The position numbers and the translations under genes are program-made. Of a stretch of 64,000 nt of DNA, positions 1 through 64,000 are shown piece after piece. The notes under the pieces are model-generated. The model did no database searches. It had not been told where the DNA came from and saw only the letters and a list, made by a program, of their open reading frames with translations. The stretch spans positions 254,196 to 318,195 of the forward strand of contig JBLYPV010000001.1 in NCBI GenBank assembly GCA_048538215.1, given 5' to 3'. Position 1 is the first letter of the stretch. Each line of letters opens with the position of its first letter. The DNA comes from Patescibacteria group bacterium (lineage in GTDB: Bacteria > Patescibacteriota > Minisyncoccia > Phycocordibacterales > GCA-2747955).

Positions 1-142
1 ATCGTACAGATGGCGACAACCTTATCACTCATGTGTACTTATTTGTTTAGAAAGTATTTTTTCATTATCTTTTCATGTGTCACATACTTACCATTATCTA
101 TTTCCTTAAAGTGCAACATAAGTGTACACTTTGGTGCAACTA

Positions 143-165
143 TTTAGGGACCGGGTCCCTAAGTG
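143..165. repeat. REP-like 23-nt palindrome (consensus ACTTAGGGACC[G/C]GGTCCCTAAGT), copy 1, overlapping the stop of the 159..554 gene
   Basis: Near-identical palindrome recurs at 29883, 30106 and 30606, flanking a RAYT gene. Confidence 0.8.
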
Positions 166-554
166 GTTTTCTGTTTCTTTTTGAAATCAATCACCGCCTT
201 TTGAGTAATGATTTTGACAATTACATTATTAGTGCTCGGTTGATTGTTGATATCATCCAGCAACATATCTGCCTTTTGGAGATGTACGAATTGCTTGTAA
301 CCATCATGGGTGAAAAATGAGATCAACTGCTCGGTAGTATCCAATAATTCTTCCCTGCCTCCATGGCGCTCGACAAAATCTCCTTGATTGACATACTTGG
401 TGGCAATAGCGGTGCGGAATGATTGATGCTCGGCTTCGTGACCAATCATCTGCTCGACCAGCGCATCCACATCTTCATTGATACTCGCGCGCAACCGAGT
501 AGAAAATTCCACTTCATCCCCTGCTGTAATAATATCTTGATAGCTGTATTTCAT
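159..554 (-). CDS. hypothetical protein (131 aa)
   Basis: Intact ORF; promoter-like TATAAT upstream; no recognisable family. Confidence 0.5.
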   Translation of the reverse strand: MKYSYQDIITAGDEVEFSTRLRASINEDVDALVEQMIGHEAEHQSFRTAIATKYVNQGDFVERHGGREELLDTTEQLISFFTHDGYKQFVHLQKADMLLDDINNQPSTNNVIVKIITQKAVIDFKKKQKTT

Positions 555-603
555 ATTTCACATTATACATATTTACACAAATACAAAACCACCTGAGAAT
601 GGT

Positions 604-631
604 TATCGTAGACCCGATGGGAGGAAGTTCG
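604..631. repeat. 26-nt motif GACCnnATGGGAGGAAGTTCGAACTT, copy 1 of 2 (second at 3139..3166)
   Basis: Direct repeat seen at two intergenic sites bracketing a 2.5-kb accessory block. Confidence 0.5.
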
Positions 632-690
632 AACTTTAATTTTACAAAACATTTGCATATAGATGTTTTGTAAAAAGTATCACCTCTACT

Positions 691-716
691 AAAAACACCC
701 ATAAGGGTGTTTTTAG
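691..716. terminator. bidirectional hairpin terminator (AAAACACCC-ATAA-GGGTGTTTT)
   Basis: Stem-loop with flanking A/T runs downstream of the 755..1450 gene. Confidence 0.6.
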
Positions 717-754
717 ATTTTTCTTGAGCATAACAATGCTTGTGTATGATTCTA

Positions 755-1450
755 TTATAACCCTACAGCGTTAACTCCATACTCTGCCTGTGCTTGAGTG
801 TAACCCTCGAATTTAAGTTGATCTATTAGACCACCCCTCGAAAAAGCTGATTGGTCTAGATATGTTTCAGCTGATTTTGCAGCTTGCTCATTCCAGTTTG
901 CCCCAGAATTATCTGCTCCGTAAACAGCATCAGCATTTGAGAATTGTTCAAATTCTAGTTGTTCAATCAATCCCTCACGAGAGAAAGCCATATTATCTAG
1001 ATACGCTTTTGCACTTCTGACTGCGTTTCTTTGGCTCACCGTCTCACCTGGTTGAGAATTATTATTTGATTCATTAGCTTGTTGGGTTTCAGATGGTGTA
1101 GTTGACACCTGATTATCCTCTTGCTCATCTACTGTGTTTTCAACTACAGTTTCAGCATCAGATTCTTCTTGAGTATTATTACTCATTTCTGTATCATTTT
1201 CTTGCTCGGGTTGTTCAGATTGTTCTTGCTCGTTAGTGGCAACTTCATTCGTTTGATTAGATTCTTCGTTTTTATCTTCAGACACTGGCATCAGTATAAT
1301 TATCGCTAGTGATGCTATTCCAAAAATTGTTCCCACTCCTTTACGAGTAGCCCAATTGCCCAATAGTTTCGAGAATACGCTTGGCTTGATCAAGCCCACA
1401 ATTAATGCACCTAGTGATAATATGAATAAAAAAGCTAGTAAGTTCGCCAT
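755..1450 (-). CDS. Ltp-family (phage superinfection-exclusion lipoprotein-like) repeat protein with N-terminal TM helix and acidic low-complexity linker
   Basis: Two tandem C-terminal repeats (NAVRSAKAYLDNMAFSREGLIEQLEFEQFS / AAKSAETYLDQSAFSRGGLIDQLKFEGYT) matching the Ltp repeat consensus; N-terminal hydrophobic helix. Confidence 0.7.
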   Translation of the reverse strand: MANLLAFLFILSLGALIVGLIKPSVFSKLLGNWATRKGVGTIFGIASLAIIILMPVSEDKNEESNQTNEVATNEQEQSEQPEQENDTEMSNNTQEESDAETVVENTVDEQEDNQVSTTPSETQQANESNNNSQPGETVSQRNAVRSAKAYLDNMAFSREGLIEQLEFEQFSNADAVYGADNSGANWNEQAAKSAETYLDQSAFSRGGLIDQLKFEGYTQAQAEYGVNAVGL

Positions 1451-1675
1451 AATTTTGTTTTATTTATGATTAATAATCTAACTATACAGGTTCGCAACAC
1501 TTTTTTCAAAATTATCTCCCACCTGTACTCGTACTAGTTCAATACCTGCTTGCTCGCAAATACGTAGTTTTCTCTATTAGTTTTTGCATAAGTGCAATCT
1601 ATAATTCTTCTGATACACTAAAGTGAGAATAAGATTATATAAGGACACCAAATTTATAAAATTAATATAAAGTTT

Positions 1676-2152
1676 ATGTTTTCAAAAAAAATATCAGAGA
1701 AAGATTGTACCAATCAGATAGCCCAAGCTATAGTGGACATAGTAGACGAATCTGTTGAAGATGAATCACATCCATTATATGAAGTTGTTGACAGAAAGGG
1801 TCAATTACTACTATTACTTCATATGCATTACATGGCATTAAGGGCAACTCAACAAGAATATTTAATATCGGGTTTGTTTTCTCATGTTGTTAATATTGAA
1901 TATCAACCAGACAACAAAGAAAACGCAATTGAGCTGGTAGAAAAAGTGAACGAACAAATCGAAGAGCTATACGAGAACAGTTTTGATGACGACGACAGGC
2001 TCGACTTAGTACTTTTATCTACTAAATTTGCATTAGTACATGTTGATGACGATATAGTTTCACAAATGATTGTTCTCAATTATATAAATGGTGTATGTCC
2101 AGAAATATTTGAATCAATGGGAGAGATAAAAGCAAATGTAGAAATTGTATAG
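1676..2152 (+). CDS. hypothetical acidic protein (158 aa)
   Basis: Intact ORF; no recognisable family. Confidence 0.5.
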   Translation: MFSKKISEKDCTNQIAQAIVDIVDESVEDESHPLYEVVDRKGQLLLLLHMHYMALRATQQEYLISGLFSHVVNIEYQPDNKENAIELVEKVNEQIEELYENSFDDDDRLDLVLLSTKFALVHVDDDIVSQMIVLNYINGVCPEIFESMGEIKANVEIV

Positions 2153-2154
2153 TT

Positions 2155-2313
2155 ATGATTATTAATATACTAGTGGCAATAATAGTTGGAGTTATTCTAG
2201 GAATAACAGGGGCAAAAGGAGGTTGGGTGGTGTTCTTTATGCTTTTTTCGATACTTGTAGTAGGTCCTTTTATTAACTATTTAATAAAACACTGGAATGA
2301 CCCAACTATATAA
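2155..2313 (+). CDS. small hydrophobic membrane protein (52 aa)
   Basis: ATG overlaps stop of upstream gene (TAGTTATG); two predicted TM segments; not in ORF track (<60 aa). Confidence 0.4.
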   Translation: MIINILVAIIVGVILGITGAKGGWVVFFMLFSILVVGPFINYLIKHWNDPTI

Positions 2314-2322
2314 ATATATATT

Positions 2323-2475
2323 ATGAACGATTTACTTTTCATGCTACTTGGCATGCCGCTATTATTTGCTATTTATTGCTTGGTGCCAGAGAAGTATAGC
2401 GGAACTAGTTGGTTTGCAATTAGTTTTTGGATTTTCGGTTGCATTTTCTCAATAATTATTTTTGGAAGGGTATGA
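2323..2475 (+). CDS. small hydrophobic membrane protein (50 aa)
   Basis: Short ORF directly after previous one, strongly hydrophobic. Confidence 0.35.
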   Translation: MNDLLFMLLGMPLLFAIYCLVPEKYSGTSWFAISFWIFGCIFSIIIFGRV

Positions 2476-2490
2476 TTAGCATAATTTGTT

Positions 2491-3000
2491 TTACTTGCAA
2501 TTCAAAACATTACCCACTAGTACTTGTATTAGCTCAATCCCAGCTTGTTCGCAAATACGGTCTTTCTTGTTGTCGGAATCTTTTTGCTTGTCTCCGTTGT
2601 GTGAGTAGCCATCGAGTTCGATAGCTTTCACTACTTCTCCAGAGCTTTTATCTACGAGTACAAAATCAATATGCCGAGATCGAATGGAGTTTCGTTTTAC
2701 TCTTTTGGTCTGCCAATCAAGTGTTGGTTTCACCTGTACAATATCCTCCAGCCTCACTTTTGAGAATAAGTAGTATTTACCCTTATTTTGTTTTTCCAGT
2801 TCAGAAAAAAATATGTATTCTGACTTAGTAAAAAATTTACCACGAGCTTCGTAATAACTGACGAGTTGATCTTTTTGTTTCTGTTCTTTATTTGAATTTT
2901 TATTTACCAAAACAATTGTCGCAAGAATCAAAAGTAAAACTGGCACAACTGTTACAAGTAAAGCCAAGACAATCAAGAAAAAATTAGTGAGTGCTTCCAT
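2491..3000 (-). CDS. DUF2726-domain protein (PD-(D/E)xK nuclease-like) with N-terminal TM helix
   Basis: C-terminal motif RHIDFVLVDK...AIELDGYSH...RICEQAGIELIQV matches DUF2726 pattern; N-terminal hydrophobic segment. Confidence 0.6.
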   Translation of the reverse strand: MEALTNFFLIVLALLVTVVPVLLLILATIVLVNKNSNKEQKQKDQLVSYYEARGKFFTKSEYIFFSELEKQNKGKYYLFSKVRLEDIVQVKPTLDWQTKRVKRNSIRSRHIDFVLVDKSSGEVVKAIELDGYSHNGDKQKDSDNKKDRICEQAGIELIQVLVGNVLNCK

Positions 3001-3138
3001 GTATGTATATTATACTAGCATATAACATTTATATTCTTTGTATAGAAATATACATCAGTACAACGTCGGCTTAGACCCGACACGCAATGATTCACTCTAC
3101 CCAAATAAAAAGACAGCCTCTAGTGCCTGTTTTTTGTT

Positions 3139-3166
3139 GTGGACCTTATGGGAGGAAGTTCGAACT
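3139..3166. repeat. 26-nt motif GACCnnATGGGAGGAAGTTCGAACTT, copy 2
   Basis: Matches 604..631 at 24/26 positions. Confidence 0.5.
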
Positions 3167-3274
3167 TATCATCTATAAACTATATATGTTTGACATATAA
3201 ATACTTTTATTATAATCTAGCCCATCTAGGAATATCTCCTAGTCAAACGAAATACACAATCAGGAGAACGTGTA

Positions 3275-3499
3275 ATGCCCAGCAAAAACAGATCTTTCCG
3301 CTTCGGTGTGCCCGACGACAAGTTCAAGAAGAGCAACTGGTCGAAGAACAATCCGAAGACCTGCGTCGAGGTCGCTTCCGTCGACGAAGGCGTCGCCGTG
3401 CGTGACAGCAAGGACCCGGACAAGGGTGCTCTTTACTTCACCCACGCTGAATGGTCGGCCTTCACTGCTGGCGTCAAGGACGGCGAGTTCGACTACTAA
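3275..3499 (+). CDS. DUF397 domain protein (actinobacterial-type), GC-rich foreign gene
   Basis: Sequence ...CVEVASVDEGVAVRDSKDPDKGALYFTHAEWSAFTAGVKDGEFDY matches the Streptomyces DUF397 consensus; about 60% GC in an AT-rich context; AGGAGA RBS 8 nt upstream. Confidence 0.8.
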   Translation: MPSKNRSFRFGVPDDKFKKSNWSKNNPKTCVEVASVDEGVAVRDSKDPDKGALYFTHAEWSAFTAGVKDGEFDY

Positions 3500-3522
3500 C
3501 CTTGGTCGAAGTCGAATCAATC

Positions 3523-3556
3523 GAGCGGCGGAAACTCTCCGCCGCTCTTTATTTTC
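3523..3556 (+). terminator. rho-independent terminator (GAGCGGCGG-AAACTCT-CCGCCGCTC + T run)
   Basis: GC hairpin followed by TTTATTTTC directly after the DUF397 gene. Confidence 0.75.
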
Positions 3557-3569
3557 TAAATACAATTTT

Positions 3570-4055
3570 ATGCAAAGACATTTATACATCATTCCCGGCC
3601 TTGGAGATACCCCTCATGAGTCATCATACGAAGGTATTGCTTCTAAGGCTCAAAACCTAGGATATACAATTCACCCAATTGAAATTGATTGGAGTAAGCC
3701 TTTGTCTTTGCAAAAATTTTCAGTAGAACAAAACGCTACTATATTTGGTTTTTCTCTTGGGGCATTACTGGCTCATCTTATTGCACAAGAATCTCCAGTA
3801 GAACATATCATTCTTGCTTCGATGACTCCGTTTTATAGCTTTACTGATCCTGAGATTAAACAAGCTCTTGTTGAACTCCTTGGTAAAGATTTTGTCGAAG
3901 ACTTAGAACAAAATCTGCAAGGTACAAATCAGGCAAAGAAAATTACTACAATGTATGGTGATCAAGAAGAGGAAGATGCAGATGTTTTAGTACCAGATAC
4001 TGAGCATGAACTGACAGATAATTATATCGAAAGTATCGTAAAACTTCTCTCGTAA
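3570..4055 (+). CDS. alpha/beta-hydrolase-like esterase/lipase (161 aa)
   Basis: GFSLG (GxSxG) nucleophile elbow; the 3306..4055 ORF is a spurious N-terminal extension across the DUF397 gene in another frame. Confidence 0.6.
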   Translation: MQRHLYIIPGLGDTPHESSYEGIASKAQNLGYTIHPIEIDWSKPLSLQKFSVEQNATIFGFSLGALLAHLIAQESPVEHIILASMTPFYSFTDPEIKQALVELLGKDFVEDLEQNLQGTNQAKKITTMYGDQEEEDADVLVPDTEHELTDNYIESIVKLLS

Positions 4056-4105
4056 AACTTTTACTAAAAATTAAAACACTCATCTGAGTGTTTTAATTTT
4101 TGCTG

Positions 4106-4178
4106 TGGACCTGACAAGACTCGAACTTGCCACCTTCCGCGTGCAAGGCGGACGCTCTACCAGATGAGCTACAGGCCC
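4106..4178 (-). tRNA. tRNA-Ala (anticodon UGC)
   Basis: Cloverleaf GGGCCTG/TA/GCTC..GAGC/ anticodon stem TCCGC-CTTGCAC-GCGGA / T-arm GCAAG-TTCGAGT-CTTGT / discriminator A. Confidence 0.85.
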
Positions 4179-4274
4179 AAATATTTTAAACACAGCGTAT
4201 GAGCACCTAATCTCCAAATTACTGTGACCAAAATTGGTACAAGCATTATATACATTTCACGAATGGATGCAATC

Positions 4275-5531
4275 CTATTTATTCAAATACTCTTGCACCA
4301 AGTATTGCCTATCTCTCGGATCAATGATTTGCTCAAGTGCTTGTTCCATATGGATAGCATGCCTCGACCCTTTTGCCAAAATATAATCACGATGTTTTAT
4401 TTCCCGCTTGAGATACGCTCCCGCTTCACGAGCAGTATCAAAGCATACAGCTTGGGTATTACTCATCCCCGCTTCCTGCGCAGCCTGACAAGCACGCTTA
4501 CCCTCCTCCCCTACCGTGAGAAAAATATCAACAATCTGCGAAGCTTGCTTACCTACTTGTATGTGAGTTTCTTCCGTATGCTCTCCAAGCTCACTCATAT
4601 CTCCAAAAAGAAATATTCGCCGTGCGGGAGCTTCTACCTGTTTAAACATTTCAAGAGCTGCTTGTACCGCAATTGGTGAAGCATTATATGAATCATCTAT
4701 AATGACGCTACTCCGAGTACCTCGCAATAATCGACTACGCCCTGGAGCTGGGTGATAATGGCGAGAAAAATTATCTACTGCCAATTCTGCATCTAATCCT
4801 AAAATACTCACTACTTCAAGCCCCAAACGATACGAGTTTATAATCGGTCTTGACCATACTCCTGGTATCCTCATAGGGAGCCATTTACCCCGATGATGGA
4901 TTTGAGCCTCGGTGCCGTATGGGGTAAAGCGCAGTTGCCGTACCGATCCTTCATTTGAAGCGATGGCTATAGATCTATCACTAAAAGATCCCAAAACCCG
5001 GGCAAGAATTATATCATCTGATGGATACACAATTACCCCATCTTCTCGAGTATAGAGCGCAAGTGATTTTTTCTCATCATACAATTGTTGCTTAGAATCA
5101 AAATATTCTAAATGTACTGGATAGCGTGCCAAGGCGGTAAAGACGGCAATATGTGGTTTAATCCACCTCGCTTGGGAAGAAATATCCCCAGGTGCTCCCG
5201 CCCCTAATTCTAAGATAAGCACTCGAGGATAAGAAAAGCTTAGTAATTGCCAAAAGGCTCGGATAATAATACCCATCCATACAAGGATGCGCAACTCCTT
5301 ATTTTGTACCTCGATACCTAAGATCGAAAGTGGTGTAGTAAGCTCACTATTTTGAGAACGAATAGTAGCTCGTACACTACGAGAGCTTGCCACAAGTGAA
5401 CGCACAACATCTTTGGTCGTTGTCTTTCCTACCGAGCCAGTAATAGCTACGATTTGGGGGTGATGAATAGCTAGCACTATACGCGCTAGTGTCCGAAAGT
5501 ACCAGGAAAAGATTTTGTATAAAATTTTCAT
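4275..5531 (-). CDS. murF: UDP-N-acetylmuramoyl-tripeptide--D-alanyl-D-alanine ligase
   Basis: ITGSVGKTTTK P-loop, DDSYNASP motif, Mur ligase architecture. Confidence 0.85.
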   Translation of the reverse strand: MKILYKIFSWYFRTLARIVLAIHHPQIVAITGSVGKTTTKDVVRSLVASSRSVRATIRSQNSELTTPLSILGIEVQNKELRILVWMGIIIRAFWQLLSFSYPRVLILELGAGAPGDISSQARWIKPHIAVFTALARYPVHLEYFDSKQQLYDEKKSLALYTREDGVIVYPSDDIILARVLGSFSDRSIAIASNEGSVRQLRFTPYGTEAQIHHRGKWLPMRIPGVWSRPIINSYRLGLEVVSILGLDAELAVDNFSRHYHPAPGRSRLLRGTRSSVIIDDSYNASPIAVQAALEMFKQVEAPARRIFLFGDMSELGEHTEETHIQVGKQASQIVDIFLTVGEEGKRACQAAQEAGMSNTQAVCFDTAREAGAYLKREIKHRDYILAKGSRHAIHMEQALEQIIDPRDRQYLVQEYLNK

Positions 5532-5534
5532 ACA

Positions 5535-6494
5535 TTATATTTTACGAGCGATAATATGCTCACAAAATTCTTGTAGGGTGATCCCTACTGCCTCGAGCTC
5601 TTGTGGCAAAAGCGAAGTATTTGCCATCCCTGGCAAGGTATTGACCTCAAGTACAAAAATGCCACGGCTAGGATGAATAATAAAATCAGTGCGAGAATAA
5701 TCATCAAGGCCAAGAATTTGATGCACCCGAATCGCTAATGCTTCTAATTCTTGCTTCACCTCATCACTAAATGAGCTCGGACAAATTTCTTCTACCGCTC
5801 CTTCATACTTGGCTTCATAATCAAAAAATTCTTTGCTTGGTACAATCTCTACTGCCGGTAATGCATAATATTCAATATCACGCATACCTTGTACCACTCC
5901 TACAGTGGCTTCGCAATTACCAATATACTCTTCTGCAAGTATATGCCTTGCCCCTATTTCAATCGCTTGCTCTATTGCAGAAAGTGTCTCCTCAAAAGTA
6001 TGGGCGATACTTACTCCCAAAGATGAGCCACCCCTATCTGGCTTGATGACACAGGGTTGTGGTATGTCACGAAAAATATGCTCAGCTATCGATTTAGCCT
6101 TGGAGCCTTTAGTATCATAACGCTTGTAGGTAGGTGTTTTAATGCCGTGCTTTTCAAATAAATCTTTAGTAGCTCCTTTCGAAAAAGCAATTTGCGAGCT
6201 TATGGCATCACTACCATTGTAGGGGACACGATGCTCATCAAGAATTCGTTGTAATGTGCCATCCTCCATATATGTACCGTGCCCAGCTATCCAAGCATAA
6301 TCTGCCCATAAAAGCGCTTGCCCAACCTCTACCTCCTTCCCATCTCGTAGCCATTTCGCCTCGGGGGTAACTTCTATACTCTGTATGTTGTAATCCGCTC
6401 CTTCTAGGGCACGAGTAATAGCATCGTATGATTTCAATGATACTTCTCGCTCTTGATCTACTCCTCCATAAAAAATAATTAGCTGGGGCTTCAT
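5535..6494 (-). CDS. ddl: D-alanine--D-alanine ligase
   Basis: ATP-grasp fold, EVNTLPG motif, immediately upstream of murF. Confidence 0.85.
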   Translation of the reverse strand: MKPQLIIFYGGVDQEREVSLKSYDAITRALEGADYNIQSIEVTPEAKWLRDGKEVEVGQALLWADYAWIAGHGTYMEDGTLQRILDEHRVPYNGSDAISSQIAFSKGATKDLFEKHGIKTPTYKRYDTKGSKAKSIAEHIFRDIPQPCVIKPDRGGSSLGVSIAHTFEETLSAIEQAIEIGARHILAEEYIGNCEATVGVVQGMRDIEYYALPAVEIVPSKEFFDYEAKYEGAVEEICPSSFSDEVKQELEALAIRVHQILGLDDYSRTDFIIHPSRGIFVLEVNTLPGMANTSLLPQELEAVGITLQEFCEHIIARKI

Positions 6495-6575
6495 AGATAT
6501 ATACTAGCAGTTTGCAAAGGGTAATTCTAGAGTTGACTATTGATAGAAAATATATATACTACCAAGTAATGGATT

Positions 6576-6653
6576 GGCTGAGCGGAGCTCCCTTCCGCTC
6601 AGCCAAGCTGGGGCGCCACACACCCTGTCCCCGCAAGCCAAGTGGCGCCCCAG
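6576..6653. other. two tandem GC-rich perfect hairpins (11-bp and 13-bp stems) in the uvrC-ddl intergenic region
   Basis: GGCTGAGCGGA...TCCGCTCAGCC and GCTGGGGCGCCAC...GTGGCGCCCCAGC. Confidence 0.6.
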
Positions 6654-6688
6654 CATCGATCATTCTCTCGCCTCATTGGGCGAGATTT

Positions 6689-7927
6689 TTATTTTTTATC
6701 TTTTTTCTTAGTAAAATATCTAGCTCGTAGCTCTCGATGATATTCCACTGCAAATCGATGTGCTTCACTGTTGGCAAGTAAAATTGCCCTGCGATACGCT
6801 TGTACTAATTCTCGTGACCCAAGAATCTGAGCTACCTTGTGCCGCTCATCTTTTTTACACGCTACCACCTTGATATCTTTGCTTATATCTAGTGAATCAA
6901 TAAAGCGCTCTACTGTGCGCTTTTGTGCCACTGATCCATCAGCTACAATAAGCTTGGGAAGCTCCCACTCGGGATGACCAAAGCGCCTCGTAAGTAATTC
7001 TTGGAGCGCCCGATTATCATCACTTCCCTCAAATGATTTGATACGAAATTTTCGATATTCACTCTTATCAATTTCACCATCATATAGCACCGTCATCACT
7101 CCTACTGCATACTTGCCTTGTAGATGTGCTACATCATAGGCCTCAATACGCATCCCCGTACGTGATATGTGGTGAGTATCGTCGCCAATAAGTGCCACAT
7201 CTCGAATATGATTGAGTGCAAAGACGCGATTCTTGATCTCCTCAGCTTTTTCGAAAGCTTCATCTTTAGCATATTTCATCATTTGCTTTTCCAGCTCACG
7301 CAATATTCGTTGTTTTTTACCTTCAAAAAATAATTTGATGTGATTAATATTTTTTCTATACTCATCTTTATTCATACGAGTACCCGGCGCCAAGCCCATC
7401 TGCTCATAAATATTCGATTGATCATCATAGCCGAATCGTTTGGTGTAGAAAGGAAAAATTTTACGAATAATCTTGAGTGCTTGCTCGAGAGTATGCCGTG
7501 ATGAAAATGGACCAAAAGAATATAGTATTTTTTCTTGCACCTTTCCTTCAAGAATTTCTTTATGGCGTTTAATAATGAGGCGTGGAAAATCTTCTTTGGT
7601 AATAATAAGATAAACAAATGATCGATCAGATTTGCCATCACTATTGTATGGTGGCTGATACTTTTGTATCAAATGTGCTTCAAGAGTACTATCTCGCTCT
7701 ATATATTCAATACGAGTAATTTGAGTGATCATTGTGGCAATAAGTGGCCCTCGCTTTTCTTGCATATCTCCATAAAAATATGAAGACACTCGGGTACGCA
7801 AATTAGTAGCTTTGCCAATATACAATATCTCATTTTTCTCATTCAGAAAAAAATATACTCCACTCGTTTGTGGGAGCATAGCACGATCTTCTGCTTGTAC
7901 ACTCGAGCGTTCTTTCATACAAAGCAT
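6689..7927 (-). CDS. uvrC: excinuclease ABC subunit C (short form, GIY-YIG plus endonuclease domain)
   Basis: N-terminal GVYFF..ILYIGKATNLRTRV GIY-YIG motif; true start may be the internal Met (MLPQTSGVYFF). Confidence 0.8.
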   Translation of the reverse strand: MLCMKERSSVQAEDRAMLPQTSGVYFFLNEKNEILYIGKATNLRTRVSSYFYGDMQEKRGPLIATMITQITRIEYIERDSTLEAHLIQKYQPPYNSDGKSDRSFVYLIITKEDFPRLIIKRHKEILEGKVQEKILYSFGPFSSRHTLEQALKIIRKIFPFYTKRFGYDDQSNIYEQMGLAPGTRMNKDEYRKNINHIKLFFEGKKQRILRELEKQMMKYAKDEAFEKAEEIKNRVFALNHIRDVALIGDDTHHISRTGMRIEAYDVAHLQGKYAVGVMTVLYDGEIDKSEYRKFRIKSFEGSDDNRALQELLTRRFGHPEWELPKLIVADGSVAQKRTVERFIDSLDISKDIKVVACKKDERHKVAQILGSRELVQAYRRAILLANSEAHRFAVEYHRELRARYFTKKKDKK

Positions 7928-8012
7928 TATAGCAAATTAAGCTCTTGCTTTAATTTAAATGAAAATACCCCTAGAAAAACTATACATGCGCACGTCCCTA
8001 TTGGCACATAAA

Positions 8013-9077
8013 CTAATCCTCTTCTTTTTCTTCCTCTTCGCTCCGCGATGCTTGTGATTCAAGAAATTGAGAAAGTACACATGCACACTGTGCAATAGAT
8101 TCATCATCAAGAATACTTGTAGTGACCACCTCTCTATTTATCATTTCTTTCAAAAGGGCTTGGGCTTGTTTCGCTTCTTCGGCGCTCACCACATCACTCT
8201 TACTCAAAATTACTAATTCACTCTTATCAAGTAGCTCAGGAGAATACTCCCCTAGCTCATTACGAATATCTTTGTAAGCTTTATGCAGAGCATCTACTCC
8301 TCCTTGTTCATAATGCTCAAATGATACAAGGTGAACAATTGCCCGTGTACGACGAATGTGTCGTAAAAATTTATGCCCCAATCCTCGTCCCTGAGAAGCA
8401 CCCTCGATAAGCCCAGGAATATCAGCAAGCACATAGCCGTGAAACATCCCAAGTCCGGGCTCTAGGGTGGTAAAAGGATACTCGGCCTCCTTCATACGAC
8501 TACCGGTGAGCGCATTTACCAGTGATGATTTTCCAGCTGATGGAAAGCCTACAAATCCTACATCTACCAAAAGCTGAAGTTCAATATAAAATTCTGCCTC
8601 CTCTCCCTTTTTGCCATCAGTCTGCTCATAAGGAGTAGTATTTACCGATGATTTAAAGTGCTCATTTCCATATCCCCCTCGCCCTCCACGGAGAGCTAGG
8701 TGTTCTTCGCCAAGATTGAGCAGACTAAAGCTTTCCCCCGTCTCCCGATTGGTGATAATCGATCCGATGGGGACTTCGATATACATAGGGTCTTGATTTG
8801 CCCCCGCCTTACTATTACGCATACCATCTCCCCCATTTTTTGCTTTGAAATTTGGATTACCACTATAATCTGCAAGCCGAGTAAGATCTTGGACAGCACG
8901 AAAATACACATCGCCACCGTTGCCACCGTTGCCACCAGCAGGGCCTCCCTTTGGGCGATACTTTTCTTTACGCCAGGATACAATACCGTTGCCACCATCT
9001 CCGGCTTTTGCGTATATCGTTAGTTCATCTACAAAACTCATAGCCGATAGTATAAAGGCAGTATCGATAAAACACAA
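8013..9077 (-). CDS. obg: GTPase Obg/CgtA
   Basis: N-terminal Obg fold (FVDELTIYAKAGDGGNG, glycine-rich GGNGGNGGDVY) plus GTPase G motifs; true start likely MSFVDEL. Confidence 0.9.
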   Translation of the reverse strand: MCFIDTAFILSAMSFVDELTIYAKAGDGGNGIVSWRKEKYRPKGGPAGGNGGNGGDVYFRAVQDLTRLADYSGNPNFKAKNGGDGMRNSKAGANQDPMYIEVPIGSIITNRETGESFSLLNLGEEHLALRGGRGGYGNEHFKSSVNTTPYEQTDGKKGEEAEFYIELQLLVDVGFVGFPSAGKSSLVNALTGSRMKEAEYPFTTLEPGLGMFHGYVLADIPGLIEGASQGRGLGHKFLRHIRRTRAIVHLVSFEHYEQGGVDALHKAYKDIRNELGEYSPELLDKSELVILSKSDVVSAEEAKQAQALLKEMINREVVTTSILDDESIAQCACVLSQFLESQASRSEEEEKEED

Positions 9078-9083
9078 TCTGCC

Positions 9084-10727
9084 TTAAGTCATTCCTGCTT
9101 GCTTGAGCGTTTCTTCTGCCATCTTGATAGCTACTTCTTGGGTACTGGCTATACAAATAAAATCACCAGAGCGATGGCAAAATATTGCCCCCTCAATACC
9201 CGACGCTTGCTCCAATGCCTCACCTCGAAGCCCCCACCACTTTCTTGGAAAGCTTAGTCGGCCTCTGAATTTGTAATCAGTTTTGGGCACGGTAGCTACT
9301 CCCCAAGTGGGGGAATCTGTATCCCCTTGTGGAGAAATAATGAGCCGAGTATCTTCAAAGCGAGAAAAATAATCTCGCCCAATCGGCTCTCGCAAAACAA
9401 TCATCTGCTTATCCGCTGCATCCGCATAAGCCCGGCCAGCTTTCCTTCGCTGTTCTACACGGTATTTTGCTTGTTCAACTATACGAGGTAATAGATATTT
9501 TGCCCATTCAACCGCATCATAAAATCTGCTATTTTGTACATAATTATTCCGCTTATCAGAATAATTATAGTATTGTCCAATCACCTCTTGAATGGTGATT
9601 GGACTAATTCCTAAATCATTAAGGTTATATATTTCTTGCCCATTATCTTCCGCATCAATAGCTTGTATAAATTGCTGATCTACCTCATCAACAATGTCTT
9701 GATTATTTTCACATAGTCTAATACCATAATGTTGCCAGATAAGCCCGAGTGAAGCGTAGCCTATTCCATTTGCACGCTCACCTGCTCCAGCAAATTGGTG
9801 ATGATCAAATAAATGATAAGCTGGATCGTAGGCATCACCTATATCAATAAGATAGACCTCCTCTCCTGCTCGTGCTTTTTTGCGGGCAAATTCAATCCGC
9901 TCTTGATTGCGAGTACGGATTACCTTGTACCGCCGTTGTTGTTGCTTGAGTACAAGCTCTAATACTGCTATGGCGAGCACCTCATCGGCATGAAACTTTC
10001 CATCATGGGTATAAATCCACACTGTAGGGCGCAGATAAGCAGAAAAATAAAAAATAAAAAGTGCCGCTAGAATGAGCCCAGCTACAGCAAAGAAGGCGAA
10101 GAGAAGAGCTTCTTCCCCACTCGTAAGCGCCTTGGGCCCAAAAGAAAAAATAAAGGTAAAAGGAATAATACCCAAGGCGGTAGCAAAAAAATATTTTGGG
10201 AAGGATATTTTACTCACCAAGCCCACTGCATAGGAAAGCACATCAGCAGGCACCACAATACGAAGCAATACAAGTACCCAAAAATCCATATTTTTAGGCA
10301 TACGCTCTTCGAGCTTCTCAATTCGCTTGAGTGAGAAAAGCCGTCCTACCAAGGGCTTGCCCCAGCGACGAGCAATCGCATAGGCTATTACCGATCCTAT
10401 AAGCCAGCTTATCCAGGTAGTAATAAAAATGGGCAACGCCCCCATTATCTCTGCCATAAAAGGCACGATGACAGCAATAGAGAGCGGTGCAAAGACTATA
10501 GCAGCTATCGTTGCAAGTGCATAAAGAAAAAGTGAAATCCAGTAGCCATCTACCGATATGATCTGCTGTAGCCACTCAAGTGGATCATTCCAAAAAAGTG
10601 TGGCCATTATGGCTCCTGCGATGACAAAAATTACAGTGTAGGGTAAAACGATACGGGTAAACTGCTTGAGATTCATATAGTGTATTGTACCCGAGAGGAA
10701 TGTAATCACCAACGATACAAGCCTCAA
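9084..10727 (-). CDS. fusion protein: DedA/TVP38-like membrane domain plus MYG1/UPF0160 metal-dependent hydrolase domain
   Basis: N-terminal half multi-TM; C-terminal half contains WIYTHDGKFHADEVLAIAVL... typical of the MYG1 family. Confidence 0.65.
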   Translation of the reverse strand: MRLVSLVITFLSGTIHYMNLKQFTRIVLPYTVIFVIAGAIMATLFWNDPLEWLQQIISVDGYWISLFLYALATIAAIVFAPLSIAVIVPFMAEIMGALPIFITTWISWLIGSVIAYAIARRWGKPLVGRLFSLKRIEKLEERMPKNMDFWVLVLLRIVVPADVLSYAVGLVSKISFPKYFFATALGIIPFTFIFSFGPKALTSGEEALLFAFFAVAGLILAALFIFYFSAYLRPTVWIYTHDGKFHADEVLAIAVLELVLKQQQRRYKVIRTRNQERIEFARKKARAGEEVYLIDIGDAYDPAYHLFDHHQFAGAGERANGIGYASLGLIWQHYGIRLCENNQDIVDEVDQQFIQAIDAEDNGQEIYNLNDLGISPITIQEVIGQYYNYSDKRNNYVQNSRFYDAVEWAKYLLPRIVEQAKYRVEQRRKAGRAYADAADKQMIVLREPIGRDYFSRFEDTRLIISPQGDTDSPTWGVATVPKTDYKFRGRLSFPRKWWGLRGEALEQASGIEGAIFCHRSGDFICIASTQEVAIKMAEETLKQAGMT

Positions 10728-10781
10728 ATAAAATTAGGTATTAATCACTACACGTGTAGTGATTAATACCTAATTTTATTT
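10728..10781. terminator. about 52-bp perfect palindrome (AAAATTAGGTATTAATCACTACACG|TGTAGTGATTAATACCTAATTTT)
   Basis: Perfect dyad with A/T runs on both sides between secA and the downstream gene. Confidence 0.6.
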
Positions 10782-10854
10782 TCCAAACTTATAAATAATA
10801 GTGAAACAAAAAACCGCCTATACTTAGGTCGGCCAGATAAGTATCAAAAAGAAC

Positions 10855-10960
10855 AGTGCTAGAGGTGTCGACAAAGGGATGAGCCGAGCCCAATCCCTTC
10901 GCCTTCCTGATTGGAGCTTCATTCGTCCACGCTAGCAAGGGCTAGCTTGGGTCGGCGACA
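10855..10960. ncRNA. GC-rich structured intergenic element (candidate small RNA; closing stem GTGTCG...CGACAC with nested hairpins)
   Basis: About 100-nt GC-rich segment with multiple complementary stretches in a 334-bp AT-rich gap downstream of secA. Confidence 0.3.
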
Positions 10961-11061
10961 CGTGAGATCATTCCTTTACAAAAGTTGTGAAATACTTCAT
11001 TTCCTCTCTCCCTATTCTAGGCGCATAGCGCCTTATCTTGCCTTTCAAGTAAGATTCCCAT

Positions 11062-13554
11062 TTATCTATTCCTCTTCGCTCTTCGGCGAGCTGCTCTATT
11101 TCCCCCCTGACTTGCCGAGCTCTTGTGTATAGCAGGTTGTGCTCGAGCCTTTGCTTCCGCTTGTGTCTTTAGTGATTGTTGGGTGATGCGATCCATCTCT
11201 TGTTTTCGTGCTTGGGCTCGCTCTTCAAGCTGTTCTAATGATTCTGCTTCAAGCCCTTCGAGAGTAGTGATCGTTTGTGTATCAATATCAGCCAACATCT
11301 GCTTGAAAAACATAAGTCCTTCTCGCTTGTATTCAATAAGTGGATCCTTTTGTCCATATGCTCGAAGCGATACAGACGAGCGTAGCATATCCATGGTATC
11401 CAGGTGCTCCATCCAATAAGTATTAATAGCTTCTAGATATACTTTGCGGAAGAGAGTAAGAAATTGCGCCTTCCCCATCACGCTTTCTTTTGCTTCTTGT
11501 ACTTCTTTTATTTGTGCTTGTGTAGTGGCAATTTCTTGAATAAGCGCCTCTACTTCCTCATCGCTCCCCACAAGCACCGTGCGTCGCTTGCCATACACTG
11601 TAATACGCTGAGTATTTAAGACATCATCAAATTGCAAAATATGCTTACGAGAATCAAAGTGCATTCCTTCAATTCTAGTTTGGGCATTTTCGAGTGAGCG
11701 TGAAATCATTCGGTGCTCAATAGGTTCATCTTCGGCAAGCCCCATTCTCCCCATCATATTCTTCACCATATCCCCCGCAAAAATACGCATCATATCGTCT
11801 TCAAGTGAAACATAAAATTGCGTTTCACCTGGGTCTCCTTGTCGCCCAGATCGTCCACGAAGCTGATTATCAATACGCCGTGCATCGTGTCGCTCAGTAC
11901 CAATTACATAAAGCCCTCCTAGGGCTACCACTTCTTTGTACTCATCTTCTGTCGCCTCAGCTCCCCCGAGCTTGATATCTACTCCACGCCCCGCCATATT
12001 AGTAGCGACAGTCACTGCTCCCTTCTTTCCTGCATTTGCGATGACGCCCCCCTCCTGCTCATGCTTCTTAGCATTGAGCACCGTATGCCTAATCCCCTCT
12101 CTATCTAGAAATTGTGATAGTGACTCAGATTTTTCTACAGTAATAGTACCAATCAAGACGGGCTGACCTTTTTGATTAAGCTCTTTGACCTTTTTGGCAA
12201 TAGCCATAAATTTGCCCCGCTCTGTTTGAAAAATTAAATCATTTTTATCTATTCGTGCGACTGGGCGATGTGTAGGCACAAGAGCTACATCAAGATTGTA
12301 CACTTTGTAAAATTCCTCGGCGCTCGTTTCTGCAGTACCTGTCATACCACAAAGCGTCTCGTACATACGGAAGTAGTTCTGGTAAGTTACCGAGGCTACT
12401 GTTTTCATCTCAGACTGAATAGGCAAGCCCTCCTTGGCCTCGATTGCCTGATGAATTCCCTCACTCCAGCGTCTGCCTGGCTGTAGTCGTCCGGTAGATT
12501 CATCTACAATCACTACTTGATTGTTCTGGATCACATACTCTCGCTCAGAGTGGTAGAGTGCCTTGGCACGCACGGCTGTTTCCAAGTGATGTACATAGGT
12601 AATGCCTCTGTCGGTATAAAGATTCTCTATTCCTAAAGCTTGCTCGGCAACTTCGATTCCTGCATCGGTGAGTGCCACCTGACGCATCTTTTCATCTACA
12701 ATATAGTGCTCACCTTCTTTCATTCGGCTGGTAATTTGGGCAAACTGTGCATACAAATTTTCTGTCTCCTCTACAGAGGAAGAGATAATGAGCGGTGTTC
12801 GAGCATCATCAATCAAAATACTATCGATCTCATCCACCACCGCATATGCAAGCTCTCGCTGGCGTAAATGGCTCGCATCAAATTCGAGATTATCACGCAG
12901 GTAATCAAAGCCAAACTCACTATTGGTACCATAGGTAATATCACATTCGTATGATTCTTTGCGAGTACTTGCTCGTAAGAATTCATGGATTACCCTATAT
13001 GCCCCCACCTGGTCTCGTTCTTCGTCGTGCTCTACTCGTGCAGAAGAATCATAGACATAGCTTTGATTCTCACCATTGATCACCCCTACCGAAAGCCCCA
13101 GCCGAGCATAAATTTGCCCTACCCATACTGCATCTCGTCGTGCCAAATAATCGTTGACTGTCACCACATGCACCCCCCGCCCCTCAAGGGCACGCAAGTA
13201 TACTGGCAAGGTAGCCACGAGGGTCTTTCCTTCACCTGTTTTCATCTCGGTAATCTTGCCTTGGAAAAGTAGGATGCCACCAGTGAGCTGAACATCAAAA
13301 TGTCGAAGTCCTGTTTCTCGTACTGATGCCTCTCGTACAAGAGCAAAGGCTTCGGGTAGTAGTGATTCCAGTGTTTCCCCCGATTGTAAGCGTGATTTAA
13401 ATTCAGCCGTCTTAGCTCTGAGTGCTTCATCACTCAAGGCTTGCATTTCTCCTTCCAATGCATTGATCTTTTGTACCAGTGGCTTCGTTTTCTTAGCTGC
13501 ACCGGTAGCGTTGTCACCCAAATATTTTTTGATGTTACTAATTTTGTCTAACAT
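11062..13554 (-). CDS. secA: preprotein translocase ATPase SecA
   Basis: 830 aa, DEAD-like motor motifs, typical SecA N-terminus MLDKISNIKKYLGD. Confidence 0.95.
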   Translation of the reverse strand: MLDKISNIKKYLGDNATGAAKKTKPLVQKINALEGEMQALSDEALRAKTAEFKSRLQSGETLESLLPEAFALVREASVRETGLRHFDVQLTGGILLFQGKITEMKTGEGKTLVATLPVYLRALEGRGVHVVTVNDYLARRDAVWVGQIYARLGLSVGVINGENQSYVYDSSARVEHDEERDQVGAYRVIHEFLRASTRKESYECDITYGTNSEFGFDYLRDNLEFDASHLRQRELAYAVVDEIDSILIDDARTPLIISSSVEETENLYAQFAQITSRMKEGEHYIVDEKMRQVALTDAGIEVAEQALGIENLYTDRGITYVHHLETAVRAKALYHSEREYVIQNNQVVIVDESTGRLQPGRRWSEGIHQAIEAKEGLPIQSEMKTVASVTYQNYFRMYETLCGMTGTAETSAEEFYKVYNLDVALVPTHRPVARIDKNDLIFQTERGKFMAIAKKVKELNQKGQPVLIGTITVEKSESLSQFLDREGIRHTVLNAKKHEQEGGVIANAGKKGAVTVATNMAGRGVDIKLGGAEATEDEYKEVVALGGLYVIGTERHDARRIDNQLRGRSGRQGDPGETQFYVSLEDDMMRIFAGDMVKNMMGRMGLAEDEPIEHRMISRSLENAQTRIEGMHFDSRKHILQFDDVLNTQRITVYGKRRTVLVGSDEEVEALIQEIATTQAQIKEVQEAKESVMGKAQFLTLFRKVYLEAINTYWMEHLDTMDMLRSSVSLRAYGQKDPLIEYKREGLMFFKQMLADIDTQTITTLEGLEAESLEQLEERAQARKQEMDRITQQSLKTQAEAKARAQPAIHKSSASQGGNRAARRRAKRNR

Positions 13555-13664
13555 ATCGTGCTCGTTATTGTACCACTTTTTCTCTTATCACCCAGTAGAG
13601 GAAACTACAGGGTCTTCTATGTACTACTATTTAAATAGAGTGCAAAAATGCTATAGTTTACTAT

Positions 13665-14477
13665 ATGATTGAAAGCCGATGGATGCCCAAGCTCAAAGAT
13701 GTGGCTGAAAGGCCCTATGCCTACACGAGTAATGCGGAGCTCGTGCGTAATCATCATAGCCAGGAGGTACTTCATGATGCTCATAAAAATCTTAGGCAAA
13801 TTTTTGCCACATTTCGAAAAGATAAAAATTTTATAGATTTATCAGGCAATCTAAAAAGTATCATCAATACCATTGAGCAAGAGTGTCAATCCCCTCTTCC
13901 TATACAATCCGAGCCGGCTTTTTTTGATTTCCAGGCGACTCTCTCAGAATTGCTCACTGATCATATGCACCTTCTGACCAAAGACGAATGGATAGATATC
14001 CAGGAGGACGCTCGCTATTTGTATGAAGCTATTCACACCAAGCCTGTTGTGTACGATCGCACCTTGATAGATGGAATGGATGAGGATCAATTACTTCTAC
14101 AAAGAAGCATTGATAATCATCATCAGTTATTTGCAAGCAGAATGAAGATGTTTGTATCTCAAACAGAAACAATTATTCGAGAGTTTGTTGCTGAATATAG
14201 AGACGATCCCGAACAAGGCCTACTCGAAGGCCTTACAAAAATTATGAGAAATATTCGTGAGGAATGGAATAAACTACCAGATGAAAATTTTCAAAATATA
14301 CTAAGAGAAATGCGTGATCGTTGCTATAGCGAAATGACAGAAACCTTAGCTTTTATACGAAATCAAATAGAAACACTCCACCAACACGCCAAGATCAGCC
14401 CACAAAGCTACCAGCTACTTCGTGATAGCTTTGAATCTATCTATCAAAGCCCCAAGCAACTACCACACCAAGAATAA
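13665..14477 (+). CDS. hypothetical protein (270 aa)
   Basis: Intact ORF diverging from secA; no recognisable family. Confidence 0.5.
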   Translation: MIESRWMPKLKDVAERPYAYTSNAELVRNHHSQEVLHDAHKNLRQIFATFRKDKNFIDLSGNLKSIINTIEQECQSPLPIQSEPAFFDFQATLSELLTDHMHLLTKDEWIDIQEDARYLYEAIHTKPVVYDRTLIDGMDEDQLLLQRSIDNHHQLFASRMKMFVSQTETIIREFVAEYRDDPEQGLLEGLTKIMRNIREEWNKLPDENFQNILREMRDRCYSEMTETLAFIRNQIETLHQHAKISPQSYQLLRDSFESIYQSPKQLPHQE

Positions 14478-14538
14478 TAGGGATAAAGTGAATAACTTGG
14501 CATAAGCGCCTTCTCTTTCGTAGTGCTACAATAGTCCT

Positions 14539-16800
14539 ATGCAGGCTGATACCGACTTGAAACAAGTATTTCGCATAAGTTCTACTCAAGAAAAATCTCT
14601 CAAACGACTAGGCATAGAAAGCGTGAGAGATTTGCTCTATTATTTTCCCAAGCGATATGGTGACGCACAATCCTTTGCCCCGATTGCAGACCTTCGAGCA
14701 GGAGATACGCCAATAATTTATGCAGAGGTAAAATCCATTCGTGCTCGCAAAGCTTGGCACAACAAACAAAATCTTACAGAAGCTACGCTTGAAGATACAC
14801 GAGGAGATACGATCAAAGCAATTTGGTTTGCCCAGCCCTATATTAGTAAGAAGCTCGATATAGGTAGCCAGGCACGATTTATGGGAGTCATCAATGAGCG
14901 CAATGGCGCACTCGCCATAATCAATCCTGAATTTGAACGACTCAAAGAGATTCCCATTGAACAGAGTGGTAATCTCTTTGCTGATGACGCCAAGGCACTC
15001 GAGCAAACCCTCTACCCGGTATACAAAGAAACAAAAGGTATCACAAGCAAATGGATATATCACCATATCCAATCATTATTTGCCAAGGGTATTTTAGATT
15101 CGATACAGGATCCAATTCCTCAAGATATTCTAGAAAGATACCGTCTACCTTCACTTGCTCATGCTCTGCAGTATATTCACGGACCACGAAAGCAGGGTGA
15201 TGCTGATGTTGCCCGCAAGCGTTTTGCCTTCGAGGAAATGTTTTTTGCCCAACTTGTACGAATGGAAGAGCGAGCAAAATATGAAGCATCTGGAGCTTTT
15301 GCTATCAGTGAGACGAGTAGCGAAAAGATAGACTCATTCACCAATTCCCTTCCCTTTGTACTCACTTCTGGGCAAAAGAAAGCCACTGAGGCTATCTTGA
15401 GCGATATGCGCTCAGATACACCGATGTCTCGCCTCCTGGAGGGTGATGTGGGAAGTGGTAAAACAATCATTGCTGCCATAGCTTCTTTTGCAGCTATAAG
15501 CTCTCGCCCTAAAGATCAATCTGTGGGCTATCTACAAGTAGCCTATATGGCACCTACTGAGATTTTAGCTAAGCAAATTTTTGAAGAATTCTGCTCACTC
15601 TTTGCTGATTTTCCTGTCCAGATTGGGCTTATTACTGGTAATGAATGCAAAAAATATCCAAGTAAAACATCAGCACAAGCAACCACTGTGAGTAAATCAC
15701 AGCTTCTCAAATGGGTGCTCAATGGTGAGATACAGATCCTCATAGGCACCCACGCTCTTATCAGCAAGCAAGTATATTTTGAAAATTTAGGGCTAGTGAT
15801 TGTCGATGAGCAACACCGCTTTGGTAAAAAACAGCGAGCAGCACTTCGCAATAAGGGAGCTCTCAAATCAGCAGACAAGAAGACAGCCGATAAAAAAACA
15901 ATGCTCGGCAAGATGCAAAACTCAAAGATACAAAAAAAAGGAGTGGTGAATAATGATGATATTCTTCCTCACCTTCTATCAATGTCGGCTACCCCCATTC
16001 CTCGTACCCTCGCCCTCACTATATATGGAGATTTAGATCTCACTATTCTCGATGAGCTCCCACCGGGACGGCAAAAGATCCAGACCTCCCTTGTGCGACC
16101 AGGAAAGCGTGAAGATGCCTATGAGACAATCCGTACCGAGCTTCAAGCGGGGCGTCAGGCCTATGTCATTTGTCCTAGAATTGACGAGGCCGACCCTAGT
16201 CGCATTGGTGCTATCCACGCAGTAGCTGCAGAAAGTGAAGCCAAGCGACTACAGGCAGATGTTTTCCCAGAATATCGAGTAGGGGTGGTGCATGGTAAAT
16301 TACATAAAAATAAAAAGGAGGAAGTGATGAATGCTTTTAGGGATCACGAATTGGATATTTTGGTGGCCACCTCAGTAATCGAAGTGGGAGTAAATGTGCC
16401 CAATGCTACTTCTATTATTATCGAAGGAGCGGAGCGATTTGGTTTGGCCCAGCTACACCAGCTTCGTGGCCGAGTCATGCGATCCTCCCACAAGCCCTAC
16501 TGCTATATTTTTTCAGATAGCCAAAATGAAGATAGTCTCAAACGATTGCACGCTCTAACCACTAATTCAAATGGCTTTGCTTTGGCTGAAGCCGATTTAG
16601 AATCTCGTGGCTCAGGAGAATTACTAGGAGTGAAGCAATCAGGAATGAGCGACTTGGCAATGGAATCACTCAAAAATCTCAAGCTTGTGGAGGCCGCTCG
16701 CAAAGAGGCAATGGATATCATACAGAATGCTAGCCTCGAATCCCATCAAGCAATGCACCAACGATTTAGCGCAATCCAAGCCCAGGTGTATATGGAATAA
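14539..16800 (+). CDS. recG: ATP-dependent DNA helicase RecG
   Basis: Wedge/OB N-terminus, helicase motif I LEGDVGSGKT, DEQH box, helicase C-terminal domain. Confidence 0.9.
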   Translation: MQADTDLKQVFRISSTQEKSLKRLGIESVRDLLYYFPKRYGDAQSFAPIADLRAGDTPIIYAEVKSIRARKAWHNKQNLTEATLEDTRGDTIKAIWFAQPYISKKLDIGSQARFMGVINERNGALAIINPEFERLKEIPIEQSGNLFADDAKALEQTLYPVYKETKGITSKWIYHHIQSLFAKGILDSIQDPIPQDILERYRLPSLAHALQYIHGPRKQGDADVARKRFAFEEMFFAQLVRMEERAKYEASGAFAISETSSEKIDSFTNSLPFVLTSGQKKATEAILSDMRSDTPMSRLLEGDVGSGKTIIAAIASFAAISSRPKDQSVGYLQVAYMAPTEILAKQIFEEFCSLFADFPVQIGLITGNECKKYPSKTSAQATTVSKSQLLKWVLNGEIQILIGTHALISKQVYFENLGLVIVDEQHRFGKKQRAALRNKGALKSADKKTADKKTMLGKMQNSKIQKKGVVNNDDILPHLLSMSATPIPRTLALTIYGDLDLTILDELPPGRQKIQTSLVRPGKREDAYETIRTELQAGRQAYVICPRIDEADPSRIGAIHAVAAESEAKRLQADVFPEYRVGVVHGKLHKNKKEEVMNAFRDHELDILVATSVIEVGVNVPNATSIIIEGAERFGLAQLHQLRGRVMRSSHKPYCYIFSDSQNEDSLKRLHALTTNSNGFALAEADLESRGSGELLGVKQSGMSDLAMESLKNLKLVEAARKEAMDIIQNASLESHQAMHQRFSAIQAQVYME

Positions 16801-16813
16801 GTCACCATTTTGC

Positions 16814-17089
16814 TTAGCTAGTACGACTTTGTTTTTTGCGAAGCTCTTTGTATATTTTTTCACGAGTCTTTACTAATACTATTTTGATTCTTGTATTTTT
16901 TTCAAAGAAAATTACTCTATAGTCATCTCATCGTAATCTACAGAGGGGTTCGAATCCCTTGAGAAGTCGGGTATCATTTACCTCTCCCTTTCGTAATAAT
17001 TCTAATGTATGGGCAACTTGCTTTTGCTGTTTCTTAGGAAGAGATTGTATATATTCAAAAGATTGTTTTGAGAAATCTAATTTAATCAT
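16814..17089 (-). pseudogene. RelE/ParE-family toxin with a single in-frame TGA (codon 54)
   Basis: Translation MIKLDFSKQSFEYIQSLPKKQQKQVAHTLELLRKGEVNDTRLLKGFEPLCRLR*DDYRVIFFEKNTRIKIVLVKTREKIYKEL matches the RelE/ParE pattern (kkLkG...yRlRvGdyRviy...HRkdiY); TGA sits where the consensus has V/G. Confidence 0.7.
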
Positions 17090-17101
17090 TGAGCAAAGAT
17101 T

Positions 17102-17335
17102 TTAGAAATTCTCCGCTTTTTTTTGTACCAATAAACTCATTCTCTTCAAAAATAGGCTGCGCCCGACGGGCGAGATAAAATCTTCAAATGCCTCCATATC
17201 AGCGGTGGCAATCATATAAGCTGTTGGACGACCTCGTTTTGTTATAGCTACAGGAGATCAATATGCATCAATAAGCATCTCGCCAAATTTATTTTTTGCT
17301 TCGCTTGCTATATAAGTAGTAAACAATTTATTCAT
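17102..17335 (-). pseudogene. Phd/YefM-family antitoxin with a single in-frame TGA (codon 26)
   Basis: MNKLFTTYIASEAKNKFGEMLIDAY*SPVAITKRGRPTAYMIATADMEAFEDF...; 12-nt gap to the toxin start. Confidence 0.7.
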
Positions 17336-17471
17336 AGTCTATATGAATAGCCGAATTAGCTAATTCAGTCAATATCACTACATCAAATGTAGCTAGCTTA
17401 TCACTAAAAAATACGGCTAGCATAGCCGTATTCATAAGATAATTTATCCATTGCTGATATGAGAAAGAGAG

Positions 17472-17543
17472 TCCAACAGGCAGGGATCGAACCTGCGACC
17501 ACGAAGGTATAAGCTTCGCGCTCTACCACTGAGCTACTGTTGG
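17472..17543 (-). tRNA. tRNA with anticodon UAU (putative tRNA-Ile decoding AUA)
   Basis: Perfect cloverleaf CCAACAG/TA/GCTC-AGTGGTA-GAGC/G/CGAAG-CTTATAC-CTTCG/TGGTC/GCAGG-TTCGATC-CCTGC/CTGTTGG/A; anticodon loop CTTATAC puts TAT at positions 34-36. Confidence 0.7.
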
Positions 17544-17659
17544 ACTCTCGCTCCCATGTTGCTCGCTTACAGATAACAAGCTTCCGACTGACTCCTGCTC
17601 TCTTTGAGATATGTGCTCCGCTTATCACTTACGAGCCCCCCGATTATATCAGAAATTTG

Positions 17660-18853
17660 CTATCTGACACGGCAGGAGCTTGTAAATTCTTTGATTAATC
17701 TATCCGTTGCGTCTTGCGTTTGGTAGCTAATAATCATATACCCTACATTTGTACGATAGAGCATAAGCACTCGTTCGATAGGAGAATTCCCATAATGGCT
17801 TGCCAATACTGTCGCCTGCCAATGATTTCCATACTCATCAGTATACGCTTTCTGATCTTGTATGACCCAGCTACGGAGGTAATCATCTCCTAAATCGGTA
17901 GGAGGTGCTCCTCGATTAAATTGCTTTATAATTTTTAGTATCGCTCTTTGATAGCTTGGCTCTACTTCACCCTCAATTAAAACATCCAGCCTATCTTGAC
18001 CTTCTTGATATTTCCACACCCAGAGATCACGCCCTTCATACTCATATGTAAGGATTGTATCCATATCTATAGGCGAAGGAAGAAAAAGCGCCCGCTTGTG
18101 ATTATAAAGCATCTTATTGGCATAAATGTGCTCGGCTATCTCTGTGCCCACATACCGCCAGTGCCATGGCTCGTATTGATATTGGGTAATGTCTTGTGCT
18201 CCATCAGGATATGAAAGCACAAAGCCATACTTGTATGCATTTTCTGCAAGCCATTCGTAGCCAGAAGCAGTGGCGCTTGGATAGCTAGAAATATCTATCG
18301 CCGTACCCAGCTGATGCTCACTCAAGCCAGGCAAGGCTGCACGCTCTCCCTGCTCATCCACTCCCGCATTATCCGCAAAACGCTCATACATTGCTTGTTG
18401 CTCTACTGATGATCGATAAGCTGAATTGACTCGGAGGTAGTGCCCTGCCTCGCGCCCTGATCGTATCAAGGCAATCAATGGCTCTTTCACCACCGCCCGT
18501 ACTTGTAGCACCCCTTGCTTGGGATGTGTATATTGATAGCCAAGTGAAACTAAATCACTCGGCACATAATTAGCCCGCAGTGGCGGACGATTATTATTTA
18601 TCTTTTGCAATAATGCATCATCACTAAATTGCTCAACATCACAAGAAAAATGAGCATAATTTTGTGCTCGCTCGAGAGCGTTCCAGCCCTCTAATCTTTG
18701 CTCAAATTGAGCACGTAGATAGGGAGTATAGCCATACTCCATATACAAGACCCAGAATGAAGCTACCGCTACTGCTCCCACAAGAGCTAACCAAAAATAC
18801 CATCCAAAAAATGCTTCCTTGCTATTTGTGTACTGCTTGTAATTATTGTCCAT
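17660..18853 (-). CDS. D-alanyl-D-alanine carboxypeptidase (VanY / peptidase M15 family) with N-terminal TM helix
   Basis: SAYRSSVEQQ...GLSEHQLGTAIDI zinc-binding motifs of VanY-type LAS peptidases. Confidence 0.75.
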   Translation of the reverse strand: MDNNYKQYTNSKEAFFGWYFWLALVGAVAVASFWVLYMEYGYTPYLRAQFEQRLEGWNALERAQNYAHFSCDVEQFSDDALLQKINNNRPPLRANYVPSDLVSLGYQYTHPKQGVLQVRAVVKEPLIALIRSGREAGHYLRVNSAYRSSVEQQAMYERFADNAGVDEQGERAALPGLSEHQLGTAIDISSYPSATASGYEWLAENAYKYGFVLSYPDGAQDITQYQYEPWHWRYVGTEIAEHIYANKMLYNHKRALFLPSPIDMDTILTYEYEGRDLWVWKYQEGQDRLDVLIEGEVEPSYQRAILKIIKQFNRGAPPTDLGDDYLRSWVIQDQKAYTDEYGNHWQATVLASHYGNSPIERVLMLYRTNVGYMIISYQTQDATDRLIKEFTSSCRVR

Positions 18854-18912
18854 ATCTTAGCACAATAGTATCACAGCGCTGGCTACTCTTGAATAATAAT
18901 TCTCCTCGAACC

Positions 18913-19488
18913 CTACTCATTTCCCTCAGACACATCCTCCATATGTTCTCCCATAATTTGAGCCACCTGTGTACTCACACTATCATAATCAGGAAGCTCC
19001 AACTGAGTGCTAATCCCCAATAGCTTGAGAGTATCTGCCGTAGGCTCGTATATGACCTGATTTTCTAAATTACGCCGAGCTACCAACCCTCGTACGAGCA
19101 AATTACGAATTGAGTACATACTATTTACCCCGCGAATCGTATCTATTTCTGCTCTTGTAATTGGTGCTCTATATGCAATGACTGCGAGTGTCTCGAGTGC
19201 TGTCTTGGAAAGAGGAGCTTCTTTTTCTACCTTGCGTACTGAATCGATAAGCTTGCTCGTATCTGGGTGAGTGCCTAAGCTAATAGTAGTGGGTGTTTCT
19301 ACCAGCACAATCCCGCTCTCTCTCCGCATCCTACCAAGCTCCCCTACTGCCTCTTCAAGCTCTTCTAAACTTATTCCCACCAATTCTGCCACACGCTTTT
19401 TTCTGACCTCTTCATTGAGATAAAATAGGAGTGCCTCTATCTTTTGTAGCGTTGTGCTCATGCCAATTATTGTACCATCCATTTGCAA
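18913..19488 (-). CDS. scpB: segregation and condensation protein B
   Basis: Tandem winged-helix ScpB motifs (ALETLAVIAYRAPITRAEIDTIRGVNS...). Confidence 0.85.
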   Translation of the reverse strand: MQMDGTIIGMSTTLQKIEALLFYLNEEVRKKRVAELVGISLEELEEAVGELGRMRRESGIVLVETPTTISLGTHPDTSKLIDSVRKVEKEAPLSKTALETLAVIAYRAPITRAEIDTIRGVNSMYSIRNLLVRGLVARRNLENQVIYEPTADTLKLLGISTQLELPDYDSVSTQVAQIMGEHMEDVSEGNE

Positions 19489-19521
19489 AAGTCGATGCCT
19501 GTGGATATAATAGCCTCCATT

Positions 19522-19647
19522 ATGGCAAAACGAATTACTGGAGTAGGTAAAAATAAAGCTAACCGATCAAAAAAGACAGCCAAGCGCTTGGCTATCAAAA
19601 AAGATATGCTCGAAGCAAAGGCTCTCAAGCGGGGTAAAAAGAAATAA
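19522..19647 (+). CDS. small lysine-rich basic protein (41 aa), hypothetical
   Basis: ORF MAKRITGVGKNKANRSKKTAKRLAIKKDMLEAKALKRGKKK followed by a strong terminator; below the ORF-track cutoff. Confidence 0.35.
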   Translation: MAKRITGVGKNKANRSKKTAKRLAIKKDMLEAKALKRGKKK

Positions 19648-19656
19648 TATTATAAA

Positions 19657-19690
19657 AAAGAGAAGCCTCGGGCTTCTCTTTTTTATTTTG
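19657..19690. terminator. rho-independent terminator (AAGAGAAGCC-TCG-GGCTTCTCTT + T run), bidirectional
   Basis: Perfect 10-bp stem between convergent genes. Confidence 0.8.
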
Positions 19691-20063
19691 TATATATGGG
19701 AGTGTATGACTGACAGATATAGAGATCCGCATCCGCTGAATACTCACAATTCCATCCACAAGCATAGCCATCCCCTTCTCTGTCCTCTAGATAAAGCTTG
19801 CTCCTACCCCAATCACGACATCCAGCCCGAAAAGCAAATACCTCAGCGCTTTGTTCAAAAATAGTAGGATCATCTGCATAGCGAAAATAATAGCCCACCG
19901 TGTCTTGTTTCATAATAAAGAGCCAAAGATAAAAAACAGCAAAAAATAGAGCTATATATACCAACAAAGCTTTTGGGCTAATGGTAGAGCCTCCTGAATC
20001 ACTCATTGCTCTATTATATCCTGCCCCGGGTAGCCCACCAAGGGCCCCTTCCCCATTTTGCAC
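19683..20063 (-). CDS. Excalibur calcium-binding domain protein with N-terminal TM helix
   Basis: EDREGDGYACGWNCE resembles the Excalibur DxDxDGxxCE motif; N-terminal hydrophobic helix. Confidence 0.55.
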   Translation of the reverse strand: MQNGEGALGGLPGAGYNRAMSDSGGSTISPKALLVYIALFFAVFYLWLFIMKQDTVGYYFRYADDPTIFEQSAEVFAFRAGCRDWGRSKLYLEDREGDGYACGWNCEYSADADLYICQSYTPIYTK

Positions 20064-20148
20064 ATTGCGGCTTTCATTCTATTTTGGTAGAATCCTTGCA
20101 CTTGTAGCATATATTATATGGTGCAAGTGTGTCATTTTGACAAAATAT

Positions 20149-20220
20149 TCCGGCGTAGCTCAGTGGTAGAGCACTCGACTGTTAATCGAATGGTCGCAGG
20201 TTCGAATCCTGCCGCCGGAG
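20149..20220 (+). tRNA. tRNA-Asn (anticodon GUU)
   Basis: U1-A72 acceptor and CUGUUAA anticodon loop as in canonical bacterial tRNA-Asn; GGTTCGAATCC T-arm; discriminator G. Confidence 0.85.
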
Positions 20221-20224
20221 CAAG

Positions 20225-20250
20225 AAAAATCCCGCAAGGGATTTTTTAAT
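20225..20250 (+). terminator. terminator hairpin after tRNA-Asn (AAAAATCCCGCAAGGGATTTTTT)
   Basis: Stem-loop plus T run. Confidence 0.75.
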
Positions 20251-20289
20251 TGCAAAGACGGCAGGCTTCGAACCTTGGAAATATATAAT

Positions 20290-20613
20290 TTATTCTATCC
20301 CGTCAAGGAGGATGTTATTTTCTTCGCTGTATTTTACGACCAGTTGGGTAATAGTTTGGTTGTCGCCATAGAGTCGCACTTCTTGCAGAGAGATGTTGTC
20401 TCGGATACGCAATAGTACACATGAACCTTGATCGAGTAATTTAATACGCTTAGAGCCCTTGAGGTTACTCAGGTTGGTTTTAATTATGCCGGCTGATATT
20501 TTGTTTATCCCATCTGTGGTTTCCAAAAAGCTTACCAGGTTGTTGGCCATTTCGGTATACGAAGAGTGGCTCGAGGCAAATTTTTTGCCACTTTTGCTAA
20601 TACGATTTGCCAT
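20290..20613 (-). CDS. hypothetical protein (107 aa)
   Basis: Intact ORF; no recognisable family. Confidence 0.45.
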   Translation of the reverse strand: MANRISKSGKKFASSHSSYTEMANNLVSFLETTDGINKISAGIIKTNLSNLKGSKRIKLLDQGSCVLLRIRDNISLQEVRLYGDNQTITQLVVKYSEENNILLDGIE

Positions 20614-20639
20614 AAGAATATATTGTACCAGGTAAAAAG

Positions 20640-20682
20640 CACGAGCTCGACCCTTGAGGGTCGAGCTCGTGCTTTTTCTTAT
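20640..20682. terminator. bidirectional terminator (GCACGAGCTCGACCC-TTGA-GGGTCGAGCTCGTGC)
   Basis: 15-bp perfect stem flanked by A and T runs. Confidence 0.8.
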
Positions 20683-20696
20683 CCATCAAAGATATA

Positions 20697-21413
20697 TTAG
20701 ATATTGACTTGAATATCTGCACTTTCTCGCAAAGTAGCAAGATGATCAGCCACCAATTGGGCCTCTTTTTCACTTCGAAGCTGAAGCACTATTTGATCTC
20801 GCACCTCATCGAAAGCAGGTGTATCTTCCTCCTGCTCAGCTTGGAGTAGATCATAGAATGATTGAATCTCCTCATCACTTACCGTGATGCTTGATAGATC
20901 AAGCTTATTCTCGAGATATGCTTGTATCAACAATTGCATACGCAAATCCTCACGAATTTGCTCCTGAGTAATATTTGCCTTATCAAGCTGATCTTGTAAT
21001 TGATCCGCTCCTCCAGCTCCTTGTACCAAAACGGCATACTGCTCATCCAAAGCAGAGCTATCTACCTCTACTCCCTCCGCTTGAGCGGCCTGAAGCAAGA
21101 GTGCTTGATTGACCAAAAGATTAAGCGCCTGATTGCTAATCGCAAGCTGAATCTCGGGTGAGCTAATGTCTACCTCTTGAGAGCTCTGCTGTACGGCAAT
21201 CTGCTCACCAAGGGTAATAAAGCTTTGCTTATCTATCTCTTCTCCATTCACCGTGGCCACTACTTCGGGCAATTGATCTCGTAGGGCTTGGGTAGCATCA
21301 TCTGTGGCAGATTGATCTTTTGTAAATGAGCCACTTCCCATTACGTACCAAACGAGCACGGCACCGATAATAATAATACTAATTGCTAATACGGTAATTC
21401 CTGTTTTTTGCAT
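20697..21413 (-). CDS. SurA N-terminal-domain-like periplasmic chaperone-like protein with N-terminal TM anchor
   Basis: Signal-anchor plus Q/L-rich helical domain resembling SurA/PpiD N-terminal chaperone region; weak. Confidence 0.4.
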   Translation of the reverse strand: MQKTGITVLAISIIIIGAVLVWYVMGSGSFTKDQSATDDATQALRDQLPEVVATVNGEEIDKQSFITLGEQIAVQQSSQEVDISSPEIQLAISNQALNLLVNQALLLQAAQAEGVEVDSSALDEQYAVLVQGAGGADQLQDQLDKANITQEQIREDLRMQLLIQAYLENKLDLSSITVSDEEIQSFYDLLQAEQEEDTPAFDEVRDQIVLQLRSEKEAQLVADHLATLRESADIQVNI

Positions 21414-21465
21414 AGTCTTTATTCTAGCATAGACTAGTAGAGAGCAAAATTAGATATTCACCTTT

Positions 21466-23286
21466 CTAGTAGAGCACTGCTCCTTGTAAATAATCAATTT
21501 TGATCTTATCCCCTGAGCGCTCACCGCTAATTCCTGAAAGTGTAAAGAAATATGGCTCTCCTTGATAGGTGACGGTAAAATACAGATCTTCGGCTGAGCT
21601 ATTCCCACGCTTTGAATCGAGCCCCTCCCCTTTTGCTTCTAATAGAGAGAGCACTGTCTCGATAATTGGTATGCGATGCACTGTATCACTGTCTATTTCT
21701 TCAATCACCACTTCCCCTGTATCAATATCATACCAAGCAGCCCGCATATCATACACATCCCGCACAGCATTAAAGCTATAGAAATGCTCATACTTGCTAA
21801 CATCAAGATACTCTAAATAATTATCTGTATAGATGGAGAGATATCTGTCTTCATAAGGAAACATAGGTATGTAGCTTGGCAAATTCATTTCTTCGAGAAT
21901 GAGATAGGATTGTAGCTTATCGTGCTCGCTCACAATGGCATCAAGAAATTCACCAGGAAGTATTGCCCGCAAGCTATTACAGCCATGGTATTCACATAAG
22001 TAATCGATAGCTGAGATAATATCTCTCATTTCTTCTTGTGAAAGTGCTTCAAGCTCCGCTGATGACAATCCTCGCATCTCACCCTCCTCGTTAAGAATAT
22101 CTACTCCTATGAGCATAGCCTCTAGGCGATGTAGCTGTGATTGCTCAGGCACATTATACATACTCCAAGGGCCAATAATGGCGATAAGGATGGTCGCCAC
22201 CAAGGTAGTAGGAATAATTACGAGCCGTGGCACATGGTGGTAGCGATACATATGGTAGAGCGACATCAAGGCAAGCCATAATCCCAAAAGGACGACAAGA
22301 TAGCGATTGATTGTCCATCCATATTCTTCGATTCTCAAGCCAATCGAATAAAAGAGCATTGCTATCTGGGGCACTAGCAGAATAGGGATCAATCGCCGTG
22401 TATGTGCAATCCACGATTCATTTTCCAAGTGATAAGAAAAGAGATAAACAAGATAGCTAAAGAAAGAAAAATAAATTACCAAGATGGCCACCTCGCCTTG
22501 AGGCCAATTAGAAAAATTGATTAAGACTTTAAAAGTATAGAGATAGAGAATGACAAAATAAATATAAATAAAGGGCACTGCGATATACCTAATCAATAGA
22601 TGGACGAATCGTTCTCCAATTACTAAATCGTCCTTCATTTCTGTAGGGAGCATTGATAGAAAGTAGAGAGGTCCTCCTATCACCCCAGCAAGTACAAACC
22701 ACTGGAGATAGAATTCACTAGCAAACCAAGCAGGATCAAACAAGCTTTCCACTGTCCAAAGTAGCAGAGCGCCCAATAAGATCAATACAATAGCAATCAA
22801 TAGTGCCTGTATTGCATACAAGGCAGTATTAAAGCTAAAGCTATACCAATGTGTGTCGGTATACTTACCACGATACCATTCGGCCCAGCTCGGGCTAGAG
22901 AGAAGTGCGAGCCCCAGCATAGTGTGGAGCGCTATATGTATCGCATAAAATTCAAACGCCATATCGGCCAAATCTGCTGGGAAGCTCAATACATATAAAG
23001 CAATAGCAATGAGGGTGAGAGCAAGTGCTCGCGTGCGAGCACCTGTTTTTACCCCTAAAGTCTCTACCCCTAATTGCACCCCTACCGATAGCCATATAGC
23101 AAATAGTGATGAAAATACGATTCGAATAAGTGTTGAATCACTAAAAATATCACTAGAGTGTATTTCTAATAATAAAGAAATGGCAAGTACGGACAAAGCA
23201 ATACAGGTAATAGGAAATCTCACCAAGCTCTTTTGTAATTGGCTAGTAATCACTCGCACATTGATTCTATCTAGTATTCGTTTCAT
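21466..23286 (-). CDS. large multi-pass membrane protein (606 aa; DUF4153-like) with soluble C-terminal domain
   Basis: About 12 hydrophobic helices followed by a 230-aa hydrophilic domain. Confidence 0.5.
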   Translation of the reverse strand: MKRILDRINVRVITSQLQKSLVRFPITCIALSVLAISLLLEIHSSDIFSDSTLIRIVFSSLFAIWLSVGVQLGVETLGVKTGARTRALALTLIAIALYVLSFPADLADMAFEFYAIHIALHTMLGLALLSSPSWAEWYRGKYTDTHWYSFSFNTALYAIQALLIAIVLILLGALLLWTVESLFDPAWFASEFYLQWFVLAGVIGGPLYFLSMLPTEMKDDLVIGERFVHLLIRYIAVPFIYIYFVILYLYTFKVLINFSNWPQGEVAILVIYFSFFSYLVYLFSYHLENESWIAHTRRLIPILLVPQIAMLFYSIGLRIEEYGWTINRYLVVLLGLWLALMSLYHMYRYHHVPRLVIIPTTLVATILIAIIGPWSMYNVPEQSQLHRLEAMLIGVDILNEEGEMRGLSSAELEALSQEEMRDIISAIDYLCEYHGCNSLRAILPGEFLDAIVSEHDKLQSYLILEEMNLPSYIPMFPYEDRYLSIYTDNYLEYLDVSKYEHFYSFNAVRDVYDMRAAWYDIDTGEVVIEEIDSDTVHRIPIIETVLSLLEAKGEGLDSKRGNSSAEDLYFTVTYQGEPYFFTLSGISGERSGDKIKIDYLQGAVLY

Positions 23287-23324
23287 AGCTATATGTTATC
23301 ACGAATAGCTTGAAGCGCTAGTGT

Positions 23325-23978
23325 TTAACTTGTTTTTTTGTAAATCCGGGTGAGATCCTTTCCACCAGACAAAGCACTTTGATATTCTTCAAGCTCAGCC
23401 CATTTGCCTTCTACAGCAAGCTCTGCTTGTTCAGGCCAGGTGGTAGGATCATGTATACGATACCTATCGCCAGCATTCCGTAATAGTGTCTTAATATCTT
23501 CTGCATCTGTATCAGCCAATTTTTGCCAGGTATCGATACCTCCATCTATCAAAAGCTGAGAAATTTTAGGCCCTATTCCCTCTACCATTTGTAAATCGTC
23601 TTTCTTGTATGGCATCATCTCTACTGGGCTTTGTGTAGCATCCATATACCGATTGCTCACTGTCTGCTCCTCGAATACTACCTGTGCTTTTTCTTTGCGC
23701 TTCTCCTTTTTTTCTTTCTTTTTCTCTTCCTTATCTTCCTCTTCTTCGTCTATTTCTTCTTCTACTTCTTGGGCTTGCTCATCTTTTTGATACTCAATAA
23801 GCATATCATCTACTTCTCTAAAGTATTCATCCATATAATCCTCTCCCCATTCAGGGCCGTGTACTATCAATTCATATACATAGCGAGCAAGCCAGCCAAG
23901 AATAAAAGCTCCCAAGAGGATGATAAGAATTTCTCCGGTAGCACTAGCTAATTCACCTGCTAAGACTGTAGTATTCAT
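23325..23978 (-). CDS. membrane-anchored helix-hairpin-helix domain protein with E/K-rich linker
   Basis: N-terminal TM, poly-E/K low complexity, C-terminal GIGPKISQLLIDGGIDTWQKLA HhH motif. Confidence 0.55.
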   Translation of the reverse strand: MNTTVLAGELASATGEILIILLGAFILGWLARYVYELIVHGPEWGEDYMDEYFREVDDMLIEYQKDEQAQEVEEEIDEEEEDKEEKKKEKKEKRKEKAQVVFEEQTVSNRYMDATQSPVEMMPYKKDDLQMVEGIGPKISQLLIDGGIDTWQKLADTDAEDIKTLLRNAGDRYRIHDPTTWPEQAELAVEGKWAELEEYQSALSGGKDLTRIYKKTS

Positions 23979-24052
23979 AGTAAATGATTATATGATTATT
24001 TGCTAAATGATAAATATAATGGGCATTATTGCTCGCCCACCGTGTGGGCTTG

Positions 24053-24262
24053 TTAGCGAATACGTACATCCTCGCGCTCATCTACAGGGATGATGCTCGA
24101 TATATCACTTTTCGCTTCTTCTTGCCATCCTCCAATCCATGCAGATTGAAGCTTTATATCTTCACACAAATCTTTGATACTACAGGTATACCAGTACCAA
24201 GAGCCAGCCGTCCATAGAATACAGGCAGTGGCAAATGCAAGAATGAGATCGAATCGTTGCAT
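24053..24262 (-). CDS. small membrane protein (69 aa)
   Basis: Intact ORF with hydrophobic segment. Confidence 0.4.
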   Translation of the reverse strand: MQRFDLILAFATACILWTAGSWYWYTCSIKDLCEDIKLQSAWIGGWQEEAKSDISSIIPVDEREDVRIR

Positions 24263-24306
24263 ATCTTGTGCAAATTAATTATTAATGGTGCAATTATACT
24301 AACAAA

Positions 24307-24355
24307 ACCCTAAAAAACAAGCATCGAAGCCAAATGGCTTCGATGCTTGTTTTTA
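24307..24355. terminator. bidirectional terminator (AAAAACAAGCATCGAAGCC-AAAT-GGCTTCGATGCTTGTTTTT)
   Basis: 19-bp perfect stem. Confidence 0.8.
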
Positions 24356-24419
24356 AAACAGCCCATTATTCCTAGATAATCACCGCATTTGGTCTATTAT
24401 TGGCCCCTAGGTGAGTACC

Positions 24420-24827
24420 CTACCACCACTTAATCCGACACCAGATATTTTCAAACCAAGACCCTGTACTACAGCGAGCTTGAGCCTCCTCATAGCGCTT
24501 ATTAATTTGTGACACTGCCGAGGAAAGTGTTTGGTTCGTTTCTACGCTTACTTCTATATCTGAAGAAGTGGCTGTGCTTGTGCTTAAAATAGCGCTTTTC
24601 ATACCCTCTATGTCTAATTCCTTGCTATCTATGTTTTTTGTATTTACTGTATCGCTCGGTGTAGAAGTGCTCACAGTAATAACATCAAAATAGCTCCGTT
24701 GTGAATCAATATCAGTATTAATAATAATATCTACATCACTGGGAATAGTAGGAGCTACGATCCTCCCCACTTGGGCGTAGGTATAAATGGGCAAGGTGCA
24801 TATTATTATAAAGAAATAATATTTCAT
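24420..24827 (-). CDS. secreted hypothetical protein (135 aa), S/T-rich
   Basis: N-terminal signal peptide-like segment. Confidence 0.45.
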   Translation of the reverse strand: MKYYFFIIICTLPIYTYAQVGRIVAPTIPSDVDIIINTDIDSQRSYFDVITVSTSTPSDTVNTKNIDSKELDIEGMKSAILSTSTATSSDIEVSVETNQTLSSAVSQINKRYEEAQARCSTGSWFENIWCRIKWW

Positions 24828-24922
24828 ATAAGAAGTATAGCAAATTCGCTTGTATACTCAGATGAGCATTATAAACATTCTTGATGTATGTATTTTATGT
24901 CTGTACTTTGGATCACTAGGCA

Positions 24923-26320
24923 CTAATTCTCTAGTGTTTCAATATCGTGTCGGAATCGGCTAGCTCGATTCTGCACCGATTCACCATAGGTATTACGGAA
25001 ATTCCACCAGTTGCCTCCTGCATAGTATCGAGCGGCGGCACATTTCTCTCTCAATGACTCTTTGCTACGAATATGGCTATACTTTTCTGCATAATTTGCA
25101 CAACTCGATGAGTAATAGTGATTTCGCAAATAGGTGGCTGAAGCCACAAAAGCATCTCGATTCACAAATGGAGACATACGATCTGGATCAACTCCCAAAT
25201 ATCGAGCTGCCTGTGTGCGTACATCCATCCATGTATTAGGCATAAATTGTGCTGGCCCCATTGCTCCTCCATAGGCACCATCAGTAGGTATTGGACAAGA
25301 TACTTTTTGCTTATTTGGATCACGACCTAAATCAGACATAAGTGCCAAGAAATTATCTTGTTGGCTTTTTGCCATTACATCATTGCCATTACGCCCTCCG
25401 TGTGGATTGTATTGATTATAGGTACAAGCTCCAATATTCCCCCCAATCTCTCCTCCCCAGCCTGATTCCTGAAATAATACAGCAAGTACAAAAGCAGAAT
25501 CTACCCCTAGCGCAGATTCATATGGAGAAATAATGTCGTAAGCTTCACCAAAGCTTACCTTCTCGCCTGAAGCAGTGGTAAACAATCGAGCACGCAAAGC
25601 CCGCTTGGCAGCCTCTTTCTCTTCGATGAGCTTTTGGTAGGCTTTTTCTTGCTCTTTCGAGAGATCACGCAATACTTTCTGCTCGGCACGCTTCTTCTCA
25701 AGCCTTGTCTTTTCAAGCTCCTTTTGTAGTGCAAGCTCTCGCTGTCGAGATTGTTCTTCTGAAAGCTCTGCTTGCTCTTCCATTATTTGATCCTTTAGCT
25801 TATTGTAAGCATCAAAATCCGCTACAAGCTTGGTACGAATACTCTCATAATCATTAATACTTCCAAAAAAGCCGGAAAGTGTATCTTCTGAAAATACCGC
25901 CTCTACTACTGAGTAGCTATCAAGACGATCTTTCTGCCTAATGAGCTGAGCGATTGATTGTTGGATACGCTCTGCTTTAGACTCTACTTTTTGTATTTGC
26001 TCTTCTTGATCATTAATACGAGATTTAATTTTTCGAATTTCAAGATTGCGTGATTGGATGAAGGTCTCTGACTTTCTAATACTTTGCTCAGAGAGTGCTA
26101 GATCGCGCTCTCGTGATTGTGTTTGTGCTTTTGTCGCCTTGAGCCTCTCTTGCTCTTGTGCAATTTCTGCTTCACATTGCTCAAGAAGCTCATTGAGCTT
26201 CTCATCAGACATATTATCAAGCCCAGTAGAATCCAAACAAGCAGACTGAGAAAAGGCCACCTGTGTATTTAGGATTAGTGCAAACAGTATGAAAAAACTA
26301 TAGGTGCCGTATTTGTTCAT
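24923..26320 (-). CDS. lytic murein transglycosylase (MltB/GH103-like) with N-terminal signal and long coiled-coil
   Basis: GAMGPAQFMPNTW motif of the MltB-type family; extended heptad-rich E/K/Q region. Confidence 0.7.
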   Translation of the reverse strand: MNKYGTYSFFILFALILNTQVAFSQSACLDSTGLDNMSDEKLNELLEQCEAEIAQEQERLKATKAQTQSRERDLALSEQSIRKSETFIQSRNLEIRKIKSRINDQEEQIQKVESKAERIQQSIAQLIRQKDRLDSYSVVEAVFSEDTLSGFFGSINDYESIRTKLVADFDAYNKLKDQIMEEQAELSEEQSRQRELALQKELEKTRLEKKRAEQKVLRDLSKEQEKAYQKLIEEKEAAKRALRARLFTTASGEKVSFGEAYDIISPYESALGVDSAFVLAVLFQESGWGGEIGGNIGACTYNQYNPHGGRNGNDVMAKSQQDNFLALMSDLGRDPNKQKVSCPIPTDGAYGGAMGPAQFMPNTWMDVRTQAARYLGVDPDRMSPFVNRDAFVASATYLRNHYYSSSCANYAEKYSHIRSKESLREKCAAARYYAGGNWWNFRNTYGESVQNRASRFRHDIETLEN

Positions 26321-26398
26321 TACCCCACTATTGTATCACTTCAAAATATTCTCGTACCCCTCCTTATTAACAACTCAAGGTGCTAAGGTGCAATATTC

Positions 26399-27037
26399 CT
26401 ATTCTCCCTTGGCAGATTCCTCTGATTCTTCTCCTTCATCGCCGGCAAGCACCTCCGCTATATCTTCTGCTGAAGTATCCTCCTCTTCTACCTCCTCTTT
26501 TGCCTCAGATACTATTGCAATGGCTTCTTCTGGCTCACTTAAGATAGTCACTCCCTCTCCTGGATGTATATCTGCTACAGTAATTGCTTGTCCAAGCTCT
26601 GCAAGAAGTGAGAGATCAATTTCAATTTTTTCTGGTAGATTGCGTGGGCGACAACGCACAGGCAATTCATACATTACATAGGTGAGCACTCCCCCAGCTT
26701 GGGCTGCTTTTGATTGGCCCACAAATTCAAGTGGTACATCAATTTCAATTTCTTCTCCTCGCTTAATAGCATAAAAATCAATATGCAAAATATCTTCGGT
26801 AACAGGATGTCGTTGGATATCCTTGATAAGGACTTCGTGGGCACCTTCTCCAGCTACTTCTAAATCAATAATAGTAGAAGAACCAGCTTTGTGTAATAGT
26901 GATACTACTTCTCCGTAAGGAATCTGGATTGAGATGGGGTCGATATCAGGACCATAACAAATAGCTGGGACTAGCTTTTTGCTCCGCAGTGATTCAAGAC
27001 CCTCTTCTGTATTTCGCTTTGCAACTTCTAATTTCAT
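26399..27037 (-). CDS. rplY: 50S ribosomal protein bL25 (Ctc form) with acidic C-terminal tail
   Basis: MKLEVAKRNTEEGLESLRSKKLVPAICYG... L25 N-terminal domain. Confidence 0.85.
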   Translation of the reverse strand: MKLEVAKRNTEEGLESLRSKKLVPAICYGPDIDPISIQIPYGEVVSLLHKAGSSTIIDLEVAGEGAHEVLIKDIQRHPVTEDILHIDFYAIKRGEEIEIDVPLEFVGQSKAAQAGGVLTYVMYELPVRCRPRNLPEKIEIDLSLLAELGQAITVADIHPGEGVTILSEPEEAIAIVSEAKEEVEEEDTSAEDIAEVLAGDEGEESEESAKGE

Positions 27038-27131
27038 AATGCCGAGTATTGTACCGTTTTTCCCACAAAACGCAATAAATAATTAACCTAGCACTATTGA
27101 GCGTAAGTAGCCTAAAGGAGCACTACTTTGT

Positions 27132-28244
27132 TTGTCTGGTATAATGGATACACTATCAGTAATTAAGATAATTATGGCACAAGATAATGAATTTGATTTT
27201 ATTGGGATTGGTGATGTGGTGACAGATGCTTTTGTAGATTTAGACTCAGTGTCTATTTTTGACAGAGATGTTGTACTTCCTAATACAAGTGGTTCTGATT
27301 TGATGTGTATGGCTTATGGCGACAAAATACCTTTTAATTGGCATAAGGTGATTGCAGGCGTGGGTAATGCTGCCAATGCTTCAGTGGCTGCTACCCGACT
27401 TGGCTTGCGTACAGCTTATGTGTCTAACGTAGGAGATGATGAATATGGCAAAGGGCAGATTAAGGCGCTTGAAGATAATGGTGTAGATATGCGCTTTGTC
27501 TCTACTCACCCAGGAGAGCAATCAAATTATCATTATGTAATACTTCATAAAGCTGATCGTACTATTTTGGTCAAACATACTGAGTACGACTACGCTATGC
27601 CTGATATTGGCACTCCTCGTTGGATTTATCTCTCTTCATTGGCAGAAAATTCCCTTCCTCATCAATTAGAAATTGCCCAATATGTGCAGAGTCATCCAGG
27701 TATTGAAATGGCGTTTCAGCCAGGCACCTTCCAAATGAAGCTCGGGATTGAAAAACTCAAATCTGTATACGAAGCATCTACCCTATTCTTTTGTAATGTA
27801 GAAGAAGCCAAGCGCATCCTTTATGCTTATTTTGATGGATTAGAAAGTGAGGTGGAGAATATTGAAAAAGAAGATGGTCGTGCTCAGGCGGTGGTAACAT
27901 TACTGGAAAGAATGCATGAAGTGGGGCCGAAAATCCCTGTCATCACCGATGGGCCTCTTGGTGCTTACGCGCGTGATACCGATGGCGCGGTATACTACTG
28001 CCCTATGTATCCCGACCCAAAACCACCAATTGACCGTACTGGTGCTGGCGATAGCTTTTCTTCTACCTTTACTGCTATTTATGCCGAAAGTGGTAGTGTA
28101 AAAGAAGCTCTGCTGATTGGCCCTATCAATAGTATGAATGTGGTGCAATTTGTAGGAGCACAAGAGGGCTTGCAAGACCGAGCCACCATCGATGGACATC
28201 TTAAAAATGCACCCGATTACTATAAAATAAGTAAAATAAATTAG
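27132..28244 (+). CDS. PfkB-family carbohydrate/nucleoside kinase
   Basis: GxGD...DRTGAGDSFSSTF signature of the ribokinase/PfkB family. Confidence 0.8.
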   Translation: MSGIMDTLSVIKIIMAQDNEFDFIGIGDVVTDAFVDLDSVSIFDRDVVLPNTSGSDLMCMAYGDKIPFNWHKVIAGVGNAANASVAATRLGLRTAYVSNVGDDEYGKGQIKALEDNGVDMRFVSTHPGEQSNYHYVILHKADRTILVKHTEYDYAMPDIGTPRWIYLSSLAENSLPHQLEIAQYVQSHPGIEMAFQPGTFQMKLGIEKLKSVYEASTLFFCNVEEAKRILYAYFDGLESEVENIEKEDGRAQAVVTLLERMHEVGPKIPVITDGPLGAYARDTDGAVYYCPMYPDPKPPIDRTGAGDSFSSTFTAIYAESGSVKEALLIGPINSMNVVQFVGAQEGLQDRATIDGHLKNAPDYYKISKIN

Positions 28245-28258
28245 ATTATTTGCAAAGA

Positions 28259-28287
28259 AGAGCCGGCGCGTAAGCGCCGGCTTTTTC
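28259..28287 (+). terminator. rho-independent terminator (AGCCGGCGC-GTAA-GCGCCGGCT + TTTTT)
   Basis: GC hairpin plus T run after the kinase gene. Confidence 0.8.
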
Positions 28288-28305
28288 AAAATATACTCCC
28301 AAAAT

Positions 28306-28677
28306 TCACCCTATAGCTAAGCCATAAAATGGAGGATCATACCCTATGTGATATCTATCAAATAGGGTATTAGCAAATTCTATGCGTTGTAATTTGCTTC
28401 CCTCGCTGGATTTGCTGTGCCAAGCTCTTTCATCATAGAGAAACACTTCTTTACACACGGTATTCCAGAAATCTTCAAAAGTTTGTCGTGAGCCAAAATC
28501 TTTGACTCGAACGAGCTCCTGCCCAAACCAGAATGGGATGCTCCACTGCGCACGATTGTCGGGAGTATTCGTGAATTGCAAGATCATTCTTCCTCTCCTT
28601 ATTTTGATTTGCAAGCAAAAGCCCGAGCTTGCTGCTCGGGCTTGCTTTGGCGCTGTTATGAAATTTAGACAAAGCAA
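28306..28677 (-). CDS. hypothetical protein (likely 93 aa from internal Met MILQFTN...)
   Basis: ORF; no family assignment. Confidence 0.4.
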   Translation of the reverse strand: MLCLNFITAPKQARAASSGFCLQIKIRRGRMILQFTNTPDNRAQWSIPFWFGQELVRVKDFGSRQTFEDFWNTVCKEVFLYDERAWHSKSSEGSKLQRIEFANTLFDRYHIGYDPPFYGLAIG

Positions 28678-28819
28678 ACACGACCAGCCAAATGGTGGCG
28701 AATAATACTAATAATAATGTTTGTTCTCTGTCGCATAGAAAAAATATAACATAAGATAAAACAAAGAAAAAGTCCCAGGCACATCAGCGCGCCCGGGACC
28801 AAAATCGAGATAGAGGTCG

Positions 28820-29227
28820 TCACATGCAGGCACCCCCAGGGGTGCTTATTATGGGTTCTCCCGTCCGCCGAACCTCGCTCGGAATCCGATGCTTTTCGAG
28901 CTTATGCCTAATAATCACATCGTGCAGGTTTTTAAACACCTGATTGGCACTTTGCGCCCCATGAAAGGCTCGCTCGGCGATCTGGACCGCTTCGTATGTT
29001 GGTCCAAATTCCTCATAAGAGTGCCGCAACACTTCTTTCAAGATCGCGACCTCATCGTATTTCCATGCCCACCGCGTATAACCCTCGCAGGCACCAAATG
29101 CGCCACGATACTTACGGGTTATACGGTGCACCATACGCATCGTTGGATTGGTGAATCCAATTGCCCGAAGGGCGTCTTTCACCTGTTCCCTGGTTTCCAT
29201 CATGCCTCTTCCTCCTCTAATGATCAT
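28820..29227 (-). CDS. hypothetical protein, GC-rich (foreign) gene
   Basis: About 58% GC ORF in AT-rich genome; no recognisable family. Confidence 0.5.
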   Translation of the reverse strand: MIIRGGRGMMETREQVKDALRAIGFTNPTMRMVHRITRKYRGAFGACEGYTRWAWKYDEVAILKEVLRHSYEEFGPTYEAVQIAERAFHGAQSANQVFKNLHDVIIRHKLEKHRIPSEVRRTGEPIISTPGGACM

Positions 29228-29305
29228 CTACTTGCCTGCCAGCTGATCCTGGTAAGCAAGATAAATGTCCCAACGCTACTTTCCGATAAGTAGCGTTGGG
29301 AAATT

Positions 29306-29650
29306 TCAAACACGGACTGCTCCAATACCTTGGGCTTCCCCATCATTTCCCGGCGGATTGAGCAAGCGGTGCAACCTATCCATGACTTCAAGGCTCGGCT
29401 TTGACCCTGGGAAAAAATATTTCCGATTGGTCAGGCTACCCTCGAAGCCAATTTTGGAAAGAATTCGCCCTTCAAGCTCCTTTTGGCCTATACCACTTGC
29501 CCATACTCTTGTGTTCTCCACAAAATATATGTTTTGGTCATCAAGTACACAAGACCATGTCCAACGAGCTTTGCCCTGAGGCTTAGGTGGGAAACATCGC
29601 ACTCGATATTCGTCTATAAAATATGTCTTATCTTTCATTGTACCCTCCAT
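29306..29650 (-). CDS. hypothetical protein (114 aa) in GC-rich island
   Basis: ORF; no recognisable family. Confidence 0.45.
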   Translation of the reverse strand: MEGTMKDKTYFIDEYRVRCFPPKPQGKARWTWSCVLDDQNIYFVENTRVWASGIGQKELEGRILSKIGFEGSLTNRKYFFPGSKPSLEVMDRLHRLLNPPGNDGEAQGIGAVRV

Positions 29651-29882
29651 ATTTTAAAATTACAGTGTGTTTATCTACCTATACCTATTGGCTACAAAAA
29701 ACAAAGAGTCCGCTCTTTCGAGTGGACTCTTTGCTGGGTATCTTGGGTATATATGAGAAGCTACACAGTAAACAATCCACTCGACTTGGTAAGTAGGAGT
29801 ACCACAAGAATATTGAGTAGATTGTTGTTTGTATGCCTATGCATATACTGAAAATAACATAAAATTATATCCCCCGCAATCA

Positions 29883-29903
29883 CTTAGGGACCGGGTCCCT
29901 AAG
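29883..29903. repeat. REP palindrome copy 2 (CTTAGGGACCGGGTCCCTAAG), 3 nt downstream of RAYT stop
   Basis: Perfect 10-1-10 palindrome identical to the copy at 143. Confidence 0.85.
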
Positions 29904-29905
29904 TG

Positions 29906-30571
29906 TTATTCAATTAGAATGTCTACAAGCTCACTCTTCTGTCTATTATTTCGCTCTCTGTTGCGTGCCTCTATTGTTTCTCCCAATATATCTTGAGAAT
30001 ATGTATCGTATTGTTTACACGAACCTCCTATAAAACTCAAAGCTTCAGCGTGTAAAATATTTAACCCATTCATGGCTTGCCCATTTTTTAACTCTTGGAT
30101 GCTCGACTTAGGGACCGGGTCCCTAAGTTGGTGTACTAGATGATTTTGATGAACATACGCAAGTATTGATGTTAGATAATTTTCATTATCTATATGTTTC
30201 CTCTTAAACCTACCTTGGAACAATGATCCCGACCTATCATACTTAGCATTAAAATAAGCAGAATATCCCCCACCAACTGCTTTCATAAATTTTGATATTC
30301 CATCATCTACCCTTTGTCTTACAACTAAATGAAAATGATTAGGTAATAAATTGTACGCTAATATATCAACTACAGGATCTGATATTTGATTTATTTTATT
30401 AGCAAAGGAAATTGCATATAAACTTTGAATATTCTTTACTGAATTAAAATATTTTAAACCATCTAAAAAACGTAAGTAATCCCCTCTATCTTCAAAAATA
30501 ATCCTCTTGTCGGTTCCTCTATTATATATGTGATAAATCTCACCTGTTTTGCATAAGATATTCTTCCTCAT
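29906..30571 (-). mobile_element. REP-associated tyrosine transposase (RAYT; IS200/IS605-like HuH Y1 transposase)
   Basis: YHIYNRG N-terminal motif, HuH motif NHFHLVV, GRFKRKHIDNENYL...AYVHQNH catalytic-Tyr region; flanked by inverted REP palindromes. Confidence 0.8.
30106..30128. repeat. REP palindrome copy 3, embedded in-frame inside the RAYT coding sequence (encodes HQLRDPVPKS)
   Basis: ACTTAGGGACCGGGTCCCTAAGT identical to the intergenic copies. Confidence 0.8.
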
Positions 30572-30605
30572 ACATCTAATATATTATCATACGTATATTT
30601 TGAAT

Positions 30606-30628
30606 TACTTAGGGACCCGGTCCCTAAG
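30606..30628. repeat. REP palindrome copy 4, inverted orientation (central C instead of G), 35 nt upstream of RAYT start
   Basis: ACTTAGGGACCCGGTCCCTAAGT. Confidence 0.85.
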
Positions 30629-30632
30629 TGGT

Positions 30633-31400
30633 TTATTGGGTAAGGATTTCTGGGCCAGCTTTGGTGACGAGGACTGTCTCTTCAAATTGAGCTGTGTTAC
30701 TCCCATCACGGGTACTAAATAGCCACCCATCACCATCTAGCTTGACGCGCCAATCACCTGCGGTAACAATAGGCTCAATAGCGAGCACCATTCCTTCCTT
30801 AATTTTATCTTTAAAGCCTGATTGGGCAAAATTGGGAATAAAAGGCAACATATGAATTTTTTTGCCCACCCCATGCCCTCCCAGCTCTCGTACTGTATTA
30901 AATCCATGTAATTGTGCAGTCTTTTCCGCTGCTTTGCCAATATCATCTACTGTATTGCCTACTTGGGCAGCACGAATAGCAGCGTCGGTTGTATCTCTCG
31001 CTGCCTTTATGAGGGCTTGATTCTCTTTCGATAGCTTGCCTGCTCCCCACGTACGACAGATATCGACAAATATTCCTTGATATTTCATTACTACATCTAC
31101 TGATACTACGTCACCCTCTTGTAGCACATACTGATTCTTGTAAGCGATACCATGCACTACCCCATCATTTATCGAAATACAGGCAGCTGATGGAAAAGGA
31201 TAGGGCGACTCGGGGATAGAATAGCCAATGGTGGCTGATTCACCGCCACAATCGGCTATAAGCTCGCGTACTTTCATTTCAATATCATGCACGCTAATGC
31301 CTGGCATAATGTACTCACCTAGTGTACGCATTAATTGAGCAAGGGCTTTTCCTCCTTCGCGTAAGCGTATAATTTCTTCTTTGGTGTAATATTCATTCAT
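30633..31400 (-). CDS. map: type I methionine aminopeptidase
   Basis: Pita-bread fold metal ligand pattern; position after adk in the ribosomal/secY operon. Confidence 0.9.
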   Translation of the reverse strand: MNEYYTKEEIIRLREGGKALAQLMRTLGEYIMPGISVHDIEMKVRELIADCGGESATIGYSIPESPYPFPSAACISINDGVVHGIAYKNQYVLQEGDVVSVDVVMKYQGIFVDICRTWGAGKLSKENQALIKAARDTTDAAIRAAQVGNTVDDIGKAAEKTAQLHGFNTVRELGGHGVGKKIHMLPFIPNFAQSGFKDKIKEGMVLAIEPIVTAGDWRVKLDGDGWLFSTRDGSNTAQFEETVLVTKAGPEILTQ

Positions 31401-31402
31401 AC

Positions 31403-32044
31403 TTATAGGCTAATTGCTTTTCGAATTGATTCTTCTACCTCTTCAATTGATTTCATTCCATCGATAATATGCACTGTATAATAATCACTATTAGTTTTGA
31501 AAAATTCGAGTGCTCGAATTGTCTCTTTTTCAAACCACTCGAGTCGATTACGAATAATATTTATATCATCGTCACTTCTCCCTCGCTCTTGCATTCGATC
31601 CAAAACAACTTTATCCTCTACGTCTAAATAGAGCACTATAGGATTTTCTACTTGATAAAATCGCAATGCTCCATCAAGCACCCGCGCTTGACGCTTGGTA
31701 CGTGGAGTACCATCAAAGATAAAATTTCGTTTGCCATTATGATACTTGATAAGCTCGGCTGCTAAAAAATAATTTGCTAAAAAATCTGGCTGTAATCCAC
31801 CTTCTTGTGCAATATTGTTTGCCTTCTCGGCAGTATAATTACTTTCTCGTAAAAAATTTCGAAATGATTCTCCCATTTCAATTTCATATACATCAGCTCC
31901 TCTTTCTCTCAATACCCTTGATATTAATTCAACCTGGGTACCCTTACCTGAGCCAGACTTACCCATTACAACAATTGCTTGATTTTCCATTGCAATATTG
32001 TAGCACGAGAGTAATAAATCATTGAATATTTTGTACATTAGCAC
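31403..32044 (-). CDS. adk: adenylate kinase
   Basis: P-loop VMGKSGSGKGTQ, LID/NMP domains, position after secY; true start probably MENQAIVV. Confidence 0.85.
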   Translation of the reverse strand: MLMYKIFNDLLLSCYNIAMENQAIVVMGKSGSGKGTQVELISRVLRERGADVYEIEMGESFRNFLRESNYTAEKANNIAQEGGLQPDFLANYFLAAELIKYHNGKRNFIFDGTPRTKRQARVLDGALRFYQVENPIVLYLDVEDKVVLDRMQERGRSDDDINIIRNRLEWFEKETIRALEFFKTNSDYYTVHIIDGMKSIEEVEESIRKAISL

Positions 32045-32175
32045 ATAATAGCCCGCGATTAGTTTACATCCTCAAAAATTACTCCAAATATTCTAAATTT
32101 GAATCTACAAAAAATAACAAGATACAATCTTGTTATTTTTTGTACTAAAGATGAGCTCACTATTGTGGCGTAATT

Positions 32176-33456
32176 TTAGTATTCACGCATCGTGATCTGT
32201 GCTTCTATTTTTTTAATCAAATCCGTCAATACTGATACTACAATCAAGACCCCAGTACCTCCAATGGCAAGCGCTTGGTATCCGGTAATCCCTTGGATAA
32301 TGATCGGCAAGACTGCTACTACTCCCAAGAAAAGAGCACCAAAGAGGGTAATCTTCGTCATTACATCACCTAGATATGCTTCTGTTTGTCCACCAGGGCG
32401 GATTCCAGGCACAAAGGCACCTGATTTTTGCAAGCGCTCTGCTACAGTAGATGGATCGAAAGTAACCGCCGTGTAGAAATAGGTAAAGAGTACTACTAAA
32501 ATAAAGTATATGATACCGTACCATAAGGTGTTTGAGAGAAAAGCATTGATGGATTGTGCAAGATCCTGTATAGCAACACTATCAGCAGATGCCATAAATC
32601 CAGCAACCATTTGTGGAAAAATCATCACTGAAAGAGCGAAAATGATTGGAATTACACCAGCTTGATTAAGACGAAGTGGCATATAGCTCTGGACCACCCC
32701 TGCCTGCTTCCCTGCCCGACTCGAACGAGTATACTGCACAGGCACTGGGCGCTCTGCCTCGGTAATAAATACAATAGCTGCAATCACTACTACCGCAACT
32801 ACCACAAAGGCCAAGACGACTGGGATCTGAGAAGAATCAATCAGCACATTTTGATAGAGATTCCAAGCAGCTCCTGGAAGAGATGAAATAATACCGGCAA
32901 AAATTACCAACGATACTCCATTCCCAATACCAAATTCACTGATGAGCTCTCCTATCCACATCAACAAGACAGAGCCTGCTACTACAATGATTAGATTGGT
33001 CAATAAATCAAAAGTAGAAAGCCCTGGTAATACCCCCTGTGATTCTAAAAGCTTGAGCAAGCCAAATCCTTGTACCGCTGCTAGTGGCACTGAGAGTAAA
33101 CGAGAATACATAGCTATTTTCATCCGCCCTATCTCTCCTTCTTGAGTCTGAATCTCTTTTATTCGTGGTGACATCATCGTCAAGAGCTGCATAATAATTG
33201 CGGCTGTAATATAGGGCCCTACTCCAAGCATTACAATCGACATAGTGGACAGCCCACCGCCTGAAAAAATATCCAAAAGACTCAAAAAACCCCCCGTAGA
33301 TGACTCCATCAAAGATTTAAGCTCGAGTGCATCCACTCCAGGAATAGGAATATTTGCAAGCATCCGAAAAACCACTAGTGCTCCAAGCACAAAAAGAATT
33401 TTATTGCGTAATGATGTATCGGTCCAAATGAGTTTAAGTTTTTGTGTGAGATTCAT
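32176..33456 (-). CDS. secY: preprotein translocase subunit SecY
   Basis: 10-TM SecY topology; position after uL15. Confidence 0.95.
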   Translation of the reverse strand: MNLTQKLKLIWTDTSLRNKILFVLGALVVFRMLANIPIPGVDALELKSLMESSTGGFLSLLDIFSGGGLSTMSIVMLGVGPYITAAIIMQLLTMMSPRIKEIQTQEGEIGRMKIAMYSRLLSVPLAAVQGFGLLKLLESQGVLPGLSTFDLLTNLIIVVAGSVLLMWIGELISEFGIGNGVSLVIFAGIISSLPGAAWNLYQNVLIDSSQIPVVLAFVVVAVVVIAAIVFITEAERPVPVQYTRSSRAGKQAGVVQSYMPLRLNQAGVIPIIFALSVMIFPQMVAGFMASADSVAIQDLAQSINAFLSNTLWYGIIYFILVVLFTYFYTAVTFDPSTVAERLQKSGAFVPGIRPGGQTEAYLGDVMTKITLFGALFLGVVAVLPIIIQGITGYQALAIGGTGVLIVVSVLTDLIKKIEAQITMREY

Positions 33457-33461
33457 ACACT

Positions 33462-33947
33462 TTATTTTACACTACCTCCTGCCTCTTCGATAGCTTGTTG
33501 GGCAGATTCTGAAATTTTACATCCATAGACCTTTACTGCTGTGGCAATATTTCCATTATTGAGAATTTTCACCTCTTGCCCACTTTTGGGTGTGCTAATA
33601 AGATTTTTACGCTGTAAACTTTTTGGGCTTACTACTTCTCCTGCACTAAAATGTGCATCAATCGTAGAGAGATCTACCACGAGAGCATTTTGTACTAAAT
33701 CTCGGGCGCGATTACCATGCACTCCGTGTCCACGAAGCTTAGGAAGCTTCTTAATAATATCTCGAATGGCTGGACGCTTTGAATTACCTTGGCGTGCATT
33801 TTGCCCCTTCATTCCGCGTCCAGCTGTTTTGCCCCGCTTCCCCCCGCGTCCTACACGCTTGGGTGATTGTGAGCTTTTTGATCTACTTAAATCATGTACT
33901 TGCATAAGCTTTAAATTAAGATACCACTGCTTACTTCTTGTACGCAA
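33462..33947 (-). CDS. rplO: 50S ribosomal protein uL15
   Basis: Gly/Arg-rich GRGGKRGKTAGRGMKGQ motif. Confidence 0.9.
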   Translation of the reverse strand: MRTRSKQWYLNLKLMQVHDLSRSKSSQSPKRVGRGGKRGKTAGRGMKGQNARQGNSKRPAIRDIIKKLPKLRGHGVHGNRARDLVQNALVVDLSTIDAHFSAGEVVSPKSLQRKNLISTPKSGQEVKILNNGNIATAVKVYGCKISESAQQAIEEAGGSVK

Positions 33948-34623
33948 ATGGCTTGAGGGCTTCTAATGTGGCCTTGGCATTGTTAATATTACTCTTGCTT
34001 CTGCTTAGTAATTTTCCTCCTACTTCATCAATACCTGCCATTTCAAGGACTACTCGTACGGCACCTCCAGCAGCAAGACCTTTACCCCACACTGGGCGTA
34101 AAAGGACTGCCGAGGCCTTGTATTTTGCCTGAGTATCATAGGGGATCGAATTATTCTCGGTACGCTTTATATGTACCATATCTTTTTTCGCCATACGCAC
34201 AGCTTTGTCAATCGCCATAGCGGTATCCCCCGCTTTGCCGATCCCAAAGCCGACGCGTCCTTTTTTATCACCAATAACAACAGCAGCGGAGAAAGAAAAT
34301 CGTCGTCCTCCTGCCATCACACGGGTCACCCGACGAAGTGAGATAATCTTTTGGTCAAATTCGCTCTTTTCTCGTCTAGGGCTTCGTCGTGGGCCACCTC
34401 TTCCTCGTCCACGAGCGGGGGCTCGAGATCGATCTCCACGCTCACTTCCTTTGGCACCATCGGAGCTAGTTGGGCTAGCATCCTTTGTGGTATCAACCTT
34501 CGAATCTTCTGTAGTCGGAGTCGCTTGCTTTGTTGCCTCTGGTGTTTGTACGGTAGTTTCAGTAGTATCTGGCGAAGCTCCGGTACCTTGTGTTTGTGTA
34601 TTGTTTTGTTCTTCTGTAGTCAT
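33931..34623 (-). CDS. rpsE: 30S ribosomal protein uS5 with about 70-aa T/P/S/E-rich N-terminal extension
   Basis: dsRBD and S5 C-terminal domain (VVIGDKKGRVGFGIGKA...); overlaps rplO start, so no rpmD between them. Confidence 0.9.
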   Translation of the reverse strand: MTTEEQNNTQTQGTGASPDTTETTVQTPEATKQATPTTEDSKVDTTKDASPTSSDGAKGSERGDRSRAPARGRGRGGPRRSPRREKSEFDQKIISLRRVTRVMAGGRRFSFSAAVVIGDKKGRVGFGIGKAGDTAMAIDKAVRMAKKDMVHIKRTENNSIPYDTQAKYKASAVLLRPVWGKGLAAGGAVRVVLEMAGIDEVGGKLLSRSKSNINNAKATLEALKPFAYKK

Positions 34624-34634
34624 AGTAGTATAAC

Positions 34635-34979
34635 TTAAAATACCAGCCCCCCTTCACGGGCACCATCTGCTAATGCTTTGATCCGGCCGGTATATAGATA
34701 CCCACCACGATCAAATACTACCTCGCTAATACTTGCTTGCTTTGCAAGCTCTGCAAGTTTCTTGCCTGCTTCAAAAGCTCGAGCCTGAAAGGTTTCACCC
34801 GAGCAATCCTTTGAGCTTACCGAAACAAGTGTGTGCCCGGCACTGTCATCAATGATCTGGGCACTAATATATCGATTAGATCGGTGAACGCACAGGCGAA
34901 GCTTGCTATCTTTGGTAGCAATAGCCCGGCGAACACGAGCGTGTCGACGAATTCTTTTTTGTTCTTTTAGTTGCGTCAT
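34635..34979 (-). CDS. rplR: 50S ribosomal protein uL18
   Basis: Conserved L18 sequence and operon position. Confidence 0.9.
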
Positions 34980-35067
34980 ATTTTTTTCTTAAAACATCTA
35001 TGTATCGTTCTTTTGCAATCCATTGTCTAGTCGTACGCGAAACTTCTCCAATAATAATCTATACACA

Positions 35068-35601
35068 TTAGACAGATTTCTTACCCTGCTTACGTGTAAT
35101 AATCTCTCCCTGGTAGCGAATACCCTTTCCTTTATATGGCTCAGGCTTTTTCTTGCTACGCACCCGATTGGCAAATAAGCCAACCAGCTCTTTATCAATT
35201 CCACTGATAGTAATGGTGTTTTTCTCCACCCCCACCTCAAGTCCTTCAGGAACAGTAATTTCTACTGGGTGTGAAAATCCGACATTGAGCACGAGCTTGT
35301 TGCCTTGCATATCACATCGATATCCTACCCCCTCTACTGAGAGCACCTTTTGAAATTTAGTATTCACTCCCTCTACCATACTGCGCACAATGCTTGAGAC
35401 AGTCCCCCACATTGCATGTGCAAAATGGCTATCTGTCTTAGGGGTAAATTGTACTGTATTGTCTACCACGATAATATCCACCACATCTCGAAAAGTGCGT
35501 GAAAGATTACCTAATGGTCCAGTGACCTTCACATTAGCTCCATCCACGGCTACCGTAGTACCTGCGGGAATTTCTATGATTTGTTTTCCAATTCGACTCA
35601 T
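35068..35601 (-). CDS. rplF: 50S ribosomal protein uL6
   Basis: Two-domain L6 and operon position. Confidence 0.9.
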   Translation of the reverse strand: MSRIGKQIIEIPAGTTVAVDGANVKVTGPLGNLSRTFRDVVDIIVVDNTVQFTPKTDSHFAHAMWGTVSSIVRSMVEGVNTKFQKVLSVEGVGYRCDMQGNKLVLNVGFSHPVEITVPEGLEVGVEKNTITISGIDKELVGLFANRVRSKKKPEPYKGKGIRYQGEIITRKQGKKSV

Positions 35602-35612
35602 ACTACTTTATA

Positions 35613-36011
35613 TTACCAAATGGTGAATAATGCTTCGCCACCAATATGCTTATCCCGAGCTTCTTTCTCGGTCATAATCCCTTCAGGGGTAGAGATAATC
35701 ATATGTCCATGTCCATATTTGACAGGGCGAATTTTTCGGTAGCCAAGATAGCTACGCTTTGATAGGCGTGATACTCGCTTGGCTTTTGTGATTGCTGATC
35801 GACCTTGCGCGTCATAACGCAAAACTATTTCAAAATCACGCCGAACTCCATCTCCTACTTCCTTAAAGTCGGTGATGTACCCTAGCTTTTTTAAAACTAA
35901 AAGGATTTGTTTTTTGAATTTTGATGCCGGAACTTCTACGCGAGTTTTGCCAACCATGCTCGCATTACTAATCCCGGTCAACATATCTGCTATTGGATCA
36001 TTCATATGCAA
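35613..36011 (-). CDS. rpsH: 30S ribosomal protein uS8
   Basis: Conserved S8 and operon position. Confidence 0.9.
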   Translation of the reverse strand: MHMNDPIADMLTGISNASMVGKTRVEVPASKFKKQILLVLKKLGYITDFKEVGDGVRRDFEIVLRYDAQGRSAITKAKRVSRLSKRSYLGYRKIRPVKYGHGHMIISTPEGIMTEKEARDKHIGGEALFTIW

Positions 36012-36017
36012 GTGATA

Positions 36018-36203
36018 TTACCAAGATGATTTTTGAACACCTGGAATCAAGCCTTGGTTGGCCATCTCACGGAAACAGATTCGGCAGAGACCAAAATCAC
36101 GCATATACCCGTGCTTGCGACCACATTTAAAACAGCGACGCACTTCACGAGTAGAGAATTTTGGCTTTTTTTCTGATCGAGCTATTACCGATTTTTTGGC
36201 CAT
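36018..36203 (-). CDS. rpsZ: 30S ribosomal protein uS14 (type Z, zinc-binding)
   Basis: 61 aa with CxxC...CxxC (CFKCG...CRIC). Confidence 0.9.
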
Positions 36204-36329
36204 ACTAAGAAATATATACTACTAATTTAAGACTATCAGATGCTTCGCTCAATAGAGCGAGGCATAAGATGCGCAGAATAATAACAGATATAGCAAAAAT
36301 TCACAACTTTTACTAATAGAAAAATAAAG

Positions 36330-36373
36330 GCTGAAAAGATGCGGCGCCTTCGGCGCCGCATCTTTATTCTCAC
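36330..36373. terminator. terminator hairpin (AAGATGCGGCGCC-TTCG-GCGCCGCATCTT)
   Basis: 13-bp GC stem plus T run downstream of pilin gene. Confidence 0.75.
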
Positions 36374-36385
36374 TATATAATATCT

Positions 36386-36440
36386 ACACTATAGATTCCT
36401 CTCAGGCAGTCCCTGCGGGACTGCCTGAGAGGAATCTAGA
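36386..36440. terminator. second, 21-bp perfect hairpin (TAGATTCCTCTCAGGCAGTCCC-TGC-GGGACTGCCTGAGAGGAATCTA)
   Basis: Perfect long dyad between pilin gene end and ribosomal operon start. Confidence 0.7.
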
Positions 36441-36454
36441 CCCTTTCCGAAATG

Positions 36455-37099
36455 CTAGTGGACGCAACGAACATAAAGGCCATTGCTCTTATCATTCCGG
36501 TACACACTGCCGTTATTGAGGTTCGTACGATATGCGTTCGTGGGCGCAGACGGCGACTCGACAGACGACCAGTAACTGCTCGCCGTAAAGCCTGCTGGTT
36601 TGGCGCTATCTATATCATATAGAGCTCGGAGCGCCGATGGTCCAGACAGGCGCTTGCCAGCACTCTGGCACGCACTGACTGCGCTCGACCAATTCTGCGT
36701 GCCACCAGTATCTGCATCATCAAAGGTGAAGACACCGGTAGGATCAACAGCATAGTAGGTTTCATTGAGAGTTGCAGCCACGCCAAAGTCGATAGTGGCT
36801 AATTCGGCGCGGTAATCACTATAGGTATCAGTAGAGATCCAACAGGCAGCCCCGTCGCTCTTCTCATCCAAGGCTGTTACCATAGTTTGTACGTGGCTAT
36901 CATTACAGAATCCTTCATAGGTTGAGTTGACACTATAGTAGACTGCTGCTTGGCGGTGGATGTTACTGAGAGATGAGCGGATACCAGCTTCTCTAGCATC
37001 CTCTCGTGCGCTGTTGAGTGAGGCCACGACTCCTAGTGAGAGAATACCAATGATAGCGATGACCACCAAGAGTTCGATGAGAGTAAATCCTTGCTTCAT
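36455..37099 (-). CDS. type IV pilin-like protein (prepilin-type N-terminal cleavage/methylation domain); ORF extends in-frame upstream to 37141
   Basis: MKQG|FTLIELLVVIAIIGIL class III signal peptide; alternative longer leader MTLVFCRGGGSIRNMKQG. Confidence 0.8.
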   Translation of the reverse strand: MKQGFTLIELLVVIAIIGILSLGVVASLNSAREDAREAGIRSSLSNIHRQAAVYYSVNSTYEGFCNDSHVQTMVTALDEKSDGAACWISTDTYSDYRAELATIDFGVAATLNETYYAVDPTGVFTFDDADTGGTQNWSSAVSACQSAGKRLSGPSALRALYDIDSAKPAGFTASSYWSSVESPSAPTNAYRTNLNNGSVYRNDKSNGLYVRCVH

Positions 37100-37112
37100 A
37101 TTCCTAATACTA

Positions 37113-37122
37113 CCCCCCCCCC
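37113..37122 (-). repeat. homopolymeric G10 tract (C10 on + strand) in the pilin leader/5' region
   Basis: Ten consecutive G on the coding strand, 14 nt upstream of the MKQG start and inside the in-frame upstream extension (codes GGG). Confidence 0.8.
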
Positions 37123-37313
37123 GGCAAAAAACAAGAGTCATTATCTACTTGTTTCCACAAATCCAAGCTCAAAACATTATAATAAAATACCAACCATAGT
37201 TTCTATTTTACTATTTTACATTTCTCCCCGAGGTATGAATTTTAAATATCTAACAAGCGCACCGGAAGGTGCGCTTGTTAGATGAAAATTGGTTCTTGAA
37301 AATTAAAAATTTA

Positions 37314-38378
37314 TTATGAATCCAGCCCACGCATCCCCAACCCAATTGCTACTGAAAATTCAGGGCCAGCATCACGCAAAGTATCTTCCAGAAAAGCAGG
37401 TGTATCTACCTTATTAAAGGGATGAGCGATGGACACCTCTGTCTCTAAAGACTCTACCACATAAGGCATTACTCCTTTCAAAATTGAGCCTCCTCCAGTA
37501 AGAATTACCTCTTCGATATTTTTACGATTTGATTTTTGATAGCTTAAGATAATCTTTTTTACTTCGGTAAGAATACGATCAAGGTCTACAGGAATCCGCT
37601 GAGATTCTTCGATTTGTCTTTGTAGCTCTTCTGCTTGAGCAATATTGAGATCTTCTCCAATAGCAGAAAGCTTGCGCTGGGTCTCAAGTGATTTAATCAT
37701 ATTTTGGCTTCCAACAGGAATTACCTGTGATTTTTGCACTATTCCGTACTCTATAATATAGATTTTGGTAATAGAGGCGCCAATATCAATAATAGCTGAG
37801 CTATTATTCTCATGACGCAAAACCGAACGAATAGTGGAGAAGGTCTCGATCTCGAGAAATTGCAGATCAAGCTTTGCTTGATCAGCTATCTCTTTAAATT
37901 TATTAAGAGTATCTTTATGAATAGCAACAACCATTATTGTTTGAAAATTATCTTTTTCTCCGTCATTATTAAGATTAGGAATTATCGACCAGTCCAAAGA
38001 TACTTCTGATACCGATACTGGAATATAGCGCCGAGCTTCCAAACGCACCATTTCATCTAATTTAGAATCAGACATCTTGGGCATTTTCATGTTAAAAACT
38101 AAAGATGATTTAAGTGGGATAGATAGACCAGCCGTGCGCGCATCGACCTGCGACTCACGCAGTAAATCTCGTAGTGCCTCTGCATATTGAGGGGTATCAA
38201 GACGCACAGAGTGCCCGATTTCTTTTCCAGCATATGGCCCTAAAGCAATTTCACCGAATGTATCAAGACTAATAACGCCCTTCTGACGAGAGAGTTGGAC
38301 GACTTTAATAGAAGAAGATCCTATATCAACGCCGACGAATTTATTAGAATGTGATCGCCTAAATAATGAACCGAACAT
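37314..38378 (-). CDS. pilM: type IV pilus assembly ATPase-like protein PilM
   Basis: Actin-like ASKHA fold motifs (FVGVDIGSSSIKVVQL...). Confidence 0.8.
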   Translation of the reverse strand: MFGSLFRRSHSNKFVGVDIGSSSIKVVQLSRQKGVISLDTFGEIALGPYAGKEIGHSVRLDTPQYAEALRDLLRESQVDARTAGLSIPLKSSLVFNMKMPKMSDSKLDEMVRLEARRYIPVSVSEVSLDWSIIPNLNNDGEKDNFQTIMVVAIHKDTLNKFKEIADQAKLDLQFLEIETFSTIRSVLRHENNSSAIIDIGASITKIYIIEYGIVQKSQVIPVGSQNMIKSLETQRKLSAIGEDLNIAQAEELQRQIEESQRIPVDLDRILTEVKKIILSYQKSNRKNIEEVILTGGGSILKGVMPYVVESLETEVSIAHPFNKVDTPAFLEDTLRDAGPEFSVAIGLGMRGLDS

Positions 38379-38399
38379 ATGCTATGGTTATAATATAAG

Positions 38400-39104
38400 A
38401 TGTCTATTATGATACGAGGTACACTAAAAATTGTAACATACCCCTGGAATAAAATTGAACCGCTTATACACTTATGTTTACGAGAAATCTTTGGAGTAAG
38501 CCCTGATTATCACCGTGCTATCCTAGATTATTGGCAAAAAAATGGGATTTATTATTACCGACCATTTCGTGATACTTCTATGGCTACTATTTGTCTTTTG
38601 CCCTACCGTCATCCCTCGGTCCACCACGGTATTTATCAAATGAAATATCGTAACAAAACAAGCTACCTACCACTTTTTGGCCTTCTTATAAAAGATTTCT
38701 TAATTGATTACCTATCTGAGACAAGCCAAACACACCATTTTGTCGATCCCATCCTCCTCGTTGTCCCAAGCTCAAGAAAAAGTATTCGTACTCGAGGACG
38801 ACATCTGACTTATGAATTAGCTCTCCATGCTTGCAAACAAGGATTAGCAGACTGGGTAGAGTACGAGCCTGCACTGCTTGGCCTCGCACGCACTCCTCAT
38901 AAACAAAGTCGTCTTCGCTCCAAACAAGCTCGCCTTGCCAACCCACGAGGTGCTTATCGTATTAAGCATCCTCAACACGTATTTCAACGCAATATTATCT
39001 TACTTGATGATATTTATACTACTGGAGCTACTCTTGATGAAATTAGTAAGATACTCAAGCAAGCAGGGGTATCCAAGATTACACGCATTACTATTGCTCA
39101 CTAA
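38400..39104 (+). CDS. comFC: ComF-family phosphoribosyltransferase-domain competence protein
   Basis: C-terminal PRTase motif IILLDDIYTTGATL. Confidence 0.75.
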   Translation: MSIMIRGTLKIVTYPWNKIEPLIHLCLREIFGVSPDYHRAILDYWQKNGIYYYRPFRDTSMATICLLPYRHPSVHHGIYQMKYRNKTSYLPLFGLLIKDFLIDYLSETSQTHHFVDPILLVVPSSRKSIRTRGRHLTYELALHACKQGLADWVEYEPALLGLARTPHKQSRLRSKQARLANPRGAYRIKHPQHVFQRNIILLDDIYTTGATLDEISKILKQAGVSKITRITIAH

Positions 39105-40170
39105 TGTATCCTTGTACTACCTGCCCCATTGCTTCTACTTGGCTCAGTAGCGATTGTGAATACCCTGTTTCATTATCGTACCAAACCATAATTTTTACGA
39201 GCTTCCCGACTACACGAGTAAAGGCTGGATCAATAATTACTATGTGTCTGTCACCAATAATGTCGGATGATACTATCTGGTCTTCTTCTACCCGCAGGAG
39301 ACCTTGATAGCGATCTTCTTTGGCTGCATCGCGAAATATATTATTGACCTCCTCGGCGCTCGTTTCTCGACTTGAAATAAAAGTAATATCTGCAATTGAG
39401 CCCGTTATTACAGGTACTCGAAGCGCAATACCATCAAATTGATTTTCTAAATCTGGAATAGCTTTGGTAGTAGCAATGGCTGATCCGGTAGATGAAGGAA
39501 TGATATTGACTGCGCCAGCACGCATTTTGCGGTAATCATTCTTGCCCGGCCTTGGTGCATCTACTATTGATTGGCTTGCTGTATAGCTATGGATGGTATT
39601 GAGGAGAGCGCTCTCTACCCCTACTGTTTTGCGCATTATATCCAAAGGTATCCCCCCAGCATTTGTGGTACAGGAGGCATTTGAAGTAATGTCACAACTA
39701 GCAATCTCGTTATCATTGACCCCCATTAAAACAGTAGCCCCTTTGCGATTCACTCCAAAGCTCATTCCCTGTGCATCTTTTACTGGTGCAGAAATGACTA
39801 CACGCTTCGCTCCTGCCTCTAAGTGCGCATTACTTTTTTCAAAACTTGTAAAAACACCTGTGCACTCTGCTACCACATCTACTACTAGCTCCCCCCACGG
39901 CAACTCACCTGGCTCACGAATTGAATAAAAAGGTATAGCTTTTTCTCCTACTTGCAAATAGGAGCTATCGCCTTCTTCTATCGCCTCCACATTAAGCACT
40001 AATTCTTTTTGAGCAGAATCATACTTCAAAAGATAGGCCATATTTTTTACATCTCCTAAATCATTGATAGCGACTATCTCAACAGAGTCACTTTCCTGGG
40101 CAAGCTTGAAAAATAAGCGCCCAATTCGACCAAACCCATTAATAGCTACTCGTATTTTTTTCTTAGACAT
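39091..40170 (-). CDS. gap: glyceraldehyde-3-phosphate dehydrogenase
   Basis: NAD-binding INGFGRIGR, catalytic SCTTNA; start set at MSKKKIRVAING because the ORF-track start at 40257 runs through a terminator hairpin. Confidence 0.9.
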   Translation of the reverse strand: MSKKKIRVAINGFGRIGRLFFKLAQESDSVEIVAINDLGDVKNMAYLLKYDSAQKELVLNVEAIEEGDSSYLQVGEKAIPFYSIREPGELPWGELVVDVVAECTGVFTSFEKSNAHLEAGAKRVVISAPVKDAQGMSFGVNRKGATVLMGVNDNEIASCDITSNASCTTNAGGIPLDIMRKTVGVESALLNTIHSYTASQSIVDAPRPGKNDYRKMRAGAVNIIPSSTGSAIATTKAIPDLENQFDGIALRVPVITGSIADITFISSRETSAEEVNNIFRDAAKEDRYQGLLRVEEDQIVSSDIIGDRHIVIIDPAFTRVVGKLVKIMVWYDNETGYSQSLLSQVEAMGQVVQGYISEQ

Positions 40171-40204
40171 ACACCCATTATACACCACCTGCCCTAGAGA
40201 TTTG

Positions 40205-40262
40205 TACACACAAATAAAAAGGCCCGGATGAGCCCAGCGCCTTGGCGCTGGGCTCATTCCCG
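40205..40262. terminator. GC-rich nested hairpin terminator (CCCGGATGAGCCCAGCGCC-TTG-GCGCTGGGCTCATTCCCGGG)
   Basis: Perfect dyad between the 40266 gene and gap. Confidence 0.7.
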
Positions 40263-40265
40263 GGT

Positions 40266-40904
40266 CTAATCTGCTTGGGCGAGAAGCTTATCAAGCTCCT
40301 CGTGTCCCCGCTGGTAGCGAGGCAACACCTCAGTGGCGAGGAACTCTGCAATTTCCCACTCAGGCATTGAGGCGAGAAACTTTCGAGGATCTTCATGCCC
40401 CATATCCCAAATGATGCCAAAAATAATCAAGCGCATCACTGAGCCTAAGGGGCGATGATGCTCTAACATACCGAGCTCTTCGAGCGTCCACTCGGCTGTC
40501 AGGGCAAAATCATCCTCTGGCAATTCATCTGCATCCGTGGAGAGATACCGATGAAAAGCTCTTTCGCTCGTCCACAGCATCCCGTAATCGCCATTTTCCT
40601 TGCTTTGATACAGGGTGATCTCTGCCATGGCATACCGGCAGTCCATCCGGCAATCTCGCTCCTCCAGCAAGTCATCAATCGATACCATGGCAGTATTGAT
40701 CTTTTCAATCGCCATGGTGTGCTCGCGATATGATGCCTCGATGGGATCAAGCTCTTGTGAAGTGGCTTTGACGGCCACCACCGCGAGCAGAAGCCCGATT
40801 ACAATAAATATGCACAGGCTTCCCCATCCCCAAATGAAGATGGTATCCTGAATCCAATGCTTATACTTTTGCCTCATCACTCCTTTTCCTCCCTTTTTAG
40901 CCAA
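40266..40904 (-). CDS. hypothetical membrane-anchored protein, moderately GC-rich (likely start MRQKYKHW)
   Basis: ORF with one TM helix; GC content above local background. Confidence 0.45.
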   Translation of the reverse strand: MAKKGGKGVMRQKYKHWIQDTIFIWGWGSLCIFIVIGLLLAVVAVKATSQELDPIEASYREHTMAIEKINTAMVSIDDLLEERDCRMDCRYAMAEITLYQSKENGDYGMLWTSERAFHRYLSTDADELPEDDFALTAEWTLEELGMLEHHRPLGSVMRLIIFGIIWDMGHEDPRKFLASMPEWEIAEFLATEVLPRYQRGHEELDKLLAQAD

Positions 40905-40992
40905 GACAAGACTTGACTTTACCCTATAAGAATGTCTTTGTATCCAAGTGTAGCATTATCTAATGCACACGCAAGCGAATGTTGTGTACTTA

Positions 40993-41868
40993 TTATGATG
41001 AGCTATGGACTGGATAGCTCCCTAATACACGCACCAAATCACTATGCTCACGCAGTACCACAAGGGCCCCCAGTGAAGCTGGATCATCTAATTTTCGATT
41101 ATAATCAAGATAAAAAAGATAATCATATGATCCATCTTTGCTTCTACGAGATTCAAGCTTCGACATATTTATTCCTGCTCCTGCAAAGCCCGATATGCAT
41201 TGGTACAAGCTTCCCGCCTCTTCTTTGGCAGCGAAAATAACGGTAGTTTTATATTTTTCATCATTACTATCCTCTATAATATTTTCAAAATTAAAGTGCT
41301 CATCTTTTCGTTTGACTAAAAGAAAGCGAGTGGTGTTGTTATTCTCATTCTGAATTTGTTCTGCCACAATCTCCAAGCCATACATTTCTGCAGCACGCTT
41401 ACTACACACTGCCGCCCGAGTCTTATCTCCCATTTCCGACACCATTTTGGCTGCCCCTGCTGTATCGTGATATGCGAGTGTAGGAATATGATGATTGCGT
41501 AAAAATTCAGAACACTGAGACAGAGCTTGTGTGTGCGAATAAGCAGTAGCAATATCTTGTATCTTTGTTCCTGGAATAACTGCAAGCATATGATCTACCC
41601 GAAAGTAATATTCAGCTATAATCTCTACATCATATTTAAGAAACATATCAATCGCTTGATGCACAGTGCCTGCATGCGAATTAGATACAGGCACCCAGCC
41701 AATTCCTGTACTATGTACTATAGATTCAAAAAGCCCTTCAAAGAAATCTTGCTCCTCAAGAGGGCTTATTGTAATGCCGTATGTATTCGCAAATTCTAGC
41801 AACGATGCTTCGCTGTATGAGCCAGGGATACCCTGGTAAACGACTCGGAGATTCTCCTGCTCATTCAT
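40993..41868 (-). CDS. pheA: prephenate dehydratase with C-terminal ACT domain
   Basis: PDT domain motifs and C-terminal ACT fold; start at MNEQENLRVVYQG. Confidence 0.8.
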   Translation of the reverse strand: MNEQENLRVVYQGIPGSYSEASLLEFANTYGITISPLEEQDFFEGLFESIVHSTGIGWVPVSNSHAGTVHQAIDMFLKYDVEIIAEYYFRVDHMLAVIPGTKIQDIATAYSHTQALSQCSEFLRNHHIPTLAYHDTAGAAKMVSEMGDKTRAAVCSKRAAEMYGLEIVAEQIQNENNNTTRFLLVKRKDEHFNFENIIEDSNDEKYKTTVIFAAKEEAGSLYQCISGFAGAGINMSKLESRRSKDGSYDYLFYLDYNRKLDDPASLGALVVLREHSDLVRVLGSYPVHSSS

Positions 41869-41998
41869 ATTGCGCCAGAGTATATCAGAAGCTAAGCTAA
41901 ATACCAATTGCCTTATCATAATCTATGCGTATAATACAGCCCGACGCGAAATTTCTCGCGTTTGTGCTTTCACTAAGATAAGGGAGGACTATTTGAAA

Positions 41999-42211
41999 AT
42001 GAAGCTCTCGGTCAAAAAAACAAGCGGAGAGGCATTTCTCCGAAGCCTCGAAAAGAAGGTGCTCGAGCTTGATTTTGCCATCAAGCGCGAGGAGAAATGC
42101 CCAGCCCAAAACTGGGCACTTATCCATGAGCTCAAGAAGCAGAGGCTCCTGATCAAGGACAAGATGGCTCTGCTTGAGCGCGAGCTTGCGCCAGACAGAG
42201 CTACCGTCTGA
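41999..42211 (+). CDS. DUF465 (YdcH-like) small coiled-coil protein
   Basis: HELKKQRLLIKDKMALLE matches the DUF465 signature; AAGGGAGGA RBS upstream of MKLSVKK. Confidence 0.6.
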   Translation: MKLSVKKTSGEAFLRSLEKKVLELDFAIKREEKCPAQNWALIHELKKQRLLIKDKMALLERELAPDRATV

Positions 42212-42318
42212 GGTCTGAGAAATGGCGTGGGGGGTCTATTCTCCCCCGCCGACTCACAAAATATATTTTCCGCCCCAACAAATGGGCGTTTTATTTTTTA
42301 AAATTCTGAGGTCGCGGA

Positions 42319-45048
42319 TTAGAATTTTTTTGCCTTTTTGAGGGTTGTGGCAAGGTATTTACCAGTGAGTGACTGGCTATTACTTGCCACCTGTTCTGGT
42401 GTGCCCGTAGCTACAATCTTGCCACCCTTCGCTCCGCCCTCAGGACCAAAATCAATGATATGATCGCAAATTTTAATAAAATCAAGGTTGTGCTCAATCA
42501 CCACTACACTATTGCCTCTCTCTACCAAAAGCTCAAGGATCTGATTGAGCCGAGCCACATCATCGTAGTGTAAGCCCACGGTAGGCTCATCAAGTAAGTA
42601 TATAGTACGCTCGGTAAATGGACGATAAAGCTCTGAAGCAATTTTTACTCTTTGTGCTTCTCCGCCAGATAAGGTTGTCGCTGGCTGACCAATTTTTAAG
42701 TATCCCAGCCCCACTTCATCTAAGGTCTTGAGTCGATCATACACAGCAGGAATATCCTGCCAAAATGCAAGGGCTGTTTGTATATTCATCTCAAGTACCT
42801 CGTGGATATTTTTACCCTTGTAAGTGACCTCGAGTGTTTCTTTGTTGAATCGTTTGCCGTGACACACATCGCAATCTACATATACAGTAGGTAAGAAATG
42901 CATCTCTACTGCTACATAGCCATTTCCTTGACAAGCTTCACAGCGCCCTCCCTTTACATTGAAGCTGAATCTCCCTGGCTTGTATCCTCGTACCCGTGCT
43001 TCAGATGTTTCGGCGAAGATATCACGAATATGGGTAAACATTCCTGTATATGTGGCCGGATTAGATCGTGGAGTACGCCCAATAGGGCTTTGGTCAATGG
43101 AGATGGCCCGAGTAAGATACTCCAAGCCGGTAATTTTGGCACAATTGATAGTCTCAGCACTACGCTTTTTTCTATCGAATGTCTTTTCAAGATTGCGATA
43201 TAAAACATCATGAACAAATGATGATTTACCCGATCCTGATACACCAGTAATAGCCACGAGCTTTCCTAATGGCACCTTGGCATTGAGATTATGTATATTG
43301 TGAATAGAAGCACCAGTAATTGTGATGCTTCCTTTATCACGTGAACGGCGTGATTCTGGCAAGGCAATGCCAATCTCCCCACGCAAATAGCCAAGAGTGC
43401 GAGATTGTGTCGTATTGCTCTTTGCTTCCAATAAATCCTCGAGCCAATCCGATACCACCACCTCTCCCCCATAGATACCGGCCTGTGGGCCAATATCTAC
43501 TAAATAGTCTGCAGAATAGATTACATCTTCATCATGCTCTACTACAATTACAGTATTACCTAAATCTCGTAATTTGTGTAGCGTATGAATCAGTCGGTCA
43601 TTATCACGCTGGTGCAAGCCAATCGTAGGCTCATCAAGTACGTACATTGCCCCAACTAAGCCTGATCCAAGCTGGCTTGCTAGGCGAATTCGTTGTGCTT
43701 CTCCTCCAGATAATGTGCTCGCTCGACGGTCAAGTGTAAGATACTCTATCCCTACATTGAGCATAAAAGAAAGCCGATCAGTAATTTCTTTCATAACTGG
43801 CAAAGAAATACTCGTTTCTTGATCTGATAATTCAAGAGTAGCAAAAAAATCATATGCCTCTTCGATAGTCATAGAGCTAACATCCGCAATATTTTTTCCC
43901 ACAGCTTGGGAATGTGCAAAGTGAGCAATTGGCGAGCTCGCACTTTTCCCTGAGCCGATGAATACTGCTAATGATTCTTTGCGTAGCCGTGTACCACCAC
44001 ACTCAAGACAAGGCTCTTTACCAAAGAAAAATCTACTACCCGTACCATTACATACCTCGCATGCCCCCGCAGGAGAATTAAAGGAAAAAAGTCGTGGCTC
44101 AAGCTCTCCAAAGGAAAAGCCATCGTGTGGACAGGCATACTTAGCAGAAAGCAAAAATTCTTTTTTGATGTCTTGCACCTCTTCTTTATCACTCTTGCTA
44201 TTTGTATCAAATTCTAGTGTCAATTGAATAAGCCCCTCTGATTCATCTAGAGCTTTTTCCACCCCTTCTGCTAACCGTGTATAAAAATCTTTATCCTCTG
44301 TAGCAAACTCTGAAAAATAATATTCATCCATTAATACTTCAATGGTGTGTTTTTTATTTTTACCCAAATTAATTTTTTCTCGTAATGAATACAGCTTGCC
44401 GTCTACTCGTACAAAGGCATAGCCCTTACCAAGCAAGTCATACAAAAGCTGATAGTACTCCCCTTTTCGCTCACGGACTACGGGGGCAAAAAGTAGTATA
44501 CGAGAATTATCAATATCTACCCCCATTACTTTACGACTTGTATGTGATTGTTTGATTGCTTCTCGAGCACCCTCTATTTTTTCTTGTATAAAATGTACTA
44601 TCTCATCTACCGATAGCTTGCTAATCTCTCGCCCACACTCCAAACAATATGGACGCCCAATCCGAGCAAATAACACACGAAGATAATCATAAATCTCAGT
44701 GATAGTAGCAACGGTGGAGCGAGGGTTATTCGAACGAGATTTTTGATCAATAGCAATAGCAGGCGAAAGACCTCGAATTTCGTCTACATCGGGCTTTTGC
44801 ATCTGATTGAGAAACTGGCGTGCATAGGCAGAAAGTGATTCTATGTATCGCCGTTGTCCTTCAGCAAAAATTGTATCAAAGGCTAGTGATGATTTTCCCG
44901 AGCCCGAAAGACCAGTAATAACTACCATTTTGTTGCGCGGTATATACACATCAATATTTTTAAGATTGTGTGTGCGTGCTCCCAAGATAGCTATTTCAGA
45001 AGTACCCTGTGTACCTATATCTCTTTTATTTGATTTTTCCTTACTCAT
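42319..45048 (-). CDS. uvrA: excinuclease ABC subunit A
   Basis: 909 aa, two ABC ATPase modules with zinc-finger insertions. Confidence 0.95.
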
Positions 45049-45192
45049 TGCTCGGCAATTGTATCATACCTTCAGACTACATTGAGACTAGATCGGGATG
45101 TGCTTCTTACTAAAATATTGACTTTTGGTAATTTTTTGGTTAATTTATTAGCCAAGTGAATATTGTATACACTCAAGTTTCGGGAGGAAACA

Positions 45193-45369
45193 ATGAATGT
45201 AAGTATTGTAAAGACTCTGCCTCGGGACACCATTGATCCGAGGCAAAAAGAACAAGACAATCCAACCTGTCCGTATCATCGAGAGGTACCGATGATTCAA
45301 GGCTTTGACGGAGGAGGCGGTAAGCCTACTCTCTGTCCTGCCTGCGAACGGGAAAAAATGAATTTCTGA
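45193..45369 (+). CDS. small zinc-ribbon protein (58 aa)
   Basis: CPYH...CPAC cysteine pairs; GGGAGGAAA RBS. Confidence 0.4.
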   Translation: MNVSIVKTLPRDTIDPRQKEQDNPTCPYHREVPMIQGFDGGGGKPTLCPACEREKMNF

Positions 45370-45375
45370 ATTCTC

Positions 45376-45410
45376 GAAGCCGGCGCGCTTGCGCGCCGGC
45401 TTTTGCTTTG
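45376..45410 (+). terminator. terminator (AAGCCGGCGCGC-TTGC-GCGCGCCGGCTT + TTT)
   Basis: GC hairpin after the small ORF. Confidence 0.75.
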
Positions 45411-45459
45411 ACTACTACGCTCTCTAGTGCTATCATAAAAATCTGAAAGCTCCTTCTAT

Positions 45460-45762
45460 ATGGGGAGCTATTTTCTATTCTTGGAAAGAAAGGATCTCCT
45501 TATGTTTGATTGCTACGGTGCTCAGTCTACCCATCAAGTGACCAACACCCTGCTTTACTTTCCACCCTTGGTGGGGCAAACGCGCCCCGTCCTAGCATCT
45601 TCGGAATCACGAGCACGAGAATTATATCTCCTGCGTCGCTTCAAGCAGAAGCACCTGAATCTCAATTGTGCAGGTTGTGGGAAATCGGTATTTTTTGCAC
45701 GAAGGATCTGGACTGAACACGAGAATGCTCTCTACTGCGCTAGCTGTGTCAGCCCGGAATGA
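45460..45762 (+). CDS. hypothetical CxxC...CxxC zinc-ribbon protein (start may be internal Met MFDCYG)
   Basis: CAGCG...CASC motif. Confidence 0.4.
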   Translation: MGSYFLFLERKDLLMFDCYGAQSTHQVTNTLLYFPPLVGQTRPVLASSESRARELYLLRRFKQKHLNLNCAGCGKSVFFARRIWTEHENALYCASCVSPE

Positions 45763-45801
45763 ACAAAGCCATATGGGTGTAGCGAAAGCTACACCCATTA
45801 A

Positions 45802-47646
45802 TTAATTTTTATCATTATTTTCAACATATCCGAGCTCTTTTGCGAGGCTCTCCAATTCTTTTTGTAGTTCTTTGATGCGACTTATGCTTGATTCCCAGAA
45901 AGATGCATCTCGTATATTAATTCCCACCTCACTAAATATTGCTTCTGTAGATTTGCTCGTACCTGCTCGCATAAATTGCTTTACCTGATCTATCGCTTTC
46001 GCGTCTTTTCGTACCATTTGCTGAAGTGCCATTGATATCATCTGACCAGAAGCATATGTATATACATAAAATGGTCGACGAAAATGTCCTACATACATCC
46101 ACCAATTTTCGCTCCCTGAGTCTTGAGACACCGCAGGGCCCATATATGATTTCATATGTTTTTGGAATAACGCACCAATTTCCGTATTTGATACATAGCC
46201 ATATTTCCGCGCTGTTGTATGTAAGTCTTGCTCAAAATTATAGAATGCTACCTGACGAAAAATTGTAGAAACAAGATCATCCATTTTTTGCATCATAATT
46301 ACTAAACGCTCTTTAGTAGTAGCTTCTTTTAGTAATTCCTCAAGGGTAAAATCTTCACAAAAAGTAGAGGCGACTTCCGCAGTAGCTAGTGTCGTGCCAC
46401 AGTATAATACTCCTTGGCTTGGGCGCATTAATTCATTATGTATACCATGCCCTGTCTCATGAGCAATCGTTTGCACATCACGTAGTCGATTACCATAATT
46501 AAGGAGAATATATGTTGGTGTGGTTTTAGAAGCACCAGCACAAAAAGCTCCATCAGCCTTAGCTTTTTTGGGATATACATCTATTCTCCCTTGTATGATA
46601 AATTTATCAAAATATCCTGCAAATTCTTTATCTAAATTTGTATATGCCTTAGATACTAATGCAACGGCCTCTTCGTAGCTAAACTTTTGGCTACTTGTGC
46701 CTATGCTCAAATTTCTTTCATGGTAGGCCAAACTATCTTGCTTTAGAATTCGTGCTTTTAATTTGTAATACTTGTGTACAATACTAAAATTTTTCCTGAC
46801 AACATCAATCATCGTATCTACTGTGCGTGAATCAATATCATCTGCAAGGTGTCGTGCCTGGTCTGGACGAGTATATCCTCGTTTATCATCAGTAATACGC
46901 TTACGCTCCAATACACTATTTATTTCTCGCTCAGTCACCGACGCTTGTCTACGCAAAATAGCATTAACGCCATCCGCTGCAGAATCACGTACTTTCTTTT
47001 TTGGATGACTTATATTGTTTAACAATATAGGCAAGGTACAAGCTTCTTTGATTAATTTTGTTTTGCCTTTTATTTCTATTTCATTCCAAGCTACCTCGGT
47101 ATCGTTTACAAGAAATTCTTCTTGCATATCAATCCAGTTGCCTTCAGATACTCCCGATAACAAGGTGAGGAGATTCTCTTCTTTTTGAGAAAGATTGTAT
47201 TGTGCTCTATCAAAAATACTTTTGAGATAAAAGTGGTATGCCTGCAAATTCTTGCTCGCTAAAAATTTTTTTTGTGTGGCTTTGTCTATTTGTGCCAACG
47301 ATAGTTCAAAAAATGACAAGGCATTGGATAGAGGTATATAAAATTCTTCATATTTTTTTAAAGCTCGCTTGATAGAAATATCAGCAGAATTAAGCGCCTG
47401 CCGTAATTGTAGATAGTAGCCTTCATTGCCAGGATACTCTAAAATATTTGTATACTCTTCTAAGGCTTGTTTCAATCGTGATACTCGAGATAGATAGCTC
47501 TTGTCTTTACTCCATGTATTTACAAAATCTGTAATTATTTTCTTAATTTTTGCTCGCTCCTTAGTAAATTGTGGATCATCAATCTTCTTACCAAGAATAG
47601 ACATATCCCATTCGGTAGCTAATTTTCGCTTTGACATATCCTGCAT
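45802..47646 (-). CDS. pepF: oligoendopeptidase F (M3B family)
   Basis: HETGHGIHNELM zinc motif; 614 aa. Confidence 0.85.
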   Translation of the reverse strand: MQDMSKRKLATEWDMSILGKKIDDPQFTKERAKIKKIITDFVNTWSKDKSYLSRVSRLKQALEEYTNILEYPGNEGYYLQLRQALNSADISIKRALKKYEEFYIPLSNALSFFELSLAQIDKATQKKFLASKNLQAYHFYLKSIFDRAQYNLSQKEENLLTLLSGVSEGNWIDMQEEFLVNDTEVAWNEIEIKGKTKLIKEACTLPILLNNISHPKKKVRDSAADGVNAILRRQASVTEREINSVLERKRITDDKRGYTRPDQARHLADDIDSRTVDTMIDVVRKNFSIVHKYYKLKARILKQDSLAYHERNLSIGTSSQKFSYEEAVALVSKAYTNLDKEFAGYFDKFIIQGRIDVYPKKAKADGAFCAGASKTTPTYILLNYGNRLRDVQTIAHETGHGIHNELMRPSQGVLYCGTTLATAEVASTFCEDFTLEELLKEATTKERLVIMMQKMDDLVSTIFRQVAFYNFEQDLHTTARKYGYVSNTEIGALFQKHMKSYMGPAVSQDSGSENWWMYVGHFRRPFYVYTYASGQMISMALQQMVRKDAKAIDQVKQFMRAGTSKSTEAIFSEVGINIRDASFWESSISRIKELQKELESLAKELGYVENNDKN

Positions 47647-47694
47647 TGTATCACAGTAGTCTTTGCATCATTATAATAGACACCCATAAACTCA

Positions 47695-47702
47695 CCCCCC
47701 CC
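47695..47702. repeat. homopolymeric C8/G8 tract abutting the predicted pepF -35 region
   Basis: GGGGGGGG immediately upstream of TGAGTT...TATTATAAT (17-nt spacing), 28 nt before the pepF ATG. Confidence 0.5.
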
Positions 47703-47751
47703 ATATGATACCTTCTGTATTTACTTGTAATTATTTTATAAATGTATATAA

Positions 47752-47862
47752 TTCTTGTTGATTGATCTGCCCGTATCTTCCGGGTCGAGCTTCCTCATCG
47801 TCGCTCTGCCTCCCCAGAAGATACGCTTTACCCGTCGATATCTGCTCTCGACGGGCTTTTTT
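47752..47862 (+). ncRNA. candidate small RNA / orphan plus-strand terminator unit between pepF and sodA
   Basis: TATATAAT -10-like element at 47738, about 100-nt GC-rich segment with internal stems, ending in CCCGTCGATATCTGCTCTCGACGGG + T8 with no + strand gene upstream. Confidence 0.3.
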
Positions 47863-47871
47863 TTATTCAAA

Positions 47872-47900
47872 AGAAACCCGCTTGTATACAAGCGGGTTAT
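47872..47900 (-). terminator. sodA terminator (AAACCCGCTTGTATACAAGCGGGTT)
   Basis: Perfect hairpin directly after sodA stop. Confidence 0.8.
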
Positions 47901-47919
47901 CTATATAAGACTAAGGCAA

Positions 47920-48525
47920 CTATCCCATACGCTCGGCCACTTTCCCCCAATCTATAATTTGCCAATGAGCATCCAGATACTGAGCTCGCTGATTTTGGTA
48001 TTTCAAATAGTAGGCGTGCTCCCATACATCAATCCCCAAGAGAGGGGTGAATGCTCCCTCTTGTTCTCGTACTACATCCATCAAAGGATTATCTTGATTG
48101 GCAGTAGAAAAAATCTTGAGCTCTCCAGATGAAGCATAGCCAAGCCATGCCCAACCTGAGCCAAATCTTCCCAAAGCTACTTGAGTAAACTTTTCCTTAA
48201 ATGCATCTATTGAACCAAAAGTTTCTGTAATGCGTGTTTCTAATTTGCTCGGCATTTCGCTAGCTTGAGGAGTGAGCGATTCCCAAAAAAATGAGTGGTT
48301 GTAGTGCCCTCCTGCATTATTACGAATTCCTACAGGATAGGCAGAGATATTGGCAAGCAATTTTTCCATACCAATATCTACCACTGAGTGTTCCTCTAGT
48401 AATCTATTAAGATTATCAATATATCCCTGGTGATGTTTACTATGATGAATTTCCATCGTGCGTGCATCAATTGCTGGCTCGAGGGCATCGTAGGCATATG
48501 TTAATTCCGGCAGTGTGTACTTCAT
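47920..48525 (-). CDS. sodA: Fe/Mn superoxide dismutase
   Basis: MKYTLPELTYAYDALEPAIDARTMEIHHSKHHQGY N-terminus, DVWEHAYYL motif. Confidence 0.9.
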   Translation of the reverse strand: MKYTLPELTYAYDALEPAIDARTMEIHHSKHHQGYIDNLNRLLEEHSVVDIGMEKLLANISAYPVGIRNNAGGHYNHSFFWESLTPQASEMPSKLETRITETFGSIDAFKEKFTQVALGRFGSGWAWLGYASSGELKIFSTANQDNPLMDVVREQEGAFTPLLGIDVWEHAYYLKYQNQRAQYLDAHWQIIDWGKVAERMG

Positions 48526-48628
48526 AGATAGTGTGATTACAACTAATAACTATACTTATAGTATAACAAAATAGACAAATAAAAAATCGAGGCTAGTCGC
48601 GCGCTTCGCGCGCGACTCCTCGACTTGC

Positions 48629-48847
48629 CTATCCATCTCCAGAAGCGACACTTAATCGGTCGCCCGGAGTCGCGTAGGTGACTGCCCGAACAGCCCTACG
48701 CAATGCCTCAATGTCGGGCTCTGGCACCCCGCCAACACTTTCCCGCTCCAGAGCGGTAAGTGCTCGGACACGAATCCCACACCTGCGACAGACAGGGGTG
48801 GTGATGAAGTCGCCACACTTGGGGCACTCAACTTTTTTGTTTGACAT
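48629..48847 (-). CDS. small zinc-ribbon protein, GC-rich (about 63% GC) foreign gene
   Basis: CPKCG...CRRCG; GC far above local background; flanked by GC hairpin GAGTCGCGCGC-TTCG-GCGCGCGACTC. Confidence 0.5.
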   Translation of the reverse strand: MSNKKVECPKCGDFITTPVCRRCGIRVRALTALERESVGGVPEPDIEALRRAVRAVTYATPGDRLSVASGDG

Positions 48848-48935
48848 CCTTACTCTCCCTTAAAAGTGCATTACTGGAAAGATCTTACTCATTAACAAGC
48901 TCTTATATACCAAACTATAGGAGTATTCGCAAGGG

Positions 48936-49622
48936 CTATCGATAATGCACCTCACCGATCCCATATCCATAGAATAACTCATCCATCATTTGCTCCATCT
49001 CTCGTGCTCTTTGTATAAGACTATAATCTTCATTGGAATAAGGCATATTATAGTATCTTTCGTGAGGAAAATGGTGACGATCTCTTAGTGGATATACTTT
49101 ATTCTCATACTGAAGATACCTCGTATCTTTTTCTAAAGCCATAAGTTCTGGTAGTGTGTAAAATAAGCTTGTGAGGAATACTGCCCCTCCGAACACTGCT
49201 ATAAACATTGCATAGAGCCACGCCTTAGCTGGATAAATAAAATAATTACGCCCACAAAAAAGGTATATTCCCAGCCATAGAATAAGAGTGAGAATCGCTA
49301 TATCCATAATGGCTCCACCTGCAATCAATCCAAGGTATGGAGCTAAATCAATATAAGCGAATAGCTCTACTCCAAAAGCAGTGTGGATGATTTGTGATAC
49401 CTGGTGAGGATCTCCAATAAGGAGAATCGCGGTTAGCGTGTCGAAAATAAGTGCAAATGAAGTAGCAATAATAATCGCCAGGCCAACGATCTGCCATACT
49501 CGTGCGAGGCGGATCTTGCTCAATTGAGCAATAAGCCATATCCATAGCCGAGTACAGTACCGCCACAAAACACCTAAGACATCCATTAATTCTCTGCCTA
49601 GATTTTTTTGTTTTTCACTCAT
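48936..49622 (-). CDS. hypothetical multi-pass membrane protein
   Basis: Several hydrophobic helices. Confidence 0.5.
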   Translation of the reverse strand: MSEKQKNLGRELMDVLGVLWRYCTRLWIWLIAQLSKIRLARVWQIVGLAIIIATSFALIFDTLTAILLIGDPHQVSQIIHTAFGVELFAYIDLAPYLGLIAGGAIMDIAILTLILWLGIYLFCGRNYFIYPAKAWLYAMFIAVFGGAVFLTSLFYTLPELMALEKDTRYLQYENKVYPLRDRHHFPHERYYNMPYSNEDYSLIQRAREMEQMMDELFYGYGIGEVHYR

Positions 49623-49640
49623 AGTATCTATAGTACGAAA

Positions 49641-49889
49641 TTACTGGCTTTCATACAAGTCTTCAATATCTTGAGCAAGATTTTTATCTTTTTGTGTAAT
49701 CGTATGACGAGCACTATGAGTGGTGCTCGTAATATTTACCCACTTGTAATCATACACCCCTATATCTGGATGATGATTATGTGTATTGCATAGCAAAGCT
49801 ACTTGAGTAATAAAATTAATTGCTCTATCAAAATTTTCAAATTCAAAATTAGCTACTAAATAATTTTCTTGTTCTTCAAAATACTTCAT
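49641..49889 (-). CDS. pterin-4-alpha-carbinolamine dehydratase (PCD/DCoH family)
   Basis: NHHPDIGVYDYKWVNITSTTH matches the PCD His motifs. Confidence 0.7.
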   Translation of the reverse strand: MKYFEEQENYLVANFEFENFDRAINFITQVALLCNTHNHHPDIGVYDYKWVNITSTTHSARHTITQKDKNLAQDIEDLYESQ

Positions 49890-49897
49890 ATATGTAG

Positions 49898-50506
49898 TTA
49901 CATTCCATTTTTGAATACAGAGTAATCAAATGATAAGTCCTCACGAATCAAACTCCCATACTTGGCATACACGAGAAGCTCATCAATTGAATTTTGTGCA
50001 CGAGTCTTGTGATAGTAATCACTCTCTAGAGCTTGATCAAGATCAGTAGTATTAAAAATATTTTCTACCTCCCGTATGATTAAGTAATCAGGGATAAGCA
50101 ACATACGATTATTTTTATTAATGCTTGATTTAAGCTCGGCAATTGGATAAGACCCTCCGCGTCCGGATGATACTCCTACCAATAGTGCTGGCTTATGCCC
50201 TACCGTCTGTCGATCCAGATGCATAATAATATTTTGGAGTGATGGTGGTACAGTACCATTCCATTCAGCTGCGATAATAATATAGCCATCACACGAAGCC
50301 AAAGGAGCTCGATATTGCTCCCAATTCAAAGCTTGCTCGCTTTCCTTCTTCCACATATCTTCACTCCACATAGGGAGTGCTACTTCATGCATATCTACAA
50401 GCTCAATTTCTTCTTTTTGTTTGCCTAAGTAATACGCACAATAATCTGCTACCTTGCGTGATCCTGAACGAGCTCGATTTGAGCCTACAATAATTCCAAT
50501 TTTCAT
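49898..50506 (-). CDS. NAD(P)H-dependent FMN reductase / flavodoxin-like fold protein
   Basis: MKIGIIVGSNRARSGSRKVADY N-terminal flavin-binding motif. Confidence 0.7.
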   Translation of the reverse strand: MKIGIIVGSNRARSGSRKVADYCAYYLGKQKEEIELVDMHEVALPMWSEDMWKKESEQALNWEQYRAPLASCDGYIIIAAEWNGTVPPSLQNIIMHLDRQTVGHKPALLVGVSSGRGGSYPIAELKSSINKNNRMLLIPDYLIIREVENIFNTTDLDQALESDYYHKTRAQNSIDELLVYAKYGSLIREDLSFDYSVFKNGM

Positions 50507-50513
50507 ATATTAT

Positions 50514-51500
50514 TTATGCTAGTACTTCTTCTATTTTCTTTTTTATTCCATCTACATCAAGGCCGTGCTTGGCAAGTAGCTCCTCCGGATTGCCCGATTC
50601 ACCAAATAGGTCATCGATGCCGTGGATATATACCCGTACTCCTTGATCACATATACTCTCTACTACGGCACTGCCCAAACCACCTGCTTTTTGATGTTCT
50701 TCTACCGTGAGTATACGCCCACAATCTCTTACCGCCTGAGTGATTGCTTCTTTGTCGAGTGGCTTGATGGTATGCATATTTATTACTCGAATGCCAACCC
50801 CCCTTTCATCCATCTCTCTTACTGCTTGTAGTACATTGTAGGTCAGCGATCCAGCTGTAATAATAGCAAGGCTTAATGGGTGGTTTTTTGATTCATACAT
50901 TACCTGTGCTTTACCAAGCTCGAAAGGAGTGTCTATGGTGGTCATTACTGGTGTTTTTTGTTTTTCTAGTCGTAAGTAAGTAGGGGCACTTGTTTTAGCA
51001 ATCGCTTGTACTGCTTGTAGCGCTTGTATGCTATCGCAAGGATACACTACTTCCATTCGAGGAATTACGCGAGTGAGGGCAATATCCTCTATTGCCTGAT
51101 GCGTACCACCATCCCAAGCTACAGAAATTCCAGCATGTCCTCCTATGATTTTAACTGGCACATCATTGTAGCAAATAGTAGTACGGATTTGCTCCCAGTT
51201 TCGCCCTGGATTAAACATTGCGTATGAGGCAGCAAAAGGTATCTTACCCATAGCCGCCATCCCACTTGCCACACTCGCTAGGTTTTGCTCTGCTACTCCC
51301 ATCTCAATAAAACGATCTGGAAATGCATCACGAAAATGGTGCATACGAGTAGATTCTGTCAGATCACAACATAGACCGACTACCCTATCATCAGCTCGTG
51401 CTGCCTCTACAAGCCCTTCACCAAAGCCATTTCGGGTAGGCACTCGCTCAACATCTGTATCAAATAATAATGGATTTAATTTCAATTCTGGATTCAGCAT
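50514..51500 (-). CDS. transketolase, C-terminal (pyrimidine-binding plus C-terminal domain) subunit
   Basis: Transketolase Pyr/C-terminal domain; pairs with upstream N-terminal subunit. Confidence 0.85.
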   Translation of the reverse strand: MLNPELKLNPLLFDTDVERVPTRNGFGEGLVEAARADDRVVGLCCDLTESTRMHHFRDAFPDRFIEMGVAEQNLASVASGMAAMGKIPFAASYAMFNPGRNWEQIRTTICYNDVPVKIIGGHAGISVAWDGGTHQAIEDIALTRVIPRMEVVYPCDSIQALQAVQAIAKTSAPTYLRLEKQKTPVMTTIDTPFELGKAQVMYESKNHPLSLAIITAGSLTYNVLQAVREMDERGVGIRVINMHTIKPLDKEAITQAVRDCGRILTVEEHQKAGGLGSAVVESICDQGVRVYIHGIDDLFGESGNPEELLAKHGLDVDGIKKKIEEVLA

Positions 51501-51515
51501 ATATCTTATTATGGA

Positions 51516-52352
51516 TTATTTTTCAAGCTCTGCAATGGCCATTTGAGCCTCTTGAGCATTCGGTGCTTCACCGTGCCACTTATACTTGCGCTCCCACTCG
51601 CTCACTCCTTTTGAAGCAATAGTGTGCGCGATAATAAGGGTAGGCTTTTGAAAAACCGCTCGTCCTTGATCAATAGCATCAGCAATTTCTTCAATGTTGT
51701 GCCCATTAATATCAAGAACATGAAAGCCAAAGCTCTCCCATTTTTCACGATATGGCTCGAGTGGCATTATATCTTGGGTATGGCCATCAATTTGAATATT
51801 ATTTCTATCTACAATACAAATAAGATTACCTAAAGAGTGTTTGGAAGCAAGCATCGCCGCTTCCCAAATCTGGCCTTCATTTGTTTCACCATCTCCCATC
51901 AAGCAGAAAAAAGCTTTATTCGATTCACGCCCATTATCTATTCTATCGGCAAGCGCCATTCCTACCGCCTGTGAAAGTCCTGATCCAAGTGGACCTGATG
52001 ATGTCTCAAGTGCAGGGAGAAATTCTCGGTGTGGATGCCCTTGTAAGGGCGAATTAAAGCTACGCAAAGTATAGAGTACTGAGATATCAAAATACCCACT
52101 ATGTGCCATAGCGGCATACAGTACCGGACAGATATGCCCATTTGAGAGAATTAGCCGATCTCTATCTGGCCATTGAGGATTCTCGGGCTTGTGATTGAGT
52201 GAGTAAAAATAAAGAGTAGTAAACACATCAGCCATCCCTAAAGAACCAGCGGTGTGCCCTGAGCCAGCCTTCTCAAGCATTTTAACAATATCTATACGGA
52301 TAGCCTTAGCTCGTGCTTCTAATTCACTTACCTTTTGTGGGGAAATACTCAT
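51516..52352 (-). CDS. transketolase, N-terminal (TPP-binding) subunit
   Basis: GSGHTAGSLGMADV and GDG...N TPP-binding motifs; start at MSISPQKV. Confidence 0.85.
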   Translation of the reverse strand: MSISPQKVSELEARAKAIRIDIVKMLEKAGSGHTAGSLGMADVFTTLYFYSLNHKPENPQWPDRDRLILSNGHICPVLYAAMAHSGYFDISVLYTLRSFNSPLQGHPHREFLPALETSSGPLGSGLSQAVGMALADRIDNGRESNKAFFCLMGDGETNEGQIWEAAMLASKHSLGNLICIVDRNNIQIDGHTQDIMPLEPYREKWESFGFHVLDINGHNIEEIADAIDQGRAVFQKPTLIIAHTIASKGVSEWERKYKWHGEAPNAQEAQMAIAELEK

Positions 52353-52420
52353 AGGTATATTATGAATGATATTTATAAAATATCGAAATATATATTGGGG
52401 ACAAAAAAGCAAACTTATAC

Positions 52421-53152
52421 CTAAAGCTCTTTGGCTCGCTCTAGTAGCCCTCCTATATCTTGTGATTCAAATAAGCCAGAATTCATACCAAGCCGATCTG
52501 CTCCAGCTTGTATAAGCTTGCTTATGTGCACTTCTTTTACTCCTCCATCAATCTGGATTGGTATATCAGGAAAGGCTCGACGAATTCGACGGATCCTGTC
52601 GTAGACTTTTGGTGAAAGTGCTTGCCCGCTATAGCCCACTTTTTCAATCCCCATAATCTGAATGTATTCAAATTCGCTGTGAGACTCTAAGACCTTGCGA
52701 ATCTCATTGCGAGTATGTGATAGCCGTACTGCCAAACCACAACGAAATGGCAAGGATGTGCTCTTTGATTTTGTGTGCAATCGGTCAAAAAGCTCATCCC
52801 AACGATAGGTAGATCCTAAGTGAAAGACCACCCGATCAGGTGAGGCTTCGATGAGGGTACTACTCCAGCGAGTCATCACTTTTGGCTGATCTAAATCTAC
52901 CATCATATCAAGCTCTAATTTGAGCCCTAATTGTTTTGCTATATTTCGTATTTTCTCTACAGATGCCACTCTCCCTGAGGATGCATAGGTATGCGATGGT
53001 ACAAAATTACCATCAGTGATATCTACCTGCACAGTAGATACTAAGGTAGAGATTCGTTTCATACGAGAAACAATCGAAGAATACCGCTTTTCTAAAATAG
53101 CTGGGAGGATACGCTCTTGCATATATTGAGTATAATACAATCGCACATACAA
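52421..53152 (-). CDS. rpe: ribulose-phosphate 3-epimerase
   Basis: TIM-barrel epimerase motifs (VDITDGNFVP..., IQIDGG). Confidence 0.75.
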   Translation of the reverse strand: MYVRLYYTQYMQERILPAILEKRYSSIVSRMKRISTLVSTVQVDITDGNFVPSHTYASSGRVASVEKIRNIAKQLGLKLELDMMVDLDQPKVMTRWSSTLIEASPDRVVFHLGSTYRWDELFDRLHTKSKSTSLPFRCGLAVRLSHTRNEIRKVLESHSEFEYIQIMGIEKVGYSGQALSPKVYDRIRRIRRAFPDIPIQIDGGVKEVHISKLIQAGADRLGMNSGLFESQDIGGLLERAKEL

Positions 53153-53204
53153 TCAACAAAAGAATAATACAAAACCCACAGAATAATTCTGTGGGTTTTG
53201 TATG

Positions 53205-53657
53205 TTATCGCCAGCCGAGTGTGATGAATACAAATCTTTCAAATCCTCCGTACACTAAATCAAATAATTTGTGTTCGCGTACTTCAGCTTTTTGGATCGT
53301 CTTCACACTAGCGGGGCTTGTTTCTGTGTCCTCTTCAGTTTCATCTACATAAGTAGTGGTAGAAACTGTTGTGGTACTACTGGTATCGAGTGCACCAGAC
53401 CCGATTGCGACCGATGAAGTGGCCTTTACGCTTGCCGAGCTAGTGGCCGTCATCTCTGCAGGGGATGTCGTACTAGTAGACGAAGCACTAATAAGTCCTC
53501 CATATATGGCCGTCCCAGTGGCACCAGAAACAGCTACCACTGGTGAGTCCAAATTTATCTTATCGGACGATATTGCAACAGGTATCCCAGCGGATACCTG
53601 GGCAAGTGCACTATGTGCAAACAGAAGAGTAAACACAATTGCTACTCTTTTGAACAT
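53205..53657 (-). CDS. secreted Ser/Thr-rich low-complexity protein
   Basis: Signal peptide plus S/T-rich composition. Confidence 0.45.
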   Translation of the reverse strand: MFKRVAIVFTLLFAHSALAQVSAGIPVAISSDKINLDSPVVAVSGATGTAIYGGLISASSTSTTSPAEMTATSSASVKATSSVAIGSGALDTSSTTTVSTTTYVDETEEDTETSPASVKTIQKAEVREHKLFDLVYGGFERFVFITLGWR

Positions 53658-53714
53658 AGTTTTCTAAATTGTGTGTATCGTAATGATACACATAGTCAGT
53701 ATAGCAAATGTGTA

Positions 53715-54281
53715 TTATTTGAACAGCCCGAGTATCCACTCGAATATTCTTTTGTACCAGGGTAGCGACGATTCACTCTCTGGAGTACTTGGCGGTGGTG
53801 TACTTGGCCCCACAAAGCCATCGCCAGGATTAGTCGTGGGCCCTTGTACCCATGGAGCATCCACCTCCCCATTGCTTTGCACTATTTGTATCATATGGCT
53901 TTTGGCATCTTCCAATGAATCAAATCGATATTGTGGATTACGCTCATCTACATAGCCAAGATCGTCAGAGAGAAACCAGATCATAATATCTCCCTCCTGG
54001 TAAAATGATCCACAAGAATGAGCAGCGCTTGTAATTTCTAGATCACCCATTACCTCACCTCGGTATGACTGTGTCACAGCAATGAGATACTGTGGCCCCG
54101 TGGTATTGTCTGATGCTTTTTCTACTTCTTTTACTTGCCCAAGGAATATATTTTGATATTTTTGATTGGCATAATTCTCTTCGATGCTTTTCATGCGGTC
54201 AGCATCGGGAGTAAAACTACAGCCCATTGCCACTCCTGCGCTTGCCAGAAATACTCCAATTATGATAGGTATTTTATACAT
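53715..54281 (-). CDS. secreted/lipoprotein-like hypothetical protein
   Basis: Signal peptide with MGCSF lipobox-like motif. Confidence 0.45.
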   Translation of the reverse strand: MYKIPIIIGVFLASAGVAMGCSFTPDADRMKSIEENYANQKYQNIFLGQVKEVEKASDNTTGPQYLIAVTQSYRGEVMGDLEITSAAHSCGSFYQEGDIMIWFLSDDLGYVDERNPQYRFDSLEDAKSHMIQIVQSNGEVDAPWVQGPTTNPGDGFVGPSTPPPSTPESESSLPWYKRIFEWILGLFK

Positions 54282-54282
54282 A

Positions 54283-55503
54283 TTATTCTTCTTTCTTTTT
54301 AATTTTAATACGCAACATCTTGCGCCCGAGCTTGAGCACTACCCCTTTTTCTAATTGCTCTCGGCTAAGCTTTATTTTTATTTTTTTTACTTTTTTGCCA
54401 TCTAATTGGACTGCTCCCTCATCTAATTTACGACGAGCCTCGCTTCCTGATTTTACTAATCCAGTATGTTTCAAAAGATCCATAATCTCTACGGGAGATT
54501 CGATAAGATGCTCGGGAATATCTTTTGGCACGCCTCCTTGAGAGAATTGTGTCTCCCAGTGTGTCTGTGCTTCTTGAGCAATTTCTTCTGAATGATACAT
54601 AGCGGTAATGATACGCGCTAAATCTTTCTTTATATCTCTTGGATTTGCTCCTTTGTCTAATTGTTTTTGATACCCTTGCACTTCTTTCATTGGTATACGA
54701 GTACAATAAATAAAATAATCCATGAGCAAATCATCATGCATCGACATTATTTTGCCATACATCTCAATAGGCTGATCTAGTATATTTACCGTATTGCCCC
54801 AACTTGAAGACATTTTCCTTCCATCTAATCCATTGATGAGACCCGTCATCACTACAGATTGTGGCTCCTGCTTGTATGCACGCTGAAGCTCACGCCCAGC
54901 AAGTAAATTAAATCGCTGGTCAGTACCACCCAATTCAACATCAGCTTCTATTGCTACCGAATCATAGCCCTGCATAAGCGGATATAAAACTTCTCGCAGT
55001 GATACTCGCTTGCCTGCATTTATTCGGCGTTTGATGTTGTCCCGTGCAATAAAATCTGCCACCGAGAATACATCTGCGTGCTCTCCAATCTCAGCGTAGC
55101 GTAATTTATTAAGCCACTCGCTATTTCTCCGTAATTCAACCTTATCCATATCTAAAATTTTTCCTGCCTGCTCGGCATAGGCTTTGAGATTTTTATTTAT
55201 TTGCTCTTTGCTAAGCATAGGGCGCTCACTTTCCTTGTCTGATGTATCACCTACTACACCAGTAGCATCACCTATAATAAGAATTATCTTGTGGCCGAGC
55301 TCTTGAAAGTCTCGTAATTTTAAAAGTGGGATAGAACGGCCGATGTGTAAGTGTGGGCTCGTGGGGTCTATGCCAAGCTTAATTCGTAATTGTTTGCCGG
55401 ACAATAGCTTGTCTCTCAATTCTTTTTGCTCTGGTAGAATTTCTTCTACTCCGCGCGTAAGTAGCTCATCTATCTTTTTCTTGTCAGTAATAACTTTTGC
55501 CAT
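54283..55503 (-). CDS. tyrS: tyrosine--tRNA ligase
   Basis: HIGH-type region, KMSSS motif, C-terminal S4 domain. Confidence 0.9.
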   Translation of the reverse strand: MAKVITDKKKIDELLTRGVEEILPEQKELRDKLLSGKQLRIKLGIDPTSPHLHIGRSIPLLKLRDFQELGHKIILIIGDATGVVGDTSDKESERPMLSKEQINKNLKAYAEQAGKILDMDKVELRRNSEWLNKLRYAEIGEHADVFSVADFIARDNIKRRINAGKRVSLREVLYPLMQGYDSVAIEADVELGGTDQRFNLLAGRELQRAYKQEPQSVVMTGLINGLDGRKMSSSWGNTVNILDQPIEMYGKIMSMHDDLLMDYFIYCTRIPMKEVQGYQKQLDKGANPRDIKKDLARIITAMYHSEEIAQEAQTHWETQFSQGGVPKDIPEHLIESPVEIMDLLKHTGLVKSGSEARRKLDEGAVQLDGKKVKKIKIKLSREQLEKGVVLKLGRKMLRIKIKKKEE

Positions 55504-55580
55504 ACCCCCTATCATACCAACTTAATGCTAAAAATAAATATCCCCATAATCTTATTGATAAAAATTGCTATACTATCACC

Positions 55581-56315
55581 ATGGCTCGACGCTCACTTGG
55601 TATCCACATACGTTTTGGTGAAGACAAGACATCCATACTAGCTCTTACGATTGTAGTGTTTATTTTTATACTCTTTTGGTATTTCTCTATCTACAACCCT
55701 CCAATTACCAATTATCCGACCCCTACCCCAGAAAAAAATGTGGGAGTAGTGGCTTTTGGCGATTCACTCATTGCTGGAGTGGGTGCGCGACAAAATGGTG
55801 GCTTTGTAGAAATTCTTGCTCAGCGACTTAATATAGAAATTATTAATTTAGGAGAAGCAGGAGCAAGTGCTCATACTGTTTGGGGAAATATTGATGAGGT
55901 GCTTGAAGCATCTCCTCGAGTGGTCATTCTGGCTCTTGGCACAAGCGATGCTGTGGTACCTGTTACTCCTCGATACCAAATTGAGAGTCGACTTGAGCGA
56001 ATTATATCTACCTTACAAGAAGCAGGAAGCGCGGTAATCATTCTCGAAACTGCTTCTTATGCCTACGGCAATATGTATCGTAATGTCGCGAGCGCGCACC
56101 ATACTGCCCTTGTAAGAAATATACTCACCCCCCTACGAGGCAAGGGAGAATATATGTTTGATGAAGTGCACCCTAATGATGCTGGACACCAAATAATCGC
56201 GGATAAAGTGGAGCCAGTATTACGCCGTTTGATTGATCAAGATATTATTCTTAAGAATCAAAGTGATGGAAACAATTTGAAAAATTGGCTACGCATCCGT
56301 TCTGGTCTATACTAA
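55581..56315 (+). CDS. SGNH/GDSL-family hydrolase with N-terminal TM anchor
   Basis: VVAFGDSLIAGVGA catalytic Ser block. Confidence 0.7.
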   Translation: MARRSLGIHIRFGEDKTSILALTIVVFIFILFWYFSIYNPPITNYPTPTPEKNVGVVAFGDSLIAGVGARQNGGFVEILAQRLNIEIINLGEAGASAHTVWGNIDEVLEASPRVVILALGTSDAVVPVTPRYQIESRLERIISTLQEAGSAVIILETASYAYGNMYRNVASAHHTALVRNILTPLRGKGEYMFDEVHPNDAGHQIIADKVEPVLRRLIDQDIILKNQSDGNNLKNWLRIRSGLY

Positions 56316-56565
56316 TTCCCTCTTTTTCTAAAAGGGCTATTTTTGTTTTATACCCTCCTCTATACGAGCCTACTTTTCCATCACTACGGACTACTCGGTG
56401 GCATGGCACTTCGATCAAATTTGGATTAGATGCACAAGCGCTTCCGACTGCTCGAACTGCTCGAGATTTTCCTACTGCTCGTGCCAATTCTTTATAGCTT
56501 GTAATGCGACCCTGTGGGATCTCCTCGAGCTTCGCCCATACTAATTTTTGAAAATCCGTAACCAT
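56251..56565 (-). CDS. ogt: methylated-DNA--protein-cysteine methyltransferase (Ogt-type DNA-binding/active-site domain only)
   Basis: PCHRVV active-site motif with Cys. Confidence 0.8.
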   Translation of the reverse strand: MVTDFQKLVWAKLEEIPQGRITSYKELARAVGKSRAVRAVGSACASNPNLIEVPCHRVVRSDGKVGSYRGGYKTKIALLEKEGISIDQNGCVANFSNCFHHFDS

Positions 56566-56566
56566 T

Positions 56567-56911
56567 CTATTTATTGCTAAAAAAATTTCGTATAGACTGA
56601 TACCCAGCTATCACAAGCGCAATAAGTGCTGTTAAAATCAATGCAGCTATTGCAAATGGTAAAAGCCAGAAAAGCACCGTAAGCACCAGTGCTACTCCTA
56701 CGAAGAGTGCGAATAGAAAGATAAAGATGGTACCCAAACTAGAGTAGAGTATTTGTCGATGAAACTTATCGGCTGTATTGCGCGCGTATGCTTGTGCGCG
56801 TGATTGACCAAACCGAGCCCCCTTACTTTGCCCGCCCTCTTGAACAATCTCTGCATCTTCATATATTTCCTCTCCTTTGGTATTTTTATTAGTCATAGTC
56901 CTATTGTACAA
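56567..56911 (-). CDS. small membrane protein (114 aa)
   Basis: Two long hydrophobic helices. Confidence 0.45.
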   Translation of the reverse strand: MYNRTMTNKNTKGEEIYEDAEIVQEGGQSKGARFGQSRAQAYARNTADKFHRQILYSSLGTIFIFLFALFVGVALVLTVLFWLLPFAIAALILTALIALVIAGYQSIRNFFSNK

Positions 56912-56919
56912 TACACTCT

Positions 56920-58269
56920 ATGGCAAATACAATAAATACTTCCCCTCTTTCGGGCTATATGGAGCTCCTTCCGAGCCAACAACGACTATTTAATCAAATG
57001 CTCGATACTATTCGTAGTGTTTATGAAGAAAATGGCTTTATCCCTATGGATCAGCCCGTCATTGATCGCAGTGAATCTCTTTTGGCGAATGTGGGAGGTG
57101 ACACCACAAAAGAGCTTATTCGCATTGCCCGTGATGACGATAAAGAATTAGCGCTTCGTTTTGATCTCACGGTGCCCTTGGCACGCTTTGTAGCAAATAA
57201 TTATAACTCACTCTCTTTTCCTTTTCGTCGCTATGCAATTGGCAAGGTTTATCGTGGAGAGCGTGCTCAAGCTGGTCGCTTTCGTGAATTCTATCAGTGT
57301 GATGTGGACATCGTTGGCAATGAAACGCTCTCGCTGGGCTATGACGCTGATATTATCTTGCTGATGGCTAGAGTATTTCAAAAATTAAATATTGGAGATT
57401 TTGAAATTCGAATCAATAATCGAAAAATCCTCAATGGCTTGTTTGCTTGTTTAAATATCGCCACAGGACAGAGAATGGAAGTTTTGAGAGTTTTAGATAA
57501 AAAAGAAAAGCTTTCAGAAATTAATTTTAAAGAAGAATTATCTAAACTTAAGATAACAGACAGTCAAATTGAGGTTTTATTGCAGTTTGGTAAATGTAAA
57601 TCTCTCGAATCTTGGCAAGACTACGTAGATAGTAGCGACCTACTATTTGATGATGGGAGCTACTTAGCTGGAGTTGAAGAAATTAAACAAATATTCAATA
57701 TATTAAAACAATCAGCCCTAGGCTCTAATACTTTTATTTGGGACCCCTCAATTGCTCGTGGTTTGGATTACTACACGGGCACAGTCTTTGAAACACGCCT
57801 ACTTAAAGCACCCGAGATCGGCTCTATTTGTTCTGGTGGTCGCTATGATGATTTAGCCCAAGCTTATACTAGTCGCTCGCTCCCTGGCGTGGGGACCTCG
57901 ATTGGCCTGACCCGACTATTTGATCAATTACTCAAAAAAGAAATCATCGTTCCTAGTGCACAACAGAGTAAATCACAGGTGCTCATTATTCCACTCACCA
58001 AGGAGTATGCCCCTGCCCTTATGCTACAAGATGCTCTATTGGCACAATCTATCGCCTGTGAGATATCTTTCGCTGAATCAAAATTAGATAAGCGGATGAA
58101 TTATGCCGACAAGCTTGGTATTCCCTTTGTGGTGATTATCGGTGAAGATGAAATTGCTAATCAAAAATATACCTTGCGCAATATGGCAGATGGCAGTGAG
58201 CAAAAGCTCTCAACAGAAGCTATCATCAAAACCTTGCTCCGTGAGATCTCAGGCTCTCACGGAGCATAG
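56920..58269 (+). CDS. hisS: histidine--tRNA ligase
   Basis: Class II aaRS motifs (RYAIGKVYRGERAQAGRFREFYQCDVDIVG) plus anticodon-binding domain. Confidence 0.85.
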   Translation: MANTINTSPLSGYMELLPSQQRLFNQMLDTIRSVYEENGFIPMDQPVIDRSESLLANVGGDTTKELIRIARDDDKELALRFDLTVPLARFVANNYNSLSFPFRRYAIGKVYRGERAQAGRFREFYQCDVDIVGNETLSLGYDADIILLMARVFQKLNIGDFEIRINNRKILNGLFACLNIATGQRMEVLRVLDKKEKLSEINFKEELSKLKITDSQIEVLLQFGKCKSLESWQDYVDSSDLLFDDGSYLAGVEEIKQIFNILKQSALGSNTFIWDPSIARGLDYYTGTVFETRLLKAPEIGSICSGGRYDDLAQAYTSRSLPGVGTSIGLTRLFDQLLKKEIIVPSAQQSKSQVLIIPLTKEYAPALMLQDALLAQSIACEISFAESKLDKRMNYADKLGIPFVVIIGEDEIANQKYTLRNMADGSEQKLSTEAIIKTLLREISGSHGA

Positions 58270-58310
58270 CGATTGGCAATATTTCTAATTACTGCTACCA
58301 TTCTCGCTAT

Positions 58311-58889
58311 ATGAATCGTATTATTTTCGACATCGAAACCAAAAATTTCTTTGACACCGTGCACTCTACTAATCCTGCTGATTTAGATATTTCAGTAGTG
58401 TGCCTATACGAAAGTACTACCGATACCTACCACTCTTTTACTGAAGATCAATTTGATGAGATGTGGGATTTCTTTCGTCGAGCCGATACAATTGTGACCT
58501 ACAATGGCAACCATTTTGATATTCCCTGTCTTCAAGCAATCGCTCCAATCGATTTATCACATATCCACCATATTGATATCTTTGAAGATGTATATAAAGC
58601 AAGTGGTAAAAAGCTAGGGCTTGATGCCATAGCGCAAGCCACCCTTGGTATTGCTAAAAGTGGCCATGGTAGCGATGCTATTGCTTGGTGGAATGCTGGT
58701 GAGGTGCAAAAGATTATTGATTACTGTTTGCAAGATGTGCGTGTAACTAAAGAAGTATTTGATTATGCTGAAGCACACAAGAAGCTCTATTTTGAAGATA
58801 AGATTAGTCGTAAAAAAATTGAAATAGCTATTGATACTACCCATTGGATTCCTCAAGAAGATAATCCAGCACAAGGAGGCCTATTTTAA
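58311..58889 (+). CDS. RNase H-like 3'-5' exonuclease (PolB-exonuclease-like / YprB-type)
   Basis: FDIET Exo I, YNGNHFDIPCL Exo II, YCLQDV Exo III motifs. Confidence 0.65.
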   Translation: MNRIIFDIETKNFFDTVHSTNPADLDISVVCLYESTTDTYHSFTEDQFDEMWDFFRRADTIVTYNGNHFDIPCLQAIAPIDLSHIHHIDIFEDVYKASGKKLGLDAIAQATLGIAKSGHGSDAIAWWNAGEVQKIIDYCLQDVRVTKEVFDYAEAHKKLYFEDKISRKKIEIAIDTTHWIPQEDNPAQGGLF

Positions 58890-58928
58890 ATAAAAATCTC
58901 AAGAGCAATATCCCTCTTGAGGTTTCTA

Positions 58929-59163
58929 GTGTGTTTATTGTACCAAGCTCGAACCTATTTCCAATCCAAACACTAGCAACGCGCGGAGCACACAGTGGCT
59001 TTGTATTTCACCGTACGCGTTGGAGTTTATCTCAATGCTACTCAGCGCCTCGGGGCGCTCGGTTCCTCGCGCAGCAATTCCCAAAATTTTCTTGCCTTAA
59101 AGAAAAAGCGAAAGGGGGTGTGGGGGAAGTCGCCAAAAAGTTGAAAGAAAATTTTGGGGTTGC
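58929..59163. repeat. IR-A: left arm of about 235-bp perfect inverted repeat (partner 61153..61389)
   Basis: Reverse complement of 61153..61389 is identical over about 235 bp; GC-rich relative to surroundings. Confidence 0.9.
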
Positions 59164-59431
59164 TTTTGCCTTCCAGTCTTCCAAAAATTCTTCACAAAGC
59201 CCTTTTAAGAAGTAGGGGCTTTGTTCATCACTTTCTCCAGACTGGTGGCACCCGAGGCGCTCTCGTATACAAAGCTCGTGGTAGTTTTATACACGCTCAC
59301 ACCCCACCACCTCGCATTGGCCGCTCACTTCGTTCGCGTGGCCTGCTCTGTGGTGGGGTGCTCGCGCAGGGGGCTTCGTTTGAGTTTGTGGTATTTAAAG
59401 GTTCACGCTTCGCGCAAACCATTGAAAAATA

Positions 59432-60739
59432 TTATTTCTCCAAATCCTCTAAGTCTTGATCTAAGATTCCAAGCTGGGTCAGTAGAGCAATATGTTCGCT
59501 ATTGTTAGGGTCGTATTTCCCAATCGTAAAGGTTTCGACAACCTCACTGTTTTCTGATGCTAAAGTCCAGATTGCTCGATTACCAAAATATGACATATCT
59601 TTGGGATAAACAGCGCCCGGAGTTTTGCATGTTGTGCCTCTGAAAATACGCACACAATCATTGTAGGCAGTTGTAGCAGCTGCTTCTGGCGTGACGTCTT
59701 TTTTGGGTGATGCAAGTAGCCGATAGTCAGACATAATTTCATGAGTACGTCTGAAATCTAGTTTTTCACCAGTTATACCTTTTGCCAATGCTATGGAAAA
59801 AAATCTTGGGACTCCAGCAAATTCTTTCGCCCCAGTGACCTGTTGCTCATTGTATGTGGCTATTCCTTCTTCGGCTTTTAGATATCTATCTAAACCGAGT
59901 CCAAGCAACTGCAAACGAGAACGCTCACCATTACTTCGTCTTGCAACATGAGTTTTAATCTCGTGTTCAATCAATCCTTTCAACTTCTTTTTACTAATAT
60001 TTCTAGCAAGCAGTTTGTCTTCAGCTGGAACACGAACGACTTTATGTTCTTGACTGACGCTAAAATTCGAGATGCCTGATTCAGTATCGACAACAACTTT
60101 CCAGTCGGTTGCGTCAATTTCCTGTAACGCTTCTTCAAACGCAGCCACTGCTTCATCTACTGATTCTAGCTTTCCTGAAATATCCTCGCCCTCGGGCAAA
60201 ATTGATTTGTCAGCACCTTGACCAGCTGGTAGTGATACTTCGCTGAAAACTGCATGCAACTTTTGAGCCGCAGCTGCTTTATTAGCGTCTTCAGACGCTA
60301 AGTTAGCTTGAACCAATTCTTTTACATGTTCAAGTACATACCCAATGTCAGCAATTTCTGGCGTGCCATAGATAAAATCTGCATAGCGAGAAAACATTTT
60401 ATCGTTGCCCTCTCGTGCCGCTTTTAGCATCCGTAATGTAGCAAGAGATTCATTGATTTTTGTGCGGTATATTTTTTTTACGGCATCGTTTTTCTCTAGC
60501 TCTAAAACATCTTCTTTCAGAGCGAGTAAGGCGTGTTCTCTCTCTTCAAGATTGAAAGATTCTAATTCGGGGTAATCAAGAGTTGGGTTGTCAACTTCAC
60601 CATTCAAAAATTTCCCTTTTTCCGCTTCGCGCACCTCTTTTTTACCTGTAAGTTTTTCGTAATCTTCAAAAGCAACTTCTTCAAAACGCTTATACCAGCG
60701 ACTATCAAGCTTTTCTTCATGTGACTGTATTTTTTCCAC
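59432..60739 (-). CDS. DUF1704-family (QEGLA-motif) HExxH metallopeptidase-like protein
   Basis: HEIKTH zinc motif and EEGIATYNEQ (QEGLA-like) region. Confidence 0.6.
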   Translation of the reverse strand: MEKIQSHEEKLDSRWYKRFEEVAFEDYEKLTGKKEVREAEKGKFLNGEVDNPTLDYPELESFNLEEREHALLALKEDVLELEKNDAVKKIYRTKINESLATLRMLKAAREGNDKMFSRYADFIYGTPEIADIGYVLEHVKELVQANLASEDANKAAAAQKLHAVFSEVSLPAGQGADKSILPEGEDISGKLESVDEAVAAFEEALQEIDATDWKVVVDTESGISNFSVSQEHKVVRVPAEDKLLARNISKKKLKGLIEHEIKTHVARRSNGERSRLQLLGLGLDRYLKAEEGIATYNEQQVTGAKEFAGVPRFFSIALAKGITGEKLDFRRTHEIMSDYRLLASPKKDVTPEAAATTAYNDCVRIFRGTTCKTPGAVYPKDMSYFGNRAIWTLASENSEVVETFTIGKYDPNNSEHIALLTQLGILDQDLEDLEK

Positions 60740-60845
60740 ACATCAATTTTAGCACTATTTTAGTTGATAGAGAACCTTGTACGAATAGACTGACTGTGTA
60801 ATATTAAATTAGAAATAAATATACAAAATTAATCAAAAGTCCATT

Positions 60846-61139
60846 ATGTCATTTGAAAATATCCCGTCTCAAGAAAAACCAGTTAAATTGTCGCTGTGTG
60901 CAAAAAATATCACTACTGGTGAAGTAACGAAAGAGCCCTTAAAAGAATATAAAAATTTAGATGTTGCAAGGCAAGATTTAAAATTTGAAAGACTTAGAGG
61001 CCTAGAGGAAGGATCAGAAGAGTATGATTTAGAATCTGATGACCCAACAGAGCAAGCTTTTGCAGAACGAGAACAGGAACAATACAGACTTAATCATGAA
61101 TTTTATTTTGAAGATGAAAACGGAAATCGTGTCGAATAA
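60846..61139 (+). CDS. hypothetical acidic protein (97 aa), divergent from the DUF1704 gene
   Basis: Intact ORF. Confidence 0.45.
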   Translation: MSFENIPSQEKPVKLSLCAKNITTGEVTKEPLKEYKNLDVARQDLKFERLRGLEEGSEEYDLESDDPTEQAFAEREQEQYRLNHEFYFEDENGNRVE

Positions 61140-61152
61140 CTGATTGAATTAG

Positions 61153-61389
61153 CAACCCCAAAATTTTCTTTCAACTTTTTGGCGACTTCCCCCACACCCC
61201 CTTTCGCTTTTTCTTTAAGGCAAGAAAATTTTGGGAATTGCTGCGCGAGGAACCGAGCGCCCCGAGGCGCTGAGTAGCATTGAGATAAACTCCAACGCGT
61301 ACGGTGAAATACAAAGCCACTGTGTGCTCCGCGCGTTGCTAGTGTTTGGATTGGAAATAGGTTCGAGCTTGGTACAATAAACACACCAG
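61153..61389. repeat. IR-A': right arm of the 235-bp inverted repeat
   Basis: See IR-A. Confidence 0.9.
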
Positions 61390-61521
61390 AATAGAACTTT
61401 CGGGTTCTAAACCAACTTTGGCATGGGCGGCGCGTAGCGCCGCCCATGCCGTTGGCGGCTCTGTGGAGCCACCAACCGAGGACGAGACAACCACGCGACG
61501 GCCGCTGAGGCGGAGGTGCGA
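61384..61521. repeat. IR-B: left arm of 138-bp perfect inverted repeat (partner 63087..63224); contains a 14-bp perfect GC hairpin
   Basis: Reverse complement identical to 63087..63224; directly abuts IR-A'. Confidence 0.9.
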
Positions 61522-61614
61522 CATCAGAAGCGATTAAACATAGTATTTGCTTTGATACAAAAGGAATTTTTCTTGCTAGAATAACAAAGTTGAATCCATT
61601 ATTAGAAAAGTTGG

Positions 61615-61681
61615 CAGAAATGGCTATTTTGGCTTTCTAGCTTTTCGTTAGGATTCAACACCAAAATAGCCATTTCTGCTT
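61615..61681 (+). promoter_or_regulatory. 19-bp perfect inverted repeat (GCAGAAATGGCTATTTTGG...CCAAAATAGCCATTTCTGC) with 29-nt spacer plus T5, 17 nt upstream of the recombinase start
   Basis: Perfect dyad; could be terminator, operator or recombination site. Confidence 0.5.
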
Positions 61682-61697
61682 TTTAAGTTCTTTAGTT

Positions 61698-63272
61698 ATG
61701 AAAGAAAAATTCTTTTTGTACGCTCGCAAGTCCACTGATGTCGAGGATAAGCAGGTGATGTCAATTGATGCTCAGTTGGTGGAATTGCGTACATTTGCCC
61801 GTGAGCAAGGGCTAGAGATTGTTGAAGAGTTTGTCGAAAAACAGTCAGCCAAAAAGCTAGGCCGTCCTATCTTTGGGCAAATGCTCTCGCGCATCGAGCA
61901 AGGTGAAGCGTCCGGTATAGTCTCCTGGGCGCCAGACCGTTTAGCTCGTAACTCCGTTGACGGTGGGCAGATTATCCACCTCCTCGACACGTGTGTTCTT
62001 GCGAGTCTCAAGTTCCCGACCTTTTGGTGTGACAACACTTCACAAGGAAAGTTTATGTTGAGCATGGCGTTCGGGCAAAGCAAATACTATGTTGATTCTC
62101 TTTCCGAGAATACGAAACGTGGGCTCAGGCAAAAAGTCCGCTTGGGGCATTGTCCAAGCAAAGCTCCAATCGGATATATCAATGACGTTCGGACTAAAAC
62201 CATCGTTCCAGACAAGAAGCGTGCTCCGATTATTAAAAGAGTGTTTGAGTTATACGCAGTTGGAGACATGCGGCTAGAAGATGTGGCGGACTTTTTCGCC
62301 CAGCACCACGTTACCACCCGTACCGGCAAGAGAATCTCCAAGACTAGAGCGTCTTTTATCCTCTCCAATCCTTTTTATGTTGGATTGTTTAAGTACGGCG
62401 GCGAAGTATATGAAGGCAAGCATGAGCCAATCATCGCAAAGCCACTGTTTGATGAAGCGCAGGCGGTACTCAAAAAGAGAGGTCAGCCAGACCGCAAACC
62501 CAAGAATGAACCGCAACCATACTGCGGACTAATAACCTGCGCTTCCTGCGGGATGATGATAACGGCCGAGAACAAAACGAAGCGACAGAAGAATGGAAAT
62601 ACACACCACTACGTGTATTATCGCTGTACCAAGAAACACAAGAATATTCATTGCCAAGAGAAGTCGCTTCGTTCTGAAGTTCTCGACTCCCAGTTATCAT
62701 CCCTTATCAAAGCAGTGGCTTTGCCCACCGACTGGGCAACCAAACTCAATCAAATGGCTAAAGATGAACACGCACAGTCTAGCCAGTCGGTGTCACAGCT
62801 CGTGAAAGAGAGGCGGCAAGAAATACAAAACAATACTATTAAACTAGACCGCCTTTTAACTGGATATCTAGAGCAAGTTATAGACGAGTTAGATTATCGA
62901 AAAGAAAAAGCCAAGTTACTATCCGAAAAGAAGAGTCTGGAGTCTGAAATAGCTTCTCTTTCACACGCTGTGAATGATTGGCTCGCACCTTTCCAAGACT
63001 GGCTAAAAGACGCTCAGAACTTGGACGAAATCGCTTCTGATTGCAACCTTTTTACGAGAAAGGTTGCCGCCAAAGAAATCTTTGGCTCGCACCTCCGCCT
63101 CAGCGGCCGTCGCGTGGTTGTCTCGTCCTCGGTTGGTGGCTCCACAGAGCCGCCAACGGCATGGGCGGCGCTACGCGCCGCCCATGCCAAAGTTGGTTTA
63201 GAACCCGAAAGTTCTATTCTGGTGCCCAGGGCGGGAATCGAACCCGCACCGCCATTGGCGACAAGATTTTAA
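61698..63272 (+). mobile_element. large serine recombinase (resolvase catalytic domain, recombinase domain, zinc ribbon, coiled-coil); reading frame runs into IR-B' and tRNA-Leu
   Basis: YARKSTD catalytic-Ser region, CGLITCASCG...YYRCTKKHKNIHC zinc ribbon, C-terminal coiled-coil; last about 60 codons lie inside the inverted repeat. Confidence 0.85.
63087..63224. repeat. IR-B': right arm of 138-bp inverted repeat, ending at the 3' CCA end of tRNA-Leu
   Basis: See IR-B. Confidence 0.9.
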
Positions 63273-63305
63273 GTCTTGCGTGTCTACCAATTCCACCACC
63301 TGGGC
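63220..63305 (-). tRNA. tRNA-Leu (anticodon UAA) with genomically encoded CCA
   Basis: GCCCAGGTGGTGGAATTGGTAGACAC..CTTAAAA..long variable arm..GGTTCGATTCC..CCTGGGCACCA. Confidence 0.85.
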
Positions 63306-63329
63306 ATATTATATTGTTGAAAGTATAGA

Positions 63330-63400
63330 AGCGGGAATCGAACTCGCTCGTGGCGGCAATCTGTGGAATCAGACAGACCGCTGTGGTCTGCAAATATCTC
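63330..63400 (-). pseudogene. degenerate tRNA-Cys 3' fragment (pseudo-tRNA)
   Basis: About 30-nt segment CCGCCACGAGCGAGTTCGATTCCCGC nearly identical to the T-arm region of the adjacent tRNA-Cys, but no intact acceptor stem. Confidence 0.6.
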
Positions 63401-63423
63401 CCTCGTCGAAAAATAGTTGCAGG

Positions 63424-63495
63424 AGGCGTAGGCGGGAATCGAACCCGCTCGTGGCGGTTTTGCAGACCGCAGTGTTCCCACTTCACCACTACGCC
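63424..63495 (-). tRNA. tRNA-Cys (anticodon GCA)
   Basis: GGCGTAG acceptor, short D-stem, anticodon loop CTGCAAA, GGTTCGATTCC T-arm, U73 discriminator typical of Cys. Confidence 0.8.
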
Positions 63496-63620
63496 ATAGG
63501 ATGAACACTCTCGTGTTCGTTTCGGGATTATACCAGAAATATCCAGAAATCGTACAGCTTTAATTAATCACATTTTTTGCTATAATCCTGGTGCGTTTGA
63601 TATCGACGCAATCAAACTAT

Positions 63621-63693
63621 CCCCTTGTAGCTCAGTTGGTAGAGCAGCAGCCTCTTAAGCTGACGGTCCTAGGTTCGAATCCTAGCGGGGGGA
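63621..63693 (+). tRNA. tRNA-Lys (anticodon CUU)
   Basis: TAGCTCAGTTGGTAGAGC D-arm, anticodon loop CTCTTAA, GGTTCGAATCC T-arm; acceptor stem has two G-U pairs. Confidence 0.7.
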
Positions 63694-63696
63694 CTC

Positions 63697-63746
63697 AAAA
63701 TAAAACTCAGGAGCTAAGCTCCTGAGTTTTATTTTGAGTCCCCCTT
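63697..63746. terminator. bidirectional terminator (AAAATAAAACTCAGGAGCT-AAGC-TCCTGAGTTTTATTTT)
   Basis: 19-bp perfect stem between tRNA-Lys and a convergent gene. Confidence 0.85.
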
Positions 63747-63752
63747 ATAATA

Positions 63753-64000
63753 TTACAATCCAAGCACCTGACTAATTGCGACTTCGTCAAAGCCCACAAT
63801 GTACTGAGCTTCTCCTCCTTCACTAGATTTGATTTCGGTCACTGGTACTCCCATTTGCCCTGATGCCTCCACGATGTGATCTCGAGCCTGGGCATCCTCT
63901 GATACATCTATTGCCCTATACTCTACTCCTTTCTCGTTTAAGAAATTTTTGAGCATATTACAGTAGGTACAAGTGGGTGTCGTATATACATTTACTTCTG
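63753..64000 (-). CDS. glutaredoxin-like (NrdH/Grx family) protein, 5' end beyond window
   Basis: CTYC redox motif seen upstream of the listed Met (VNVYTTPTCTYCNMLKNFL...), thioredoxin-fold C-terminus. Confidence 0.65.
   Translation of the reverse strand, partial: EVNVYTTPTCTYCNMLKNFLNEKGVEYRAIDVSEDAQARDHIVEASGQMGVPVTEIKSSEGGEAQYIVGFDEVAISQVLGL

Follow-up and report, generated by a model that had tools for sequence, protein, structure and literature searches.

Within about 3 kb at the start of the window, by which we mean the whole stretch of 64,000 nucleotides analysed from a Patescibacteria MAG, six open reading frames are present at the positions given below: on the minus strand those of a membrane-tethered DUF2726 protein, of a surface protein with Ltp repeats and of a 131-aa protein, and on the plus strand three orphans of 158, 52 and 50 aa. 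The GC content is 28-39% across this block versus 42% across the window, and a codon model built from the remainder of the window ranks the annotated frame first for all six, with scores of 0.0-0.2 for the island genes compared to 0.26 +/- 0.08 for the backbone. The islet lies 3' of a tRNA gene, is atypical in composition and varies in content among relatives. An earlier sequence-only reading of this DNA had described the stretch as accessory, which is borne out by its low GC and its variability between strains, and had correctly called the two-Ltp-repeat TM protein and the membrane-anchored DUF2726 protein, as seen from matches to PF07553 and PF10881.

The DUF2726 gene (2491-3000, minus strand) encodes a protein of 169 aa with a single N-terminal TM helix, matching PF10881 with E=2.1e-24 and 86.1 bits (Pfam gathering score cut-off 24.7). 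Its AlphaFold model (pLDDT 88.7) displays the restriction-endonuclease-like alpha/beta core fold; no solved structure was detectable by sequence. Among 20 relatives, D112, E128, D130 and K146 do not vary and H134 is nearly invariant (>=90%); all five residues are found in the window protein and, as in the family, are predicted to form the active site. The signature HIDF...ELDG.SH...K is invariant across the 20 relatives. Set beside the Vsr/DUF559/I-Bth0305I clade of PD-(D/E)xK endonucleases, the protein differs in its fused N-terminal TM helix, in a gene accompanied by neither a methyltransferase nor a homing intron nor a partner, and in a shortened, frameshift-like C-terminal tail. A survey of PD-(D/E)xK proteins placed DUF2726 with VSR/DUF559 and entered it as 'Unknown' (PMC3424549). 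Because there is no positive N-region and a K-rich stretch follows the helix, the sequence suggests that the catalytic domain is cytoplasmic. The gene product is predicted to be a single-gene, membrane-tethered endonuclease of the Vsr/DUF559 type, and the most economical guess regarding its function is that it would cut incoming DNA at the membrane.

The C-terminus of this protein is damaged here: the tail reads …VLVGNVLNCK before the stop, as against the family tail …VQVGDDFEKSIANLYS. The 3' end of the gene is also duplicated, two diverged copies flanking an orphan segment of ~1 kb. The second copy (1443-1587, minus strand) is a remnant of the DUF2726 3' end together with the native intergenic spacer, its coding part (~1478-1571) ending in ...RICEQAGIELVRVQVGDNFEKSVANLYS and a stop; this truncated 3' end had been overlooked before. 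Based on the remnant and on the relative L009, the ancestral order was DUF2726 followed, after a gap of ~27 nt, by the gene in the slot now taken by Ltp. At present ~1 kb of opposite-strand reading frames (158, 52 and 50 aa) lies between DUF2726 and Ltp, and the pair therefore cannot be co-transcribed now; in the history we propose, it is this orphan segment that would have come to part the two genes.

The Ltp protein (755-1450, minus strand, 231 aa) has a 2-TM hairpin as its membrane anchor, then an acidic linker and a pair of Ltp repeats. PF07553 (Lipoprotein_Ltp) is matched in two stretches (E=3.3e-29), the structure 4eqq in the PDB is matched over both repeats (E=3.6e-10, residues 140-226 aligned), and full-length matches were obtained to two PHROG families annotated as 'superinfection exclusion', phrog_4980 (E ~1e-34) and phrog_15667 (E ~3e-31). 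Hydrophobic segments at residues 1-26 and 37-58 form the N-terminal hairpin; there is no cysteine in the protein, hence no lipobox, and it is not anchored as a lipoprotein. The linker of 80 aa is composed mainly of E/Q/N/S/T (19 E, 13 N, 11 Q, 10 T, 9 S), and the two repeats are identical to each other at 22 of 47 positions. A hairpin terminator (689-716) follows the gene, and the top promoter-like site of the region (TTGAAA-17-TATAGT, 1509-1481) lies ~30 nt upstream within the DUF2726 remnant, apparently as a separate promoter-like site for Ltp. Homologues number 3255, many Patescibacteria proteins sharing length and architecture with the one described here.

The exclusion protein Ltp of the Streptococcus thermophilus phage TP-J34 acts through an interaction of its repeat domain with the tape measure protein, and negative charges matter (PMC3952083). 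Both proteins have two tandem Ltp repeats (PF07553, 4eqq, PHROGs 4980/15667), a membrane anchor with a flexible spacer ahead of the repeats, and an acidic repeat domain, with a pI of 4.39 in the Patescibacteria protein. The latter differs in being anchored by a 2-TM hairpin and not by a lipidated cysteine, in having a spacer of 80 aa rich in E/Q/N and not in serine, and in belonging to a chromosomal islet without surrounding prophage. It would be a stand-alone surface protein whose linker and repeats face outwards. It may act in superinfection exclusion; given its homology with TP-J34 Ltp, it would most plausibly bind a tail or tape-measure component of an incoming phage and so keep the phage DNA from entering at the membrane.

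The segment between the two genes begins with an acidic protein of 158 aa (1676-2152, plus strand, pI 4.3), predicted to be all-helical, which has no Pfam family above threshold and no homologue but itself among 5.8 billion clusters, its structure model (pLDDT 43) not being usable. A 52-aa frame with two hydrophobic segments (2155-2313, plus strand, GRAVY 1.55) starts 3 nt past its stop and is followed by a hydrophobic frame of 50 aa with a marginal coding score (2323-2475, plus strand, GRAVY 1.37). These two tiny hydrophobic frames, as well as the 131-aa and 158-aa acidic proteins of unknown function, had already been listed in the sequence-only reading and are all there, the two acidic proteins being free of Pfam matches. 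Of the actinobacterial cassette which that reading placed beyond the block, a DUF397 gene with 57% GC and foreign codon usage (3275-3499, plus strand) was found; next to it a protein of 161 aa (3570-4055, plus strand) bears a weak likeness to alpha/beta hydrolases, with sub-threshold matches only. Both are cargo between the second of two repeats described below and tRNA-Ala(UGC) (4105-4178, minus strand), which turns its 3' end towards the variable region and serves as the hotspot anchor beside murF and ddl. The tRNA neighbourhood is the same in the relative L008 and in L059, an independent, unrelated metagenome contig.

The segment from DUF2726 to Ltp is bracketed exactly by a direct repeat of 34 nt with an exact core of 20 nt, the copies of which are spaced 2531 bp apart; there are two copies in 64 kb, with 0 expected by chance. 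Copy 1 (603-636) reads AAGTTCGAACTTCCTCCCATCGGGTCTACGATAA on the minus strand and is followed by a terminator-like hairpin, and copy 2 (3134-3167), likewise on the minus strand, reads AAGTTCGAACTTCCTCCCATAAGGTCCACAACAA, with a 3' portion that resembles the tRNA-Ala 3' end and trailer. In the alignment this element is conserved while both flanks differ, the ~30 invariant columns lying mostly within the core, and it is found at the boundary of the variable slot in the loci L001, L008, L009 and L010. It contains a 10-nt palindrome, AGTTCGAACT, which occurs twice in the window (both times in the repeat copies) and three times in L059, and 0 times in 643 kb of other loci. For the likeness to the 3' end and trailer of tRNA-Ala, shuffle p is ~0.0005 (copy 2) and 0.001 (L008), with a range of 0.0005 to 0.3 depending on the copy; the likeness is not significant in L010 and is partial (AAGTTCGA...AGGTCCACAxCAAA), the middle differing and an internal indel of 5-7 nt being needed. 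Among the six tRNAs of the window, tRNA-Ala is the best scorer for copy 1, copy 2 and L008. In predicted folds the element is unpaired, a hairpin being formed only by non-conserved downstream sequence. The sequence-only reading had taken it for a REP copy; the repeat is real, but the REP assignment was rejected, as the two copies in 64 kb are not dispersed and have no hairpin of their own. Since a terminator hairpin follows four of five copies, the element could act in RNA or in regulation and not in recombination. Probably it marks sites of cargo insertion or exchange downstream of tRNA-Ala.

Four close relatives carry a different gene downstream of DUF2726 each time, non-homologous to one another. 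In L008 the order is UvrC-Ddl-MurF-DUF6176-tRNA-Ala-DUF2726, followed by a multi-TM protein of 420 aa, a single core and the start of a homologue of the 131-aa protein, with the tRNA inverted relative to the core. The slot of L009 holds a protein that shares 61% identity with the Ltp anchor over its first 62 residues and has an unrelated ectodomain, and that of L010 a TM protein together with the abortive-infection protein HEPN_AbiU2. As a membrane protein directly follows the 3' end of DUF2726 in all four closest relatives (gaps of -20 to 28 nt), a functional link between DUF2726 and that protein may exist within this lineage. The DUF2726 gene keeps a fixed position in this narrow lineage, differing membrane or defence genes refilling the slot downstream of it. 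In L059, again beside ddl, a half-site lies 10 nt downstream of tRNA-Ala; then come a gene for 185 aa, one core, a further two genes and another core.

Taken together, the block probably belongs to an accessory islet that varies between strains and lies downstream of tRNA-Ala(UGC), next to murF/ddl, in a Patescibacteria genome of ~0.62 Mb; it would be a mosaic of small units with separate acquisitions and not one system. The hotspot linked to the tRNA would hold stand-alone accessory genes acquired one by one, in units delimited by the conserved 30-nt element carrying AGTTCGAACT. Similar to tRNA-linked genomic islands built by tandem accretion, the islet begins at the 3' side of a tRNA, has an atypical GC content, is not the same from one relative to the next, lies between direct repeats that in part resemble the tRNA 3' end, and comprises at least two units in series, both in the window and in L059. 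Unlike in such islands, no integrase is visible, the repeats are unfaithful to the tRNA 3' end yet more conserved across lineages than the flanking genes, and the units are very small (0.6-2.5 kb), often of one gene.

A bolder reading, which we regard as unlikely, is that of an integrase-less gene-capture platform downstream of tRNA-Ala(UGC) beside ddl/murF in some Patescibacteria, where small, often single-gene cassettes with exclusion, nuclease or Abi-type cargo would be serially captured, split by a 30-nt element A-GTTCGAACTTCCTCCYAT-NRGGTCCACAA that contains AGTTCGAACT and mimics tRNA-Ala from T-loop to trailer, a recombinase encoded elsewhere inserting or exchanging the cargo. No integrase or other recombinase adjoins tRNA-Ala in the window (from ddl to the window edge, the left edge of the islet lying beyond it), in L008 or in L059. 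With integron gene-cassette arrays such a platform would share the serial arrangement of small units that are unrelated to one another, often comprise one gene and have unknown or defence-like functions, and the recurring junction sequence at a fixed chromosomal position; in contrast, neither an IntI-type integrase nor an attI is seen here, the junction is an unstructured 30-mer and not an imperfect attC hairpin, and the cargo lies in both orientations. If this reading were true, the locus would exemplify a new type of cassette array, found in genomes of ultra-small size.

Functions unrelated to defence should also be considered. Patescibacteria depend on imported nucleotides, and in an auxotrophic episymbiont the DUF2726 nuclease could process imported DNA in the course of nucleotide salvage or competence. 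The variable surface proteins, Ltp among them, would serve in host attachment or in the envelope and would vary with the hosts. Consistent with this, DUF2726 is fixed in position beside housekeeping genes in the lineage, its neighbourhoods elsewhere in Patescibacteria are mostly housekeeping or mixed, it has no match among 50,697 phage records, and proteins of the Ltp architecture are common single chromosomal genes in Patescibacteria, one of them between ruvB and ribonucleotide reductase. However, the topology predicted above would put the nuclease domain in the cytoplasm and not outside; the patchy distribution of DUF2726, with at least 39 hits in a pattern-based scan of 185,579 species (one genome per species; a lower bound), is more in keeping with an accessory gene than with an essential part of an uptake system; the C-terminus is damaged here; and superinfection exclusion is the sole experimentally known role of the Ltp domain. 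We therefore hold this alternative to be rather improbable.

Equally doubtful is the view of the block as what remains, after decay, of a single mobile element (prophage or integrative element) that had inserted with tRNA-Ala as its target, with Ltp as exclusion moron and the cores as attL and attR. The repeats do bound the DUF2726-to-Ltp segment exactly and are like the tRNA-Ala 3' end, the block is low in GC, and Ltp domains occur in 145 phage records in addition to the PHROG exclusion matches. On the other hand, no phage-like gene other than Ltp was found in the window, integrase and structural genes included, and the Ltp gene is surrounded by murF, ddl, uvrC, tRNA-Ala and orphan genes, with no structural or lysogeny genes in its context. 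Moreover, DUF2726 is syntenic in L008 beside the tRNA with one core only, the slot content varies gene by gene among relatives and not by presence or absence as a unit, and the several single-gene units in a row in L059 are a better fit to serial small insertions.

The mosaic of separate units favoured here departs most clearly from the sequence-only reading in regard to the single anti-phage module which the latter proposed, and against which it named a lack of co-localisation in other genomes, together with an assignment of the proteins to housekeeping envelope functions. Nothing found assigns the block proteins to such functions; the co-occurrence analysis, in turn, was negative, with Ltp near DUF2726 at 0 of 48 loci (of which 43 are non-redundant; up to 10 kb on either side), DUF2726 near Ltp at 0 of 7 Ltp loci (3 contexts), and no recurrent neighbour family of DUF2726 beyond close relatives. 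Among PADLOC-DB v2 models no known or candidate system was matched: five of the six block proteins gave no match, and the single one obtained was weak and concerned the low-complexity Ltp linker (E=0.0019). The defence flavour itself is retained in the full-length match of Ltp to exclusion families and in HEPN_AbiU2 of the L010 slot, but not in any meaningful PADLOC match. That a surface sensor or blocker and a membrane nuclease effector would form one membrane-associated anti-phage or anti-invader system with the small membrane and acidic proteins thus appears very unlikely, even though the six genes are compact and membrane-centred within a low-GC accessory stretch, DUF2726 and the slot gene were adjacent ancestrally, a TM protein follows DUF2726 in all four closest relatives and AbiU2 occupies the L010 slot, since Ltp and DUF2726 do not co-occur in the 43 + 3 independent contexts, the downstream partner is non-homologous in each relative, more distant DUF2726 genes show no tendency towards a TM partner (4/10 versus a background of 32%), PADLOC matches are missing, the orphan genes on the opposite strand split the pair and the 131-aa gene lies past the junction repeat. 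In the census of DUF2726 neighbours, the commonest Pfam family is NUDIX (3 of 147 neighbours), and some of the more distant DUF2726 genes adjoin type IIG RM, Schlafen/AlbA_2 or NERD genes.

The 131-aa gene (159-554, minus strand) had been counted to the block, at the edge of which a repeat had been noted; the repeat is indeed at the edge, but the gene is situated beyond it and hence outside the repeat-bounded segment, a detail previously overlooked. Its mildly acidic product (pI 5.3) has no Pfam, PADLOC or NCBIfam match and one real homologue (P0227, 81% identity), and the gene probably is a neighbouring, lineage-restricted one. Residues 41-81 of the protein bear a weak likeness to one TPR-type repeat.

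In our opinion, the stretch at 143-3170 of the window is probably a mosaic: accessory genes that are independent of one another and share a variable islet. Its GC content is 28-39%, against 42% for the window, and it encodes proteins of 131 aa (159-554, minus strand), 231 aa with Ltp repeats (755-1450, minus), 158 aa (1676-2152, plus), 52 aa (2155-2313, plus), 50 aa (2323-2475, plus) and 169 aa with a DUF2726 domain (2491-3000, minus). Behind these lie a 74-aa DUF397 ORF (3275-3499, plus), a weak alpha/beta-hydrolase-like ORF (3570-4055, plus), tRNA-Ala(UGC) (4105-4178, minus) and, from 4275 on the minus strand, murF and then ddl; no RNA gene besides this tRNA was found in 1-4300 (Rfam at gathering and at E<=5; ARAGORN). 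Under a codon model trained on 39 long window genes, the annotated frame scored highest for all six block ORFs, with values (0.0-0.2) lower than the backbone mean (0.26 +/- 0.08) and a marginal coding score for the 50-aa ORF. Since the ORFs are present, their GC is atypical and their annotated frames score best, the six genes listed in the sequence-only reading are confirmed as real.

For the four most similar DUF2726 genes (72-79% identity), the positions on their contigs were determined. Among the contigs of close relatives, L008 is syntenic with the window (uvrC-ddl-murF at about 69-74% nucleotide identity). After murF it has DUF6176, tRNA-Ala, DUF2726 and a gene for a 420-aa multi-TM protein, behind which a homologue of the 131-aa gene begins. 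L009 has, 27 nt after DUF2726, a 222-aa protein that shares 61% identity with the Ltp membrane anchor over its first 62 residues, but has an unrelated ectodomain. In L010 (632-2009), genes for a 213-aa TM protein and for a HEPN_AbiU2 protein come after DUF2726. What stays fixed in this lineage is therefore DUF2726, with the next position a variable slot, for which the Ltp gene is one among several alternative fillers. Outside the closest relatives, DUF2726 is not regularly followed by a TM protein (4/10 against a background of 32%), and this was rejected as a rule. The orientation of tRNA-Ala relative to murF and DUF2726 is inverted between L008 (6907-6990) and the window (4105-4178), and the gene between murF and the tRNA differs (DUF6176 in L008); the whole murF-tRNA-DUF2726 interval is thus rearrangement-prone. 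After the junction element of L009, a 156-aa ORF (1494-1964) without a Pfam match carries a D...E.K-type motif (APDFLLHD...YLVECKYR), which suggests another PD-(D/E)xK nuclease.

The slot is closed in L001, L008, L009 and L010 by a nearly invariant element with unrelated flanks on both sides. In the window this core (consensus A-GTTCGAACTTCCTCCYAT-NRGGTCCACAA) lies at 603-636 (copy 1) and 3134-3167 (copy 2), the two sharing 20 exact nucleotides; two copies in 64 kb compare with none expected. What had been called a REP copy is thus a real repeat, but one that has no fold of its own and marks the slot boundary. The core is predicted to be unfolded and a terminator hairpin, not conserved in sequence, follows four of five copies; an RNA or regulatory element would be the alternative reading. 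The 3' part of the core is similar to the 3' end and trailer of tRNA-Ala (shuffle p ~0.0005 for copy 2, 0.001 for L008); among six tRNAs, tRNA-Ala scored highest for copy 1, copy 2 and L008. Intact or truncated canonical tRNAs were dropped as an explanation of the repeats, because no T-stem or acceptor pairing could form.

An independent instance of such a junction-element array is found in L059, a metagenome contig (Ga0115567_10000151, 1330-3123), where tRNA-Ala(UGC) is followed 10 nt downstream by a half-site (AAGTTCGAACTT), a 185-aa gene, a core, two genes and a second core, the array adjoining ddl. The window has the same layout: tRNA-Ala, the alpha/beta-hydrolase-like gene with DUF397, core 2, DUF2726 to Ltp, core 1 and the 131-aa gene. 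The 185-aa gene of L059 is P-loop-like, the genes between its cores encode 135 and 102 aa, a 52-aa DUF2256 gene follows the second core, and the array sits between ddl and a pilin gene. In the cargo of L059 and of the loci L058 and L069, Pfam gave essentially nothing, with one DUF2256 match only. A strict 25-nt core pattern had no match in viral and JGI metagenome contigs; an 18-nt pattern gave 27 metagenome loci, most of them chance matches in high-GC DNA and about 7 real relatives, and the about seven further contigs with the core from this relaxed scan are low-GC. The 18-nt pattern also had three viral matches, of which two, located in a tailed-phage-like contig at a gene junction, did not extend and were judged to be chance. 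The 10-nt palindrome AGTTCGAACT did not occur in 643 kb of other loci.

Our reading of the core is that it marks junctions in a tRNA-Ala-linked hotspot where small insertions occur. The islet is comparable to tRNA-linked islands, but is without their defining recombinases and its junction site differs in kind; it is also loosely like integron arrays, yet again lacks the defining recombinase and has another kind of junction site. That it is instead a single decayed integrative element, with the two cores as its bounds, appears unlikely: the cores do enclose the segment from DUF2726 to Ltp, but no recombinase was found next to tRNA-Ala in the window, L008 or L059, and in the relatives the genes closed off by the same core are exchanged.

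Within the mosaic, the 3' end of DUF2726 has been rearranged. A same-strand remnant just upstream of the Ltp gene encodes ...RICEQAGIELVRVQVGDNFEKSVANLYS*, the normal C-terminus of the DUF2726 family, and is followed by a spacer of the L009 type, whereas the live gene ends in ...VLVGNVLNCK*. The two 3'-end copies align (2587-2446 against 1587-1443) with 79% identity in the best 56 nt, a score of 96 against a shuffle maximum of 71, and the alignment takes in a mutated copy of the downstream start codon. The three opposite-strand orphan ORFs may have arrived in an insertion of about 1 kb that duplicated the 3' end of its target; alternatively, there may have been two tandem DUF2726 units, the second of which lost its body. 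Either way, DUF2726 and Ltp no longer form a single transcription unit. The region's best promoter-like site, TTGAAA-17-TATAGT (1481-1509, minus strand), lies inside the remnant, 30 nt upstream of Ltp, and its hexamers fall in the last codons of the intact DUF2726 genes of relatives (3' ends of L008 and L009), so the coding end of DUF2726 may always have contained a separate promoter for the slot gene. A search of the minus strand at 1600-2445 found no remains of a displaced slot gene. For the 158-aa protein, an orphan, no homologue was found (single-sequence AlphaFold model, pLDDT 43), and the 131-aa protein has one true homologue. Residues 41-81 of the latter are weakly similar to one TPR_10-type repeat of a 1693-aa STAND/TPR protein (eight repeat-wise matches, ~30% identity).

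The DUF397 gene (3275-3499, plus strand) has 57% GC in a genome of 42% GC and foreign codon usage, and a GC-rich terminator follows it (3523-3547). Its protein matches PF04149 (E=7e-19) and phrog_10815 (E=4e-23), and its only match in the phage collection is from Saccharomonospora phage PIS 136 (42.6% identity). The proposed actinobacterial cassette corresponds to this gene, which the Patescibacteria genome appears to have received recently from a high-GC actinobacterium or actinophage.

Two further descriptions in the sequence-only reading, a TM-anchored protein with two Ltp repeats and a membrane-anchored, nuclease-like DUF2726 protein, were borne out. The 231-aa protein contains two PF07553 matches (E=3.3e-29), aligns over both repeats with 4eqq, a solved structure of the Ltp family (E=3.6e-10), and is covered over nearly its full length by two PHROG superinfection exclusion families (E about 1e-34 and 3e-31). 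Its N-terminus has two hydrophobic segments with a K/R-rich loop between them, followed by an acidic 80-aa linker of E/Q/N/S/T and an acidic repeat domain (pI 4.4); cysteines are absent. It therefore shares the layout of anchor, spacer and repeat domain described for TP-J34 Ltp (PMC3952083), with a TM hairpin in place of the lipid anchor, and is a new Ltp-family member with a different anchor. By family homology it would act as a lone exclusion factor at the membrane surface. About half of the best 120 of 3255 matches are 214-244 aa long and cover the whole query at ~48-50% identity, and two of them carry Patescibacteria MAG names. By exact look-up, the protein is on record only on a 927-bp contig of a 98.9% identical strain; the same look-up gave no record for the DUF2726, 131-aa or DUF397 protein. 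An NCBI entry from a Patescibacteria group bacterium MAG has 100% identity to the DUF2726 protein.

The 169-aa protein matches PF10881 with 86 bits, shows the family-wide invariant signature HIDF...ELDG.SH...K and is modelled by AlphaFold with a pLDDT of 88.7 (20-sequence alignment). Because the N-terminus is short and uncharged in every relative, followed by a single TM helix and a linker rich in K and E, a topology with the N-terminus outside and the C-terminus inside is predicted, which would place the nuclease domain in the cytoplasm. DUF2726 is a REase-fold domain, whose function is unassigned in the literature (PMC3424549, PMC3710099). The protein is an ordinary family member fused to a TM helix and would be a solitary membrane-tethered endonuclease. 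No DUF2726 match was found in phage genomes. The Patescibacteria MAG HKST-UBA45 has two paralogues on separate contigs (L019, L020), 45% and 42% identical to the window protein.

A DUF2726 alignment scan of one genome per GTDB species gave 39 loci, to which nine metagenome loci were added (48, of which 43 non-redundant, with flanks of up to 10 kb on each side). An Ltp-repeat HMM, which recovered all known Ltp genes, found no Ltp near DUF2726 in any of the 48, and DUF2726 was likewise absent from all three contexts in which Ltp-architecture homologues from Patescibacteria were examined (PemK, Ltp, sigma factor; an island of RM/SHOCT/DUF4352/AbiV; ruvB, Ltp, ribonucleotide reductase). When all ORFs within 5 kb of DUF2726 were clustered, no family was common to its neighbours beyond close relatives. 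Among 147 neighbours at 20 Patescibacteria-type loci, classified with Pfam and PADLOC, NUDIX was the commonest family (3/147); some neighbours were defence-like (type IIG and ISP restriction enzymes, NERD, an AbiEii-like ATPase, PsyrT) and others housekeeping (including tRNA synthetase, chaperonin, ribosomal protein S7 and MscL). Roles outside defence, in the salvage of DNA and in attachment to the host, seem improbable. Least likely is the one integrated multi-gene defence module, membrane-associated and directed against phages or invaders, that had been proposed: co-localisation of its two anchored proteins was seen at none of these loci, an outcome that the sequence-only reading had itself named as refuting, and PADLOC models gave no meaningful match to the block proteins, only one weak low-complexity match. 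In locus L002 (1-6940), a 46%-identical DUF2726 follows a type IIG Eco57I-like enzyme, a Schlafen/AlbA_2 ATPase and a 309-aa unknown, with a NUDIX gene next; in L013 (1-16400), an Ltp homologue lies between two MmeI/Eco57I-type enzymes, with SHOCT, DUF4352 and AbiV.

Few phage-defence systems are recognised in Patescibacteria, whose genomes are very small, and a defence-like locus in them is for this reason of some interest. This one adds no new defence system; an exclusion-like TM-hairpin Ltp surface protein and a solitary, putatively membrane-tethered Vsr-like nuclease are independent cargo at a variable site beside tRNA-Ala. The more useful lead, and the sole feature of the locus that could lead further, is the conserved junction element, which lies between small units of cargo in two lineages that are unrelated. 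Should it prove to be a recombination site, it would reveal how these reduced genomes exchange accessory genes and would provide a simple sequence tag for locating variable or defence cargo.

Elsewhere in the window, at 17471-17543 on the minus strand, lies a tRNA-Ile with the anticodon TAT, an uncommon AUA-reading route in bacteria.

Follow-up and report, generated by a model that had tools for sequence, protein, structure and literature searches.

The question raised by this locus is how a small GC-rich gene of an apparently actinobacterial family came to stand in the AT-rich genome of a Patescibacteria group bacterium, and what it might do there. The DUF397 (BldB-like) proteins have been described as confined to Actinobacteria, as partners of XRE/WhiJ regulators (PMC7159879, PMC2701414), and a literature search returned no paper linking DUF397 to Patescibacteria. 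A sequence-only reading of the stretch of DNA analyzed here (64 kb, henceforth the window) had recognized a DUF397 cassette of about 330 bp in it, and had taken its composition to suggest a recent acquisition from a high-GC actinobacterium, in keeping with an epibiotic lifestyle like that of Saccharibacteria. The features of the locus are collected in Table 1.

Table 1. Features of the DUF397 locus (positions in the window).
Feature	Position	Strand	Basis or remark
34-nt direct repeat, right copy	3134..3167		Context feature
Promoter-like site TTGACA, 15-nt spacer, TATAAT	3190..3216	+	Read from sequence; candidate
Inverted repeat CTAGGA-N5-TCCTAG in the 5' UTR	3226..3242	+	Sequence; possible operator or hairpin, weakly supported
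Shine-Dalgarno (SD) AGGAG, 8 nt 5' of ATG	3262..3266	+	Sequence; conserved in L092
DUF397 (BldB-like) small-protein gene, CPR-type branch	3275..3499	+	74 aa, GC3 0.79
Intrinsic terminator between DUF397 and hydrolase	3523..3557 (hairpin 3523-3547)	+	Predicted from sequence
Lid-less alpha/beta serine hydrolase, 161 aa, GFSLG nucleophile elbow, GC3 0.24	3570..4055	+	Conserved adjacency; AF2
Perfect 17-nt inverted repeat, AT-rich hairpin, between hydrolase stop and tRNA-Ala	4066..4101		Sequence
tRNA-Ala(TGC), bounds variable AT-rich left segment of window	4105..4178	-	Context only

The gene is a genuine member of the family. Its translation, which ends exactly in the C-terminus quoted by the sequence-only reading, matches Pfam PF04149 with E=7.1e-19 and 68.2 bits (gathering score, 24 bits) over profile positions 3-55 of 55, and also matches phrog_10815 (4e-23). 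The CxE motif of strand 2 and the RDS motif that closes strand 3 (PMC7159879) are found as C30-V-E32 and R43-D44-S45, together with the KSS.S, CVEVA and VAVRDSK.P blocks that mark membership (PMC10294661). Residues C30, R43 and S45 are invariant among 33 sequences, and the Glu of CxE, present in the window copy, varies within the CPR branch (CVMVA, CVQVA, etc.). The AF2 model (pLDDT 82) predicts a short strand (18-19), three further strands (31-35, 40-44, 52-55) and a helix (57-68), which agrees with the small DUF397 domain of about four beta-strands and one alpha-helix at the end. Neither sequence nor fold comparison gave a PDB neighbor for the protein (Foldseek at best E=1.2), an NCBIfam search gave no match, and the PADLOC models matched neither DUF397, nor the hydrolase encoded 3' of it, nor their neighbors. 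The 64-kb window holds a single DUF397 copy.

The key to the origin of the gene lies in its relatives. The closest ones (approximately 50-92% identity) are all found on low-GC CPR contigs or, in one case, on a low-GC phage. The sister locus, L092, is 92% identical and the next-nearest relative 72%, with these CPR relatives aligning over the full length, while the best actinobacterial match reaches at most 65% identity over some 77% of the protein, with no more than 58 bits. In neighbor-joining (NJ) trees, built on alignments of 58-75 columns, low-GC and actinobacterial sequences are separated by one split (22 vs. 64 sequences, bootstrap 168/200). The split is recovered with 34 vs. 125 sequences, where the bootstrap of the exact split is only 18/100 and, on average, 31 of the 34 low-GC sequences stay together. 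The branch also shares derived motifs, namely WSKNNP-KTCV, DxxK.T, a one-residue loop deletion and an N-terminal F.V.D.DF. Among 80 metagenome loci, no CPR-type DUF397 was found in a high-GC context, and dozens of independent assemblies show the GC-rich gene surrounded by low-GC sequence; the copies on contigs of 53-55% GC (L006, L008) have a GC3 of 0.78-0.94. There is, thus, a distinct DUF397 branch in low-GC CPR genomes and at least one low-GC phage. The named carriers are Campbellbacteria, Zambryskibacteria, Niyogibacteria, Paceibacterota, MAGs labeled "Saccharibacteria" and Patescibacteria, mostly Paceibacteria-type lineages, and the MAG of the window is itself labeled only "Patescibacteria group", which lends no support to the proposed link to a Saccharibacteria-type epibiont. 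As the sequence-only reading had stated, the family is abundant in Actinobacteria. Its center of diversity is in Actinomycetota, and an ultimate actinobacterial origin of the branch is therefore plausible. Given the huge expansion of the family in Actinomycetota, the branch would go back to an old transfer from that group, and would have spread later within CPR, partly through phages.

The compositional anomaly that drew attention to the gene is strong. The ORF has 56.9% GC and its richest 200-nt window 58.5%, against 41.9% for the whole window; the earlier figure of about 60% was slightly generous. Its GC3 of 0.787 deviates strongly from that of 52 long window ORFs (0.354 +/- 0.074), and also from the value expected for the same protein written with the codon usage of the window (0.343 +/- 0.052; z=8.8). 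Across 530 in-frame 74-codon windows of other genes, GC3 peaks at 0.62 and thus never attains 0.70, and every other window ORF stays at or below 0.575. The best homologues do lie in CPR genomes with a similar gene composition, an observation that had been named beforehand as speaking against recent acquisition, whereas the GC3, which should also have been inconspicuous, deviates strongly from the genome.

The offset in the window (+0.44) is among the largest in the clade, and the excess is a clade-wide one: DUF397 GC3 lies on average +0.177 above the local background (Wilcoxon p=4e-6, n=28 loci), with both C-ending and G-ending codons enriched, while that of the partner hydrolase lies at -0.124 (p=1.2e-4, n=15). 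Synonymous sites between loci are saturated, the ratio of observed to expected difference being 0.96 (DUF397) and 0.99 (partner). Since the excess extends over the clade and persists at synonymous saturation, composition cannot be used as a sign of recency, and the GC-rich synonymous sites must be seen as a maintained state and not as the mark of a recent transfer that has yet to ameliorate. The GC-richness is, therefore, a maintained property of the whole CPR-type branch. It may be held by a gene-specific force, for which selection for a GC-rich stable mRNA and GC-biased gene conversion at a recombination hot spot are candidates. Two other sources were considered. A conserved antisense gene was rejected, as no more than 15 of 34 loci have an open codon-aligned antisense frame. 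A conserved RNA structure or nucleotide element is not supported, given the saturation between loci and the folding of the mRNA (mean z of -1.3 over 12 loci relative to synonymous-codon shuffles, and +0.66 for the window).

Judging from its signals, the gene appears to be an autonomous mini-gene, with an SD, a candidate sigma-70-like promoter some 85 nt before the start and a predicted terminator that is strong. Given the promoter-like site, the 5' UTR would be some 50-58 nt long; both hexamers of the site are conserved in L092. Scores of at least 10/12 are reached in 16 of 31 clade loci, compared to 4.3% of control windows, and an exact TTGACA occurs in 14 of the 31, usually about 85 nt 5' of the start codon. 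The 15-nt spacer of the window site is non-canonical, and a generic promoter scan missed the site because it limited the spacer to 16-18 nt. The inverted repeat of the 5' UTR is kept only partly in L092 (CTAGGA...TCCTGG). An SD of at least 4 nt is found in 18 of the 31 loci. Both the ribosome-binding site and the GC-rich terminator previously described are borne out, the latter being predicted as a 10-bp stem (8 G-C) with a 5-nt loop and the T-tail TTTATTTTCT; L092 keeps 91% of it and shows one G-U-compatible change. Analogous hairpins that differ in sequence follow DUF397 in 28 of 33 clade loci, in comparison with 60 of 223 other long ORFs (27%) and 60 of 400 random windows (15%).

A second observation concerns the gene located immediately downstream. 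A hydrolase of ~160 aa lies directly 3' of CPR-type DUF397, on the same strand, in 14 of 22 loci and, in a larger set, in 18-19 of approximately 31-34 (about 60%), counting loci with enough sequence to tell, and never in high-GC loci. By predicted fold, GxSxG elbow and C-terminal His, the window protein qualifies as a member of the alpha/beta-hydrolase superfamily. Its AF2 model has a pLDDT of 94.7, and Foldseek matches it, with E of 4.5e-5 at best, to alpha/beta hydrolases such as RBBP9, YdeN-like proteins and YqiA. Across 30 homologues, G60, F61, S62, G64 and H146 are invariant, as are the acidic D111 and E133, which the alignment offers as candidates for the catalytic acid along with D138 (90% conserved). 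With RBBP9, YdeN-like proteins and the YqiA esterase the partner shares the predicted core fold, the elbow, the near-C-terminal invariant His, a size of 160-190 aa and the lack of a lid domain, at 12-19% identity and TM-scores of 0.55-0.68. It differs from them in belonging to a CPR-specific family (more than 150 homologues, every named one from CPR) that falls below every Pfam gathering score (Abhydrolase_1, 15.8 vs. a cut-off of 25.8; Hydrolase_4, 19-26 vs. 27 in homologues). DUF397 and hydrolase co-diverge (Spearman 0.665, Mantel p ~6e-4). The hydrolase is missing from about 40% of CPR-type DUF397 loci, and the family also occurs without DUF397 (L093) or as extra paralogues (L012, L015); the coupling is therefore facultative. 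The sequence-only reading, centered on the DUF397 cassette, had overlooked the two-gene unit. A 530-aa HATPase_c neighbor found at six loci was not counted as a part of the module; it is a HisKA/HATPase sensor kinase within local TrpRS/AspRS synteny (L002, L094).

The module is also found on a phage. Contig L176 carries TerL (7e-32), TerS and a ParB/methyltransferase, and its DUF397, with a GC3 of 0.88 on a contig of 40.7% GC, is followed by a partner-like hydrolase. Genomic contexts differ between genomes, even on the 3' side of the module between the window and L092, the latter having no tRNA-Ala there. Co-divergence, the many contexts and the presence on one phage together indicate that the pair behaves as a mobile, moron-like accessory module. 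Indeed, the window gene resembles phage morons in having its own promoter-like site (recognized by consensus), SD and strong intrinsic terminator around a single gene, as well as a sharp compositional contrast with its flanks; the homologous cassette of L176 lies beside terminase and methyltransferase, and the window copy adjoins a superinfection-exclusion gene of the Ltp type, a "moron" in the PHROGs classification. It differs from phage morons in that no integrase or phage structural genes were seen beside the window cassette, so that its residence in a prophage would be putative, and in that its contrast is kept over many hosts instead of marking the last donor.

The surroundings in the window are themselves variable. 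The 5' neighbor of DUF397 is a divergent DUF2726 gene, and the AT-rich Ltp/DUF2726 segment is bracketed by the copies of a 34-nt direct repeat, of which the left one is at 603-636 and the right one ends 23 nt before the -35 hexamer. They share an identical 18-mer core, GGGAGGAAGTTCGAACTT, that contains the palindrome AAGTTCGAACTT; the repeat has two matches in the 64 kb, with none expected in shuffles, and L092 shows a 24-nt gap across the core. The tRNA-Ala does not qualify as an attachment site, its 3' end not being repeated within 1-4300, and an ORF at 9084..10727, initially considered a chaperonin, is instead a MYG1/SNARE-associated fusion. Between the window and L092, DUF397 is 93% identical, the terminator 91%, the partner 82% and the outer flanks 64-75%; synonymous differences amount to 9/65 in DUF397 and 41/128 in the partner (Fisher p=0.009). 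The greater conservation of the DUF397-terminator block, the variable segment and the +0.44 offset imply that a fairly recent replacement within CPR, or through phage, may contribute here.

The regulatory partner usual in Actinobacteria is absent from this branch, as far as the sequence around the loci extends. An XRE profile built from actinobacterial partners matched in 109 of 128 high-GC loci (85%) and in no true low-GC locus. As the sequence-only reading had noted, the partner is lacking here: no WhiJ-type XRE was found in the 64-kb window at E<=0.01, and about 46 low-GC loci likewise had none over flanks of +/-4-8 kb. Nor does the window show a 5' same-strand HTH_31 + DUF5753 gene. Compared with the XRE-DUF397 pairs of Streptomyces and other Actinomycetota, such as Scr1/Scr2 (SCO4441/4442) and WhiJ9/BldB9, the CPR copy has the same Pfam domain, matched at high score, the same size (some 65-80 aa) and the same predicted secondary structure, together with VAVRDSK, the conserved Cys (CVEV) and the C-terminal EW.AF..G...G.F helix, and in both cases a small non-enzymatic protein stands beside a larger partner. 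It departs from them in its CPR or phage host, its single copy in the 64 kb, its predicted monocistronic organization with its own terminator, its 3' serine hydrolase in place of a 5' XRE, and its own motifs (WSKNNP-KTCV, the K.T loop and the N-terminal F.V.D.DF), with a CxE Glu that is not conserved in the branch. There is precedent for DUF397 being recruited into other systems without an HTH partner: in the VMAP-ternary conflict systems (Kaur, Burroughs, Iyer and Aravind 2020, PMC7159879), the domain is detached from XRE and joined to another effector, and has been proposed to act via multimeric protein complexes. Those systems are actinobacterial, vWA/MoxR-linked and have multiple DUF397 in tandem, in contrast to the single copy with a minimal alpha/beta hydrolase found in CPR. 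As for type II toxin-antitoxin (TA) modules, predicted for DUF397-Xre by Makarova et al. 2009 (PMC2701414), the likeness lies in a compact mobile two-gene module on phage and chromosome, with a small 5' protein, probably made in excess, preceding a larger 3' one. The differences are the lack of a DNA-binding antitoxin and of a PADLOC model match; any toxicity would be putative, and experiments on S. coelicolor pairs favor regulators.

All these observations can be integrated in a reading that we consider the probable one, if with some reserve: the locus is a mobile, moron-like two-gene module of CPR bacteria and at least one phage, in which DUF397 probably controls the hydrolase and GC-richness is maintained branch-wide. 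Actinobacterial BldB does not bind DNA and forms hetero-oligomers with its paralogues (PMC10294661). The BldB paralogues work through the product of the neighboring gene. By analogy, the CPR DUF397 would most likely bind the hydrolase beside it and control its action. The hydrolase would then be the effector, and DUF397 a small regulator or inhibitor that is produced in excess from a separate, strongly terminated mRNA. The pair might serve as a TA-like or phage-host conflict module.

Several other accounts of the origin have to be weighed against this one. A recent direct import of the 330-bp block from a high-GC actinobacterium, maybe the host of an epibiont, with GC as an unameliorated donor signature, would suit the GC3, the two-fold codons (AAG, GAC, TTC, GTC), which resemble those of actinobacterial DUF397 genes, the overwhelmingly actinobacterial distribution of the family and the variable region in which the gene sits. 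However, the nearest relatives are those of CPR and phage, the low-GC sequences split apart from the actinobacterial ones, and the window gene has all the signatures of the CPR branch. The same GC-rich gene, with an excess shared by 28 loci, is tied to a co-diverging, CPR-specific and AT-rich hydrolase over many CPR lineages, mostly of Paceibacteria type and not Saccharibacteria, and its Ala codons are GCT in 4 of 6 cases, vs. 9% in actinobacterial copies. This proposal, which was that of the sequence-only reading, is strongly disfavored, and we regard it as very unlikely. That the sharp switch in composition over ~330 bp reflects a chimeric assembly, or contaminating actinobacterial reads inside a CPR contig, is hardly credible at all: the promoter, UTR and flanks of the gene are AT-rich and of CPR type, and an independent run (L092) yields the arrangement again, at 85% nucleotide identity, as do dozens of other ENA, JGI, Logan and NCBI assemblies, so it is not an assembly artefact. 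A recent acquisition or allelic replacement within CPR or through phage, with part of the +0.44 as a transfer signature over the clade bias, deserves more attention, even if we regard it as an unlikely rather than a negligible alternative. It would fit the phage-borne copy, the changing contexts, the unequal divergence of the two genes from their sisters in L092, the direct repeats and Ltp/DUF2726 island next to DUF397, and the high GC3 of the copies in L006 and L008. Against it, the GC3 of DUF397 stands above that of its surroundings in the phage as well as in those CPR contexts with the most GC, so that no sampled donor has the gene at equilibrium, identity drops to 72% for the closest relative other than the sister, and the co-diverging partner is AT-rich.

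With regard to what the gene does and why it is GC-rich, translational selection on an extremely highly expressed DUF397 with C-ending optimal codons appears improbable. The strong promoter hexamers, SD and terminator would agree with it, as would the use of NNC in 24 of 25 NNY codons of the window gene and the greater frequency of GCT, GGT and CGT than in actinobacterial copies. Yet G-ending two-fold codons are also enriched (NNG 0.56 vs. 0.37), which indicates a general G+C effect, no other window ORF shows a comparable GC3, and DUF397 far exceeds the ribosomal-protein and chaperone genes of the same loci (0.94 vs. 0.64 in L006; 0.66 vs. 0.29 in L094). In CPR bacteria with one rRNA operon and few tRNA genes, weak codon selection is expected. 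Slightly less probable still is a canonical DUF397-XRE regulatory or TA pair with its XRE elsewhere in the genome, the hydrolase being an unrelated neighbor. The Xre-paired DUF397 is a predicted TA toxin (PMC2701414), and the 64 kb searched belong to a genome of ~623 kb or more, but the low-GC loci lack, within +/-4-8 kb, the XRE that accompanies most high-GC ones, and the adjacency of the hydrolase recurs, with co-divergence, over deeply diverged loci and a phage. Furthermore, fifteen S. coelicolor pairs are reported to act as regulators and not as TA (PMC10364602, PMC12516864). We see only a slim chance, lastly, that the CPR and phage proteins are mimics of actinobacterial BldB that an epibiont or its phage delivers into an actinobacterial host, or that act at the interface with it, with the hydrolase as co-effector. 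Hetero-oligomers with WhiJ-type regulators or DUF397 paralogues of the host would re-program its development. Host-tied selection, or ongoing gene conversion with DNA from the host, would keep the codons GC-rich and actinobacteria-like, and neutral history would not be the cause. Neither DUF397 nor the hydrolase shows a signal peptide on inspection of the N-termini, the lineages that carry them are mostly of Paceibacteria type, and the clade appears closed to actinobacterial sequences.

A mobile CPR and phage module thus remains the preferred reading, and it has consequences for both the family and its carriers. There is a sizeable and diverse DUF397 branch in CPR bacteria and a CPR-type phage. 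Gene callers systematically miss or mis-frame the GC-rich mini-gene in AT-rich genomes, and the family is therefore under-counted in CPR protein catalogues. A compositional anomaly by itself is an unreliable clock of horizontal gene transfer (HGT). The opposite GC offsets of two co-inherited neighbors after synonymous saturation make a clean natural test case for forces beyond mutation bias and amelioration in tiny AT-rich genomes, such as selection on mRNA GC or biased gene conversion, and the swap of partner to a minimal serine hydrolase provides a simpler two-protein system for probing the function of the DUF397 fold.

The sequence-only reading was correct in both its gene call and its family assignment. 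The 74-aa product of ORF 3275..3499 (+), whose C-terminus is identical to the one quoted there, scores 68.2 bits with the Pfam DUF397 profile (PF04149), for which the cut-off is 24 (E=7e-19), covers nearly the entire profile, and contains the hallmark residues of the family, C30-V-E32 and R43-D44-S45. The gene is overlain by two decoy ORFs (see the table). Indeed, this GC-rich mini-gene is systematically overlooked by gene callers in AT-rich CPR contigs: in L092, the sister of the window locus, an overlapping frame was annotated instead of the DUF397 gene (L092:128-349), and in two further homologous loci (L094:4720-4923 and L095) an antisense ORF of 101 aa took its place. Consequently, CPR DUF397 proteins are under-represented in protein databases.

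The domain has been described as exclusive to actinobacteria (PMC7159879; PMC2701414), and a literature search found no paper naming DUF397 together with Patescibacteria. An identical protein is recorded at NCBI on a 622,806-bp contig of a MAG carrying the label 'Patescibacteria group bacterium'. The proteins ranking next, 60–72% identical over their full length, are all encoded on contigs of 41–55% GC, each gene being itself GC-rich. When one genome per GTDB species was scanned, the top group comprised Candidatus Campbellbacteria (among them a complete genome of 752 kb), Zambryskibacteria, Niyogibacteria, Paceibacterota, several 'uncultured Candidatus Saccharibacteria' MAGs and one 'Patescibacteria group' MAG; the Actinomycetota ranked below all these CPR carriers. 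A scan of JGI metagenomes provided 15 additional low-GC loci, all (15/15) of one sequence type, and 65 high-GC loci, all (65/65) of the actinobacterial type. The low-GC type displays several derived characters: an N-terminal F.V.D.DF..S extension, WSKNNP-KTCV where the actinobacterial type has SG.NGG.CVEV, a ..K.T loop replacing.GP.L, and the deletion of one residue ahead of VAVRDSK. In a neighbor-joining tree (75 columns), 22 low-GC and 64 actinobacterial sequences fell apart with a bootstrap of 168/200. The best larger tree (34 versus 125 sequences, 58-column core) showed one pure low-GC split, for which exact-split support was only 18/100, 31 of the 34 low-GC sequences staying grouped on average. 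A profile of the branch, run against 1.84 billion cluster representatives, recovered 10,730 DUF397 clusters (E≤1e-3), the top ~60 matches being mostly of the Lys-rich low-GC type, as judged by eye. The window DUF397 is a member of a CPR/phage branch, with CPR proteins as its best relatives; for the branch as a whole, descent from an ancient actinobacterial source is plausible. Given this placement and a GC signal that extends across the clade, the proposed recent acquisition from a high-GC actinobacterium is not supported, and neither is the Saccharibacteria-like epibiotic lifestyle suggested with it, the named carriers being mostly of Paceibacteria type.

Neighbor clustering, which took in the first 22 low-GC loci, identified a single conserved neighbor, a ~160-aa homolog of the window 3570..4055 product, found 26–108 bp 3' of DUF397 on the same strand in 14 loci. 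Further cases came from the metagenome set (seven), L092 and L094/L095; with duplicate sequences removed, the partner is present in 18–19 of the ~31 loci having enough downstream sequence. Since ~40% of the CPR-type loci lack the hydrolase, the coupling is facultative. The partner scored under every cut-off in Pfam. Its AF2 model (pLDDT 94.7) is similar to α/β hydrolases that lack a lid, among them RBBP9, YdeN-like proteins and YqiA, and the serine of GFSxG, His146 and acidic residues are invariant in the alignment of its homologs. These number more than 150, and all the named ones are from CPR (Campbell-, Zambryski-, Vogel- and Pacebacteria). Protein distances of DUF397 and hydrolase correlate with each other (18 loci; Spearman 0.665, Mantel p≈6e-4), indicating a common history. 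A profile of the WhiJ-type XRE regulator (HTH plus DUF5753 region) built from actinobacterial loci matched 109 of 128 high-GC loci but no genuinely low-GC locus, nor anything in the 64-kb window, so the absence of the XRE partner was borne out.

Coordinates of features in the window and, where indicated, in other loci
Feature	Position	Strand	Remarks
34-nt direct repeat	603-636 and 3134-3167		85% identity; brackets the 2.5-kb AT-rich segment
ORFs of the AT-rich segment	755-1450, 1676-2152, 2155-2475, 2491-3000	-, +, +, -	27-39% GC
Promoter-like site	3190-3216	+	TTGACA-15 nt-TATAAT, upstream of DUF397
Shine-Dalgarno	3262-3266	+	AGGAG, upstream of DUF397
DUF397 gene	3275..3499	+	74 aa
Decoy ORF	3306..4055		249 aa
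Decoy ORF	3260..3592	antisense	110 aa
Hairpin with T-tail	3523-3557	+	10 bp (8 G-C), downstream of DUF397
Hydrolase gene	3570..4055	+	161 aa
Perfect 17-nt inverted repeat	4066-4101		AAAAATTAAAACACTCA / TGAGTGTTTTAATTTTT; separates the stop codon of the hydrolase from tRNA-Ala; AT-rich, probably terminates transcription in both directions
23-nt exact direct repeat	L092:13-35 and 1104-1126		GTTGGGTTCATTTGTTTGATGTG; brackets the 1.09-kb DUF397+hydrolase module
SNARE-associated/MYG1 fusion	9084-10727	-	530-546 aa
tRNA-Ile	17471-17543	-	anticodon TAT (UAU)
Gene with raised GC3	36455-37141	-	GC3 0.50; type IV prepilin-like N-terminus (GFTLIELLVVIAIIGIL)
Gene with raised GC3	40266-40904	-	GC3 0.57
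GC-richest 225-nt stretch	48576-48850		62% GC; no Rfam match
ORF overlapping that stretch	48629-48847	-	72 aa, Cys-rich (MSNKKVECPKCGDF...CRRCG), zinc-ribbon-like; GC3 0.54
524-aa ORF	61698-63272	+	GC3 0.51, well above window mean; N-terminus MKEKFFLYARKSTD...
tRNA-Leu	63220-63305	-	overlaps 3' end of the 524-aa ORF
tRNA-Cys	63422-63495	-	
tRNA-Lys	63621-63694	+	
Tandem DUF397 genes	L179:4629-5236, L183:3187-3533		two or three copies, actinobacterial type; 69% GC IMG/VR contigs

The compositional anomaly is real, even if the 60% GC initially attributed to the gene is slightly too high (56.9% for the ORF, versus 41.9% for the window). Its GC3 is 0.787, compared with 0.354±0.074 in long ORFs of the window and with 0.343±0.052 expected when the same protein is encoded with codons redrawn from window usage (z=8.8). 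Of 530 in-frame windows of 74 codons taken from other genes, none reached 0.70, and no other window ORF exceeded 0.575. Elsewhere in the window, the stretch at 48576-48850 is a second short outlier, and the genes at 36455-37141 and 40266-40904 may have been acquired laterally or may be differently constrained. Across the 28 loci with a usable background, DUF397 GC3 exceeds the local background by a mean of +0.177 (Wilcoxon p=4e-6), that of the hydrolase lies below the background (−0.124; p=1.2e-4, n=15), and DUF397 has the higher GC3 in every locus having both. Among two-fold codons, the enriched ones are C-ending (0.64 versus 0.35) and G-ending (0.56 versus 0.37).

Several explanations for this excess can be weighed. 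A leftover of recent transfer is disfavored, because orthologs long resident in AT-rich genomes keep their GC and the hydrolase does not share it; the two-fold-site codon choices of the window gene do resemble those of actinobacterial copies, but such a likeness would hold for any GC3-rich gene. Synonymous sites are saturated between loci (observed/expected 0.96 for DUF397 and 0.99 for the hydrolase), so that a relic frozen in place and conservation of a nucleotide element are both ruled out as its basis. A conserved antisense ORF was discarded, being open in only 15 of 34 loci; mRNA structure is not supported, folding being just slightly more stable than in synonymous shuffles (mean z −1.3; +0.66 for the window); and translational selection is unlikely given that DUF397 GC3 is far higher than that of ribosomal-protein and chaperone genes of the same loci. 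Two candidate causes are still considered viable: a recombination hot spot with GC-biased gene conversion, and selection favoring a transcript that is GC-rich and stable. Between the window and L092, the only close pair (92% protein identity), nucleotide identity is 93% in DUF397, 91% in the terminator, 82% in the hydrolase and 64–75% in the outer flanks, with synonymous differences of 9/65 in DUF397 versus 41/128 in the hydrolase (Fisher p=0.009), a pattern compatible with recent recombination of the DUF397-plus-terminator block as well as with constraint on its synonymous sites.

The cassette carries its own signals. A GC-rich hairpin with a T-tail follows the DUF397 stop codon in 28/33 loci, with stems that vary by locus (controls: 60/223 after other long ORFs, 60/400 random windows), and a σ70-like site scoring ≥10/12 lies upstream in 16/31 loci, compared with 4.3% of control windows, the exact TTGACA being typically ~85 nt ahead of the start codon. 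The module is found in unrelated contexts (S10 ribosomal operon, dnaK operon, ABC transporters and, in the window, tRNA-Ala/murF). L092 has no tRNA-Ala downstream of the module and its tail is unmatched in the window, so the downstream context differs even in the closest relative; this contig stops exactly at the second copy of the 23-nt repeat. One copy is carried by L176 (IMG/VR, 40.7% GC), a bona fide phage contig with TerL (7e-32), TerS and ParB/methyltransferase (9e-84) genes, where DUF397 (GC3 0.88) precedes a hairpin and then a diverged member of the hydrolase family. The remaining ten viral DUF397 matches are high-GC and of actinobacterial type; the tandem copies in L179 and L183 show that actinophages carry DUF397 too, in agreement with its reported multi-copy habit.

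In the window, the cassette lies at the right edge of the AT-rich segment, the right repeat copy ending just 5' of the DUF397 promoter. The repeat, which could represent insertion/attachment sites or a regulatory site, has an identical 18-mer core, GGGAGGAAGTTCGAACTT, containing the palindrome AAGTTCGAACTT; this core occurs twice in 64 kb (0 expected by chance). The segment encodes an Ltp-type 'host cell surface-exposed lipoprotein'/superinfection-exclusion protein (Pfam 101 bits; phrog_4980 1e-33), a membrane-anchored DUF2726 protein (86 bits), a 158-aa protein without assignment and two small membrane ORFs; its make-up is suggestive of a prophage remnant or an island, although no integrase was seen. 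As an autonomous cassette edging a segment with direct repeats and a superinfection-exclusion gene, it resembles a phage 'moron'. The 524-aa ORF, with an N-terminus reminiscent of large serine recombinases, adjoins a tRNA cluster and may mark another mobile element near the window's right-hand border. The window also encodes a tRNA-Ile whose UAU anticodon is an uncommon bacterial way of reading AUA, and a protein in which a SNARE-associated/TVP38 membrane domain (PF09335) is joined to MYG1/UPF0160 (PF03690) and whose full-length relatives (37-72% identity) are mostly metagenome proteins.

Streptomyces BldB does not bind DNA, hetero-oligomerizes with DUF397 paralogs and works via neighboring WhiJ-type regulators (PMC10294661). 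Fifteen XRE-DUF397 pairs are reported to behave as pleiotropic regulators and not as TA systems (PMC10364602, PMC12516864), and DUF397 has been recruited without an HTH partner into other conflict systems (PMC7159879). By analogy with BldB, and given the conserved gene order, the most likely model is that the small DUF397 protein, translated from a separate transcript with a strong terminator, would bind and control the hydrolase encoded after it, the pair constituting an accessory or conflict module exchanged by phages and CPR genomes. The compositional anomaly, which is statistically well supported, is a practical warning against the use of composition as a clock for horizontal transfer. The domain family itself was known; its host range here, its partner and its carriage by a phage are what is new.

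Follow-up and report, generated by a model that had tools for sequence, protein, structure and literature searches.

How can a toxin-antitoxin (TA) pair be explained in which each of the two genes is full-length but for a single in-frame TGA? The question is raised by a cassette located in the genome of a Patescibacteria group bacterium, of which a stretch of 64,000 nucleotides, hereafter referred to as the window, was analysed. The cassette, its surroundings and one control gene lying outside it comprise the following features:

17102 to 17335, minus strand: Phd/YefM-type antitoxin gene of 77 codons plus TAA, with a TGA at codon 26; probable pseudogene.
17258 to 17260, minus strand: in-frame TGA of the antitoxin (codon 26), in the context TAT TGA TCT, where a conserved Arg is replaced.
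17090 to 17101, minus strand: spacer of 12 nt between the antitoxin TAA and the toxin ATG, both genes being in the same frame.
16814 to 17089, minus strand: RelE/ParE-superfamily (RelE-like) toxin gene of 91 codons plus TAA, with a TGA at codon 54; probable pseudogene.
16928 to 16930, minus strand: in-frame TGA of the toxin (codon 54), in the context CGA TGA GAT, upstream of the conserved Y57-R58, R76 and Y80.
17378 to 17392, minus strand: short palindrome CTACAT-TTG-ATGTAG upstream of the antitoxin, read from the sequence; candidate operator or promoter.
17410 to 17432, minus strand: perfect 10-bp hairpin and then a T-run, an inverted repeat between tRNA-Ile and the cassette.
17471 to 17543, minus strand: tRNA-Ile(UAU), found by ARAGORN and Rfam; conserved landmark beside the cassette.
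14539 to 16800, plus strand: recG, conserved flank with the Pfam domains RecG_wedge, DEAD and Helicase_C.
17660 to 18853, minus strand: vanY-type D-Ala-D-Ala carboxypeptidase gene, flank beyond the tRNA, recognised by Pfam VanY (108 bits) and synteny.
41999 to 42211, plus strand: ydcH (DUF465), control outside the cassette, 70 aa, ending in TGA (PF04325, 28.1 bits).

Translation confirmed the description given in an earlier note on this DNA, namely, an antitoxin gene (17335-17102) and a toxin gene (17089-16814) in canonical arrangement across a 12-nt gap, each interrupted by exactly one TGA (codons 26 and 54, respectively) and otherwise full-length, with no other stops or frameshifts. The antitoxin translation runs MNKLF...LIDAY and, past the TGA, SPVAITKRGRP..., while that of the toxin runs ...KGFEPLCRLR and, past the TGA, DDYRVIFF...KIVLV... 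Upstream of the antitoxin, a TTGACT hexamer (17372-17367) adjoins the palindrome, and a consensus promoter scan made no call at this site. The hairpin located further upstream is likely the terminator of the tRNA-Ile transcript. At the other side of the cassette, the 3' end of recG lies 13 nt from the toxin stop, the two genes being convergent.

The antitoxin scored 27.3 bits against TIGR01552 phd_fam (cutoff 20.8), 28.5 bits against Pfam PF02604 (with X scored at the TGA, and below the cutoff of 29.8) and E=2.9e-5 against phrog_2268; moreover, its residues 5-53 are 65% identical to the PF02604-positive antitoxin of locus L050. Judged by these matches, the gene is of the Phd/YefM type and, as is usual for such pairs, it lies immediately upstream of a RelE-like toxin on the same strand. 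Its frame is broken at codon 26, before the PVAITKRGRP strand. Regarding the toxin, phrog_1213 ('RelE-like toxin') was matched over its full length (residues 1-81; E=1.1e-12), and an HMMER scan returned 83 matches, the best of them with 41% identity; a profile derived from the 29 best homologues scored 103 bits across residues 1-86, thus spanning the TGA. The toxin also reached 20.9 bits against Pfam Gp49 (below the cutoff of 23.9) and E=0.049 against the PDB entry of aRelE (1wmi), and two of its homologues (P0124 and P0129) carry PF05016 ParE_toxin. It keeps L32, R51, Y57, R58, R76 and Y80, all of them invariant or almost so in the homologue alignment, and the frame is interrupted upstream of the last four. 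On the strength of these profiles, the gene is a member of the RelE/ParE superfamily; its product would presumably be a ribosome-dependent mRNA-cleaving toxin of the RelE type, from which ParE gyrase poisoning is not separable by sequence here.

The cassette was compared with known Phd/YefM-RelE/ParE type II modules, represented by Pyrococcus horikoshii aRelE PHS013 (1wmi), P1 Phd (3hs2), RelB (9g12), PHROG 1213/2268 and TIGR01552. It shares with them: (i) the order, antitoxin and then toxin, of two small genes (77 and 91 aa); (ii) the Phd N-terminal motif (AKNKFGE...PVxIxKxGRP); and (iii) the toxin motifs R-x-R-x-G/D-x-Y-R and R...Y. Likewise, the closest toxin homologues (P0123, P0124, P0125 and P0129) are each encoded directly downstream of a PF02604 antitoxin. 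The cassette has, in turn, an in-frame TGA in each gene and, besides, it differs from its homologues in that: (i) its genes are 12 nt apart and in the same frame, whereas those of the homologous modules overlap by 8 or 14 nt; (ii) the C-terminus of its antitoxin is 7-12 residues shorter than in six homologues; and (iii) the Gly that follows the toxin TGA column in most homologues is Asp, as it is in 2 of the 29. The pair is very divergent, since the closest modules found reach 41% identity for the toxin and 65% for the antitoxin N-terminal domain. No matches came from word-indexed searches of proteins, whether the toxin or the antitoxin was the query, and no close homologue of the cassette was detected by the HMMER scan among 1.84 billion representatives. 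No TA paralogues occur within the window, and the homologue searches revealed no second genome keeping both TGAs. The nearest homologues are too distant to provide an orthologue with which dN/dS could be estimated across the TGAs.

What residues, then, do the two TGAs replace? The earlier note had placed both of them at columns in which the families often have Gly or a small residue, a claim that holds only in part. In the antitoxin, the column is occupied by Arg in each of the six distinct antitoxins that are nearest (L050, L051/52, L053, L054, L024 and L028), encoded by CGT in L050, CGC in L051 and L052, CGG in L024 and CGA in L028 (for L053 and L054 the residue was read, but not the codon), and Gly is confined there to distant Phd proteins, P1 Phd (3hs2) among them. 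A change from CGA to TGA is a single-step C>T nonsense change, and CGA is common in the host (250 of 16,505 codons). In the toxin, the column is indeed small or hydrophobic but never Gly: the 29 best homologues have V (10), S (8), A (6), I (4) or T (1), with neither G nor W, and the emissions of the profile built from them are 0.13 for S, 0.075 for L, 0.021 for G and 0.006 for W. Among the codons one step away from this TGA, TCA (Ser) and TTA (Leu) fit best. There are no gaps in the HMM alignment, in which the TGA is located one column ahead of the conserved Gly.

The cassette looks like an accessory, lateral insertion. In the relatives L018, L019 and L046, tRNA-Ile(UAU) comes directly after vanY, the copy of L018 being 100% identical to that of the window, and recG is syntenic in these three and in L048. 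The slot between tRNA-Ile(UAU) and recG, however, is variable: in L018 the tRNA stands alone between vanY and recG; in L019, L046 and L048 the vanY-recG site contains other cargo; and the cassette is absent there in the relatives. The GC content of the TA genes (0.37 and 0.32) is lower than that of the host genes (0.419 +/- 0.037), their codon usage is host-like, and around the cassette the tRNA 3' end was not found repeated directly in att-like form. The absence from the syntenic site of relatives, the variable tRNA-adjacent slot and the low GC together support the lateral acquisition that had been suggested earlier. As for the recipient, a scan of genome contigs with RecG yielded only Moranbacteria-type relatives with about 40% identity, and the host appears to be Parcubacteria-like.

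UGA is not used as a sense codon in this host. Across 49 full-length ORFs of at least 150 aa, none of 16,505 codons is an in-frame TGA, versus 164 TGG and about 1,100 GGN, while the TA genes have two TGAs in 168 codons (Fisher p=1e-4). Hence, the housekeeping genes are uninterrupted, as previously noted, and the lengths of SecA, RecG, VanY and ScpB equal those of their orthologues. When TGA is taken as sense in translating the window, coding coverage grows only from 85% to 87%, and the other TGA-containing ORFs that such a translation provides (28451-29227, 18913-19761 and 59027-59422, among others) were rejected as coding, since their extensions have non-coding codon scores and match no family. 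None of the six tRNAs of the window has a UCA anticodon; Rfam detected those six tRNAs only, and it reported no RNA element in the vicinity of the cassette or within 28245-29905. Release-factor genes, looked for by their GGQ motif, were found neither in the window nor in the loci examined. In the NCBI annotation of this metagenome-assembled genome, code 11 is applied, and the protein set lacks the full-length TA products that G or W at the TGA would give.

Whether UGA terminates translation is a separate matter. No TGA-terminated gene was found among 61 well-supported host genes, compared with 13 of 91 in relatives whose SecA is 71-75% identical (Fisher p=0.002); the TGA-terminated genes of the relatives include VanY, ApbE, MarR-type (HTH_27) and SpoU, and the vanY stop is TGA in L018 and L046 but TAG in the window. 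Nevertheless, if a TGA usage of about 5% is assumed, the probability of 0/61 is 0.04 and that of at most 3/64 is 0.6, so that the depletion may well be ordinary variation. The control gene ydcH (28.1 bits against a PF04325 cutoff of 25; annotated by NCBI as MFW0871141.1, 'YdcH family protein') does end in TGA, and its would-be extension contains hairpins and a terminator-like site (42271-42288) and has a non-coding codon score of -0.03. Two hypothetical ORFs, 29306-29650 (NCBI-annotated) and 28820-29227, are also TGA-terminated; the codon score downstream of the latter is non-coding, and the extension of the former, of 9 codons, is too short for codon scoring. UGA presumably is an efficient translation terminator in the host, but its use in native genes is not firm, because the three TGA-terminated ORFs have low codon scores (0.11-0.18, below average) and ydcH has an SD motif that is mostly missing from host genes. 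No ydcH homologues for a comparison of the C-terminus were present in the loci examined or in plasmids.

Taken together, these data indicate that the cassette is probably a recently decayed accessory TA module in which each gene acquired an ordinary nonsense mutation. The inactivation of both genes, mentioned in the earlier note as a fallback, is thus the reading favoured by the evidence. The sequence of events would be as follows: (i) a type II TA cassette, with a Phd-type antitoxin followed by a RelE-like toxin, entered laterally the tRNA-Ile(UAU)/recG slot of a standard-code genome; (ii) in the toxin, a Ser/Leu-type codon (TCA or TTA) became TGA ahead of the catalytic C-terminal half; and (iii) in the antitoxin, the conserved Arg codon CGA became TGA via a C>T transition. 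We infer that the toxin lesion came first and that the antitoxin decayed afterwards, since the loss of the toxin would be neutral or beneficial and would remove all selection on the antitoxin. The decay would also be recent, because there are no frameshifts, and because conserved residues and host-like codon usage persist at either side of the TGAs.

Degenerate TA loci are known from reduced or host-associated genomes such as those of Rickettsia and Mycobacterium leprae. The cassette resembles them in being an addiction module of a small genome (622-kb contig) with both frames lost but still recognisable; unlike them, its decay is minimal, with one nonsense codon per gene, both of them TGA, and no indels. 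In consequence, either the decay is very recent or the loss of function is incomplete. Several observations do count against decay. When bacterial genes decay, indels usually equal or outnumber nonsense mutations, and there are none in the TA genes; the TGAs aside, the two genes look fully functional, with coding scores of 0.22-0.40 at either side of the TGAs (the mean is 0.30 for the host and -0.19 off frame). It had been argued earlier that two nonsense codons in a two-gene module are unlikely by chance. That argument is weaker than claimed, as the two events are not independent when a dead toxin frees the antitoxin to decay, but a part of it persists: given one nonsense mutation per gene, the probability that both are TGA, calculated from the codon content of the TA genes, is 0.03-0.05, and the coincidence therefore remains at about 3-5%.

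This coincidence would be explained by an unlikely alternative, in which low-rate read-through of UGA by a near-cognate tRNA-Trp or similar would supply a little full-length antitoxin and toxin in balance, and the module would be hypomorphic but functional. TGA, as the leakiest stop, would be the sole stop tolerated in a module under selection, hence its presence in both genes. The absence of any other defect, the conserved catalytic and motif residues, intact past the TGAs, and the host-like coding scores found there speak in its favour, and the rarity of TGA as terminator (0/61 well-supported genes) is compatible with weak RF2 activity. On the other hand, read-through would put Trp or another residue in place of an Arg conserved in 6/6 nearest antitoxins, and the TGAs are conserved in no second genome. 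The contexts are UGA-U and UGA-G, not UGA-C, the weak termination context of E. coli, and no stimulatory RNA structure follows either TGA (folding z = +0.33 and +1.06).

Read-through could instead stem from the host itself. It is distinctly unlikely that UGA has been almost purged from the native genes of this lineage, against 14% TGA stops in relatives, and that the lineage terminates poorly at UGA or has lost RF2, so that the UGAs of the TA genes are read through. Very unlikely, too, is the proposal that UGA is unassigned or weakly terminating in this host, at an early stage of stop-codon reassignment in a Parcubacteria-like CPR lineage whose native genes would have been purged of TGA; the codon would be left only in recent acquisitions, terminal in the three atypical ORFs and internal in the TA pair. 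The depletion of TGA stops relative to relatives, the TAG of vanY where L018 and L046 have TGA, and the codon scores of the three TGA-terminated ORFs, each of them below average, would fit such a state. Nonetheless, native genes contain no sense TGA, the depletion is not beyond ordinary variation at about 5% usage, no tRNA(UCA) is found among the six tRNAs, and a terminator-like hairpin stands right after the ydcH TGA, with a non-coding extension. Literature searches turned up no Parcubacteria-type Patescibacteria reported to recode UGA or to have lost RF2, and no description of a TA pair with paired UGA codons.

UGA recoding is known from other bacteria, with code 25 (UGA=Gly) in Gracilibacteria/Absconditabacteria and UGA=Trp reassignments in Bacillota, Pseudomonadota, Verrucomicrobiota and Actinomycetota (PMC13462651). 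As in those lineages, in-frame UGA occurs here in intact-looking CPR genes, and the host has few TGA terminators; unlike them, the conserved genes of the host lack UGA, ydcH ends in TGA, the UGA columns of the cassette are Arg and V/S/A/I rather than Gly or Trp, and the host appears to be Parcubacteria-like. The earlier note had rather looked to the donor, proposing that the module came from a lineage that reads UGA as sense, either code-25 Gracilibacteria/Absconditabacteria (Gly) or, as may be added, a code-4 bacterium or recoded phage (Trp), the module being then dead on arrival. The probability of such an origin is very low. It would agree with a lateral cassette that is AT-richer than the host, with the Gly of distant Phd proteins at the antitoxin column and, if a one-residue shift is permitted, with the similarity between 'RLRGDDYR' and the family motif R-x-G-D-Y-R. 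Against it, the nearest subfamily has Arg at the antitoxin column (6/6), the toxin column lacks G and W in 29 homologues, the conserved Gly comes one column after the TGA in the gap-free alignment, and the cassette has a host-like codon usage. Furthermore, the nearest homologues should then be found in UGA-recoding lineages, and those at hand speak against this: of the six nearest modules, five (L051, L053, L054, L024 and L028) are on contigs with a gene that ends in TGA and with no in-frame TGA in any gene checked, L050 being uninformative on TGA use as stop. A scan of viral contigs gave a single remote relative of the antitoxin, attached to a methyltransferase-like gene, and so lent no support to a recoded-phage origin.

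It is extremely improbable that either TGA, or both, results from an error of sequencing or assembly or from a minority allele: the sequence is a metagenome-assembled genome, but both changes are substitutions in non-homopolymer context, the rest of the 64 kb has no broken genes, and two independent errors within 330 bp, both giving in-frame TGA, are hardly to be expected. Selenocysteine insertion, which has nothing in its favour beyond the codon itself, is next to impossible, as no SECIS-like hairpin lies downstream (z +0.3 and +1.1), these columns hold Arg and V/S/A/I in the homologues and never Cys, and TA proteins are not known to be selenoproteins.

As it stands, a decayed TA cassette is of little wider import, since gene flow and genome reduction commonly leave such cassettes behind. 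In any case, an in-frame TGA in CPR accessory genes is by itself no sign of code 25; before code 25 is invoked, two things should be checked, i.e., the residues that the nearest homologues have at the TGA columns and the use of UGA in the conserved genes of the host. Wider potential resides only in the near-absence of TGA terminators relative to close relatives. If this proved to be genome-wide and prfB were missing, the lineage would represent a directly testable intermediate stage of stop-codon reassignment; were the two UGAs of the cassette read through, they would capture, as a natural snapshot, the 'unassigned or ambiguous UGA' intermediate in a CPR clade other than Gracilibacteria/Absconditabacteria.

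Translation of both genes confirmed what the earlier note had described, namely a toxin-antitoxin (TA) pair in which each gene carries one TGA and is free of further stops or frameshifts, with a 12-nt spacer; the two genes also share a frame. They lie in tandem within 16814-17335:

17335-17102, minus strand: antitoxin gene, 77 codons plus TAA, TGA at codon 26 (17260-17258)
17089-16814, minus strand: toxin gene, 91 codons plus TAA, TGA at codon 54 (16930-16928)

The antitoxin matches TIGR01552 phd_fam (27.3 bits; cutoff 20.8) and phrog_2268, and reaches 28.5 bits with PF02604, below the cutoff of 29.8 with its TGA scored as X. The toxin matches phrog_1213 'RelE-like toxin' over its whole length (E=1.1e-12), gives E=0.049 with aRelE 1wmi, and falls under the cutoff of PF05973. 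By sequence, the pair belongs to the Phd/YefM-RelE/ParE type II TA systems and presumably works like them; unlike these, neither of its genes is an intact ORF. Among ~15 billion proteins, the closest identities are at most 41% (toxin) and 65% (antitoxin), and the pair is a very divergent, seemingly unique member of these systems.

The residues replaced by the TGAs were read from homologues. Scanning all 1.84 billion representatives by HMMER, with the toxin as query, yielded 83 homologues (the best at 41% identity), of which the top 29 were aligned. Opposite the toxin TGA they have V (10), S (8), A (6), I (4) and T (1), and the profile emissions of that column are V 0.22, S 0.13, I 0.13, A 0.12 and L 0.075, down to R 0.022, G 0.021, C 0.013 and W 0.006. 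The next column holds Gly in 25/29 homologues and Asp in the query, which keeps all of the conserved L32, R51, Y57, R58, R76 and Y80. A single step separates the toxin TGA from TCA (Ser) and from TTA (Leu), and its column accepts either residue. For the antitoxin, six distinct homologues were compared: four from the contigs of the closest toxins and two from RelE-linked modules found in a metagenome scan. All six have Arg opposite the TGA, in the motif [AY]-x-R-[AE]-P-V, encoded by CGT, CGC, CGG or CGA in the four distinct modules read (contigs L050, L051/52, L024 and L028); the antitoxin of L050 shares 65% identity with the query across residues 5-53. Because Arg with CGN codons sits there in the nearest antitoxins, the antitoxin lesion is best read as CGA>TGA, a putative C>T transition with loss of a conserved Arg. 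Neither column favours Gly or Trp; the suggestion that both TGAs sit where the family often has Gly or a small residue holds only by half, the toxin column being small or hydrophobic.

On the contigs of the four closest toxins, a PF02604 antitoxin gene immediately precedes the toxin gene and shares 8 or 14 nt with it, in contrast to the gap and shared frame of the window pair. The query antitoxin ends 7-12 residues short of its homologues, its TAA falling exactly where they continue with Leu or Phe plus 6-11 residues. The junction (17090-17104) has probably been remodelled; the shortened end and altered junction may be a third lesion, or sign of erosion, but could equally be natural variation. 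Phd-type antitoxins with the motif AKNKFGEM were found with at least five kinds of downstream partner (loci L020-L045 and L049), namely RelE-like, ParE-like, Fic/Doc-like and PIN-like proteins and a large methyltransferase-like protein, a range of partners that clearly illustrates the shuffling of antitoxin-toxin modules.

In relatives, the gene order is scpB, vanY, tRNA-Ile(UAU), a variable slot, recG (convergent) and secA. Between vanY and recG, locus L018 has nothing but the tRNA, L019 and L046 have other genes (a metallophosphatase and/or hypotheticals), and in L048 a transposase adjoins recG. In the window, the region holds, besides the pair:

17410-17432: perfect 10-bp hairpin plus T-run, within the variable slot
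17471-17543, minus strand: tRNA-Ile(UAU) (L018 7570-7644; L019 4158-4231; L046 5402-5477)

A leader of ~75 nt with the palindrome CTACAT-TTG-ATGTAG precedes the pair. The GC of the two genes is 0.37 and 0.32, against 0.419 +/- 0.037 in host genes; their codon-usage scores (0.28 and 0.23) are host-like. Inspection of the site in the window revealed neither an integrase nor an att repeat at the cassette. Since the slot varies in relatives and the pair is low in GC, the cassette is probably an accessory insertion specific to the host's lineage. The tRNA-Ile(UAU) is kept directly after vanY, and its window and L018 copies are 100% identical although the SecA proteins share only ~71% identity; ATA codons are common in the window (306/16,505). 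AUA is usually read by a lysidine-modified CAU tRNA, and this lineage may read it via the UAU anticodon, in place of that tRNA or alongside it.

The window SecA matches NCBI MFW0871107.1 at 100% identity; that protein comes from a MAG named 'Patescibacteria group bacterium', on a contig of 622,806 bp. Judged from named SecA matches (Kaiser-, Campbell-, Taylor- and Parcubacteria, 60-65% identity) and the best RecG relatives among reference genomes (Moranbacteria, ~40%) only, the host appears to be Parcubacteria-like and not of the code-25 clades. NCBI annotated the MAG with code 11; its protein set includes two products that end at TGA, that of ydcH (70 aa) and a hypothetical one (114 aa), but no TA product that runs to full length with its TGA read as Gly or Trp. 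No in-frame TGA occurs in the 49 window ORFs that reach 150 aa or more (16,505 codons), so the housekeeping genes are unbroken as claimed, and out-of-frame TGA is plentiful. The same ORFs hold 164 TGG and ~1,100 GGN codons, among which a code with UGA firmly assigned to Trp or Gly would not leave zero UGA. Translating TGA as sense raises coverage from 85% to 87% only, and the stretches so gained have non-coding scores.

The earlier note had favoured a donor reading UGA as sense, for example as Gly (code 25), and had held that the idea would fall without closer homologues in UGA-recoding lineages. Five of the six nearest modules (all except L050) lie on contigs with a TGA-terminated gene (the toxin in L051, a methyltransferase in L053, the antitoxins in L054, L024 and L028). 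The code-25 donor idea fails on four counts: column identity, these homologues, host codon usage and the refuting condition set by the note itself.

As a terminator, TGA is strikingly rare in the host: it ends 0/49 large and 0/61 well-supported window genes, against 13/91 called genes in five relatives of 71-75% SecA identity (loci L018, L019 and L046-L048), including vanY, apbE, a MarR-type gene (HTH_27) and spoU (Fisher p=0.002). Three further window ORFs end in TGA:

41999-42211: ydcH (PF04325, 28.1 bits; cutoff 25)
29306-29650: hypothetical ORF (NCBI ACKKL4_01565); extension of 9 codons, below scorable length
28820-29227: hypothetical ORF; past-TGA sequence scores -0.08

With these added, the comparison becomes 3/64 against 13/91 (p=0.06); at an assumed true TGA usage of ~5%, the probability of 0/61 is 0.04 and that of at most 3/64 is 0.6. 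The would-be 30-codon extension of ydcH scores -0.03 and holds two hairpins and a terminator-like site. A strong Shine-Dalgarno-like AAGGGAGG (41980-41987) stands 11 nt ahead of its ATG, a contrast with the 2/49 large window genes having such a motif which hints that ydcH itself was recently imported. All three ORFs have codon scores of 0.11-0.18, below the average of 0.30, and may themselves be imports; UGA termination in the host is hence likely, though not certainly, efficient. Stop usage is RF1-biased (~38 TAA, 19 TAG and 0 TGA in the well-supported genes), with TAG also commoner than TGA in the relatives; such a bias is unusual in bacteria at ~42% GC. The ~1.6 kb at 28245-29905, with both hypothetical ORFs, lacks Pfam, PHROG and Rfam matches, is slightly raised in GC and may be another foreign islet. 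Elsewhere in the window, a perfect 241-nt inverted repeat (58924-59164 and 61151-61391) encloses 1,986 bp, which may represent a composite mobile element, a segment able to invert or an artefact of assembly, with:

59432-60739, minus strand: MATCAP-like peptidase ORF (PF08014, 78.9 bits)
60846-61139, plus strand: small ORF

The simplest account of the pair is that an accessory addiction module has decayed. The toxin would have been hit first, by a nonsense mutation that was neutral or advantageous and lifted selection on the antitoxin, which could then have gained one of its own. Inactivation of both genes, the fallback of the earlier note, is thereby retained without the independence it assumed, because toxin loss frees the antitoxin. 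Intact motifs and the lack of indels would imply that the decay is recent. The argument that two nonsense codons are improbable by chance loses force with dependent events and keeps some in the choice of TGA: from codon content, a random nonsense substitution gives TGA with a probability of 0.11-0.18 (antitoxin) or 0.29-0.30 (toxin), hence ~0.03-0.05 for both. These odds, the absence of indels and the TGA-avoiding native stops leave room for two alternatives. Leaky UGA read-through could maintain a hypomorphic TA module, but the conserved antitoxin Arg would then be replaced by another residue, a folding test found no fold downstream of either TGA, and at +4 stand U and G instead of the C that makes a weak stop context in E. 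coli. The other alternative is a host whose RF2 is weak or missing, but a terminator-like hairpin follows the ydcH TGA and 0/61 is not extreme at ~5% usage; that UGA termination has been nearly lost in the host's CPR lineage is improbable. Sequencing error is unlikely, as two substitutions would be needed in an otherwise clean 64 kb. Taken as a decayed module, the pair is, apart from its divergence, an ordinary cassette of that kind.
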